Of a DNA stretch of 64,000 nucleotides, positions 1 through 64,000 are shown one piece after another; within the stretch, counting starts at the first letter, position 1; every line of letters starts with the position of its first letter. Origin of the DNA: Thalia democratica (taxonomy: Eukaryota); NCBI GenBank assembly GCA_965202585.1, contig OZ241828.1, positions 42,842,001 to 42,906,000 of the forward strand, in the 5' to 3' direction. The notes beneath the pieces were generated by a model. That model ran no database searches, was not told the DNA's origin, and worked only from the letters and a program-made list of their open reading frames with translations. The position numbers were made by a program, and so were the translations under genes.

Positions 1-200
1 TTGATCCATTTCAAGTATAAGTTCAGTAGCCCTACTAGCAAGTTACATAAAAAAAAATTGTTAAACTTTTATTTACTCTTTGAACAAGTAGTTGAAGCAT
101 AGTTTTAAATTTTCACTATTTGTGATTAATAGTCAATTTTTACATTAAACGTATATATAATTTTTTTCTTTTAATTAAACTATTTTTTCTACCTTTATAG

Positions 201-3200
201 TTTTCTGTCATAAAACTATGTATTGAAACTGACGAGTGCAATTACTTCATTGAAAAGATCGAAAGAGTTGTTGACGTGGCTCCTCTTGGTAAAACACTGA
301 CCAGTGAAGATGAGCAAAGAGATATAAAGTTGTGGTATGTATTGTAACTAATTTTTTAAGTTTCACAAATGCATTTCAACTAAAATAACAATGTTAAAAT
401 TTTTGTCATAATATGCTTAATTCAACGGATTATTTCAACTCAAAATATAAATTTAGTGTTTAAACACTCTATATACCTTTGATGTTTGTTCATTACGTAT
501 TTTTATGTTCTAGCTAATGTTTAAATAAAACTAGTTAGTATATCTGCTTTATTTATTTTCAAATTAATCTAGTTCGTTATAGAATATATAATATATTATA
601 CCAAGCTTAACTGATTTAAAAATAAGATATTCCATTAAAATTACAAAAAAAAAGTTAATGTGTCATACAAAGAAAAAATCAAAACAACTATAAATATTTT
701 CTTTTAATTGTCCAATAAGGACAAAGTGTTCCACGATACTAGTTGAAATTTTACCTTAAAGTTTTTATTTAAAACTAAGTAATTTTACAAAAAAGTTTGT
801 AAATCACGTAAAAGGGAATAAGCAGCCTATTATGAGAATTTTTATGAAAAAAGTCTCTTTCGAACTATGTTATTTTCGAGTATCATAACTTGGTAATTAA
901 AAATAATTTATAAACTGTTGAGTTATGTATACATAAAAAAAAGATTTCACAGTTTTTCACAAGTAAAAAAGGGTTAACTTATATACTTATGTTATAAAAA
1001 AGCTTGCAGTTGGCTTTTCTACGTGAGTTGTAATTAGCTAAAAAGAACGTTGTGATCTAGATTTTGGCTTGTAATTTTATTTAGTTCGCGGGCTGTAATT
1101 AACCGAGCTATACATGACAGGATGGCAGGGTTGCCAAAAAACTTAGAATCCTGGAAAAACCTGTAATTTGACAATTAAAACAAAAATAACCTGGAATTTT
1201 GAACAAAAATTACTAAAAAACTTGGAAAAAGCTGAAATTTAAAACATTTTTTACATGAAAAAATAATGAAATTTTTATTTGGTTCAAAAAATCTATCATA
1301 TACAGTAAATTTATTTGTATCAATTATTTTCTTTTATTTATAAAATACTTGATAATGTATTTGATTATAAAGTAGCATTGCAGTATATTTTAATATTTTT
1401 TTACTACTTAAGACAGTTTTTTTACCTTAAATTTAACGTCAAAAGAAAACTCTACATTCAAAAACTGGATGAAATTTCTGAAAAACCTTAGGCAACCCTG
1501 AGATAGGTTTAATTACATTTCTTATAACATGTGTAATTTACAGTGGATTTTTTGTAATAAATTTTATGTGATTTATTATATTTAAAACACAATGCTTTTC
1601 CCAATTATTTGGGTCCAGATATCAGCAAAAAAGGCCGAATCCAATATATCACCAGTATAAACTAAACAACAAAATATTTGACTATTCTATAGAAACTTAT
1701 TTAAGCTGTCAAATTTATTTTGATTGGTCCTAAACTTTTGATTAAAAACGTAAGTATTAAAACAAATTTATTTATTAGTTTGGAACTTATGTTATTAATT
1801 CTAGACTAGTAAAATATTCATCCTAAACATAAGTTAATTTTTTGTGTCTGTTTAGAACTTGTCTGATTTAAGGTAGTGAGTAAGACTTGGAGAAATGGTT
1901 AATTTTTCTTATGGTTCAATTTATGTTCTATCTGAATAAGCTTTTTTATTTAAAAACCTGTTCTGCGGTGAAATCAGTAACTAGTAAATCATTTGTAATT
2001 TGATAGAATTTATAATTAATGTTTAAATAATATGAGTTTAAGGGGTATCCTAAAGGTGGGTAGGTGTCAAATATGCACTAAGGGTCACTTTTTCACGAAG
2101 AAATTTTTGCACGGCGTCAATTTTGCACGGATTGAAATTTTTTTAAAATAATTATAATCATTTATTTATTTTAGTTTTTTATTTTTACTATCACTGTTAC
2201 CCCTAACCCTTAACTTCGGACGGTAACTTTTTTTGTAATACTAATAATTTTTTTTTTTTTTGCTTTCTTTTCTTATCATTATATATTTGTTTTTACTCTT
2301 CGTGCAAAAGTGTCTTCGTGCGAAAGTACTTCCGTGCAAAAGTGTCCCTTTATGCATATTTGACCTTTTGTGCATATTTTACCTGCTACCCCTTTAGGTA
2401 CCTAAAAGCTTCAATTGAAAAATCAAAATACAACCAAAAGTTTGAATGTTTAAAGAATAAATAAATTTTTTTTCATAACTTAATACAAAATATTTTTAAA
2501 TTTTTCAGGACAAACTTGAACTTAGTTAAGTGCCTGTTGGAACTTTCTGAAAAGGACCAACTTCGCTCAGAAGTAGCTGAAAAATTCAGTTTGCCTATGA
2601 AAAAGTGTCCGGATATATTTGTAATGGCTCTTCTCCAGGTTATTAAAATATTTTAATTTAACTTTTCATTGTTTTTGGTATTCAAGTATTAGTGTAAATT
2701 TAAAGAAGAATAATGTTTACTTATTTTGGCATCGTTATTTACAAAAATATATACTTACTACAAAGTTTTTTTATAAATAAAAACATGAATTACAGTCAAC
2801 TGAATCCTGGCCCACATTGAAATCGGATTGCGTTTTAAAATTATTACAAGCGTGCATATCGGAAGCTAACAAAGCAGCAAAAATTTGTACTGCAGTATGG
2901 AACTCTAAGGTAATAAAAATATTGGTATTACTACTTACTCTTAATAATAATTTTTTAAGACCTCAAAGTCTTTTTTTGAATTTCTCTTAAAAATAATTAA
3001 AACACATTTAGTCTTTATTATCTAACTTTTGTAGTATGGTTTATTTAAAATTTGTAAAAATTGAAATTAACCAATTAAATAAACTTAATAAGTTTTTCTA
3101 CATAACATAATACTATAAACAAAATATTTTGAATAATTTTTTTAATTTACAAATTCGTACAGTTAATTTTGAATAGATTTGAACAAATAAATGTAAGGTA

Positions 3201-6200
3201 TTACTAGCTAAAAATAAGTAAAAAACCAACAAAACAAAAAGTATATAAAAACTACATATTGTTTTGTTTGGTTTTATTTTACTTACTTTTAGCTGATGTT
3301 ACCTTCCGTTTATTTATTCAAATCTATTAAACAATTGATGACCTCTTATAATTTGATATAAGAGTGAAATACTGTTTTCTTTATAATAATCTGTAAGACA
3401 AAAAAATAATTTGTCTCCTTGAAGATTCTTAAGTTAAGAACTTTAATAATTTGAAACAAATTACAACATCAAGTAGAATTTTATAGATAAGTTTAAAGAA
3501 TAAACAAAACAGACTTAAAAAACAAAGCAAACAATCTTAAAAAAAAGAAGTCTTATTTTTTTTTGTTTTTTACATCAAAGCCTAAACTTAAAAATGGAAA
3601 ATAATTAAAATTGAATTTATTACTATTGTAGAAAATAACATATAAAACAAAATGTTAAGTATGTAAAACCTAAGACATAAAGACACTAAAGTTATTACCA
3701 AATTTACCCCTTTTTTAAATGGTAATTACCAAATTTACCCACAGTATTCTATAATGTGTTTAATTTTAAAGAAGAAAAACAGTACTTTTTGAACTTAAAG
3801 CTTATTAAATATAAAAAATCGTAAAATTTCATAAGTTATTTAAATCTAAAAATTACAGTTAAAAACTAACTTATGAATTAAAAAGACATCTAATAAACAT
3901 TTATTAATATAACTTGTTATAAAGAAAGTTTACCCATAAAACAGGGGAATTTACCCCAGGTTAAGAATCGCTGGTTTAGAGCATAGGGGGGAGTCCAGCA
4001 TTTTTTTACTAAAGTTAATATTTGCTCTTAAACGAAAGTTTAAAGTACAAACTAGTAATTATATTTTATGTAATAATAAAGTTCAATAAAACTTTGAGAT
4101 GAAGTATTTTGTAATATTAAAATATATAATAACTTAAATCAGGGTTCGTGCGCGTCAGGCTAAATCAGGCTAAGTCAGGCTAAATCAGTTTTTTTGAAAA
4201 AAGTTGAAAAACGTTAGGCTAAATCAGTTATTTTATTTAAAAATTTGAGGCTCTCAGTTTTTCTCAGTTCAAATGCTTGAAAATTAAAAAAAAAATTGAG
4301 AAACCCTTTTAAGACCAAATTGATACGTGAATTTATTTCCAAATAAAAAATTAGTTATCAAAGAAAAAAACAGTCAGTATTTGTAAAAATAAATGCTGAA
4401 AACCTTTTGTAGAATCATTTAAAAAAAATTAAAAATCTTCATTGTTTTGTTTTGAGTAGATTATATATGTCATAATTATGAAAAATCATGAAAGAAATAT
4501 AGTTTAAACATTGCAGTTTAGTTCAACAACTTAGCTGTTTGTTTGAATTTGTTGACACCAGCTATGTTTTTCAGAGCTTAGTTGGTTGAACTGTTTTAAT
4601 TTCTAATTTAGAGGCTTTATACCAAATACTTTTTAGATTAAATCTCTTAGCAGTTTATTCATATGTTTTACTGTTTGCTTAAATTTATTAGAGATATTTA
4701 CAATACTAAAACTTGGCTTTAAGATATAAGTAATAAGTTTTGTGGGAGTACAAATTTTAGATACAATTAGTTTTTCTTCACAAAACAAAATGTTAAAGAT
4801 TTTTTATTCTATTTAAATCTGATACGACATCAACAATCACTGTATTTACTTAAAGTTTAGGATTTATAATTATGTATTAATTTTAAGTATTAGTCAAAAT
4901 ACTATAATAAACATATTTTACTTATTTTTTTAATCGTGTAAGCGTTTAATTTTAAATTCTAATAAAACACGACACGTCGTTTTATCAGGGTTGCAACTTT
5001 ACCTGGAAGCCTGGAAAAACATGTAATTTGGGAGATTTCGAAAAATTCTGGAATTTTGAACAAAAATCACTAGTAGTTCACTATAGTAGTTCACTAGTAG
5101 TTCAACGTTCACTAGTAAAATTTCGATTTGACACAAAAATTATATCATATAAATAAATAAAATTTTTCATCATCAAATTTTTTTATTATTAAAAAACATA
5201 TTTAAAGAAGCTTTACAGTATCTTTTCAATGTTTTTTTAATATTTAACACAGTTTCTTACCCTAAACTTAACTTTAAACTAAAAATAGACCCAAAAATGT
5301 GTACTTTCAAAAACATAGAAGAAATTTGGAAAACCTGGAAAAAATTTTGAAAAAACGAGTGGCAACCCTGTTTTATTATAAATCTACTGGTTATAATGTT
5401 TTTACTTAGTGCTTAATTAAATTGAACAATTACGTTAAGTAATATATATTAAATTTTTACACTAGTAATAGATTAGATATAACACTTATTTTAAAACTTA
5501 TCACTGAATTTGTTATGTTAAGGGCATAAGGGAGGTCAATCACCTTTTTCACAATTAAGTCTTATTTTATTGAGTTGTAACTAAGCTATGAGTTGCTTTC
5601 TGCAGATTTTAAAAGCTTGAAATATTTTTTAAAGATAAAGCTGGTTGAAGTCAGAGACTAAAATAGTACTAATCAAGTACCCCCAATACCTAAAACGACT
5701 TCTAAAGAGGATTTTCCTTACTTTGAAAAAATGTCAGGCTAAATTGGTCTCAGTCAGGCTAAATGAAAAAAAATTCGCGCACGAACCCTGTTAAATATAA
5801 CCTAGATATCTTAAATTTTCTACATTAACTTTAAATAATCACAAAACCTATATAACTATATAATTAAACAATAATTAATAGCAAACGAACTTGAAAATAA
5901 TTATCTTTGTTACCAAAAAATGATAAAAAGTCGATTGTTAAAAAAAAAAGGAAAATAAATTTGTTCAAAAAATTAACTGAGAAAGTTAAGAACGATTGCT
6001 CAAGAAATGTAATAAACAGATTTTTAGTGAAATAGTTTTTCTAACCTTTTTAGTTTAAACCTACAATAAGGAACATATGAATTTCTTAAACTTCAATCAC
6101 AAGTTACTTAAAGAATATTATATTAGCGAAAATAAACTGATAGCTTAGTTTTTGATAAAAAATAAGACTTAAAATCTTTTACCCCCTTAATTATAAAAAG

Positions 6201-9016
6201 TATAGGTGTGTTAGTATTTCGAGTTAAAATTGCAAATAAAAAAAAAGAAGAAAAAAACTAGTTTATTTTATAATTTTGATAGACTACACCTGATAGAGAG
6301 GGTCATGCTAAAAAGCTGGTAACAAGGTGTATGGCTGAGTGGTTTACTCTATGTCAGAATAAATACGATGTTCTCGCACTTGCCCAGGAAACAAATGTAA
6401 GTTTTATTTTTTTTTATTAACGACTAAATAAATAACTAAAAACTAGATTAAATGCTTAATATTTCTAGGCACTTCTGAGTCTTTTGGATGAACGTCCCCT
6501 TGGTATGGTAATAAAACTTGCTGTGTTGGCATTTAATAAACAATTTCTTGCTCTTGATTTGTGGATAAGCAAGAAAGTCGAAGAAAATGGTGCAGAATTT
6601 GTAGATGCTTGTGTGTACTTTTTAAAAGACCGCCTTCCTGAAATGACAAATTCTTTTAGTAAGTAATTTTTCATTTATTAATTTCCTAGAGTTCTTGAAT
6701 AATCAGTAATAGAGCTGAAATACCAAAAAAATAAAAGAGTAAATAAGTTAATGCTGCAAAGTACCATAGTATATAATATTCTTAAGTAGTATATTTCGAA
6801 GTTTTAAGAATCATGTTGAACTGTTTATAGTTAATTTTTTTTTTACTTTCTTTAAACTATTTATTATAACTTAATTAAAATTAAACAAGTTGGTTTTTAT
6901 TTGCATTTAACATATTAAGATAAAGTTATTTGTAAGTGAGTAAATTAATTAATTTTTTCAATTTGTAACTAACAATAAGAAATTTTATTATCTCTTTTTT
7001 TATTAAGCAAGCAATTTGGCATACTCAGGAATTGATAAAATATAAATGTTATAAAAAACCACAACAATAATTAAGTGAAGAACGTTAAACAGTTTCATTC
7101 TATTTAAATGCTTTTAATGTTCAGGGCTGCCACAAGGTCAAGAAAGTCAGGATGAGCAAAAAAAATGACAAAAGTCAGGAAAAAATTGGTGTTTTTGAAA
7201 AAAAGTCAGGAAGTTTGACAAAATTTGAAAAAACGTCAGATATTATCATTTCAAATTTACTAAATTCCTTATTTTTTAAAACCTTCAAATGGTTAAGAAT
7301 TAAATATAAATCTTTTAAAGTCAGGCTAAAATTGCAAAATTTTCTTAGAAATTTTAAAAATTAATTGGTTTCCAATGCCTTCATCTGGTAAAAAAAGTTA
7401 AATTTCTTTTATAAAACTGTAAATTTTCATTTATTAACATATTGAACAACTACCCTACTTAAACAAGCAGCTTTTGTATGCTTTTAATATTGATGATCTG
7501 TGGCAAGGACACTTCCATAGTGAAACTGTGATATATACACATAAGTTTATCTTGCAGAATTTTAGAATCAAAGTGTTTTTTATTTAAGTAAATAACTAAG
7601 TTCTTTATAATTGAGAACTAAATTTAGTTAATTATGTAACAAGTTAATGTGTATACTTGCCTCTATAATTTTTTCAAAGTTGTTTAAATTTGACAAATAA
7701 ATTATGTTTCCTCGTTTGTAACTTTTTGTAGAATAACTTTAGTTTTTTAGATATATAAGAGTAGATCTATTTGTTACAAAACTTATACTAAATGATAAAT
7801 TGAATATTTTATATAGTTTACTATTTTACGTATTTTTTTATTTGTTTTTGTATATTGAATGCTTAAGGTAGTATTTTATTAAACTAAGTGAACAGTTAAT
7901 ATAAGTAATACATGTTTTTAATGAATATTTAATATTATTATAAATTTTTACCTTTTAGGTTGTTTTACAACTTATTAATGCTAAGTCTGATTATAATTTG
8001 CTGATAGAGTTGTTTATTGCAAATACATCAATCATACACAAATGGTTCAAGTGATGTAATAGAACTAAAATTGGACTCAGCAGAAAAACTGTTGTTTTAA
8101 CCTGTATAAAAATAAGATTGAAAGCTTTATATATTTTTAAGTGTTAGATTATGTATTTTAGAATAAGTTAAATTAAGAGTTTATTAGAGAGTCAGGAAAA
8201 TTCTAGTAAAAAGCCAGGAAAAGTCAGGAATTTTTTTAACTTGATCTGTGGCAACTGTGAATGTTAATGTTAGTATTATTTTTGGTGTGAGTTTGTAATA
8301 TAAATTGTCGTGTGTCGGTTTACGACTTGCGCTCTACGTATGATTCAAGATTAAGCTAATAGTATTTTACACATAGTAAAAATATAGCTTGTTCATCCAT
8401 TCTTAACTTATTGTTTGCTATGACTTAAATACTGTTTAACAATAAAATGCAAGTCAACTTATTGTAAGTACATAATGGTTAAGCATTCGGTAGCAGATAA
8501 TACGAGTTAGTACACAGTATATACAACATACATTAAAAAAATTAAATAAAACACACAATATAAATTATTGGTATTTATCAATCAAAATAACCCATTTGCT
8601 TAATCTAAAACGTACTTACCTAACAACTAGAAACTTTAAGAGAACAGAGATTTAACACAATCTTTGACTTTTGGTAAAACAGTAAGTACTGTAAAAACAG
8701 CAATGATAACATGTTTACTGTTGTTTAAACTGAAGTTTTATTAAACATTGTTTATCAAAACTTAATTAAAAAAATAATCTTTTAAAGTTTCAGAACCTAT
8801 ATTAATTGTAGATATAATGAAATTTTAAATGATGTATGTATTCTGATTATTACTTGTTAAAAAATTGATGCAATACATATGTAAAAACTTACGTAGTAAA
8901 AATATTTTTTTTAAATATTATGCACATTCTAAATCAGGTTCCATACCAGATGCTGATGTGCCGTCTGAAATTGATACAATTTTAAAAGTCTTGCATACGT
9001 CCTTGGCTTCAAACTC
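201..9016 (+). CDS. CNOT1: CNOT1 exons 1-6 (numbered within the window): N-terminal HEAT-repeat region
   Basis: [15 protein letters not shown]...[18 protein letters not shown] and CMAEWF...[27 protein letters not shown] align with the remembered human WKSLDLIESLLRL...FSFPIKHCPDMLVLALLQ and [28 protein letters not shown]. Confidence 0.85.
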
Positions 9017-12000
9017 GTAAGTTAAATTTTAATATTTAATCAATATTTTTTGCTCAATACTTAGTTTTATAGATAGTAATAATGTTAATGCTCCTGAGAT
9101 AAAAATACATAAGATTGAAAAATGAAGTTAAAAGTCTTGAGAGCAACAATTAAAAGGCTAAACATTCAAGTTATAGTTGTATTGAGGTTGAATCTTTATG
9201 TGAAAGAAGTAAAAAGAATGATAAAAAAACTATTAGATAGTTAATGAAAAAAAGTTAATGAGTTGCTTTAAGACAAAAGTTCAAGATATTTAAATAAATA
9301 CTAAGAAAATGTAACACCTTATAGCAGTGCTTCTGAACCTTTTTCTAGTGGCGGAACCCTTTTCCAAAGTTTAACTTTTCCGCGGAACCCCTAATTTAAT
9401 TTTACATAAAATGTAAAATATAATATTTCCTGCAAAAACAAAAGAATTTCAGTGAAAAACGAGTTTTTTAGCAAAATACTATATCATTGTTAGAAATCAT
9501 ACCAATTGTAATAGTATTAAGCCGATTCAAACTCAAAGTGCGCCAGAGGCAATAGGTATTTTATGATTGTATAATAAATAAACGAAAACAAACATGATTA
9601 ATCGCAACGTCATAAAAATATTTCCTTGCATAATAAAAACAAAATGAGAGCTACAATAAATAACTAAATGAACATGAGCCTATTCAAGTTCACAGATTAC
9701 CGTAATAAACGGGTAAGATGCCTAACGAAAAATAAATAAAAAACATTTAGTGCGAAACTTGAACTTGTCTTTTTGCAGCAAGCATGTCAATGCGCGGCTG
9801 GATTTTAGATAGACTGAGATGGAGACAGGCAGATAAGGTTGGAGACTGCATACAGTTCCTTTGCTTCGTTTTAATGTTTGTTACATGCGAAAAGCCGGAC
9901 TTGCAAAGATGAATGATAAAAGAAATTTTACTGCACGCTTTGCTAAGAAGGGGTACTCTGAAATTGCACATATCCAAAAATCTAAAAGCTCCTTCCCTTT
10001 GAAACTCAATTTTAAATTTCTTTCTTCAGATAGTTGCAGCAATTCGTTTTCTGTATCTGTAGGAAGATACACTTCTTCTGAAGCAATATCACACATATTT
10101 AAAATCCATAAATTTCCGATGCGAACATCTTCAGGAAAATAATGTTGAAACTTTAAAGACAAAAGATCAAGATTGTTGTATATTTCGTCAGAGAAGTTAA
10201 ATTCTATGCATTTTTCATGGGCCTCATCAAACCGATGAAACATCGCAAAATTACCATTGCTAACCTTTTTCTTCCAAAAATTAATTCTATTTTTTAACGC
10301 CTCAATCTTGTCTGTCATAAAAAAAATAGAATTTTGCTTCCCTTGCATGCTTAAGTTCAAAGCGTTCAATTCTTCGAAAATATCGGTGAGATAAGCTAGC
10401 CTGGCCAAAAAAACATCATCTTCAAAGAACTTCACTAATTCTGAGCCTTCATCTTTAAGAAAGGTGAAAACCTGCTTCTTTAATTCAACGAGACAAACCA
10501 GTGTCCGCTCCTTCGACAGCCAGCGAACTTCGTTGTGATAAAGAAGTCGCAGATGGTCAGCATCTAACTTTCACATAGGTCTTTGAGACATCTGGCCTTT
10601 GTGTCCTTTTCTTTATAAAATAAACAGTTTTAATCGACGCTGAGAGAACTTTTTGTAAACAAGAAGGAAGATGATTTGTTGCCAAATTTTCTCTATGTAA
10701 AAAACAATGTATTTATTTAGCTTCAACTGCTTTATCATTCATTTTCCTCACTACATCATTTTTGGACCCAGTCATAGACGCTGCACCGTCAGTACAAATA
10801 CCGACACATTTATTCCACTCTAAACCCTTGCTGATGAAATAATTTTCGACACTTTTCATAACTTCAACAGATATAAATATATATATATACAATATAAATG
10901 AATATCAAAAAAAATATCATTGAGTTATAATAATTAAACAGAAAAAGCAATTACTTAAATAACAAACTTTAAAACTTTGCTAACACACAGACATTTAAAC
11001 ATTTTTATCATGTAAATCTTAAAAATTATTTCAAACTCAATTTCTGTTAAAATTTTAAATACCTGGCCACAACTTTTAAAAATTAGAGTATCATTTTTTA
11101 TCATGTAAGTTTAAAAAACTATTTAAAATTCAATTTCTGTTAAAAATTTTATAGACCTAGCCAGATTTTTTGAAAATTATAGTAGCATTTTTTAAGTAAA
11201 AAATAAGCTTTTATACATACTAAATTTTAAATCAAGCTAATAGACATCTTTTTAAACATATTTAGAGTATTTGAAACAATATAATATACCAGAAATAAGT
11301 TTCTAATAAAGATGTTTTATATAGTTTTATTGTGTAAACATCTAGAATTTGTTATGATTGCTCCTACCTTGTTTGCTTAAGTGATAATACAAGCATTTTC
11401 ATGACTTCACTAAAAATAGAAATTCAAAAAATTTGGGCAACCAGGACTGCTATTAATAATGAATACCCATTAAAAGTCCTACTGCTAGATACACACTAAG
11501 CAGATCAATGAATGCTATAATTATATATGTTTTCCATTTTATGTGCTCCATTTTTTTTGAAATTTTATGATTTATGTTTTTTTTCTTTCAAATTTCTTTT
11601 TTAAATTTCGAAAGGCTTCGCGGAACCCCTGAGAGGCGTCGCGGAACCCTAGGGTTCCGCGGAACCCCATTTCAGAAGCACTGCCTTATAGTATTGTAAA
11701 TTTGGCCTACTTAAAAGGCCACTGAACTGCAAGGTATACTTATTTGTAACAAAATACGTAGTACTAAAATAAATTCAACTGTACTTTGTTAACAGTGGTT
11801 AATTTTTTTAGGCGAGTTAAAGAGTTATTAAGTGAAGAGGTAAAAAGTTATATTCAAAAAGTTTGCAATGTTTACCTAAAACCAGTAAGACCAGCAACCG
11901 CTCCAACAATAACAGCTCCATCTCCTAAAGTTACCCCTACACCTAAGCGTCTGCAACCAGGTAATATTCAACCAATCAATGCTTCGTTTAAACCTGAAAT

Positions 12001-15000
12001 TAAAGTGCCTAAAAAGACGATACAGCACAATCCATCTCAGCAGTTAGCAGATGCATCTAAATGCAATTCAAAACCAAATGAAGCTTTAATGACAGTAAGA
12101 CCGTCTAATCCAAAACAAATAATAACGAACCCCAATCAACCTCCCATCGGCCCTCCTCTACGATTTCAGCCTAGTTTACCACACAGGTATATTGGCGAGC
12201 CGGCACTACCAACTGTGTCGTCTGATTATAGGAATCCACGATTGAATCCATTGAATCAACATTTACCAATGAACAAAAAGATCGATTTTCAAGATTTAGG
12301 CAGTTCACTTTAACCAAGAGAGATTCCTCATCCTCTTACAGGTATAAAATATTTCTAAACTTAATATGTTATATTTTTATTATGTTAAATTTTTTTTCTA
12401 AGTTTATTCAAAATAATTTAAAAAGTTTTTTTTATACAAAAAAAGTTTTGTAGTTATGATGTTTGTAGAGACATATTTCGCATAAATTTTTTACCGAACT
12501 AAGTAAAGTTACTTTTTAACTCCAAAAATATATTTAGTATCATAGAACAATTGTAAAGAATTATTTTCTTCTAAACGATAATATGTAAGGTTTTTTAAAA
12601 TTATTTTCTAAATTTTAAAATGCACATATTAATACTTAGACAACTAATGGTAATTTTAAAAATTGAAAAGATTACTTAAATTAAAGTTTTAATTGGAAAA
12701 TATGATGAGTAAAAGTTTGAAAATGATATGATATGTAGATATAAAGTTAAAGCTTGGATTTAAATTATAAAGGCAGTAAAAATAGTGTAATTCAATATCA
12801 ATAAGTTTCTAAAAAATGTAATCTAATAATTTTGTTTGAAATAGTGCAGGTGTTGAAATAATTATAGTACAGTCATAACACTTGTATTAATCTAGGGTAA
12901 TTCACCTTCCTCTTGAGTTAACACTTCACGTTGAATTAGCATTTTTTATCCGATATGTTGTATTAAAGTGTAAGTTTGAAATAGTTAAATCAACTTAGAA
13001 AATTACAAAACAAAAAAAAAATCTTAAATACAGGTAAAAATGTTATAAAGCCTAAAAAAAGTTGATGTTAACAAAAAACAGTGCAGTTAACATCTAAAAT
13101 CTCATGTTTAAGACAAATTAAATTGTATAAAATCTTTTCTATAGTTTATACTAAAAAAACAGTCCGTGTGATTTACATTAGCCTCATTTTATATATATTA
13201 ATAACATATTTAGTTTTAAACATATTGAAATAAGCCATTTAAAAAAAAGTATTTCTTGAGTTTGTGATACCATTTTGTTCAAACTTTTTTGTTTCGTTCG
13301 AAGTGCGAACTCAAAAAGGAAGGTGACCGTACTGTACATAAGTGTTCAAAAAATATTTGTTTTTGAAAAAAAAAAATTTCTATGTTATAAAAACCTTAAC
13401 CTAATAAAATTTTGAACAAAAGTTTAATTGTATATGTTTTAATTTTTTTATATAGACCTTTATGAATTTTCATCACCGATCTGAAATAAATCAGAACAAT
13501 AAGTATAGGGAATAAAGACAACAAGAAAAACTCAATATTTTTTACTTTGGATTATTTTCCACAACATAACTTTTTGAAACCTTGTAACTAAAATTATTCT
13601 TAAATAGTACAATAAAGTTATAAGTTAAAAAAAATACTAAACCATTGTTTTCAATTTTTATTGCTAAAAATTTGTAATAAAGTTTATGTGTATACAAATT
13701 GGTACAACGTTAATTTTCAGACATGATTTCACCATTAGGTGTTGCACCTATTAAGTCAAAGGATCTTTCTAACATTATTGGTTATCCTGAAAACTTATCG
13801 TCAGGTAAGATTTTTGAATATTTAAAAACTGATTTACAAAACAATAATTATATTATTAAGGGTTGACTCACATTCAGGTTAGCTATGGTTTAAATTTTGA
13901 GAAACTCAAGGCTGTATTTTGTTAAAACTTACTTCAGCTGAGTTGATAAGACTTAAATTAGTTTATATATTTCTACTTAAGTTCTATCATATATTAAAAA
14001 AAATATATAGTGATGCTTTCTATATTTAATTAAAGTAATCGCCTTGTGGCTAGCTTTATTTCAATAAACATTTAAATTGATTATTTGAGGGCTGAAATTA
14101 AGCTTTAAAAGTTTTAAAAAACAACTTAATCCTTGGCTTAAAATTCTACAAATTAAAATCAAGTTGTAACAAAAGTGATTCACCCCAATGCTTTAAAACT
14201 AGTTTTTGTGACTCAAAATGCAGCAGCCCCGATCGTTGTATACATCGTTGATTTATATAACCCTCTAAGTTTGTCATGTGTATTTTGTTAAAAACCGACT
14301 GATGATCTGGTATACTAATAAAAACCAGCAAAAGATAGTTTCAGATAGATTTTGTTTTTTTATTTTAGTATATAATCTTATACTTAACAAATTAAGTGTT
14401 TTTCATATGCTGCATTGTTTTTGTATCAAGAAATATGGTAACATTAGTGATTTACTGATAATTTAAATGATAAACAGTCTGTTTGGAACCAATCTAGGGT
14501 AACTCATGCTGTTTTGAAAGTTTCATGGTTGACACACACTTATATACTCATAATAACTCAAGCTAGATTGTGTTTTTAAAAAACTCTGACCAAGTCTGGC
14601 TATTTCGATTTATTTTTAAAGCTCTGCTAGTTGGATAAGTTTCGTTAAATCTTGAGTATTTACTAGGCTTTAATTTGTTTTCTAATAATTGTCTTGTTGT
14701 TTTATTTAGGTAAATAGTTATTTGAGCTTGATAACAGAAACTTTTTTCTATTTTTGCAACATATATCTTCTATTTTTTCATAAGCTTAAGTTGACTCCGC
14801 TATTTTGATGTAACTCAAACTTTTTTGTCATAAAGAGTGGCAACTCTCAGTTTTCAAAAACTCCGGCTTTAATGAAGTTTTTTTTTGCAAAACTCTGACT
14901 AGTTATATATTTTCCTTAAATCTGAGGCTAGTTTTATGACTTAGAAAAAAAAAATTTCTTAATGTTTTATTTTTATCCTTTCAAGACATTAAATTATTTT

Positions 15001-18000
15001 GATATTTTTATAATTTTTTAGGGCAATCAAGCTTGATTGATAGTTATATTTTTCAGCTATTGACTCTTACTACTGTATTTAGTCAGTTTTTTCGTAAACT
15101 CGGACTAGTCATATGTGTCCCAGGCTAGATTTAGTCACTCAGGCTTGCTTTTTTCTTTAAAGTAGTGTTTTTAACAACTAAAAAAAATAACTAGAACTTT
15201 TACTTAAAAGTTATCACCGTATCCAGATCTTATTTTAGGATTCGGATCTGGTCTTATCGGAAACTTTTTTAAAACTAGTAACCTGTCGGATCAAAATCCA
15301 GATTTTACTTATATTAAGGATCTGGATCCTTTAAATTTCAAAACTCCCGTAAATACGCTTTTGCTCTTGATCATAAACTTCAGAATGTCTAGTTTAAGTT
15401 TCAGATTTTTCTTAAAATCTAGTGTAATTAAAAAAAATCTATAACATCTAGTGTTAGTTTCAAAACTACCTTAATAATTTTTTACTTTAAAGCACTTGGT
15501 GAAGACCACTGATATAGAATTTGTTAAGCAGTATAATAATAACTGAAGGAGCTGAAACGAGTTAAGAAAATTAAGTATCTACCGGGTCTATAACAATAGG
15601 GATCCAGTAGATAACTAAATTTAAGTACTTAAGTAGCCTAAGTTTTTCATTCCAAAAAACAGTAAAACTGATATAGCTAAAGTTGTTTTTATCACAGTTG
15701 ATGTAAGTTCAAACCCGGCTATGATATCACCAGATGATGATTTTTCAAAGAAAATGGACAGCAAAATTAACAAATACTTTGGTGATTTGTATAATCTAAG
15801 TCCTAAGGATTCACAAAGCGGTATAAATCAAGTAAGTAACAAAAAATCATAAATTTCAAACTTTACTAGTTTTTTCAATCTTAAGATAAATAGTGTAAAG
15901 TTTAATTAAATTTTTTCAGCTGTCAATGATTTCAGCCCTCTATAAAATATAAATTAATTTTCCAAGAAGTTAGTTTTTTTATTCTAAGTATAAGATAGTT
16001 CTTATTTTTATTTATAAGAAAAAACTTTTTAATATTTAGTTGTCTTAATAGTATAATATGACAAAATAAAGCTTGTTAACATCTATAAAAAATCGGTTGA
16101 AAAGTCGAAATTTTTTTTTTGAACATATGTGCTAATAGTTTGCTATATTAGATCTTAACGAAGCAAGTTTTTTGTAGTATACAATAATAACAAAAATTTG
16201 CACAGTACTTACAACAAATGACGCACGTTTCTCTGTGTTATTATTATATTTAAACATATTTTTTACCTCAAAAATTTCCCTGTCCATGCTAAAAGATACC
16301 ATATATACACTACTTTTAACAAGGCACATTTCATTCTGACTTAAAATTAGGCCTACTCAACCTAATTTGCCGTCATTAAGGCTACTTATGTTGCCTCTAA
16401 GTAAGACAGACCTTAAAATATTTTTAAAACTTAAATACTATTGATTTTAAACTTTGTATGCGATTAAAATGTTGCTTAAACCATTTATTAATAAAGGTTT
16501 AAGTAATGTAGTTGTTTTTATAAAAATGTTTGTTTATTTGCAGATGCTGGTAACATTAGAGCATTTAAAGAACGGAGACTATATTGGCAGTAAAACTTTT
16601 GAATGCTTTATGAATCATCTTTTTAAAGAATACAACTTTTTAGATAAAGTTAGTTCTAAAGTTTTAAATTTAGAACTTCTGTTTTAACCATTTTGCTTAA
16701 CTGTGTTTTTTCTAAGTTTTCATTGGTATTAATTCTAATTAGCTCAATGTTAATTACTATTTCAATAATTTAACTCAAGCATCAAATGTAAATTATTAAT
16801 GTTTACAGTATCCAGAAAAAGAGTTACATATAACTGCAAAACTTTTTGGTGGAATCATAGCTCGAGATCTCGTCGGCACTATTCGTATGTTTGAAATTAA
16901 TATAGAGTAAAGTAAACTGTATTCTTTCTTATGTTGAAAACTAATATTCTACTTCCACTAATTTATAAAATGAATATATATGATGAAAATTAAATTTCAC
17001 TGAGCCCTATTTGAAAGGGAACATCAATAGTAAGTTTTTTTCAAAATACGAAATTTAAAAATGCTACATATGTTTCATGCAACGCAGTCTTCAGCCGTTT
17101 GATTTAAAATTTACATACAAACAAACAAATTTTACCGCAATACGTTTTATAAACATTTTTGTTTTGTGTAATTTGTATGTTTGAATGTAAATTGTAACTC
17201 AAATAGCTGAATGTTGCTTCGTATGAAATATATGTACAGGGTTGCCACTTTACCTGGAAACCTGGAAAAACCTTAAAAACCTGGAATTTGAGAAATTTTG
17301 AAAAAAACCTGGAAAAACCTGGAATTTTTAATAATTTTAACATTTTCAGTAGTAAAGTTTCGATTTGACACAAAATATCTATCGTATGTTTAAGGTTTTT
17401 TTGTAATCATCAAAATTTTTTTTTATTAAAAAACACATTTAAAGTAACTTTACATGATCTTTTCAATGTTTTTATACTATTTAACATAGTTTCTTATGTA
17501 TAAATTAACTTGAAACTTCAAATAGACCCAAAAATTTCTACTTTTGAAAAACCTGGAAGAAATTTGGAAAATCTGGAAAAAATTTTGAAAAAACGAGTGG
17601 CAACCCTGTATGTAGTATGTACCATTTTAAAATTGCGCATTTTGAAATTAACTTACTCATTAAATGGCCTTAATTAAGTAACACTTTCAAAACTAAATTA
17701 AACTATAAGTAATATTAAACTTATTGATTAAAGTTAAGTATGCTTGAGAAATTTAAAATGTTTAAAACAAAAAAATAGCAATAGGACTTGCCATGAGATA
17801 CGTCTTAGAAGCTTTAAGAAAACCATCAACAAGTAAACTCTTCAAGTTTGGTATAGTAGCTCTAGAAAGTTTCAAACACAAGCTTATTGAACTACCAGAC
17901 TATACTCGTTATCTAGCAAGTATCCCAAGTTATGAAATGTTTCCTGATTCTATTAAACAGGTTTTTATTATTTCTATGTAATTTTTTTGTTTTTTGTTTA

Positions 18001-21000
18001 AATTATCTTATGTAATTTTAATTTTAATCGCACTTAAAAAAGAGTAGTTGTAAGTTTGATGAGATATAAAACAAACATTTATTCTAAAATGCTAACAAAT
18101 GGTATAGTAAGTGATTTAGTTTGATAATATCTTATAGAGTAACTAAAGGAGTTTTTAAGTAATGATGTTGCTTAAAGTCCCTATGAAAACAAACAATAAC
18201 TAGTTCTAGAAAAAGTTTATTATAGTAGTTAGTTTTTTTTTCTAACTTAGCTCTTAACTATTTTAAGTTTTGTAATTTTGATAAATATCATCTCCAATAT
18301 ATGATTTTAGGCTACCACTAATGTTTTAAGAGCTGTTATCCATTATTTTACGGTTTGAGAAAGGTTAAATACTAAACGTATGATGTACTACTTTTTATGT
18401 GTTTTAAACCTGCTTTTATAAAGTTTTCATAATACATGACACAGTAAACTTAAATCGTAATTAAATGGAAATATCAAATGAAATTTAGTATAAAATCAGT
18501 TATGTTAAATTTAATTGCAAAAATTTATTTAATGTAGCTCAAGATTATATAAATTGAAGCTTAAGAACTCAAAAATCATTTTCTTAATGTGTTAGCATTA
18601 TCTGTTTGCTCGCCGAGAAACTTAAAAAAAAAGTTTTTTTTACTGTAGCAAACTCTATAAAGCCTAGCGCGGCTTGAAAGTGGTAGTTTGAAGGTTCTTA
18701 AATATAGGTAAAAAATTCAGTGCAGCAGTTAAAGATCGCTGAGCAAGTGCGCGTTTTAAATAAGTTACTCTACGTTTAAGCAGGTGTATTTTTTTAGTAG
18801 GCACTTGAAGATTTTTTCTGTGAACAAATCTTCACTTGTTAGAATCGTGTATTTGTTGGCTTAATGTCAAACAAAATTTTTGAAAAAGTTTACAACAACG
18901 TTGGTTTTGTTTAGTTGTCAAAGCCGCCTAGATTGTTTTAAGTTTCTATACGCTTTTCAGCTTTCGTTCATTTAAAAAACTGCATTGCACTTCTATTGTA
19001 GATCAATTAAAGCGGACTTTAAGATGTTTCATACACTCAAAGTCCTAGTTTTGCTCCAATTTCAGTTAGAGCCGCTGAGAAAAGGAAACAAGTGTATTTT
19101 GTTTGCTTTTTAGCTTTTGATGTTTTGTTGTAAAGACTCTTTCTCAAGTAGAAACTCCTATTGTAAATTAATCAAAGCGGACTTTTAGAATTTTCAAAGC
19201 TTTAAGTCCTAGCTTTGCTCTAATTCCAATAAGAGTCACTGAGAAACAAAAGCAATTGGTAATAAATCTAGTTAAATGTGCTGTGCAAGAAAATCGTCGA
19301 GCTCTGACTTGCACGACTGTGAGCCGTTTATTCTATCACTTTATTTGTTATGTTGTAAAATAAATTTTGAGAGCTGAATAGCTAGTTTTTTGTGTCATCG
19401 GTTTAGCGTAGATAAGTAAACATAATATTCTTAGTACTAGTGTATCTTAAATTATTATATATTAGTATTCATTCAAGTCTTGATTATGAAAACTAAGTTT
19501 CAGTAAAAGACCTCGTCAGTGCTTAAATAAAAAATCTAAAAAGATAATAACAGTCATGTAAGATAGAAGTTAAACAATAATAAAAAACAAATGAAATTTT
19601 AATCATAAGGTTGAATTTATGGTAAAGTTTAAATTTTGTTAAGTTTCGATATCTAAAATAATAAGAACCTAGATGTAGGCTTCTTTATTTCTTTTAGTTA
19701 GTTTTCAAAACAAACATTATTAAAAAAAATGTAGTTATTAGTAGTAAAAGTGCTTAAAGTTAAAATACATTCTAATGTAGCTATCGAAAATTTAAAGAAT
19801 TATATGCTTATAATAACTATGAAGTTTTTAAATTTTGCTTGAATGTTTTTTAAAAACTTGAAGTTTCTAGAAAATATTATATACATAAAAAAACATGCAT
19901 AAAACCAATATTACGGATAACTTAAGACTTGAGTTTTGAAGTGAGTTTTTTTTGAAGTGGGGGCAGAAATAGAAGAGTTCGTATCGTTTATATAAGTTAT
20001 CCCTTCTGTCCGCTTTGGTAATCGCGACTTTTTCTAGCATGCAAGTACTGCAAATACTTAGTTGGTTTTTGCTTTGCCAATATGGTGGATTATTTCCTAG
20101 TCTGTTTTATAATCAATGTTGTTAATTTTAAGTTTCTAGATGTATTTCAATATTTCTGTGCCGTTTAAAATCAAAACCATCAATAGTTTTTATTAAGAAA
20201 AGATTTAAAGTTAGATATGAGTTTATATACTGTTTAATGCTGCAAACAAAAATTTTTCAAATTATTTTAATTTATTTTATATAAACAGTGGTCATAAAAA
20301 ATAAAACTTAAGACTCTACTGTCTTAAATTAGTAAATGATAACAACTGTTTAAAACAAATTTTTAAATAATCAAATTTATGTTTCAGCAAATACAAGCTA
20401 TTAAACTGAAGGTAGAGACTTCTTCTGCAGATAAGAATGCAAGTCCAAATATTCCGAATGATAAAAGTCCAAATATTTTCAAGGGAAATGTTTTGACACA
20501 ACGTAAAACCAAAGAAGTAGAGCAACAAGTGAGCATAAAATTAAATTCGCACTACTTTTTTTTTGTGTTATAAAAAGTAAGAGCAGGGTTGCCAAAAAGC
20601 CTGGAATTCTAGAAAAACCTAATTTGACAACTTAGGCAAAAGAAAATCTTGAAAGACCTAGAACTTAAGATATTTTGGACAAAAGTCACAAAAAAGCTGG
20701 ACAAACTTTGCATTTTAAACAAGTTCTATATGTAAAATGATGAAAATTTTAAAAGAAACGAAAAGTTTATAACATCCAATTATTTTTTGTATTTTATAAC
20801 TTTTTATTTATTATGAAACAAAATTAAAGTAGCATTACAGTATCTTTTCAGTAATTTTTTTTTAGTATTTCAGACCTTTTTTGTACTTAAAATATGAATT
20901 TGTACTAAAGACGAATTAATAATTTAAGCTTTTAAAACCTGGAAAAAGTTTTCAAAAAGCCTTTGGCAACCCTGTAATAGTTTCAAACAGTGTTTTATAG

Positions 21001-24000
21001 AACTGTTTTTCACCTTATAAATTTACTATTTAATTTGTTCAAGGTAAAACGAAGTTCCTTTTGAAACTAGTAAGTTTGAAATAATAAATAAAGTTAAATT
21101 TAAGAAAACAAACCTACTTTTTTCGATCATTGAAGTTAACTAGAATATACAACTATCGTTATACTTAAGAGCATTTCTAAGATTAATTTTTGTTTATTGT
21201 AATAATTATTTTAAAATCTTAATTTTTTTTAAAAATTTTGAATCACATTGCAATGAATTATTAACTTTAATTAACTAAGAAAATACTTCTCTAAAAGTTA
21301 ACAAAATAATTCTCCTGATTTTAGCAACCTCTTAAAGATTAAAGAAATAACTTAAAAAATAGGCTATTGAATAAAAACAATTTTAATTTGAAAATATATT
21401 GTTATTATGATACTAGTTTAACATTAAATACATACATTTAAATTACTCAATTTAATTTTCAATTTTCACACACATTTTTGAAGTTTCGAAATTTTCATAT
21501 AAAGTGAAAATGATTGTAAAGTTATTTACTGGGCAATCAGTTTAAAAAGTAAGTTTAAGGTAGTATTACGAATAAATTTAATATTTAAACAGAAAATGTT
21601 TTAACTTTGATGTAATGAATAAATTTAAAATTAAGATATGCTAATTAGTAAATTGTTAATGACTTAGCTTTACCATTTGATGTTGTTGAGTGTTTAACTT
21701 AAGCTTTTGTTCTTCGATTCATATCGAACCTAGACTGTTGACTCTTCTTACACCGTTTAAAAAGGTTGAAAGGTATCAGAGTTTTGACAATGTGTGCAAT
21801 CAAATAGGTGATCGAATATTGTGCTGTATTTGTCTATTCCACAGTGGTCTGCAATCTGCCGCAAAACTTGTATCGATGTCTTTCCTGTAAGAGATGCTAT
21901 GATCTACAGAGCAAGTGTATTTATAAGTAACATAGTTGTCAAATATTTCCAAACGTTGCTTTGTTGCTGAAGTTAGATGATATACTTTTTTGGAATCGTA
22001 ATGAACTTTTACCCACGTAAACTGTTGCCGATTTTATAAGTTCGAGGAATTTCTTGATTTTAGACTCTAAAAGATTTTGTTGATATAAGTAGATTTTAAA
22101 GTAATAAGATTTTAGTTTTTGATAGTTTTTCTTGAGAGGCGATTAAACTAGAGCATGTATTTAGCGCTCTGTATAAATAAAAGTTAATCAAATTAAATTT
22201 CCAAGATTTTAGTAAGACGCTAGTGTGTTGCATTATTAGGCTAGATTCTGTTAGTTTTCTGTAAACTTTTGTGTGAATTTGGTTTGATAGCTGTTTTACT
22301 TTAATGTCTAGAAATGGTAGTTTGCCGTCAACAAATCTTTCTAGAGTGAATTCTAAGTTTAAGTGTAGTGTAATCATCTAATGATAGAAGTTGTTTAAAT
22401 CAGTGTTGTTTTCCATGGGTACAAACATATCTTCATATCTTGTGTTAAATAAAAGACTTGTTTTAAAATTAGTTTGTAATTATTAGTTTTCCATTGGTGA
22501 TACAATCTATTTGGTTAGAATTTGGGGTAATGGGCTGTCCATAACAACACCGTCTATTTACTTGTATATTTTTTCCGTAAAGAAATACTTTTCGGGAGAA
22601 TAACTGTAAAAATTTTCATAAAGTAATTTTTTAGTAATTTTGGTTTCTTATAATTTAAATGATATGGATTAGTGTCGTAAATTTTTGTTGATATGTCTTC
22701 GATCGCTTATTTTAGTGAAACTTAAGTATAAAGGTTATTAATGTCTAAATTAATAAAATCCTTTGAATGTTTGATATTTAAACAGTATACAAAAGACACT
22801 CAGTGCAAAAATCCAGATATGTTTCGCGCTATTTTGATCAGTTGACACATAGCAATAAATAAAAGATAAATTTAATCTATTTAGTAACAGTAGTAATCAT
22901 CATAAACAAATATTAATTACATACAAAGTCAATTACACAAGACTAATCAAAATATTAGTTACTGGAATTAATTAAATACTACATATAAACACCAATGAAT
23001 GTTTTATGTCAAAGTTGATTGTTATTATGTAGTTTTTAGTAAATATAATTGATAGAAAAAAAATACAATTTTAAATTTTTATCCGGGGTCCAAGTTTGCT
23101 TTTTCATTGTGGTAATCAATTAACCTTTGAACTCTTTCGAAGTTAGTTACTTATATTTTTACCCACACTAGTCATTACAACTGTTATTACCAAAAGTTAT
23201 TAACACTTAGACAAAATTTTATTTTTGAAAAAATATCCATATCCCAACAAAATTATTCAATAGCTGGTTTGGTTTTAAAAACTAAATTTTGATCAACACA
23301 AAAACAGCATGAACATGTTTGTAACTACAGGGATGAACCTAAGAAATATAAAAAAATGCCTAAAATTACATAAATTTATTAGGATACATTTTTCACCAAT
23401 TTCAAAGTAAAAGTAAATATCGAATATGTATGTACCACGCTTAAAAATAGTATATAGTCACAAGCAAAACTTTGAAAGTAGACAACAATCATAATGAACA
23501 AAACTAACTACCCATGGAACCTTAATATTTCGAAGTATTTACAATAACTAGAGGAAATAATGAAAGTACATATAAACCTTGCAAATTAAAAACATATGAG
23601 TTCGAACGTTATTATACGGTCCTTTATTATTAAAAAAATTTTTAATACAAATTCAAATTCATGTACTGACCTTATATAATATTTTAACTTAATTTTAGAA
23701 ATTTTCTGACAGTTAAAATCATCAGCAACATTTCTAATGATCGTTTAAACCAGAGGTCGACAAATTTTGACCGCCAAAAAAAATGGCTTGCCACGTGCTT
23801 TTAGTCAAAAAACAACTAATTCATGAGAAGAAATACTATTAAGCTTTTTCGAATACAAGTTTCCAATTATTTTTTTTTGCTTGTCGGTGAACTGTGCTGA
23901 CTACTTGATGTTCATTAAAGATTCATTGTTATATGTTTTGTTTGAAAGTAAAACTTTTGAATAATGTTGAAGTCCGTGAAAAGCTACCATCTTTTATTGT

Positions 24001-27000
24001 GGCCGTAGAAAACTTTTTTCAGTAAATCTTATCTTGCCTTTCCCACCTAAAGACTTGTCAACCCTGGTTTAAACAATAAATAATGCTGTCATCTCTTCGA
24101 TATATTTAGTAAACTAGGGTTTAAGAAAAAGAGTTAATGAAGGTGTCAAACTACCAGTTCGTTTTTATTAATTAATTAAGTTTCACTCATTAAACTCTAC
24201 CTAGCAGTTCATAAACAAACCGTTTGAAAATTTTACTTGACACCTAAAATATATACTTTTAGAGTATGTAGCATTTTTTCTAAATAAAATGTGCTCTATC
24301 CTTTTTTATTTAACTGTTTATTAAAAAATATATTAAAAAATGTGATATTAAAAAATTAAAGTTAGTTTTATGTATGACAAATTGGAGTATTTTATCCACA
24401 GTCTTTGATTATGTAAAAAGCTTTAATAATTTTTGTTTTGCTAGTTTATTAACTAACAGTTTTAATGTATTGTTTATGAAGGAGGGGTCAAATAGTTTTT
24501 TTTTAGAAAAGTTGAAATGCACTCTTAAATAAAAAATTAAAGTAAAAAAAATCAAGTTGTGTTTATACAAAAATCACTTGAGTTTTAAAATAGAGGTAAT
24601 TTTGTAAAAAAACACTTATAATACTAAATGCTGCAAACTCTTCCTTCAAATTTCTTGAAAACATATAAATTCACTAAAGTATTATTTTATATTGGAGCTT
24701 GAAATTTTTATTTTTCAGGCTTTATTACTGTAATAGTGCATACGTTTGATTTGAAAATATTTGATTTCCCTATCAAAGCTTTGAGACTTAATTTTTTTTT
24801 TTGAGTATCAACATTATAAGAAACGAAAAAGTAAACAAGAAACTGTATAATTTTTAAAAGTGTTGGCTTAAAATTTTATGCGAAGTTTTTGAACGAAATA
24901 GTTAAATTTGTGTTTTTTAATATGCAACTTTTTTTATAGAATCTTTTGAACTCACCAACTTTAATTCCTTACATCTCAATATTACTTCCGAATTTTATTA
25001 AGTTGTATAAGATTTTTGGTACTGAGATAAAGATTGAAAAAATAAAACCAACCTGTTAACAAGTAAGACCCCGATACATTGAGAAAATACTACAATGAAC
25101 ATGTGCTCTTAACTCAACAGATTCTATACACAAAACTTGAAAAAGAAAATGTACAAATTGAAAAAAATAATTTGCTTAACAGTTGATAATATATATTTAT
25201 TTCTGTTAGTTTAGTAAAAATATTAAGTTTAGGTGATATAACATCAAAATATATTTTATTAAATATGATTAAAAAAATCGAAAACACGAGCAAATTGAGC
25301 TAAAATTTTTAGTGAATATCCGTTGAATTAAAAAAATTTTAGAACATTAGTAAAATTTTAATTTACTAATTAAGTTTTTGTATGTTTTTGTGGTCTGTAA
25401 CAAAATATTCATTATTAAGTTTCAATTAGTTTGAATAATTCCTTGATAAACCAAATGTGAATAAAGTTATTAATATACCCAGACTTTCATACAAAATCAA
25501 TGATTACTTAAAGTTGGTGATATCGCCCTCTTAGTTTGAGAACTACTTTTTTAAAATTCTAAATTTAGTTATTTAAAAGGACTGCACTTCTTAACTTAAA
25601 CAAGTAATAGTGTTTATTCTAATTTGTGAAATCGAATGCACATTTTAAATAAGTAAGTCTATTCTTGAACATATTTAAAAATAGAATCAAACTTTTCACA
25701 TATAATTTTAATGACAGACTGTAATTGCGGTAAAGCATATGTAAATGTTGATATGTACTTATGATAATGTGTGTTAATTTGAACTGAGTTTCTTAAATAC
25801 ATGATCTGTTTTGTTTATTGCTCACTTAAGTTATACATATTTCGTTTTATATGTTTATGTATTAATTTTATCTCATATAGTCTAATTAATAATCCATAGG
25901 CCTCCCCCTACAAACTATTTATTTATGTTTATTAATTTTGTACAATTATGTTTCGTTTTATAAATAATGATTCTAGAAAATTGTACTTATGTTGTAAGTA
26001 TTTATTCTAATATGTATTTACTTTGAAATGAATCAATAATTTTTCTGTTTAATAAGTGATTGCTTTTGATTTTAAATTGTTAAATATGATTTAACATCAT
26101 TTCATTTTTTCTTTTTCTTCTTGTGTGTCTTGTTTAAGTGTCTCTAGATTTTGATACCTGAGTTCAACATTGCACAATAAAATAATAATTTATATTTCTG
26201 TTTTAATTTACATATATAAGCCTGATTTGTATATTTTCGATGGAAACTAAATAAAAACTAATTTTTAAATAAAAACATATGAAAATTAAGAATTAAACGC
26301 TTAAAATTGTTATAGAAACGCAAAATGATTAGTTTTCTAAAACTATATTTATCTTATAGTTTTCTCGATGGAAAATTAAATAGTTATATATTTTTACTTT
26401 TGAAACCGTAAAAGAATGTCTAAATTTATGCAAATAAAATAATATGTAACATATTATAAAACAAAGTTAAAGGTTTCAAGAATAATCTACAATACTTTAA
26501 CTGTTTTTAATTTTTATGATTATAAAAATATCTAAAATATTATAGCTTTATAGCTTAGTCAAAAAAAGATCTTTTTTTGTCTGGGTATACTTATTTTCTC
26601 TCGTTTGCTACGCTTTTCTCTTTCTTTATCCTAACATAGCTTCGTTTCGAATTACTTTTGTTAAAAATAGCTTAAAAATAAGAGAGTTTATAACTAAAGA
26701 AAAACGTTTCACATAAAAACATGGAAATAATGTTTTCATTAATATAGTTCTGCGTAGATGCAGTGCAAAAGCTAGTTACATACTAAATATGATAGTTGAA
26801 AAATAAGCTGTTGGCTTTCTTGCCCAGTTTTGTTTGTTTTGTAGAAATAAGGTAAAATTATAAACTCCTATTTTTAACTGACAAATTAAAGTTTATTCTA
26901 GAAAAAAAACTCAGGGTCAGAGTAGTAAATTAAAAGTAAATTAAATAAAGCTAGTTAAAATTTTATTAATCATAAGACAAAGTAGTTGAGGTTGTTAAAA

Positions 27001-30000
27001 AATTCTACAAAAGATATTAAAAATAAATATGTGCAATAAAGCTTTTTAGTTTTTTGAAACTTATTTACTTCAGGCATAAATTAATACAACTTTTATTTTA
27101 TTTATTGTAGCTGATAGTTTCTTAGATTGCAATTTGTTTACTTATTGATCTGCATATATAGCATTGCAAACACATTTTTGTGAAGGTTAGTTGTTATTAA
27201 ATAGTAAATAAGACAGTTTGAGTAAGAAACTTGTTAGTGTTTAATTTTTTGAGATAAGTAACTTATAACTAAATTTAAGTTTGTTGGATTTAGATAAACT
27301 TGAACCAGTTTATTAAGAAACTTTATAAAGTTTTATTAGATTATGATTAATTTATAAATTATAGTTTTCACTCTAAAAGTATATTTAATAAGTAAATACT
27401 GTCAAAAAATCAATTATTTTTCAAATGCATTAATTATTTAATTTTTGGTTAAGAGTTATATTCACATAAATAGTTATATATTCACAATATTCCTATTTTT
27501 CATAATTTAGAAAGTTTTTTTTTTTAAACTTTTTAAATTTTTGCAGCCCTAATGTCAACTTATTAAAGTAAATGTATATATATAAGTAATAGTTTTTTAG
27601 CATACAATTTTTTTAAATAAATTAAATATAGCATTAGTTCATTTCTAGCTAAAAGTAGTTTTTGTATATTTAACCTTGCATGTTAAACAAAAGTTTTATA
27701 AAGCGTTATGTTAACAAATAATAAGATTTGTAGAATTAAATATTATAAATTATTTTAAAAATAAAAAGTTAAGTCAATGTACTTTTTCAACTTAAATAGT
27801 TTTTATCTTTTATTAAAAAAGATTTAGCTTTTTTTTTTATCAAGACATAACACAAATAATCTTGATGTTACCAAGACAAAAAACTTAAAAAAAGGATACT
27901 ATTTGTTTTCAATGTAAGGAAATTAAAAATTGATATATTTCTTAACTTATTTATTATAAATTATGTTACACGTTGTAACACAAAAATGTATTATTTTATA
28001 AATTACGGTAAATTAGATAAATGAGTAATTGTAAGTAAACTAAACATAAATTTCAATGAAGCTATCCTAATTCTAAGTCTAACTTATGTTAGTTTTATAG
28101 AAATTAAAACATAGTAATTTTTGACAAACTGTGTTAGTTTATGTTTCCTTATATTTCCGATAAATTAGTAAGTAAATTAAAAGATTTTAATTATAATTGT
28201 TCTTTGTAATAATAAAAAAATTTAAAGTTTTTATTTATAAATAGTGTTATATTTCTTAACTCAACTAACAATAAAATATTTTGTAATAAAAATAAGAGAG
28301 CAAAAAATGGATTTATTCAACAAAGTTTTTGTTAAATAAAAACTTAAATAAAAGCAAACATTTTTTTGTTTTGTTAATACTTGAATTTGTATTTGTTTAC
28401 TAACTAACATCTATCATGTTTTAGGTTTATAGATAATTTTAATTTATATAGTGGTCAAAACTACTATATTGAATAAAGACAGACAGTACATAGAATAGTT
28501 TGAGGCACTTGAGTTTTTTCCATTTGGGATTTTCTCAGTCTATACATGCCTGCTGAATTACAAGACAAGCATGCTGAATTGGTAAATACTTATTGTGTTA
28601 AAAGGCAGAGCATAAACTTGGTTTTGTTTAAAAAAAATTGACACCATAAAAATTTGGGCCATATGTTAAAAGCACAGTTAGATTATTCGAAATTACATTC
28701 GATTAAAAGATCCGTAGTATATTTTACACTTAAGAAGAACCTGAAAAATACTGAGACATAAAACTGTCAGCATAAACTTGACTTTTTGATATACTGTTTT
28801 ATATAAAGATCTTTTTCAATAGTCAAGTTTGTGCTTTGCAGGTCAAATTATAAAAAACATAGTATTTTAATCATTGAAAAACATAATAAATCTAAGGAAG
28901 TTAAGTTACTAAAATAATTATAACATTTTAAAAATAAGATAAAGTATGTTGAATTATGTTGTTAAAATAGTTATATGTCAATAAATCTTTCCTGATTAAT
29001 TAATTTCATATTTTAACTGATACTATTTATCACTTTTTCCTACAATTTAAAAAAATAATTTTGTTTTGCATACCTTTTATTCGACTTGATTGATCACGTT
29101 TGATCTACAAGGTACCTGCAAATATTTTTCACAAATTTAAAAAGAATTTGAAAAAGCACCAAATGAACTATCTAAACCAGATTTTTTTTATCGAATCTCT
29201 TATTAGTTTTTTTGACTTGAGTTTTTTATTTATAAACATTTGGTGATTGAAATAAACTGATTTGTTTAAGTTTTAAAAACTTGCTACCCTCAAAAAAAGC
29301 ACAATAAGCATTGTAATGTGTTACAACAGAATCAAATACCAAGAATCAATGAAACATAAGTAATAATTTAAAGTGTTTTATTTGTGCCTGGTATAATAAA
29401 TAATAAAAACGTTACAGTATTAGATAAAAAGAAGAAAGGTAAAAATACCTTAAGAAAACATACACCTTTTTTTCAAGCTGGTTAAGATATATCATTATGT
29501 GTTTTTGAAAGTGACTTATAAATCCAAAAGAGACTTTGTTTTCTTCTCGTGTAATTCATTAGTTTTGTCTTTGCTTATAATTTTTGTTATTCATAAATAA
29601 TAAAGTTAAATTATATAATTGTTGAACGCTAAATTTAACTAAAAACACAGGAGGCACATGAGCCTACCATTCAGCCGTCTTTAAATAGAGTTCATGAGGA
29701 CAACATTGATACTTTACTGAATACCAGTGTTCAAGACCCAGAAAGACAAGACTTGCCCCAGCCTGAAGATGCTGTTCAAAAGCGCGTTGCATTTATTTTT
29801 AACAACCTGAGCCAAAACACTATGGTTCAAAAGGTTGTTTTTTTTTAAACAAACCTACTTGGTGATATTTCTCCTAAAAAATCGATATTTTAATTCAAAA
29901 ATTTAGACTAAACGAAAATAATGTATAGCTATCAATAATTACTGTTTATAATAGGCTGCTGAGCTGAAAACTATAGTAGAAAACAATCCGTTGTGGCTTG

Positions 30001-33000
30001 CAAATTATATGGTTGTTAAAAGAGTAGGAGCTGAACCAAAGTTTCATGGGGTTTATTCTACCTTTCTTGATGAAATTAACTTGTCTAATTTTACTAAGCT
30101 TGTTTTCAAAGAGCTTTACCGAAATATACAGGTAGGCATTGTACAATTAAACTCAGACTTAAGATAGCTAAAGTAAAAAAAATATTATAAACATAGATAC
30201 GTTTTAATTCTTCATAATAAATTAAATTTTTATAGTTAAAATAATATACTTTTTTTTTCAACGTTTTGTTTAGAAAATCTTGTAAATGTGTTATCGTCCA
30301 AAAAACTTAAACGTTTAATTAGTTTTATAACTATGTGATAAATTAATGAGTTTTTATATTTTAGATAATATATTGCTTCAAATTTAAAGTCTTTATATTA
30401 TATTTTCAATTAAACAGTCTTTGCTGCAATTTGAAAAACCGAAAGATGAGAAGGAAAGTTTTTCTGATCGATTACTTTTAAAAAACTTAGGTCATTTCCT
30501 TGGAGTTATTACTATTGCGAAAAATAAGCCAATACAAGCCAAAGTAAATGTTTAAATTAGTAAAATAGAATAGATTAAAATCTTGAATGAAGAGTAAAAA
30601 TTAAAACGATAACATAAATTCTATAATTGCAATGCCATTTCTAATAACTAAATAAAATGATTCTATTTTTAATAGCATTTAGACATTAGAGCTCTACTAT
30701 ATGAAGCATGGCATAAAGGACATGGGGAGTCTTTCTACGTCATTCCATTTGTTGCAAAAATATTTGAGTCGGTTAAGAAAAGTGATGTTTTTAAGCTCCC
30801 AAATCCTTATACATATGTTATACTCTCTAATTTAAAAGAAATTTGGACTCACCCAAAAAAAAAAGTAATAAAGTAATGTGTTCACGTAGGAACTTTTTTT
30901 AAATGTAACTTTTATATTCAATTATGTTTACATGTATTAAATTAATTTGTAATAATTTTATAATAAGAATGTTTTGTAATTGTTTTATTTTATAACTAAT
31001 AATATAACAAGTAAATATATTTTTTTACTAAAGAAGGGGTGTCTTTAAAATAATTAAAAAAATACTAAAAATAATCGTCTAATCAGCTTGATTTTTATTA
31101 ATTGTTAAGTAAGTTTTTTTTTATTAATAGCAATGTCAGTTGGATGTAAAATCTTATGTTAAATTTCCAAAGTTTTATACACTAAAATATTATTTATTTA
31201 TATATTACCTACCAGGAAAATTTAAGTTTTGAAGTTGAAGTTCTTTTCAAAACATTAGAGTATGACTTACTTTCTCATCCTGCTTCGCATTACATTTCAA
31301 ATGAAGAACTCAAGAAAAAGATTCCATTCAACGTATGTTTTTTTACTTTTAGATATATAACTATATTGTTTTTCTTTCTATACGATGCTAAATATTTTTT
31401 TATGTAGAAATTATCCATAAGAAAGAAACGTTCAAACAAACACAGCAAACCGTCTACGCCATCCGAAATACAAGGTTCTCAACTTAATCCTCAAGTGCCA
31501 GAGCCGAACAAGTCAGTTTTTTCAAAGCTTAATTTTATCAAAAATACATTTCTTATTCTAAACTGGTTTACAATATTCAGAAATCCTGTCAATCCCAACC
31601 CTCAAAAGTTACCTTCACCCCAGCTTCCAACTGCTAAGTATACACTTGAAGAAATTGACGGAAACAATTTAATTTCCACCCTTAGTAGACTTGTCCAAAT
31701 CAATTTAGAAGTAAGTGTTTTTATATTAATGAATCTAGGAAAAACTTAGAAAACGTTTGACAAAAGTATGCATTTTATATAATTATTGATTTTTCATAAA
31801 TACAGAACGCTTTGTTTAAGTCAGCCAGTTCCCAAATCATGCAAGCGGTTTTAGTAGGTATTCAACAGGCCATTGCTGAAATTATGCCACAAAGTATCGA
31901 TAAAGCTAGAACTCTTGCAGTTAAAGCAACAGAACAAATAGCTCGTAAAGACTTTTCATTAGACCCTGATGAAGATAGACTACTTAAATGTGCAACTTAT
32001 ATGGTCAGCTTGGTTTATCTATAATTCATAATTAACGTATTTTGACTTAAATAAAATACTTTTTTTTTAATTTTAATTTTTTTTAATGAATCTATCTATG
32101 TTATAGGTTTTTCTGTATAGCCTTTTATATCAAAAAAATAAATATTTCAAAAACAACTCAGGTTCGGAATTTAGCTGCAGGAATGGCCTTGACATACTGT
32201 AGGGATGCTTTGCACCAGAGCATTGTCAGTAATCTACGCAACAATCTCATGACAGTTTTAAAAATGACTACCAGTTCGCCTCCTGAGTACAGACAGATAC
32301 TTGAACACACAATTGAAGAAGTCGCCAAAGATAACATTGATCTTGCCTGTAACATTGTACAAAAAGGAGCAATAGTCCAGTCAGATAAATACATAAACGA
32401 TGTTCTCAAACAAGTAAGGGTTTATGATTTCTAGTAAGAAATAGTACTATGTCATAAAGTTTTATAATAAATATTTTCTTAAATAATGGTTTTTTGGGTG
32501 GAAACCGATAAAACATTTATATTCTTCAGGATATACTTTTAAGAAAACGCGCTAAACAAGAAGGCCGTAGGTACACAAACCATGAAGTTCTTACATATCA
32601 AGCAGCTAATATGTATGATCCGATAAAACTTCAGGTACTCAAAAATTTGTACTGAATTATTATTTCAAAAGTATTTTCAGTGAAGTATTTACGACTTATG
32701 TTTAAAATAACGATTAATTTGAAAAATAATTGTTTATACATGTTTATTTTAATATTTACTCATTTTATGTAGTGTTATTACTAGTGTCAACAGGCTTGCC
32801 ACACCCAGGGTAGTTGAAGATTTTTGAGTTTTTTGAAAAACTACAACTTGTTTTCCATTAAAGCTTAAATGAGATCAGGTTGATCCAATTTACATTATCT
32901 GTTATTTTTTAGTTAATTTGTCGCTACAATTTATATTTATAACGTCCATTTCTATTATAAGGAAATCTTTACACTGACTATTTTTAGTTTGAAACCTTAT

Positions 33001-36000
33001 TTGAGTGCTGAAATTAACATTCATGATGATAAATTTAGTTTGAATATACGAAGCTACCATATCTTAGTGTTACTAGTTTCAATTTTATTTATAAAACATA
33101 TTTAAGTTCTTTCAAGTTATTTGTACACATAAATATATTTTTTAATTAATGGTTTAGTCCTTTTTAAACGGAGTGTTTTTGTAAGACAAAATTAGAAATA
33201 TAAATACTTATTCTTATACCCGCAAATGTATTTTTGTAAACATTAAATATTTGTTTTATAAAGTATATGTGTCTTAAAAAAACTGTTCACAGTTTTTATA
33301 AACGAAGAGTAAAAAATCAAGTATTTACAGTCACGATCTTGAAAAAATTAAACATAAGTGTAACAACAAAAAAAAAAACAACTACCGTGGAGGCGCAAAA
33401 CTTCAAAAATATTTTTTAAGTCAGGCTAGTTTTTAGTCACTTTGGCTAGCTTTTTTTTGCTTCAAAGAATGGCAATTCTGTATCTAGTAAATAAAATATA
33501 AGCACATGAAAAAATTGTCGTGAAAATCAGCTTTATTGTTTGTTTTCTAAATATCAGGGTTTTAAAAAAACCTGGAATCCTGGAAAAACCTTGAATTTAG
33601 CAATATAGGCAAAAATAACCTTGAACTTAAAACAAATTTTGCATGTAAAGTTTTAAAAATGTTATTAGATACTAAAAATCTATCATACACAACAATTTTT
33701 TAGGGTATCATTAAAAAAAATTTTTATTTTAGTTTTTTTTTTAAAGTAGCATTACAGTATCTTTTCAATACTTATATGTAAGACAGTTTTTTAATTAAAA
33801 TTTATACTAAAAATATGAAAAAAAAATCATGATTTTAAAAACCTGGAAAAATTTCAAAAAACTTCTAGGAAGCTTGAACTATATACACTATTAGTCAAGT
33901 TGTGTAAGTAAAGTTTGAAATATTTACTTCTATTTCTATAAAGTTTTTAAATGCTCGTATTTTTTCAGTCAATAATTAGAGTAGTTATTTTAAATAAAAA
34001 ACATAAACATTAGTATAATGTAAGCCTAGAGCTAGTTGAATTAAAAACAAAAAAACTTAGCCTAATACTTAAAGGTTGGTGGACCAACAAACCAGCAAAA
34101 GAAAGTGTACGAACAATTTTTCAATCAAATTCCTGGTTTTATTAATCCTGTTCGGCGTATGCACTTTCCGAATCCTGAAGTTAACCCAATTAAACCAATT
34201 CCACAGGTACAGAGTTAATTTTTATATCTTAATAGTACATACTCAAATTGTACTTACTTAATAACAGTTAACTAATTATGAAATAAAAAATATATTTGTA
34301 TGATTAAAAAAAATTTCCTAATAAGTGAATGAAACCGACAGTATAAAAGTGTAAATTAAACTAAATTAGTGATGGTTGAACATTAATTTAAATTCTAATG
34401 TAAATATAATGATTTTGTTTTGCCTTTCAAAGTACATAAAAAAATCTTAAAGTTGAAGTTATCTGTTAATTACGTTAAAATATTTTTTATTTATACAAAA
34501 GCTCTGTGTTGTTTAATTAGTACAATTATTTCACATTTTAAGTCGAATTCTAGCATACATTTATAAATAAACTTTAACTAAATATGTTTTTTTTAACTAA
34601 AACACGGAAATATTTATTTCTTTTAACTATAGAATTAGTTTTAATTTTTAAGTTAAATTAACTTTATTTTAATTTATAATAATTTTGTACTAACTATATA
34701 AATTTTTTGTCTTTCCTTTGTTTTTTAGTTTAATAGCTTCAACGTTGAACGGAAATTTTAGGTTAAGTTTCACCAAAAGTTAAAAAACAGAAAAAAATTG
34801 AATTCAGTTAAGCATCATATAAACATTAAGTAAAATATACTAAATTTTGAAATAGTTTGCTTAAAGTTTATGAAATTTACAACTAAATTGTGAATTGTTT
34901 TGAAATTTTTTTTAATCATGTTACATTTCGTTTTAAATATTCTAAAACAGTATCGATAATTATTTTATCACTGTTATTGGGGTTGCCACATACTCAAGCT
35001 AACGCAGGCTAGTATTATATTTTAAGGCCATATGGGGGGGGGGTCCAACACTTTTTTTACAAAAATTAACTTAGGCTTTTATATGAAAGCTTTAAATACA
35101 AGCTACAAGACAGTCTTTATAGAATTCAAAAATATCATTTAACTTATGAGATATTTTATTTTTTTTTAAAGTTTCCAATACAAACGTTTGGACAGCAAAT
35201 TTTTCGGGGTCAATTTTCTCGGAAATTTTAAAATTCACTAAAAATCTATCTCTTCCTTCATTTTTCAAGCAATCTTTTTCAAATTTTCAGGAAATATTCC
35301 TTATATTAAAGGGAAAAAAATTACTTATGAATTTTAATAATTTGAAAAAATAGAAATTTTATCACAAAAATAAAAAAATAAAAAGTGTTTTTTTTTTTCA
35401 AATAAATAATATTTTTACAATTTTTTTAATTCCAAAGTAACGTTTTTTTGTTATTTTATGAAGATTAGATTGTGAAAGTTTGAAGAAGACTGCTTGAAAA
35501 ATGTAGGAGTAGATAGATTTTAAATGAAGTAGTCTTTTTTCTCTGTTTTAGTTTTCCCTTCCTATAGGGAACCTCTTATGCGGTCCGACTTTGACTAGTC
35601 ATATCTAAAAATATAATTCGAATTTTTTAAAACGACAAAAAGCATCTTGAAGCTTAGAAAAAACTCTATAAAAAATGATCAACTTGTAAAAAACATGGAT
35701 TACCCCCTCCCCTATGGCCTTAAATACAGAGTATGGCAACACTGGTAGTATTGCAATTGTAAATTTTTTAAAAAGCAAAATTGAAATTATGTATAAGATA
35801 AATATAAGACATAAATATTCAATTTTAATAAGTTAGTAGGTTAGCCAAATTAATATTGACAATTTTCTATATCTACATAAGTATTTTTTGTAGATATTCT
35901 TTTACTTACTGAAAGAATAATAACTTAACAAGTTTTTTCGTTAAATAAAGTAATCTTCTTATAAAATATTTTCCTGTTAGCTTATAGAAAAACATTTTTC

Positions 36001-39000
36001 AAATTGCAAAATACTTAATCAATATTAAACCTTTCCTTTGTAAAAATAAGAACTTACAAATTGATTTTAGAATACTTTTTTGATATCAAATATTGACTTA
36101 AAAACATTCAAATCTTATCTTAATAAAATGTATGTTGTTTAACTTTAAGGTTGTTTAAGTTATTAAGAATATATATTCATTAAAAATTATTGTTTTTATA
36201 TATACAAAATATTGATATTTTTGTTTTGCAGAGGTGAGTAAATTATAGAATAACAAGTAAAATTGTCTATTATTTCAAAATTTTTGCAAAACTTTTGCCT
36301 ATGTGCCATTGTTTTTAAACCTTTTTAAAATTTAACGTTTTTTTTTTTATCAAAAATGTAGTACACATAAAAGTAGGGACATATATTTTACTGGTTACAA
36401 TTTATAGCAAGAGCAAACAACCCAGACCTGAGCCATAAAAAAGTCATTAGCGTGTTTTATACAACTTAAATTCTCCTTAAGTAAAATACATGTACCTAAA
36501 TAATAACAAAGTATCAACCGAGAAAAAGTCAGATTTTTTCCTTATTAAATTTTGATAAGCATTCAATTTTTTTTATGTATGGCAACCTTAAGTTCTTGTT
36601 TTGTCTGTTTAAATCAGTTTTAATGCAAGTATTGTATATACTTGAATAGAAAATTGTAAATTAATTTGCCAAAATAATTTATTAAACATAAAAATTTTCT
36701 TAAATTATAAGTTTATTTTGACTATTATATATAGAAAATAAATCTTAGTACAAGTTTTGAGAACTCTGTATAAAATTAAAAAATTTTAAAGGTTAACGAA
36801 GAAGTTATCCACTTGTTTAAACAGATGTTTGCAGAATTGGATTCAACTAAACAGGTTAGTTCTTAAACATAATTTTTAACGATAAGTAACTTAACATCGA
36901 GCGTTTTTTTTTTTACAAAAATATATATTTTAACTCTAGTCTTTTGTACGATGTAAAGCTCATGAGTTTAATTTATACTTATATAGTTTATAAAAATTGA
37001 TAAGGAACATTTACAACCGTATTAAGATTTCATTCTGTATCTTTTTTTACATCTATTAATTGATAAATATACCAAAAATTTGTTTTAAATTTCTTTTATT
37101 CATAAAGTTACATAATTTGTCTAAAGTAGACTTTTTTTACTTGATTTAGAATGTATAAAACGGCTGCCGAAACACCTGGAATTTGACAATTTTAACAAAA
37201 AAAGTTTGAAAAAACCTGGAGTGTGTGAAATTTTGAACAAATTTACTAAAAGACTTAAAAACCTGGAAAACTAAACTATTTTTACATGTAAAGTAACAAA
37301 ATTTCGATGAAATACAAAAAAATCTATCAGAAAAAATTAAAAAAGTGTATCATTTGACTTTTTATTTAAAAAAAGCATTAAAAGTAGCTTTACAGTAATT
37401 TTTTAATACAATATTCAAGACAGTTCGTTAACTTGCATTAAATTTTCTACCAAAAAACTTGTTTTTTTTTAAATGAAAGAAGTTCAAAAAATCTGAAAGC
37501 AATTCACAATTTTTTTTTCATATCTCTGATATAATTATATATTCATGTTAAAATGTACTTCTTGATTTTAACGAAATTAAGATTTACTTGAAAAATATTA
37601 AACATGAACTTATGTACCGCGCATAACTGAAACTTTAACTAACTAAAAACGTATTCTAAATCTAAAATTAGATTTTTGGTTAAATTAGGTTTATTAAAGT
37701 CTACAAAGTTTTAATAAATTTGTTCGATTATATGTATTTCAAAGATTAAACTGTTACTATATCTTGAGTTTACATTTTACTTCATTTAATTGAAATTGTA
37801 ACAACAAATAAGTTAAGAATTTAAATTAAATAATATTATTACAGAATTTGCTGATTTCAAATAGTTCGGCTTCCTATAAAGTTAACCAATTATATGAACA
37901 TCTAAATAAATTAGTCAGAAATTATACAGACATATCAGCATACTCTGAGTTTTTCAGTTTTTGTTTTGATGGTTTGGTTATAAACTTACAAGAGGCAGAG
38001 GTAATTTTTTACTACTATACTTATAGCTGTGTATATATTTTGTAGATAATTAAGTTTGATTAAACAAAAATTTTAAAATAAGTGTTTGTTGTTTTTGAAG
38101 TTTATTTTTTATCTTGATTAAAACATAAAAGTATAACTCAAAATTGATTCATTGATTCCTAGAAGTTTTTAACAAAAAATTGTTCTAAATTGCAATACTT
38201 AAAAGTGAGTGTCACTCTAAATATGATTTTAAATGAAAGTTTAATATTGTTAAAGGCTGTGGTTCACAAGTTTAAGTTGGCTTACATCAATGTGCTAAGA
38301 ATGTTACAAGATGATCGGTTATGCGGGGAAGAGACTGTTCAATCTGAAATAACTAAAAATTTGGTCATTCATTTTGACCAAGTAGTTCATCACGCTACAA
38401 CTGAAACTATCTTGTTGATCGTCCGGTGTCGTTTAATAAATTCTAAAACTTTAGACCAACTGATCGCACAGGTTAACAAACAATTAGTTAAATTAGTTTA
38501 CAAAATTAATCCTAATACTTAACATAAAAAAATAAAATTATGGTAATGTTAAGTTAAGTATATTTTCTACACCTTTTATTTAAGACATGAAATTCTGTCA
38601 AGAAAGTAAAAATTATACTATTTACGTAAACTAAGTTAGATTTTAGTCTAAGTACAAAAAGTGACAAAAAGACTATACTTTTAACCTTACTTACAGAAAA
38701 TAAAAGTTGCAGTAGATCAAGGAATTTTGCAGAGTAATATTAGACTTTTATTATTAGCCATCAAGATTTTAAGTTCTATTGTTTTAGAAGAAACTACAAA
38801 TCCTTCTAATCCTAGTGAAATGAGTTTTACTCACACTATTGAAGTTCTAAATAACTTGATAAATGTTGAAGGAATTCTAAATGTACAGTTAGTATTGTTT
38901 ACTATTTGCAAAAATAAAATTTTGTTATTGTGCTAAATTTTGTAAATAACTTAATGAGTTATTTTAAAGGCAGTTTTCAATACTTAAAACATTTATAGCT

Positions 39001-42000
39001 TGTTGAAATTGTAAATGACGGAAATTGAGACAATTGTTCTGATGAAATTTAAATGAAACAAATACTTTTCTATTTTTTTCGACTATATATGTTAAAAGAT
39101 TGTAACATAAAGAATTTTTAGATTTACACAGTCAAGTTTTTTGGGTTACTAAAATGTTAACTACTAAAGGAACATTTTAGAACAGGGTTTCCCAAATGTG
39201 CCAAGTGGCCCCCTTGTGGGCCGTTACAGAAATTTAGGGGGCCATGAGGTCATTATTTGGAACTTACACTAAATATTCTGGAAATAATGATGAAAAGCAA
39301 AAAAAAAGGTCTTAGGTAGTTTTAATGTTTATTTTATTGAGAAGTTTTGTTGGAGGGGCCATAGCTTTTTTAAAGGGGCTTTTTGAAAAAAAAAAAAAGG
39401 GAAATCCTGTTCTAGATTTAGTTAAGTGTATGTACTGTACACATACTATAAAATAATTTTTGTATTTTCTCTTTTGGTTTATGCATGCAGTTCGTTTTGC
39501 TTTGACAACTTGATCTCGATTGTTGATCGTAATATTATTTAACAGGACAAAGACCACAATTAATCAGTTAATGGAAAGCATTAAAAGCAAGTTTTTGGAA
39601 GCGCAACAAATTAATGAAAGCAAACAAATCTACACTCGTGTTATGCATAACTCTCTCCATAAAATTTTAGCTCATGAAAGTAGAGTTAGCCAATTTCACA
39701 GTTTTCTTGGTTTAGACCGAGCAAAAGTAAATTTATTGATCATATAAAGTAAACTTATATAAAATATAATATTTAAAGTGGGTATGAGTCTAATATGGAA
39801 AAAATAATCGAAGGGTCACTTTTGCAACTTAACTTTTTTTTAAATCACTATTGCCCCTAACCCTTGGTCGAATTTTTTTTCTTGTTTTTTTTCTATAACT
39901 AAATTTTGATAGGTATATTTAATGAAGTTTTCCTATCACGGTTACCCCTTACCCTCGGTCGGTAACTTTTTTCTTTCTTTAAAACAACATTTTTTTTACA
40001 ATTTTTTTTTACAATTTTCTACTCTGGTGTGTCCCTTCAAGAATATTAGACCCGCTCCTATTTAAAGTATACCTTGTAATTGTTTATTGCCTAAAGCTCG
40101 ACAGAAGCATTAAAACCAGTGTAACTTAAACAAAAAACACGAAAAATTAAAAAAAGGTCATTTCATAAAAAACTATCTTATAAAGCATAAGTTACATTTT
40201 TTATTAAACAATAGCAATGGATTAATGAATAAACGAAAACCATGTATATCAGAAAACATGTTGATAATAATTATAATAATTTATTGTTATTTATGATTTA
40301 AAATCTGATGTTTTAGAAGTAAATGCAATGAAACAGCATAAAAGAGTTTTTTACAAGAAATCAGGTAGAAGTTTTAATTATATATACATACCACAGATGT
40401 TTTTGTGATAAAACTTTATTCCGACTAACGGCGTTTCACTGCTCTCAAATAAATTTAAGAACAGATATACGGAGTCTATAAAATGTTAACAAAAAAAAAA
40501 AATACATGTATAATTATGTATAATGTTTATGTGACTAGTAACTAAAAACGAACTTTATGGTTTAAAAGTTTAGAAAAAAAAACGCCGTTAGTCGGAATAA
40601 AGTTTTAACACAAAAACATCTGTGGTACATATTCCGATAAGCTTAGCTTATCAGGATCTCCAGGATTTAATGCCTTTTAACGTTACATCTTATGTATACA
40701 TATGTATATCTTAAATATAAAGTATAAAAGTTTATCGTTACTTACTTGAAGCTAAATTGTTACAGGCTAAAAAGATGGACGATCGCCCTGGGTTTTCCAG
40801 GATAGTTGAGAGTAAAATAAGTGAGTGGTCAAACATTGTTTATGGGCAAGAAAATTTACAGAAGGCATACATAGGATTTGTCAGACAGCTTCAACTTTAC
40901 AAAGTTTTTGATAGCGACGACAACATAACTATGTTTTTTAGATTTTGCACAGAATATCTCGTTTCTAACGCATGCAAAACTTTACAAGTTAGTTACTAAA
41001 ATTTATGAATTATTATGAATACCTTTACTAAGACACAAGCGATATTATAAATTTGTACAAGACTGGATAAAGTCTTTAAAAAATTAAATTTCCTGTAAGT
41101 TTGAACCTTAAACTGTAAAAATATTTTGAAGTTACGTTATCAAACAAGCTAAGATAAAATTATTTAGTTCGTATTATTAACTTAGATACTTTAAATATAA
41201 TATATAAATATCATTAAAACTAAAAAAAAAATTAATTTACTTTTTTAAATAGGAAATGGCAAATAACCATACAATGATAAATCCATCAATGACTCGCAAT
41301 AAATGCTACCATTTCCTTGATGCTTATGTAGAACTTATTTTTATGATTATTAAATACCCTCCAGGTGGAGACACCAATCAAAGAAGTATAACATGCTTAA
41401 ATCAGGTAAAAAATAAAATAACATTAATTTTTAATTCTTATAGAAGTTTTATGTAAGTTGTTAGAATTAAAAGTTTTTATACAATTTTACTTTCCACGTT
41501 TACTTCAGCTTAACTGTCTACTAAGATTAAAAACTTCAATTATGTGTATTTGTACTTACATGTTTGAATTTTATACAGATTTTAGGAGTTATTATCGGAG
41601 TCATGCACCAAGATCAGGAAGTTAAGGGACCAGATTTTCATCAAATGCCTTATCAAAGAATTATTCAAATATTGTTTATAAAATTAATACCTAATAACAG
41701 CGGTATTGACTCACTAACATTTCAATATTTGGTTTCTTTTGTGTAAGTTTATTTCTTGTAGTTAAAAAGTATTAAGTTCTAAGAATTCTAATGTTTAACC
41801 TACACGTTAAAAAAGAAAGTTAAAAATTCATTTTAGTTAAAAAATATTGATAATTTCTAAAAATTTTTATAGAAACGCTTTTCATCTATTGAGGCCTGAA
41901 AAGCTACCAGGTTTTGCGTTTGCTTGGCTTGAATTAGTATCCTACCGCGGGTTTCTATCAAAAATGCTTGGAGGCGACGAACACAATGCACAAGGAGTTA

Positions 42001-45000
42001 ATAACAATATAGTCAGCTATTTGTTTTTTAAGAATTTCCATCTATTTACAATATACAACTATAAACAATCTGTATTTTAAACTATAAGAAAATTAACCAA
42101 AAGCAGCTGTAATACTGGAAAATAATTAAAAATTTCTGTCACATATTAACTTAGAATTTTTTACTTTTACTAAATTTTTGATATCTTAAACAACCGACCA
42201 AAGGTAAAAACTCTAAAAAACTTTTACATAAGCTACTTAGGGTTATTATTCTATATCCTTCAATTTATAACTTATAGTATATTTAAATTTTAATTTGATA
42301 TCTTTTATCTAATAGATTCAGCTGAGAGGAATGTACTCACAAGTTTTGTTGGATTTGTTTAAATTTATAGGTCCATTTTTAAGAAATGTCACTATTCCAA
42401 GATCTTTTGAATGTTTATACCGAGTTAGTTTTTTATTAGTTTGTGTTTCTATTTTATAAAGTCTTGAGTAGACTTAAAAATACTTAAATACTCATCTTTA
42501 TTTACTAAGTACACAATTTGTAAGTAAATATATTATTTCTCTACTCACATAAAGTATAGGTAAACCATTTTGTGAGTAGAGCGAGACATGGATGTTTCAC
42601 TGGCTTTACCCTAAACATTAATCTCTTTTACAGTAAAATAGCAAACAGCTATCTAAACTAGTTAGTGTTAATTCTAAAGAATATGTCAAAATTATTTTTT
42701 AACCTTCTTAATTGTCACAGGGTTGCCAAAAAATCTGGAGTTTGAGAAATTTTGAAAAAAATCTGGAATTTTGAACAAAAATCACTAAAGAACTTGGAAC
42801 TAAAAAAAACTTTTGTATGTTAAGTAGTAAAATTTCGATTTGACACGAAAAATCTATCATGTAGATAAAAAATTTTGTCATCATCGAAAATATATTTTTT
42901 ACAGAAGCTTAAAGATATCTTTTCAATGTTGTTACACTATTTAACACAATTTTTTACCTTTAATTTAGTTTTAAACTAAAAATAGACCCTAAAACATGTA
43001 ATTTTATAAACCTGGAAGATATTTTGGAAACCTGAAGAAAGTTTGCCAAAATACATTTGGCAACCCTGTTGTCATTTTTTAAAGTAAAATTAAGCGCTTA
43101 ACTACTATACTTTAAAAATGTATAAATATCATGGGCGTCGCGTGAGTGGAGCAGATGCTCCACCTAAAAAACGTGTCATAGTTTTATAAAACTGATCTAG
43201 TTTTTATATTTAAGGGCATAGGGGGGGGGGTAAACACCCTTTTTTGGTTTTTGATCTTATTTTATATAGTTTTTACTAAGCTACAACATGCTTTTTACAG
43301 ATTTAAAAAATTCAAAATAATTTTTGAGATATAGCCGGTCAAAGTCGGAGGCAACAATAGGATCCTTATGGGAGGCGCAAACTAAAACGGCAAATAACTA
43401 GAAATCACTAAAAGTCTATCTCCTCCTACGTTTTTTGAGATAACTACCTCAAATTTTCAGGAAATGTTCCTTGCAGTATTTAGAAAATTCTGTCGGAAGG
43501 AATTTAAAAAAAATTATTAAAAAAAAATTTTATAATAAAAAAACTGTTTTTTTTTTATATAATTTTTTTGATTTTTATTTTTTTTTAAATTCCTTCCGAC
43601 ATAATTTTCTAAATATATTAAGGAACACTTCCTGAAATTTTGAGGTAGTTTTCTCAAAAAACGTAGGAGAAGATAGATTTTTAGTGAAATAGTCAATTTT
43701 TGCCGTTTTGGTTTGCGCCTCCCATAAGAAACCTATTGTTGGCTCCGACTTTGACCGGCTATATCTCAAAAATTATTTTGAATTTTATAAATCTGTAAAA
43801 AGCATCTTGTAGCTTAGTAAAAACTATATAAAATAAGATCAAAAACCAAAAAAGGGTGCTTATCCCCCCCCCCCCTATGCCCTTAACATAATCTTATGTT
43901 TACAATCGGTTTATTGTAATTGTAATGTTTTTGTCTTACTAAATTATTTTTAAACAATTTCAAATTAAAGATCTTTTAAAAACTCTTAAATTTTCTGCAA
44001 CCCTCAAAAAAATACCACGTGTCGCAACTAATAAATATATATATATATATATATAGAATTAAGATATTTAACTTGATAAATTAAATCTTTCACACTGAGC
44101 CCACCTTAAGGGCTTTATTAATATTATTTGAAGCTGGTGAGTGCATAGGCACGAAACTCGAGTCCTTTGAGTTTTGCATCTTTAAATAAACCTTTATATA
44201 CATATATATATATATATATATATAGCTTGATCAAAGCTTTATGAAAAATTAAAGCTTTGTGAAACATATGTTCCAGAATTTTTAAAATCGCCATTTGAAT
44301 AAATTATTTAAAAGCCCTTCAAGTGGGCTCAGTTGAAAGTGTTTAAGTTTAAACATTAACCTTATTTTATATATATATATTAAAGGTTTTATGAAAAGTT
44401 CTGGTTGATAGTGCTCGACAAATTAGTCATGCAGACAATTATTAGCTTACTGAGGAGTACATGAAACTTTTTATTTCGTGTATGAAACAGATGTATAAAT
44501 TATAGTTTTTATATAATAAGATAAATATATATATATATATATACAACTTATGTTAATATTTCGAAGATACATGTTTCAGTGTAAAAAATTGTTGAAGTTT
44601 TATGTAGCTAAGTAAACAGCTGTTTCTTTGGCTGCATAGCTTTTTATTAGTTATTTAAATTGACACCTGCCAAGTTAAAAGTGTATCAAAAAAATTTAAG
44701 CCATAGGTTGCTAAGGAATTTTTCAACATTTGATCTTATATTTAAGATCGTTAATTTAGCTAGCAGTTGCTTTTTACTGTTTTGTGAAATTCAAAGTATT
44801 TTTTGAGATTTAAGGGTACAAAGACGGAGAGCTCAATAGGTTCCTTATGGAAGGACCAAAGTAAAATGGCGAAAAAAGACCAATTAATTAAAAATATATC
44901 TTCTCTTACAATTTTCAAGCAATCGTTCTGAAACTTTCTCAGTTAAATCTTAACTAAATGATAAAAATTTCTATTGTAGTTTTTTTGGTTATTATATGTA

Positions 45001-48000
45001 TTTATAGGTTGTACAACAATATTTTTCTATTAGTCCAAGAAACATTTCGTAAAACTTAAGGTTAATTGATCAAAAAATAAAGAATATATATCTAAGTAGA
45101 TAAAAAAAAATTCTTAGTAAATTAGCAATAAAAAATGTTTTTTCATACCTTTGTATTGGAAACTTTTTACGCAGCTGACTAAATCTCAAAAGTTAAGTTA
45201 TATTTTTAATCTGTGAAAAGTATCTTATAGCATATAGTTGTATATTGAATATAAGGGCTAATGTAAATTATTGTAGAAGAATAAAGTTAAACACCCTACG
45301 GCCTTAACTCTAATAAAATTGTTAGTAGTTAAACGTAAACATTAAAAGTTGATAATAAATTGACTTATTATAAAAATTTTGAAAAATGTAGTCTAAATTC
45401 TATATAAACTAGTTTTATAAAAGGAAATAACTAAATATTACACAAAATTTAAGCTGTGTATTTATTTTATTACAGTCTCATACAGAATATCACTGCATTA
45501 ATACGATAAAAAAAAGTAAAAATTGTTATTTTTCCAACAAAATAACTAAACGAAATTAAATATTTTAGCTTATCAAAATTAGTTTTGTTGTTTCATATAT
45601 ATTTATAGTTTACTTTTGTTACAGGGTTGCCTAAGACTTATTTTGATTTTGTTGCACGACTTTCCTGAGTTTTTGTGTGACTACCACTTTTCTTTATGTG
45701 ACTTCATACCAGCAAACTGCGTGCAACTTAGAAATTTGGTACTGAGCGCCTTTCCACGTCATATGCGTCTTCCTGACCCCTTTACACCAAATTTAAAAGT
45801 TTATTAGTTTTTTTTAATAAGAATACTTAGCTTTTTATTGCTTTGTTTTATTTATTATTAGGTAGTAAAAGTATTACAACCAAGTGTTCCTTTTTTTTTT
45901 TTGTATGTTTACTTTTAATTTTTCTTAATAATTTTAGCATTTTGATGACTAAGTAAACAAAATTCCTTGTTTATTTCCCAGTCATTTTCTAATTGTAGGT
46001 TTGATTGAAATTAATTATATTTTAATATAGCTCTTCAAGTATTTGCAATTAAATTAAGTGATAAATTGTAACTTAACTTTTTCATAGTTAAGTTACAATT
46101 ATTTTATATATAAATTTATATTATGTGGTTTTTATTGAAAAAAAAAGAAGTCTTTTTGATCAAATGTTTTAAATCTATATATATGTATTTTTTTTATTTT
46201 TAAGCAAGTAAAGTTAAACACATTTTATCAAGTTTTTTGCAAGTACCTTAGAAAGTATGTTTTATTAATTAATTAAGAAAAGTTTCAAAAATCCTAAAGT
46301 ATTTGATTTATAACTTGTAGAGTTAATAATATAAATCATTGATATTATTTTAAAGATCTTCACAGACAAAACTGTGACTAAGGTTGTTTTCAAGACACCT
46401 ACCTCTCTTACCCTTGAAATAATTTTAATATAGCACTATGTTTTATGATTTGTAATTTTAAAAAACTAATCAGGTAAATATGTTACCCGAAATAACGCAA
46501 CCTCCTCGCATCTTGACATCTATCACTGCTCCAATGACTCCTGAGTTTCAAAGCAAATTACAAAACTACCTCGATAAAAGATCACCTGTTTCTTTTCCAC
46601 CAGAAATTACTTCGCAACTTCAGGTTGTTAAATGCATGATTAACTTAGCTAGCAGATTTTGTATTTATTCTAACATTAGAAGACATTGCTTATGTTTTTA
46701 CACTTATTATTCCAAAAAAAAAAGCATTTTTAAACAAATTTATTTCATGACAAATACATCTTGGTTGATTTATTTAGTAGTTCAGATTTGAACAAAAAGC
46801 GCATTATTTTACGTTTTTTTGAGTATTTACAATAGTAGTTTTTAATTATTTATTAATGGTAAATGTATATAAATAAAAACTTAGTTATCAAAATACAAGG
46901 AAACTTCTTTTTTTTTTGTAATTTAGGAACGTTGTTTTAATTAGTGATCCACCGGATCCACTATTTATTATCCGGATCTTTTTTTAATTTAAGATCCGAC
47001 TGAAACCGGATTCGGATCTTAATTTTAGATTAGGATCCTAAATGTTTTAAGTCTTATGTAGTTCCATAGAGGACAAACTTATAACATTTAGTTATCTTAA
47101 TACCATTAATTAGTAAAAATTGTTTAAAAAAAAAAATTTCAAAAAAATTTAAGTTATTGTCTAAATACTTTATTTGAACACTAATAAAATAACATTGTAA
47201 AAAAAACTACCTATATGCAATCTTAGTTTAAACGTTAAATTTCAAGATACTTAATACGGCTTAAGTTGAATTTTGTACCTTGTACGACGTAAAAGAGAAG
47301 TAAATTAAATGTTACAATCCTTAAAAAATAACGAACTTTTTTTCTAATGATAACCTTCACATTATACCTTTATTTAAAATTGAACTATAAGATGAACAAA
47401 AACTTCTTAAGCAACTGTTTACATACATTTATATTGATACCCCAATTTTCAAACATCTCCTTTATGTTTTCACAAATATTAAAGCCAGTGTGAGAACCTT
47501 CTATTTCCTTACAGTGCAAAATTCTGTGTTTGTACTGAAAGCTTTCATTTAACTAATGCGCTGTCAAAGAAAGATATGATATCTTTGTCTTGGAATTTGT
47601 CCATATGTCACGTTTGTAAAAGACAAAAACAAAGCTTCTGATAACTCAGTTTGTATTTTTATCAATGAAAAGCACTAATTATATCAGTGAAGTACTTAGT
47701 ACTCGGAATCAAGTAACTTAGCTATAAAGCCACCAACAGGTCTATGAAGCATTGATCGCTAGTAATTGAAAATGGTTGGTTGTCCATAGCAATCATATTC
47801 ATAACTTTATATAGAGTTTTAAACTTTTCACAGAAATATTTTATACCACTATATACTATTTTTCATCTAAACCAGGACTAATAAGAAATTTATTTTGTAA
47901 AATGAATAATTGTAAAATAAAAAAATTTGTTGAACAATTACTCTAATTTAAAGTTATAGTTACCAAATAGTAAATGATCTATATTTGTAGAGTTTTTAAA

Positions 48001-50469
48001 TTATTTAATATATTTAAATGAGAATAAAATAGTTAAATTAGACTGTAAAGACAAAAATATATCATATACATAAAAAAATTGTCATCATCAAAATTTTTTT
48101 TATTAACAATTACATCTAAAGTAGCTTAACAGTATCTTTTCAATGTTTTGATACTAATTAATACAGTTTCTTACCTTAAACTTAATTTTAAATTAAAAAT
48201 AGACCCAAACAGTTTTACTTATATAAAACTGGAGAAAATTTACCAAAAACATGGCAACCAAAAAAAAAAAAAAAACATGGCAACCCTGAATACATTCAAT
48301 TTTAAATATATGTTTTATAGTAAAAAATAAAAAGTATTTTAAGTTTATAAATAGATCTAAATTATAGAGTCGGTAAAAGTATCTAATCTTCAAGTAATAC
48401 TGAAAATTAACAATTCAGTATTTTTACTTTAATGGATGTCTGTACTTGTATGTTTTCAACAAATGATTGATTTAACTAAACTTTAATTAGTCTGTTTCGC
48501 TTGACTATTTTTATAGATATTAAATATTCTAAACACAATAATCTAAGTATATAAAACTGAAAGAAGCTTTTCTGATCGCGGAAAACAAAGTCTTTCCAAA
48601 CTAACTGGATCCGGATCTGGCCAAATCTCAGCTATGATTTGGCCGGATCTGGATTTAAAAAAAAAATAGGATCCGGTAGTTTTAATATGCACTAGATTGT
48701 TTACAAAATTGATTTTCTGTTTTTTTCGGACCTTGAAATATTATTGACAACTAATTAAAAATAGTATTAAAAGATTTAATTATAGTTAATTGCTGTAATT
48801 AAAATTTAAGCTGTTAATTTGTAAAGCAATATCAGCTTATGGATTTTTTTAGCATTTATCTTCAAGAGTTTTACGCAAAAGCAAAATCTACTTTTTTTTT
48901 TCAAGTATGTACTTTTAAACAATTTATCTATAGCAGTTATCGTTATTCTTGATATTTAATCAAATTAAAAATTAAATGATCACTGTTTTAGCAGATTTTA
49001 AATTGACGTGCATATTAGAAATAGTATTCTATTTTATTACTATAGTTCTCATGTTAAATATTTCTTACTACTCGGCAAGTTAAAAATTGACTTGAATAAA
49101 AAAGCTAAATTTTTATTTCTGTTATAACTGTTCAAAATATAGTTTTAATTGTTTGCTAACAAAAGATCCTAGTGAAGTGTGTTGATTCGTTGACACACAG
49201 AAACATATGTTGGTAGAATAAAGGAAGATTATTGTATAATTTGTTTTTATTTCTGTTATATATTTTAAATAGCTCGAAAAACTTAACAGTTGTCACCGAG
49301 TGGTAATGAACGTTACAACTTACCTTTAATGAATGCCCTTGTACTATATGTTGGTACTAAAGCACTTGATGATCTTCGTACAAAAGGAATCGCTTCCAAC
49401 ATAGGTAACATATCACATACTCCGTACATGGACATTTTTCAGTCTTTATCAGTTGACCTTGACAACGAAGGAAGGTAAATATTTAGTTTGAAAAAACCTA
49501 TATAATTAACTTACTATTTCATGTTTTTTTATCATAAGTATTTGTAACAGTTTCTAAGCCTTAAAAAAAAGACAAATATAAAATTTACATTAAACTAAAA
49601 CGAATTTTCTTAAAATATTTTAACATTTATTAATATTTTTCCCGAAAGTTTTTCAAAAGGTAGACAGAAAAATTGTAGTGATATAAGTACTTATAATAAT
49701 AATTTTTGTAGGTATTTGTTTTTAAATGCAATCGCGAACCAGTTAAGATATCCCAACTCCCACACTCACTATTTCAGCTGTGTGCTTTTGTATTTGTTTG
49801 CTGAAGCAAATTCTCAAGTTATACAAGAACAAATAACCAGGTTTTTTTTTATTGTTCTTGTTTAAAACATTGTTCTGGCTATTTTTTTATCATTCGAAAT
49901 TAAAAGTGAAAGCAACTTTGGTATTCTTATTAATATTATTTTTTACGATTTAAAAATTTGTTTATTTTTTAATTTAAAATGGATTTTATTTTAAACAACA
50001 ATTACTATCTATGAAAAATAAATGCTCCAAGAAAGCTAGTAGTACCAGTTTGAACGTAATTTATTAATTAAGATGAATTATTTTTGTATCAAGGGTACTC
50101 CTGGAAAGATTGATTGTCAACCGACCTCATCCATGGGGTCTTCTCATAACGTTCATTGAGCTTATTAAAAACCCAACCTTCAACTTTTGGCAGCATGATT
50201 TTGTTAAGTGTGCTCCTGAAATTACAAAGTTTGTTTTTTTTTTGTTATTGTTTTTTTATGCATAAGCTCATCAATCATGTATATTTTTGCTTTACAGACT
50301 GTTCGAGTCTGTAGCACAAAGTTGTCAGCAGTATGTACCTACATCTGCAGCTATCGGTGGATTCGATCAACAACCACAACAAATATCTGCTACAAAGACC
50401 CAATCCATGTCAGCAGGGAACCAGAATAACCAACAGCAACCAACTGCTGTTTCTGTTATTTCTTCCTAA
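201..50469 (+). CDS. CNOT1: CCR4-NOT transcription complex subunit 1 (Not1), spliced gene; 5' exons lie upstream of the window
   Basis: Hand-traced exons: 201-334, 2509-2638, 2796-2909, 6283-6396, 6469-6658, 8938-9016, 11812-12341 (in-frame TAA at 12311), 13721-13804, 15698-15831, 16544-16648, 16809-16884, 17779-17960, 20388-20528, 29651-29833, 29955-30131, 30418-30543, 30676-30864, 31216-31332, 31408-31511, 31581-31710, 31806-32003, 32162-32413, 32530-32634, 34075-34206, 36792-36854, 37845-38000, 38256-38471, 38697-38887, 39546-39726, 40766-40987, 41253-41405, 41579-41742, 41873-41996 (or 42011), 42316-42423, 45625-45798, 46474-46623, 49290-49474, 49712-49840, 50094-50228, 50298-50469. All junctions are GT-AG and phase-compatible. 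Diagnostic peptides: [77 protein letters not shown]. Confidence 0.97.
1126..1500. mobile_element. CAGGG-family MITE
   Basis: Terminal inverted repeats (TIRs) cagggttgcc...ggcaaccctg; subterminal cctggaa repeats; degenerate 6-bp TSD ggatgg/agatag. Confidence 0.8.
2041..2402. mobile_element. TIR MITE with gcacg/cgtgc subterminal repeats and a telomere-like cctaaccct core
   Basis: Inverted ends ggtatcctaaagg..gtcaaatatgca and tgcatatttt..cctttaggtacc; a related fragment lies at about 39810-39975. Confidence 0.6.
3170..3330. repeat. Imperfect foldback with roughly 65-bp arms and a short loop, probably an old MITE
   Basis: gaatagatttgaacaaataaatgtaaggta...aaaacaa is complementary to ttgttttg...taccttccgtttatttattcaaatctatt. 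Confidence 0.7.
4140..5790. mobile_element. Non-autonomous CAGGG-terminal DNA transposon with 6-bp TSD
   Basis: Perfect 15-bp TIR cagggttcgtgcgcg; TSD ttaaat/ttaaat; tcaggctaaa subterminal repeats; contains a nested MITE. Confidence 0.9.
4986..5370. mobile_element. CAGGG-family MITE nested in 4140-5790
   Basis: TIR cagggttgc/gcaaccctg; TSD ttttat/ttttat. Confidence 0.9.
7122..8259. mobile_element. CAGGG-family element, aagtcagg subfamily
   Basis: Termini cagggctgccaca/tgtggcaactgtg; aaagtcagga repeats at both ends; TSD aatgtt/aatgtt. Confidence 0.8.
9325..11683 (-). mobile_element. hAT transposon (Buster/SPIN/Charlie-like), internally deleted
   Basis: TIR cagtgcttctgaa/ttcagaagcactg; perfect 8-bp TSD ccttatag; gcggaaccc subterminal motifs including the palindrome gcggaaccctagggttccgc at 11641-11660. 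Confidence 0.95.
9747..10870 (-). pseudogene. Degenerate hAT transposase, C-terminal half
   Basis: [54 protein letters not shown] and the dimerisation region ending LCKSGFS...QVSH; internal stops and a frameshift near 9920. Confidence 0.9.
11812..13804 (+). CDS. CNOT1: CNOT1 exons 7-8: Pro/Asn/Thr-rich low-complexity linker
   Basis: ORF 11786-12313. Acceptor ttttttag at 11811 is phase 2 and matches the exon 6 donor. Exon 8 (13721-13804) is phase 1 at both ends. The 3' end of exon 7 is ambiguous because of the TAA at 12311. Confidence 0.7.
15698..17960 (+). CDS. CNOT1: CNOT1 exons 9-12: TTP-binding HEAT domain
   Basis: [18 protein letters not shown]; [25 protein letters not shown]; [14 protein letters not shown]. 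Confidence 0.9.
17237..17608. mobile_element. CAGGG-family MITE
   Basis: TIR cagggttgccac/gtggcaaccctg; TSD tatgta/tatgta. Confidence 0.92.
18993..19255. repeat. Diverged direct duplication (about 95-bp unit, period about 165 bp) in a GC-richer intronic block
   Basis: ctattgta..aaagcggacttt..aagtcctag.tttgctc.aatt..agag.c.ctgagaaa at 18993 and 19158. Confidence 0.7.
20584..20974. mobile_element. CAGGG-family MITE
   Basis: TIR cagggttgccaaa/tttggcaaccctg; TSD taagag/taatag. Confidence 0.88.
21660..22760 (-). mobile_element. Degenerate Penelope-like retroelement (RT plus GIY-YIG remnant)
   Basis: Minus-strand [18 protein letters not shown]...[22 protein letters not shown], and [16 protein letters not shown]; many stops. 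Confidence 0.75.
23751..24066. mobile_element. hAT MITE
   Basis: Termini cagaggtcgacaa/ttgtcaaccctg; perfect 8-bp TSD gtttaaac. Confidence 0.88.
29651..31332 (+). CDS. CNOT1: CNOT1 exons 14-18: MIF4G (CAF1/DDX6-binding) domain
   Basis: [11 protein letters not shown]; [14 protein letters not shown]; [26 protein letters not shown]; [12 protein letters not shown]; [10 protein letters not shown]. Confidence 0.92.
31581..34206 (+). CDS. CNOT1: CNOT1 exons 20-24: CNOT9-binding (DUF3819) region
   Basis: [14 protein letters not shown]; [17 protein letters not shown]; [12 protein letters not shown]; [15 protein letters not shown]. Confidence 0.9.
32791..33480. mobile_element. Older CAGGG-family element
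   Basis: Termini caggcttgcca/tggcaattctg; TSD 4/6 (tgtcaa/tatcta); its ggctag motifs also occur at about 14490-15150. Confidence 0.55.
33555..33870. mobile_element. CAGGG-family MITE with a degraded 3' end
   Basis: cagggttt..aacctggaatcctggaaaaacc and the internal aaaaatctatcat/aaagtagcattacagtatctttt core shared with other copies. Confidence 0.7.
35026..35719. mobile_element. TTAA-flanked foldback element (Kolobok- or Sola-like), nested in a short CAGGG-type shell (34978-35744)
   Basis: ttaa|ggccatatgggg...cccctatggcc|ttaa; internal arms similar to 43214-43882. Confidence 0.75.
36792..50469 (+). CDS. CNOT1: CNOT1 exons 25-40: C-terminal Not1 domain plus a Q/S/T-rich tail
   Basis: [11 protein letters not shown]; FHQMPYQRI; [21 protein letters not shown]; [31 protein letters not shown]; stop TAA at 50467-50469. 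Confidence 0.95.
37161..37510. mobile_element. Degraded CAGGG-family MITE
   Basis: cctggaatttgacaat, aaaaatctatca and aaagtagctttacagt cores; termini eroded. Confidence 0.6.
39183..39409. mobile_element. hAT (Charlie-type) MITE
   Basis: Termini cagggtttccc/gggaaatcctg; TSD ttttagaa/ttctagat, resembling the nTCTAGAn target preference. Confidence 0.75.
40390..40626. mobile_element. Young MITE with a 47-bp TIR
   Basis: accacagatgtttttgtg(a/t)taaaactttattccgactaacggcgttt matches 46/47 between the ends; flanked by acat/acat (or by TA if the termini are ccacag). Confidence 0.88.
42718..43068. mobile_element. CAGGG-family MITE
   Basis: TIR cagggttgccaaa/tttggcaaccctg; TSD ttgtca/ttgtca. Confidence 0.92.
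43214..43882. mobile_element. TTAA-flanked, nearly fully palindromic foldback element
   Basis: ttaa|gggcatagggg...cccctatgccc|ttaa; arms of about 330 bp are complementary over almost their whole length. Confidence 0.92.
44056..44370. mobile_element. Inverted-repeat element embedded in (TA)n microsatellite
   Basis: tttcacactgagcccaccttaagggcttt at 44088 and aaagcccttcaagtgggctcagttgaaa at 44311; (TA)n tracts on both flanks and in the middle. Confidence 0.6.
44814..45303. mobile_element. Older TTAA-flanked element related to 43214-43882
   Basis: ttaa flanks and a shared core (tatcttctcttacaattttcaagcaatc). Confidence 0.45.
46942..48694. mobile_element. TAGTG-terminal element with ccggatc subterminal repeats; contains a 3' fragment of a CAGGG MITE (about 48040-48288)
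   Basis: tagtgatcc...gcacta; clusters of ggatccgg at both ends; the same motif clusters occur at about 15220-15330, 52930-53020 and 60535-60665; no clear TSD. Confidence 0.55.
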
Positions 50470-50568
50470 TTTATATCTAAGTTGTTATCACTGAACACCT
50501 GCTGCTTGATAAATTCATTCCAAAGCTTGGTTTTTTAATAAGTGTCTGTGTTTCTTTAAAAAAGTTAT

Positions 50569-50635
50569 AATAAAAAACTTTTAGATAATGTTTTTACTTG
50601 GAAGAGTTTTTTTTACAAGTATTTAGATAAATAAA
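50569..50635 (+). promoter_or_regulatory. Candidate polyadenylation signals of CNOT1
   Basis: AATAAA at 50569 and 50630, about 100-160 nt after the stop. The motif is common in this AT-rich sequence. Confidence 0.4.
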
Positions 50636-52040
50636 GTTAAGGTTAAGCAATTGTAAACTATGAAATACTTTAGTTTTCGTGCAAGTCATGTTTTCGATCA
50701 TACAGTTAATTTTTCTTTTTACATTTTAATTTTTTATTATCAATGTTGAAACATATAAGAGTTTTAAAACTTAAAACTACATAGCACCTTGGTAATTTTA
50801 TACTAATAAAATTTCAAAAGTATATTTTGACTGCCTCTTTAGAATGATAGTTTATGAACTAATTATTCATTTAGAAGAGCTTATATTTCACAGTAAAAGT
50901 TGTATTTATCAAATACAGTTTTTGTTTGTAAATTATGAGCAGTCGCGAAACTACATAAGTATTATTTTGTGTTTGAAAACGAAGAATTTGCTTTTGCTTC
51001 TTACCTTGGTTTTTACCTTGTAAGGATAGTTAACGTAAGATAAAAATACTTGTGAGTTTAACTTTTGTGAACTAAATAAAATTTACTGTTTAAATCGTAG
51101 GTAGTTTTTTTTAAAGTTATACTAACTGCAATCTATTTCAGTAGTTTTGAACCTTTTAAAAGCTGTTCACACTAAATTACTGAAAAATAATTCTGTGCAC
51201 ACTTGACTATAAATATTAAAATATTTTTTAACTTTTTTTTAAGTTTTTAGTGTTTTAATAAGTCAATATCGTGTTAATATAATTAGTTTATTTTATTGTT
51301 AGCTTTTCAATAGAAAAACAAACATAATTATTTTTTTTTTATCTACTAAATGTTTTTGTACAGTAAATAATTTCTGTGCACTTTGTGGAGACCACTGATC
51401 TAAATGATAGTAAATCCATAAATTACGTAAGTTTATACCTCGTAAATAAATAAATTTATAATAAATTTCAAAAAGTTTAAATACACAATTGTTATCGGAT
51501 TCTTAATCACCTACAAATTCGTCTATAAATACTTGGGATTATTCTTAAGCTGTGAAGAGTTTCTTAAAATGTGCTTAGAACTATGTTTACAGAAAGCTTC
51601 ACCGACAACAGAAAAGTTTTAGATAGTAAGGAAAACTAAATATGCTTACTTGAATCTTGTTTAGAATTTTATCAAGATTTTAAATTAAAGAATGTTTAAA
51701 TTCACTTCACTCCAAAAAAGTAGATTAAATTCAATAACATATTTGATAGACATCAATATATATACTGTTTCAATTTTATAATGTACTTGGTACTTTTAAA
51801 GTCTTAAAACAACTGTGGATAATAGTAATATTAAATATTCAAGGTCATAAAACTTAAATTTCGTAGTCATTCGATTCTTATTTGAATATTATTTCACAGC
51901 ATAATTCAAAGTAATCTAGATGATTTTATGTGTTTTATAAATTAGACTTAAAAAAGATAGGGTCAGTCGTATAAAGCATTCTCAAATGTACCATTCCATG
52001 TCTCTTAGACTTATAATAGTTTGCTCGTTTATAACTGCTT

Positions 52041-52155
52041 ACAAGACCTTAATCCGTATCCAAGTGGTGAAAAACTCTACAACCGAAATGTTTTACCGTA
52101 CACAAGCTCCTTAAACCAAATACGTTGAGGCTTTTTTATCGTTCAGTAAACAACA
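52041..52155 (+). repeat. SINE-like interspersed repeat, copy A
   Basis: acaagac.ttaa..gtatcc..gtggtg...aaccgaaa...ttttatcgttca shared with the copies at 56795 and 59689. Confidence 0.55.
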
Positions 52156-52379
52156 TAAATAAAACAAATTTCTTAAAATCACATGTAAGTCCGCTTTACA
52201 ACGAGTGATAACAACAAGAATTTATAATAAACTAACAAACAAATTTAAGTTGGCAGACATAACTAGCTACTAACATCCGGTTGCACAAAAAATCCTTGGT
52301 TTATTTTTAGTTTTAAAATAAGCATTATTAAAATCTCATTTTCTTTACCAAGTTTTCAATAACTTAGTCTAATTGAATA

Positions 52380-52550
52380 TATAATATATAAAAACCAGTA
52401 TTTATTTCAACCATCATAACAAAGTTGAGATGTTTCGCACCGTCAATAGTAATCAATGAACTTCACCATACGACCATCAGGGCCCGAGACAATCTACCTC
52501 TAACTACTGTTTAAAACATGTCAAACGAGCGTGGACTATTCTTACAATGA
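52380..52550 (-). mobile_element. Possible non-LTR retrotransposon ORF2 remnant
   Basis: Minus-strand SGPDG resembles the LINE KSPGPDG motif; nothing else supports it. Confidence 0.3.
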
Positions 52551-52557
52551 CTCAGAC

Positions 52558-52818
52558 CAGTGGTCAGCAATCTGCTGCCCGCAAGGTACTTTTCCGCTAA
52601 AAATATACATAATAAAAAAATTAATTTATTTGTGGTAATAAAAATTACAAATAGACTCTTAAGTTTATCCTACTAGTGTCCTATTATTGCTTACTTCATC
52701 ACATTTTTGCTTAAAAACAGTATATTTAGTTTGATTAATATTTTTTTTTATAACAACGGCCTGCGAAGATTTTTCTAGAAAATGCGGGCCGCGAGTTACA
52801 AAATGCTGCTGACCCTTG
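52558..52818. mobile_element. hAT MITE (old)
   Basis: Termini cagtggtcagca/tgctgacccttg; ggcccgc-type motifs; TSD only 4/8. Confidence 0.6.
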
Positions 52819-55234
52819 TTTTAGACATTGAGCTTCCAAGTTTCTACCTAAAAAACAACGAAACCCATAGTCCCTATTTTCTTTTTTAATAAGAAAATAA
52901 CTTTTATTTGATTTTTACTTTGTTTTAATCTGCCAGATCCGGTGAGATCTTAACGAAGAAAGCATGATTTTTTATTTTGAACCGTCCGGATTTTTGTTTC
53001 GAAGGTAGAAACGGATCTAAACTAATTAAATAAAGCAAAAAAAAAACTTTAAAAAACAGTACGCCTATTTAAAGAAAAAACCATCAAAATAGATTTGTTA
53101 CAATGAAAACTTGAAAAGATACAAGTAAACCACTGAGCATAAAAAAATACGCAGTATAAGGTACTTTTACGATTTTTTACTACTGTACATTGTAAGTTTA
53201 CAAGCTTATAAATATTATCTTGTTGATATAAAAGTTACAAAGATATTAAATAAAAAACACATAGTTATATTATCATCTTTCAGTTTATGCCATTTTATTC
53301 ATAGTTGTGTATACAAAAGCATGATTGATTGATTCATAATAATTTTGTTTGCGCCTTTTTATGACAAATAATGTTTAATTCTTTTATTTTTCGTTCTGTT
53401 CTAAATTTTGAGTTTTTTTATTGTTAAAGATATTAATCTTTGTAAACTATTCAAAGATCTTTAATAAGGCCGAGTAAACTTTTTGGTTGGTGGTAAAAAT
53501 GAGGCACTCTTTTAAACATGATTTATTTATTAGACTTTCCGGGGTAACTTTACATCTGTAAATTTACTTCTGTAAAGTTGTACTAAAAGTAAACTCCTAA
53601 TTTGTTTAAGCACCAAATTATAACTGTAAAACTAAATATTTAGCAGTACAGTTTAATCTAAATTTTCTTTATATCATACGCGTAACTTTCTTTAACAATT
53701 TTTTCAATTAATTTCTTTAGTACAGTTTTAATAATTGATAAAATAAGTTGTTGGCTAGATCCTACTAGCAGGTCGTACGTTGTCCAACCCTACACTATAA
53801 GATAGTAAAAATATTGATTTAAAAAACAAAATTTGTTTATATAAATCATTTCAATTACCAGCTAGAACATAGTATTAGGTATAAACAACAAAAAAAAGTA
53901 TATCGAATGTGTAATTTAGTATTAGTTAATTAAAAAATTTAAAGATATGTAAATCCAGGTTTCGATTTTACAAAAGATCTGAATCTGCTAGATTAATTAG
54001 CAAAACTCTTTTTTTATGTTATATGGTTTTAAACTTATTAAATTTTAGCATACCCAACTACAATTTTTTTTGAAATTTTTTATACTAGTTTGTAATCTTA
54101 ATAGACTTTTAAAATTGTTAGGTCTACATTTTAACTAGAAATTATAATCAAAAACTATACAAACTGCTTTCTTTGTTATGAGGTAGTTTTAAAATAAACA
54201 AGGTATACAACCTGCAACACATTATCGACAAAAGAAATTTATGAAAGCAATCTTAAAATAACAAAAATACTATTGGGTCTATTATAACATAATTAATGAA
54301 ACTTATTTAAAAAGTTAAAAGTTAATAAGTTGTTTGCTCAAATTTTATTCAAATTAAAATATGTTTTTAAAGAAAACTACAACGCATATTTTTTTCCAAT
54401 AAAAGCGCTTTTTTTCAGTTCTTTAGCTTTAAAAGACTTTGCTTTCTTAGTTTTTAGTATTCATTTGTACTTGGTTTTTCACTGATAGAGAATAACTTCA
54501 ATATATAAGTTTACTATCATTTACTATCTATAAGTTTTATCTTTATCATTTTAAGCGTATTTAAGTGTCCACGAATAAGATCCTTCTAATTTTTATCTAG
54601 ATAAGTTATATAAACCTAATGGATCTTCCGAACTAAAAAGTATTTCTTTGAAAAAAGTCCACAAAAGTCTTTAATTTTATAAAATGAGAGAAAAGAAAAA
54701 AACAAGGAAAGAGAGAGACTAATTGTTTTACTATTGAAGTAACAACTCATTCTTAATTATATTTTAAAGATTTACCTTAATTTTGAGTTACAAAAGAATA
54801 AAATTTCTTATGTAATAAGACAATTTTAAAGTAATTTTTACAGCAACTTGACTTTCAAAGTGGCTAAAGTTCAAAGTTTTATTACAAAATAAACATTAAC
54901 TTTTAAATAAGAAAGATATAATTTTTTTCAAAAATTGATGATGTGAATTTTGAAGTGTTATGAAGAAAAATTAAATATATAAATTGTAAGGTATAATATT
55001 AGAAAAATTACACACTAAGAACTTGTAGCACTGAGCAAATGGCTCAAGATCAAGCATTGATAAACAAAACTAAAAACGCTACAATTTGAACTTTATTTTT
55101 ATAAGACTGATATTTTATATTGAATTTAAAACTAGTTTTTATTTTAAACTTTCCTTCAAAAACTATGTATTTGTTAAATAAAGTTAAATTACAAAAAACA
55201 GTAGGCGTATTATATAAAACAAGACATTTCTTAA

Positions 55235-55800
55235 ACAAAAAGCATTGTATTTAGTCTTTAGTTCTTTACTTATCAGCAATTTTAGATATGGCTTGTTGTG
55301 CAGGGGAAGAGCAAATAAAAAATGTATAAATGATATCAATGTAACATTATAAGAAATATGATGTAGTGTAAGAGAATTAACAACTCAGAAAAAAAATATT
55401 AGATGTTGAAAGTCTGTATCTATATGAAATAAGTCTGTTTAAGTTTAACAATAGCTTGTTACCAGATAACTTTAAAAATTACTGTAAAAGTGTAAAAATG
55501 TCCATAATTATCATACCAGGTCTTCAGAAACAATTTTTTTCCTACCTAGACTCAACAGCAAAATAGGTCATAAATCACTATCCTTCCAAGGTAGTGAGTT
55601 ATGGACTAAGCTATCATTATGTTTAAAAAATATAAGTCATTTTGGAAAGTTCCAGTATGAACTTAAAAATTATCTTTTAAATAGTGATTCTCAAGGTCAA
55701 TATTGATCATTCCTACTCGTCTGTTTACTTTGTTTAAGGAGTTAATAGTGTTTGTCATTTAATATTCAAAATTTTATTTATTCTTTCATACTTTTATTTT
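55235..55800 (+). mobile_element. 3' remnant of a CR1/L2-type LINE
   Basis: SLLISNFRYGLLCRG and NFFLPRLNSKIGHKSLSFQGSELWTKL...FQYELKNYLLN resemble the ORF2 C-terminus; AT-rich tail follows. Confidence 0.7.
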
Positions 55801-56794
55801 TTTTTGTTCAAAAGTTGATTTGTTTGGTTATATTAACATTGGTTTAGTCTAGGTTTTAGCATTTTCTATCTGGTTATATTTTAAGATTATTCTTTAAGAT
55901 TACTATTTTGAATTAAGTTTAGAATACAGAAAAAAAAATCTGTTATGCTTACAATTTTTTTATTCTTTTTTATTATGCAAATGTAAAAAAGTAGTTATAG
56001 ATGTTTTTACTTTAGCAGAAAATAAAGTATTTAAATAGTAAGCTAAGATAACTGTTCCAAGCAATCTTAAGTTATTTTTTTGTGAGGAAACTAAAGAAAA
56101 AAATATTCTTTTTTATGTTTGCAAATTTTTCTTGCTTTCTATTGTTACAGTTTTAGACTTGGACAAGTATTCAAAAAAAAAGTAAAAAGTAAGAATATTT
56201 CAAAATAGAAAGAAATTTGTTTTTGTTAATATCATAATTGTTAAAATTATTAAAGTTTTTTTTTTTCTTATTAAAAGCATAAATTTTCAGTATTTATCTT
56301 CATATTTTATAAAAGTTAACTTCAGTTATTGTAAAAATCACTACTTTAAAATTTTTAAAAAAAAATTTACAATAGTTTATTTAACTATTCAAATGTAAAA
56401 TTGTTTTAACTGTTCAAGTTAAATTATTAAATAAAATAAATATTACCTTTTTAACAAAATACTTATAAAAAAAATATTTTGTATAAAATTTCAGCGTATA
56501 ACATTTTACTTTTATTAAAGATTTTGTAACCTATAATTCAAGTATTCACACGTTTGTTATTAAAGTTGTTTATATACTTTTAAAAGTTATTTAAAGTTTT
56601 ATATATGTTTTTTAGTTCATATGTTACTAAACAAGATTCATAGTACATTATTAAACACAAAATTCAGTTAATTTTCGTTTGGTTTTATTTTCCTTCATTT
56701 TTCTTTTCGTTTAACTGATTGTTTTATTAGTAAAGATTTAAATATTTAAATGATAAAAAAACTATGTGTAATACCTTGTAAGAAACTTTATAAG

Positions 56795-56890
56795 CATGTG
56801 GTGTACGACTCGATAACCGAAAGGTTCCTTTGTACATCAGGTCCTTAGACCAAACTTTTGAGCGCTTTTTTTTATCGTTCAATAAACAAT
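56795..56890 (+). repeat. SINE-like interspersed repeat, copy B
   Basis: gtggtgtacgactcgataaccgaaaggtt...caggtcc..gacc...ttttatcgttcaataaa. Confidence 0.65.
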
Positions 56891-59688
56891 AATATTAGTT
56901 TGATTAAACTTTGTGTTTTTTTTTTAATAATTTTTATACTCAGAAATAGTATACGAATATCAGACTTGAATTTAAAAAGAATATAGTAGTTTTATTTGGC
57001 TAATGTAAAAGTTTGGTTTGTGTAACGTTAACATGGTCCAATTTCTTTTTTTACAAAAATTTACTTTAACCCTTACTTGAAAGTTAAGATTATAGTTTTT
57101 AAATGCCTTTCTAATAACATAAAAAATTTTAATGACTTATAAGTTATAGTTTGTTTAATATTTTTTCTTATTCTGTTTCATGATTTTTCCATAATTTTAA
57201 ACTATAAATTAAAGATCTAGGTTCTCCTTCATTTTTTAAGCAATTAACCTAGAATTTTCAAAAAGTGTTTCTTACATTAAAAAAATTCTAGTTCAATCTG
57301 TTTTAAATTGAAAAGAATTTTATAACTAAATTTAAAAACATAACCGTACATAGAAGTTTTTTTTATAAAATCAGGGTGGCCAGTAGGGTGCATCTATTGC
57401 CCAAACCTTGGAATTTCGCATAGTCAATTTTTTTAAGGTGGGAAATCACATAAATAGACAGTACAAAAAAAATCGCTTCTTAGCTTTAAGCCTATTGGAG
57501 CTAAGTACTTTTGAAAATTTTGCTTTATGCCATTATTTTCGAAGATAAACAAGGGGGTCACTTTTTTTTAAGTTAGCTTTATTTTATAGAACTTTATCCG
57601 AACTATACGTTACTTATTACAGTTTTTTAATAACAAGTTTATTTTCAAAATATAAACCATTAAAGAATGTAATTTCATTGGTTTTTCATTGGTTAGAAGC
57701 AAACTAAAACAGCAATAAAAAGACTACTTAGTATAAAATTTATCTTCTCCTACAAGATATATGAAATTTAATTTTTGTGAAGTAAATAGTTGCAAACTCC
57801 TTGTTTGCGTGCAAGTGCATTTTATTTGGCTGAATGTCGAAATGAAAAAAATAGCTCAACATTTTCCTTTTAAAATATGAAAAAGTAGTAATAACGGTTT
57901 CTTGAAAAAGGACCTATGAAAATATACCATCAAAAAAAAAGTTAATTCACTCTAAGTTAGTTATTTATTGTAACACTTCAGTACAGGGTTTCCACATACT
58001 TAGTATACTCAAGATAACTCAGGACAGTTCATTTTAGGTTTTTTATTATAAGTTAGCAATGATGAGTTTAAGACACAGGAATACATACCAACATTGTATG
58101 GTACATCATCAAGTCAGCCCTATCTAAGTATAACTGGTTAAAAATTGCCAATTTATTTGCAATTACTGCTTTGTTATGAATCAAATAAACAACTACTGAG
58201 ATATAAAATGAAAAGCTCAAAATTCTATGCTTTAAAACATCAAGCTTTTAAAATTGTTTAAGAAGAAGAAAACAGAACATTATAAAAAGGCTAATTTTGA
58301 TGCAAAAAATTTTGGTGCATTTTGTTATAATTTTGAAAAGATACTATCACACCACTCGTCATTAACTAAGGTACTTAAGGCAAAGGAATAGAAATCAACA
58401 AAACCCTATAGACAAAAGATTATGAGAAAAAAATAAAACAAAAGCTACAAATCCTTTTCTATCTCAAGAAGAAAAAAACAACATCGAAATCGACTTGCAG
58501 TTTCTTCAAAGCATGAAAACTGACAGAAAAGCTTATTATAGTTGTTTAGAAAAATCAAGCTTTAAGAGAATTGAGAAACGCAAGGAGAAAGTAGCCAAGA
58601 AAATCTCAGAACCATCTTGCTCCATCTCATCAGTGGTGCTGCAAGGTCAAGAAACTTCTGACATTTCCCATGATGATGATTCTTGCATTTGAGAATTGGA
58701 AGTGGAATCAATTAACCAGCATCCTAAGAAACGATCGCAAAAGATATTTTCAAAAAAGGTACATCACTATTTTTACCTGAAGACTTTCTTACAGACGACG
58801 TGTCAGTTAGAGCTGTAAGAAGAACTAGAATTACTCCGGCTGAATTATCTACAATTGCTTCTGTTTTAATAGAAATAGGAGCGGGGAATAAAGATTCTGT
58901 TAGTTTAAGTTGTTTATATACTGGAAAAAATTATAACAAAATAATTTTTAAAGATTCTTCCACTTTTAAGAAAAACTGGACTGCTCCAAAAAACTTTTTG
59001 GTGCATTGGGACGACAAAACTATTCAAACATTGGATGGTAGTTCAACGGAAAAACGCTTGTCTGTTTCTGTATCAGGAAAACAGCATAAGCTTTTAGGAA
59101 TTTCTTCATTAGGAGTAAACTTGAAAAATATTTACGGCGAAAAAGTTTGTAATTAGGTGATGGTCTTTTTCAAGAGTAGAACTGTGTAAATAGCATTAAT
59201 GGTATGGTTTTTGACACTACTAACTCTTATACAGGGAATTACTCAGGTGTGACATTCCGAATGAGTCTTGGTAACCCATTATTTTGGCTATCTTGCAGGC
59301 ATCGTGTACTAGAGCTGCTACTAAATAAAGTTTTAGTTGTTAAGCCATTAAAAAATCAAAAACATCTGAGATAGTAGTCTTCAAAAGTTTAAGAAAAATT
59401 GGCGAAATATCCTGCAATACTTTGATGGAATTTAGGTTTTGAATTTATAAATTTCTTCTAAAATTCGTCAAAAATATCAAAGTTTTCGATTGTCTTGTCT
59501 GCAGGATGATTATAAAGAGGTTGTCAAACTAGCCTTAATTTACATTAGATTTCAGCCCTATCACTCTTCATCATCCTCGAGGTGTTCCTAAAGCTAGATG
59601 CATGAGCAAGTTAATTTACGCTCTTAAAATAGTTTTGTTTTCACAACTTAACTCATTGAAAACAAATTTAGACACCACTATGTCCTGG

Positions 59689-59800
59689 ACAAGACGTTAA
59701 AATGTATCCGTGGTGTGCGACTCGATAACTGAAAGGTTTTTTTGTTCACCAGGTCCAAGGACCAAATATTCGTAATACGTATTTTATTCGTTCAATAAAT
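59689..59800 (+). repeat. SINE-like interspersed repeat, copy C, inside the transposase pseudogene
   Basis: acaagacgttaaaatgtatccgtggtgtgcgactcgataactgaaaggtt...ttttattcgttcaataaa. Confidence 0.65.
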
Positions 59801-60081
59801 TATACTTGTCAAAAAAATCTGAAAAGTTTTGTTGATTTCTGCATAAACTGCTACCTTCCCTACTGGATCAACTGTACTGTAGCTTCTGCAGCTTCTGGCA
59901 ATGACTTTGGTCTGTTAATCACACTTCAAAAATACAGAAATAACAATAAATTATGTGCAACCTCTGCGTTGGGTGCTATGAAAAACCATGTCTGGTATCT
60001 TGTTGAAGAACTTGTTCCTTTAGTTTGTTTGATGATTATACCAGTTAACCAGTCAAAGCTAAGGTTGCTGATGCTTTAAAT

Positions 60082-60754
60082 TAGGGGTGGGCAGCGTACG
60101 GCCCGCAGAGTGAAAATGACAAGCCCCCGACCGTTTGTTAAACTTTAATAGGATCCGGCTCGCAAATGAAAATTACCGGCCCGCGAGCGAAGTGACAGGC
60201 CCGCTACGGGTCATAATTACACTCTTTTTATGACTTTAAAAAAGATGCTAAAAAATACTTTATAAATTAATGTGTACTAATAAATACTCCATTTTGTCGA
60301 AATATCTTGTCTTGTTTTTACTTAGTTTGAATATCTTTTTGTCAAATTATACCAAGCAAAGTGTTTTTTAAGTACGATATTTTACATACATACCTTTGTC
60401 AATTACAATGTCAATTCTATTCATAGACATTATTTAAACATCTGACACGTCTCAATCTACATCTTAAGTTGTCAGACTTGTGAAAGTTTTGTGAGTTTGA
60501 ATGATTCAAAAAATTGATCAACTGTATCCATAAAACTAGATTCCGGCCGGATTCGAAACTTTTATTTAAACTAGAATCCGACCATGTCCGGATCTTGGCT
60601 TAAAATTAGTATTCAGTCGGATTCGGATCTAAAAAGTTACTTTTCGGCTGGATACTGGATCTGTTAAATCACTTATTCGAAATGCTCCGGCCCGCAAATG
60701 ACTTAATTTTTCCTGATCCGGCCCCTTGATTGAAAAACGTTGATCCCACCCCTA
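60082..60754. mobile_element. hAT MITE nested in the hATm-like transposase
   Basis: Termini taggggtggg/cccaccccta; perfect 8-bp TSD ctttaaat; ggcccgc repeats. Confidence 0.92.
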
Positions 60755-61562
60755 CTTTAAATCATCAAATAAATCAGGAAAGGTCCCAAACATTTAGAAA
60801 AAACAATGAGTTACCTATTTGTCCTGTTTAGTAATTACATGCTCTTTTTTTAGTCCTAGACTGCAGTCATTCATTTCTTAATAAACCGCTAGAACAATGG
60901 ACTAGCGACAAAGACTATAGAGGCAAAAATAAATAGTAAATTACATGAGTGTAGTCAATGACGCTGTCGAAAGAGGTGTTATATTATCCAGCGATTTTGA
61001 AATTTCGTCGAGAAATGAAGACACGTATCAAAACAATCTACAATCTATCGAGGAGGATAGGAAGCAAGTACCAAACCTCAGAATTATGAATAGTTCAAGA
61101 AAGATAATATTGTCATTTTTTTTAACTTCGAGTTAAATAAAAGAGTTTAACTTTCAACAAACATTTGTGGTTATTTTTTTAAGCGACAACAATCTGAACA
61201 CATTAAAAAAATTATTTTCTTAATTTAGTATAATATATTCTAAAAGTTTTTTAATAACGAAATTAAAAAAAATATATATACCGATATAAAGCAAAATTTT
61301 CAAAAGTAATAAGCTCCAACAGGCTTAAAGCTAGGAAGCTTGTTTTTGTGCTGTCTGTTTATGTAGTTTCCCACCTACAAAAATAATGGACTATGCAAAA
61401 TTCCAAAATTTTCATTTTGGATGGGCAACAGATGCACCCTAGTGGCCAGTTTATCTTGAAATAGGAAATACCTCTAATTTTTAAATTAAAGCAAAAAAAA
61501 ACCTGAAACTTAATACTTCTGGTCGTTTTTAGAAAATTTCAGATTAAAAGATTACTGTAGTT

Positions 61563-63917
61563 CAGGGGTCGGCAAACTGCGGCCCGCGGGTTTAAAAAAA
61601 TTTATATGAGATTTGAATTATCATTGTGCGTTTTTCAGTTAGTCTTACATTTTTATAATTGACTTCTTAGTTTATTTTGTTTTACTACTGATAAGTTGGT
61701 ACACTATGTGCAGTTTTAAACGAAATAAACTTTTATACAGGTTTATTTAAAATTAAATATTTAAAGTGAAGTTTTTTTCAATTGAAAAACTGTGCTACAT
61801 GTCAATTAAATGTGTTAGACTTATATACGAACTGCTTCTTCATTTCTATAAACTGTTTCATTCAGTTTTTTGCAGAAGACTTTGAAAAAAGAAATATTAA
61901 GAGAAAACTCCTTAAAGGTGATGTTGACCAGGGGAGCCGATCAGTTCTAATTGCAACAATTTTGAACTTTTACTTTTCTAACTCTAACTTAATAATAAAT
62001 ACTAATTTCGATAAAAATTAAATTATATATTACTATAGGAGTGAAACATTGACTGTGTTTGCTAATCTGCAAAAAAAAATTAAGTTTATATATTTATAAG
62101 TAAATTGTAAGTTTAAAAAGTTATCTGTTAATAGTAAAATAGAATATGATAGCATAAAATTGTGAAATTTAGTGATTGAAAGTTTGTTAAAACAGAAAAA
62201 AAAGAATTATAACTTATCAGATGCAAAATAGTTATTTGTAGAAACTAGTTCAATTTAAAATCGGTGATAGTTGTTTTATTTTGAAATGATTCATTGAGAG
62301 CTGATTATATATTATTTTGTCATACTATAGCTAGCTGAATAAAAATTAACATTATCATACATTAGTTTTGATTGTAATAAAATACCTTTTGATTTTACAG
62401 TTTTAAAACGATTAAGTTAACTCAGCTTAAAGAATATTAAATATAGTTTACATTAATGGTATTAGCAAAACAATAGATGCTTCCGACTAAATGCTTTATG
62501 CTTTAAAGTCTTCGTTAAACTATGAATAAAACAAAATATCATTAAGTATAGTGTGTTTTAATAGTTGTATACTATATGGAAAGTTTTTTTGTGCTACAAT
62601 TGTAACTGAAATCTAAAAAACCTACAGCTTTTACTAAATAGTAAATTCTTAAATTAAAAGATTAAGTTAAAATTACAAAAAACTTTTTTTTTATTATATA
62701 TAACACTTCAAAAAATCAAAGTAACTTTTTTATATGTAAAAGAGTCTATTTCAAAGCTGAAAACTTAAAAAAAACATAATTTTATTTTTCAACGTAAACT
62801 TTAGCAGAGTTTTCTGACAAAGAAGTCTCATTGAAATTAGTATTGGTTGCGCATGCATAATCTGACGACGTACAAGTTTTCTCTTGGCAATTTTTTCGAA
62901 TAGTTAAAACTTTTTCTTTTTCATTCTTTACACTTGTAGATGGAAATTGGGATATCTCTTGATCTCTTTCCATAAGCTCTGCATAAGTCGGTAGTTTGTG
63001 TTCACCTAAGTGTAATGTGTCGCCATTATTGCTTGAAGAACTTTCTCTCCGTCTAAAAGTATTTCCTGTTAATTGTATATTGTTTAATGCTTGAAGAACT
63101 TATTGGTATTTAATATTTTGTATTAGTGTAAAAAAAAAACATAATAGTTAATGTATATACATATACTACTTACGATAGAATATATTTTTAATTTCAGAAA
63201 AAACAATTTTTAGTCAATTTTCTAGCCAAGAAATTTAATTGTAGCAATATTAATTATGAAATAGCTTTTGATAAAAATAACTATCGAATGCAGTGTTACT
63301 GTTTAACGTAAAGAATTTTTTTAACGTTGTTTTTTTAACTTTATACAAACCTGTAGCTACGATTGTTATATGTTAAGTTTGATTTTTTTGAAAGATACAT
63401 AAGTATTTATGCAAAAGTTATATTTTGAAATGGTAAAAAAACTATCAATGAATTTATAGTTCGTTTAAAGCTTAACCTTTATAAAAAATGTTACTAATGC
63501 ATGTAAGTATAGGTACATATAGAAAGCTGATATAAAACCCTTATTTTTTATTAGCTTGAAGTATTTGATTTTTTTTGTACTAACAGTAAACAGTTAAAAG
63601 TACAACAAATTTCATTTCCCAAAACAATAAAAGTAACATAAACTGCAAATTAATAAATAACAAATAAAATAATAAACCAGTCAGCTTAAAAAGTTCGATA
63701 AATCAAAAATAAACTAAAAATATTTTTGATTAAAGTTTTTTTTTAATTTGTTTTAAAATAAAGTTTTTTTAAATGAATTAAGATAATTTTCATTTTTACC
63801 ATAGAGTTTTTCGTTAAACTTTTAGTATATTTTATAAAAAAAAATTTATTAAATGTGGCGGCCTGCAATTTTTTTTACCTAACCGGCCTGAAATAAAGAA
63901 AAAACTGCGAACTCCTG
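61563..63917. mobile_element. Putative hAT (Charlie-type) non-autonomous element
   Basis: Left end caggggtcggcaaactgcggcccgcggg; right end aatgtggcggcc...actgcgaactcctg; TSD only 4/8, so pairing of the two ends is inferred. Confidence 0.5.
62782..63065 (-). CDS. Candidate terminal exon or captured coding fragment of unknown function
   Basis: Stop-free frame 63099-62782 (105 codons plus stop); acceptor ttaacag before 63065; NTFRRRESSSS...HKLPTYAELMERDQE...; higher GC than the flanks. Confidence 0.4.
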
Positions 63918-64000
63918 ACTTAGATTATGATATATGTCAAATACACTAATTTGACATGTGTTAAACATGTGAGAAAGCATTTTTTTATTAATTACTGTAG

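Follow-up and report, generated by a model that had tools for sequence, protein, structure and literature searches.

Exon 7 of CNOT1, a linker exon in the 64,000-nucleotide stretch of Thalia democratica DNA analyzed here (the window), is interrupted in frame by a TAA codon. We conclude that the assembled haplotype likely carries a private nonsense allele (TTA>TAA) here, probably heterozygous, in a gene that is spliced in the ordinary way and without recoding; a private nonsense variant in a reference haplotype is an ordinary, known kind of finding. The codon at 12311 to 12313 is TAA in the assembly and in one public sequencing run (X1) and TTA (Leu) in the DNA of run X2 and the RNA of runs X3 and X5. 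An earlier note on this DNA had offered a hidden intron, an upstream donor, stop readthrough, and a variant allele or error as explanations, and the T at 12312 in X2, X3, and X5 supports the last of these. A test for a sense codon at 12311, set in advance, was positive in the same three runs, the codon being TTA instead of the CAA that the note had supposed.

From 11813, the exon 7 frame is open for 166 codons (window positions 11813 to 12310; RVKELL...DFQDLGSSL). At the base composition of the exon itself, about 10 stops are expected per 176 codons, and the chance of a 166-codon open run is about 4e-5. Because a run of this length is so improbable, the frame is taken to be truly coding; the remaining two frames of the exon contain many stops. 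Nine further in-frame codons (PREIPHPLT) lie 3' of the TAA and lead to a donor (acag/gtataaaa) at 12341/12342, and the acceptor of the exon is ttttttag/g at 11811/11812. The donor is in phase 1, and its GAC codon is completed by the start of exon 8 at 13721. The GC content is 0.39 in exon 7, with positions 12187 to 12318 included, versus 0.215 in intron 7, and the AT-rich composition begins past 12341, not at the stop. Within the gene, exon 7 has the N-terminal HEAT region upstream and the TTP-binding domain downstream, and it encodes a proline- and glutamine-rich, fast-evolving linker with no Pfam match. These results agree with the earlier note, which had placed an in-frame TAA inside a coding CNOT1 exon (here, in the frame from 11813), had set the shift to intron composition at 12342 instead of at the stop (borne out by the GC values), and had named the gene as CNOT1 (borne out by the Pfam matches on the neighboring exons). 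The exon borders, the 12341 donor with its phase, and the join to 13721 that it had proposed were confirmed by RNA contigs. The features are collected in the table.

Features of the CNOT1 linker exon and its surroundings, in window positions
Feature	Positions	Strand	Remarks
Exon 6, 3' end	8987-9016	+	Joined to 11812 in X3 and X5; consensus of loose ends, 1 mismatch
CNOT1 linker exon (exon 7)	11812-12341	+	530 nt; RNA contigs X3 rec17 and X5 rec22 unbroken over 11812/11813-12338(+3)
Candidate hidden intron	12187-12318	+	132 nt; acacag/gtatat ... ccaag/agag; coding sequence retained in mRNA contigs
In-frame TAA	12311-12313	+	Middle base 12312 is A in the assembly and X1 only
Intron 7	12342-13720	+	1379 nt; GT..AG; phase 1; joint 12338>13718, cut +3, in X3; same join in X5
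Exon 8	13721-13804	+	84 nt; loose end past 13804 matches window 15698-15727
Exon 9, start	15698	+	Window 15698-15727 matches loose end of RNA contig

The neighboring exons match the Pfam families CNOT1_HEAT, CNOT1_CAF1_bind, DUF3819, NOT1_connector/ARM_Cnot1, and Not1, and PF16417, PF16418, PF16415, and PF04054 all match, in that order, in the part of contig C4 that the window covers. The ordered domain set of CNOT1 (HEAT, TTP_bind, CAF1_bind, DUF3819, connector, and Not1 C-terminal) is present in one gene, which, going by its sequence, is a CNOT1 orthologue; it lies on the + strand and takes up roughly 2.5 to 50.5 kb of the window. Exon 7 is single-copy in the 802-Mb assembly, which was searched for further copies and for haplotigs of it with no match. 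Searches of the genome with the HEAT and TTP-binding domains returned the window locus as the sole match. Searches with the Not1 and CAF1-binding domains additionally found two tandem, compact CNOT1-like paralogues on a chromosome-scale contig, C6, at 28349380-28358660 and 28373600-28382760 (L003-L007). The C6 copies match the window gene from the CAF1-binding MIF4G to the Not1 C-terminal domain only, at 40-72% amino-acid identity, and HEAT, linker, and TTP-binding exons were found neither at these copies nor elsewhere in the genome. Because the HEAT, TTP-binding, and linker exons occur at the window locus only, the window gene is, as judged from the assembly, the genome's sole full-length CNOT1.

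The presence of two further CNOT1-like loci raises the alternative that the gene in the window is a decaying copy, with the working CNOT1 located elsewhere. Such a reading could also draw on the window haplotype, where three of the four differences seen are derived and nonsilent. Against it, the C6 copies extend from MIF4G to the C terminus only and are 40-72% identical, the HEAT, TTP-binding, and linker exons are confined to the window locus, and the contigs of spliced mRNA agree with the window locus at >99%. We regard a decaying copy as extremely unlikely.

Several other elements were seen in and beside the gene. Just 5' of exon 7, in intron 6, a GC-rich palindromic element at 11610-11675 (cgcggaaccc...gggttccgcggaacccc) resembles a mobile element of the small inverted-repeat kind. 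Also in intron 6, the block at 10400-10840 is richer in GC and contains minus-strand open frames; it is probably what remains of a transposable element. Repeated open reading frame fragments with shared motifs, ..LKIDPK.. among them, lie in CNOT1 introns at 4956-5350, 17207-17674, and 48130-48327 and probably belong to a dispersed repeat family; one of these repeats has a further match close to the C6 paralogues (L007, about 8585-8757). On the 3' side of CNOT1, at 58426-60076 on the + strand, long open frames of 88-142 amino acids follow one another with no evident introns and may represent a transposon-derived gene.

We placed the public contigs of runs X1, X2, X3, and X5 on window positions 11700 to 13900 and read the base at 12312 in each. 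The allele evidence consists of Logan contigs, in which one branch is kept per bubble. The runs with a strong share of 54 sampled exon words were X1 (organism A, sample S1; share of 1.00), X4 (organism A, sample S1, a genome-sized run; 0.85), X3 (organism A, sample S3, 47 M letters; 0.85), and X2 (organism B, from a separate study; 0.93). Marine metatranscriptomes, X5 among them, held small shares, and the related sequences were all of marine-plankton origin. Between samples, the sequences differ by 0.3-0.5%. Run kinds are not recorded for X1 to X4, and X3 is termed RNA here from its small size and its spliced contig.

X1 gave a single 5596-nt contig with 0 differences over 2201 window bases and an A at 12312. 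Because it is identical over all of these bases, X1 probably represents the source reads of the assembly. X2 gave one DNA contig across the whole stretch with 7 substitutions, and the A>T change at 12312 is among them. In X3, a 3340-nt contig covers 11812-12338(+3) and then 13718(+3)-13804, with GT..AG ends at the joint and a T at 12312; its loose ends match window positions 8987-9016 and 15698-15727. Since both the joint and the loose ends match exons, this contig is spliced cDNA over exons 6 to 9. The 7375-nt metatranscriptome contig from X5 belongs to a close relative; it has the same architecture and a T at 12312, and it differs from exon 7 of the window by 25 substitutions and, in net length, by 9 nt. 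The 12341>13721 GT..AG joint, together with loose ends in exons 6 and 9, identifies both the X3 and the X5 contigs as derived from mRNA.

These contigs bear directly on the splicing explanations of the earlier note. One of them was a 132-nt intron at 12187-12318 whose removal would take out the stop in frame. Its borders are GT..AG and its length is divisible by three, judging by the dinucleotides alone. However, both RNA contigs cross the region unbroken, and the joint 12186/12319 was sought in them and not found, on the understanding that such contigs may miss a minor isoform. The GC content of 12187-12318 is 0.386, versus 0.392 in the rest of exon 7 and 0.215 in intron 7. Furthermore, a pyrimidine tract precedes each of the three verified acceptors but not the AG at 12318 (cactttaaccaag). 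The unbroken RNA, the exon-like GC content, and alignment gaps in multiples of three (described below) rule out a hidden intron at 12187-12318 as the normal mechanism. The note's other splicing proposal, a weak phase-1 donor upstream of the stop, fared no better: joints from 12299 or 12302 to 13721 were sought in the RNA contigs without success, the 12341>13721 joint was the one seen, and both upstream donors were accordingly rejected.

The translation of the 166 open codons was compared with 1.84 billion representative proteins. This search returned a single match, P0001, at 57% identity and no full-length annotated protein. P0001 is an open reading frame called on L002, a 4.2-kb marine-metagenome contig from a relative more distant than that of X5, in which the homologous exon occupies 1693-2240 with the same borders and a frame that is open throughout. 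The two exons have in common the acceptor context, the ...REIP..T/gtataaaa end, and the donor. At the position of the TAA, L002 has TTT (Phe) in the stretch ctt TTT cag aga gag att cct, and the window counterpart reads ctt TAA cca aga gag att cct. When the two exons were aligned as nucleotides without constraint, all 8 gap runs were multiples of three (6, 3, 3, 15, 9, 3, 6, and 9 nt), for which the chance is (1/3)^8, or about 1.5e-4; those of 3, 15, and 9 nt fall within 12187-12318. Because the gaps all come in threes, the frame has been kept across the whole exon, with 12187-12318 and the codons past the stop included. The differences from L002 are flat by codon position (44/40/40), a test that cannot separate coding from noncoding sequence, and this flat pattern would be expected for a disordered linker with weak constraint on residue identity.

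L002 also has a gt at the corresponding position, which with an ag would give an in-frame removal of 159 nt with the same RE IP junction. This likeness, along with the GT..AG borders and the in-frame removal in the window, could favor a bypass of the stop in the carrier, by a 132-nt exitron or an upstream cryptic donor, that would yield a shorter functional protein or act as a nonsense-mediated decay (NMD) switch. On the other side, neither RNA contig skips the segment, its acceptor lacks the pyrimidine tract, its GC content is exon-like, its indels are all in threes, its frame is open in relatives, and in the other samples there is no stop that would need bypassing. We consider such a bypass very unlikely. 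More improbable still, in our estimate, is a true null allele that is partly rescued in carriers by splicing out 12187-12318, in which a latent exitron would buffer nonsense mutations in the disordered linker.

Programmed readthrough of the UAA-C, also suggested in the earlier note, would give full-length CNOT1, and the frame does stay open for nine more codons to a phase-correct donor, with the protein downstream conserved. That conservation, however, is the conservation of an ordinary coding exon. Programmed readthrough requires a conserved stop, and this stop is conserved in no other sample or relative: it is absent from X2, X3, and X5, which have TTA, and from L002, which has TTT. The nonconserved stop contradicts programmed readthrough, to which we assign next to no probability. 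UAA is the least leaky of the stop codons. RNA editing was considered as well and is ruled out because the T is also present in X2 DNA; to our knowledge, A-to-U is not a known type of editing.

We therefore return to a private nonsense allele, which the earlier note had paired with an assembly error. The variant is in the data of one individual (X1, A) and absent from the other samples (X2 and X3, T), X1 being perhaps the assembly source. The Logan k-mer contig built from the X1 raw reads, with a mean word depth of about 68, reproduces the A at 12312; the A is thus abundant in raw reads and no polishing artifact, and if X1 is the assembly's own read set, it is no independent proof of the base. 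The alternative is a base-calling or consensus error in an animal with TTA on both alleles. The A is limited to the assembly and X1, its probable source, and the site lies at the boundary between a T run and an A (cttTTAcc versus cttTAAcc), a context in which some platforms err. Nevertheless, the depth-68 contig that reproduces the A is otherwise identical to the window over 2201 bases, the change is a substitution and not a homopolymer-length error, and the same haplotype has two more private substitutions, at 8998 and 13766. A base error is therefore unlikely in our view and less likely than a real private nonsense allele.

The two accompanying substitutions, both derived, are in neighboring exons. 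At 8998, in exon 6, the window has C (ACG, Thr) versus A (AAG, Lys) in X3 and X5; at 13766, in exon 8, it has T (CTT, Leu) versus C (CCT, Pro) in X2, X3, and X5. We looked for exon 8 on the relative's 4.2-kb contig L002 for the Leu/Pro site, and the exon is absent from that contig. Of the four coding differences seen, in all, on the assembled haplotype, three are nonsilent. With the changes at 8998 and 13766 alongside that at 12312, this looks like a genuinely distinct haplotype.

The sampled words also bear on heterozygosity. X2 has one single-nucleotide difference in exon 7 and is missing 4 of the 54 sampled words, which gives its share of 0.93. X3 has two (11992 and 12312) and is missing 8, which gives 0.85. 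The share of X4, which comes from the same sample as X1, equals that of the TTA-bearing X3, while X1 stands at 1.00; these are shares of sampled words and not of reads. Because X4 misses exactly as many sampled words as X3, there is a hint that its contig kept the other haplotype and, hence, that the reference animal is heterozygous.

On the favored reading, a single-base change would have turned a TTA leucine codon into TAA on the haplotype assembled from the reference individual, and the normal codon at 12311-12313 is leucine. CNOT1 is expressed and spliced ordinarily, from 9016 to 11812-12341 and on to 13721. The reference animal would be heterozygous, with the TTA allele supplying CNOT1 protein and the TAA allele presumably a null. 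Exon junction complex-dependent NMD removes mRNA with a premature stop upstream of exon junctions. The stop here lies 28 nt before the exon 7/8 junction, with dozens of further junctions downstream, and by the general rule the mRNA of the TAA allele would be degraded. A homozygous null at this CNOT1 is unlikely to be viable because the exon and the HEAT and TTP-binding domains are at a single locus. Severe effects would be expected if this stop, which follows the N-terminal HEAT region, were homozygous, in keeping with a heterozygous carrier.

The result matters mainly for annotation: gene callers run on this assembly will truncate or split CNOT1 or invent a false intron unless 12311-12313 is treated as a TTA variant. 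More generally, because the assembly is that of a polymorphic marine animal, a single in-frame stop in it should first be compared with RNA and with other individuals, and only then should recoding or regulated splicing be invoked. A truly heterozygous stop would be one example of the recessive-lethal load in a wild individual, which is expected and unsurprising.

Taken together, these results can be set against several known systems. The exons at window positions of about 2,500 to 50,500 carry the full domain set of CNOT1/Not1, the scaffold of the CCR4-NOT deadenylase; the difference is that exon 7 of the window is a fast-evolving Pro/Gln-rich linker without a Pfam match. Like exitrons, 12187-12318 lies within a coding exon, is bordered by GT..AG, has a length that is a multiple of three, and resembles an exon in composition, but here the spliced form is in neither mRNA contig, the acceptor is weak, and the support consists of the border dinucleotides. 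As in the programmed readthrough of Drosophila headcase and kelch and of many insect genes, an in-frame stop is followed by open, protein-like sequence; in contrast to those genes, the stop here is not conserved, and the sequence beyond it is the normal remainder of the exon in other samples. A further likeness is to the rare heterozygous loss-of-function alleles of reference assemblies. The present case differs from them in that heterozygosity is deduced from the share of sampled k-mers in another run of the same sample, and it resembles them in having a one-base stop in an otherwise intact, expressed, essential gene, with the stop in the reference individual only and a sense codon in other individuals and in relatives.
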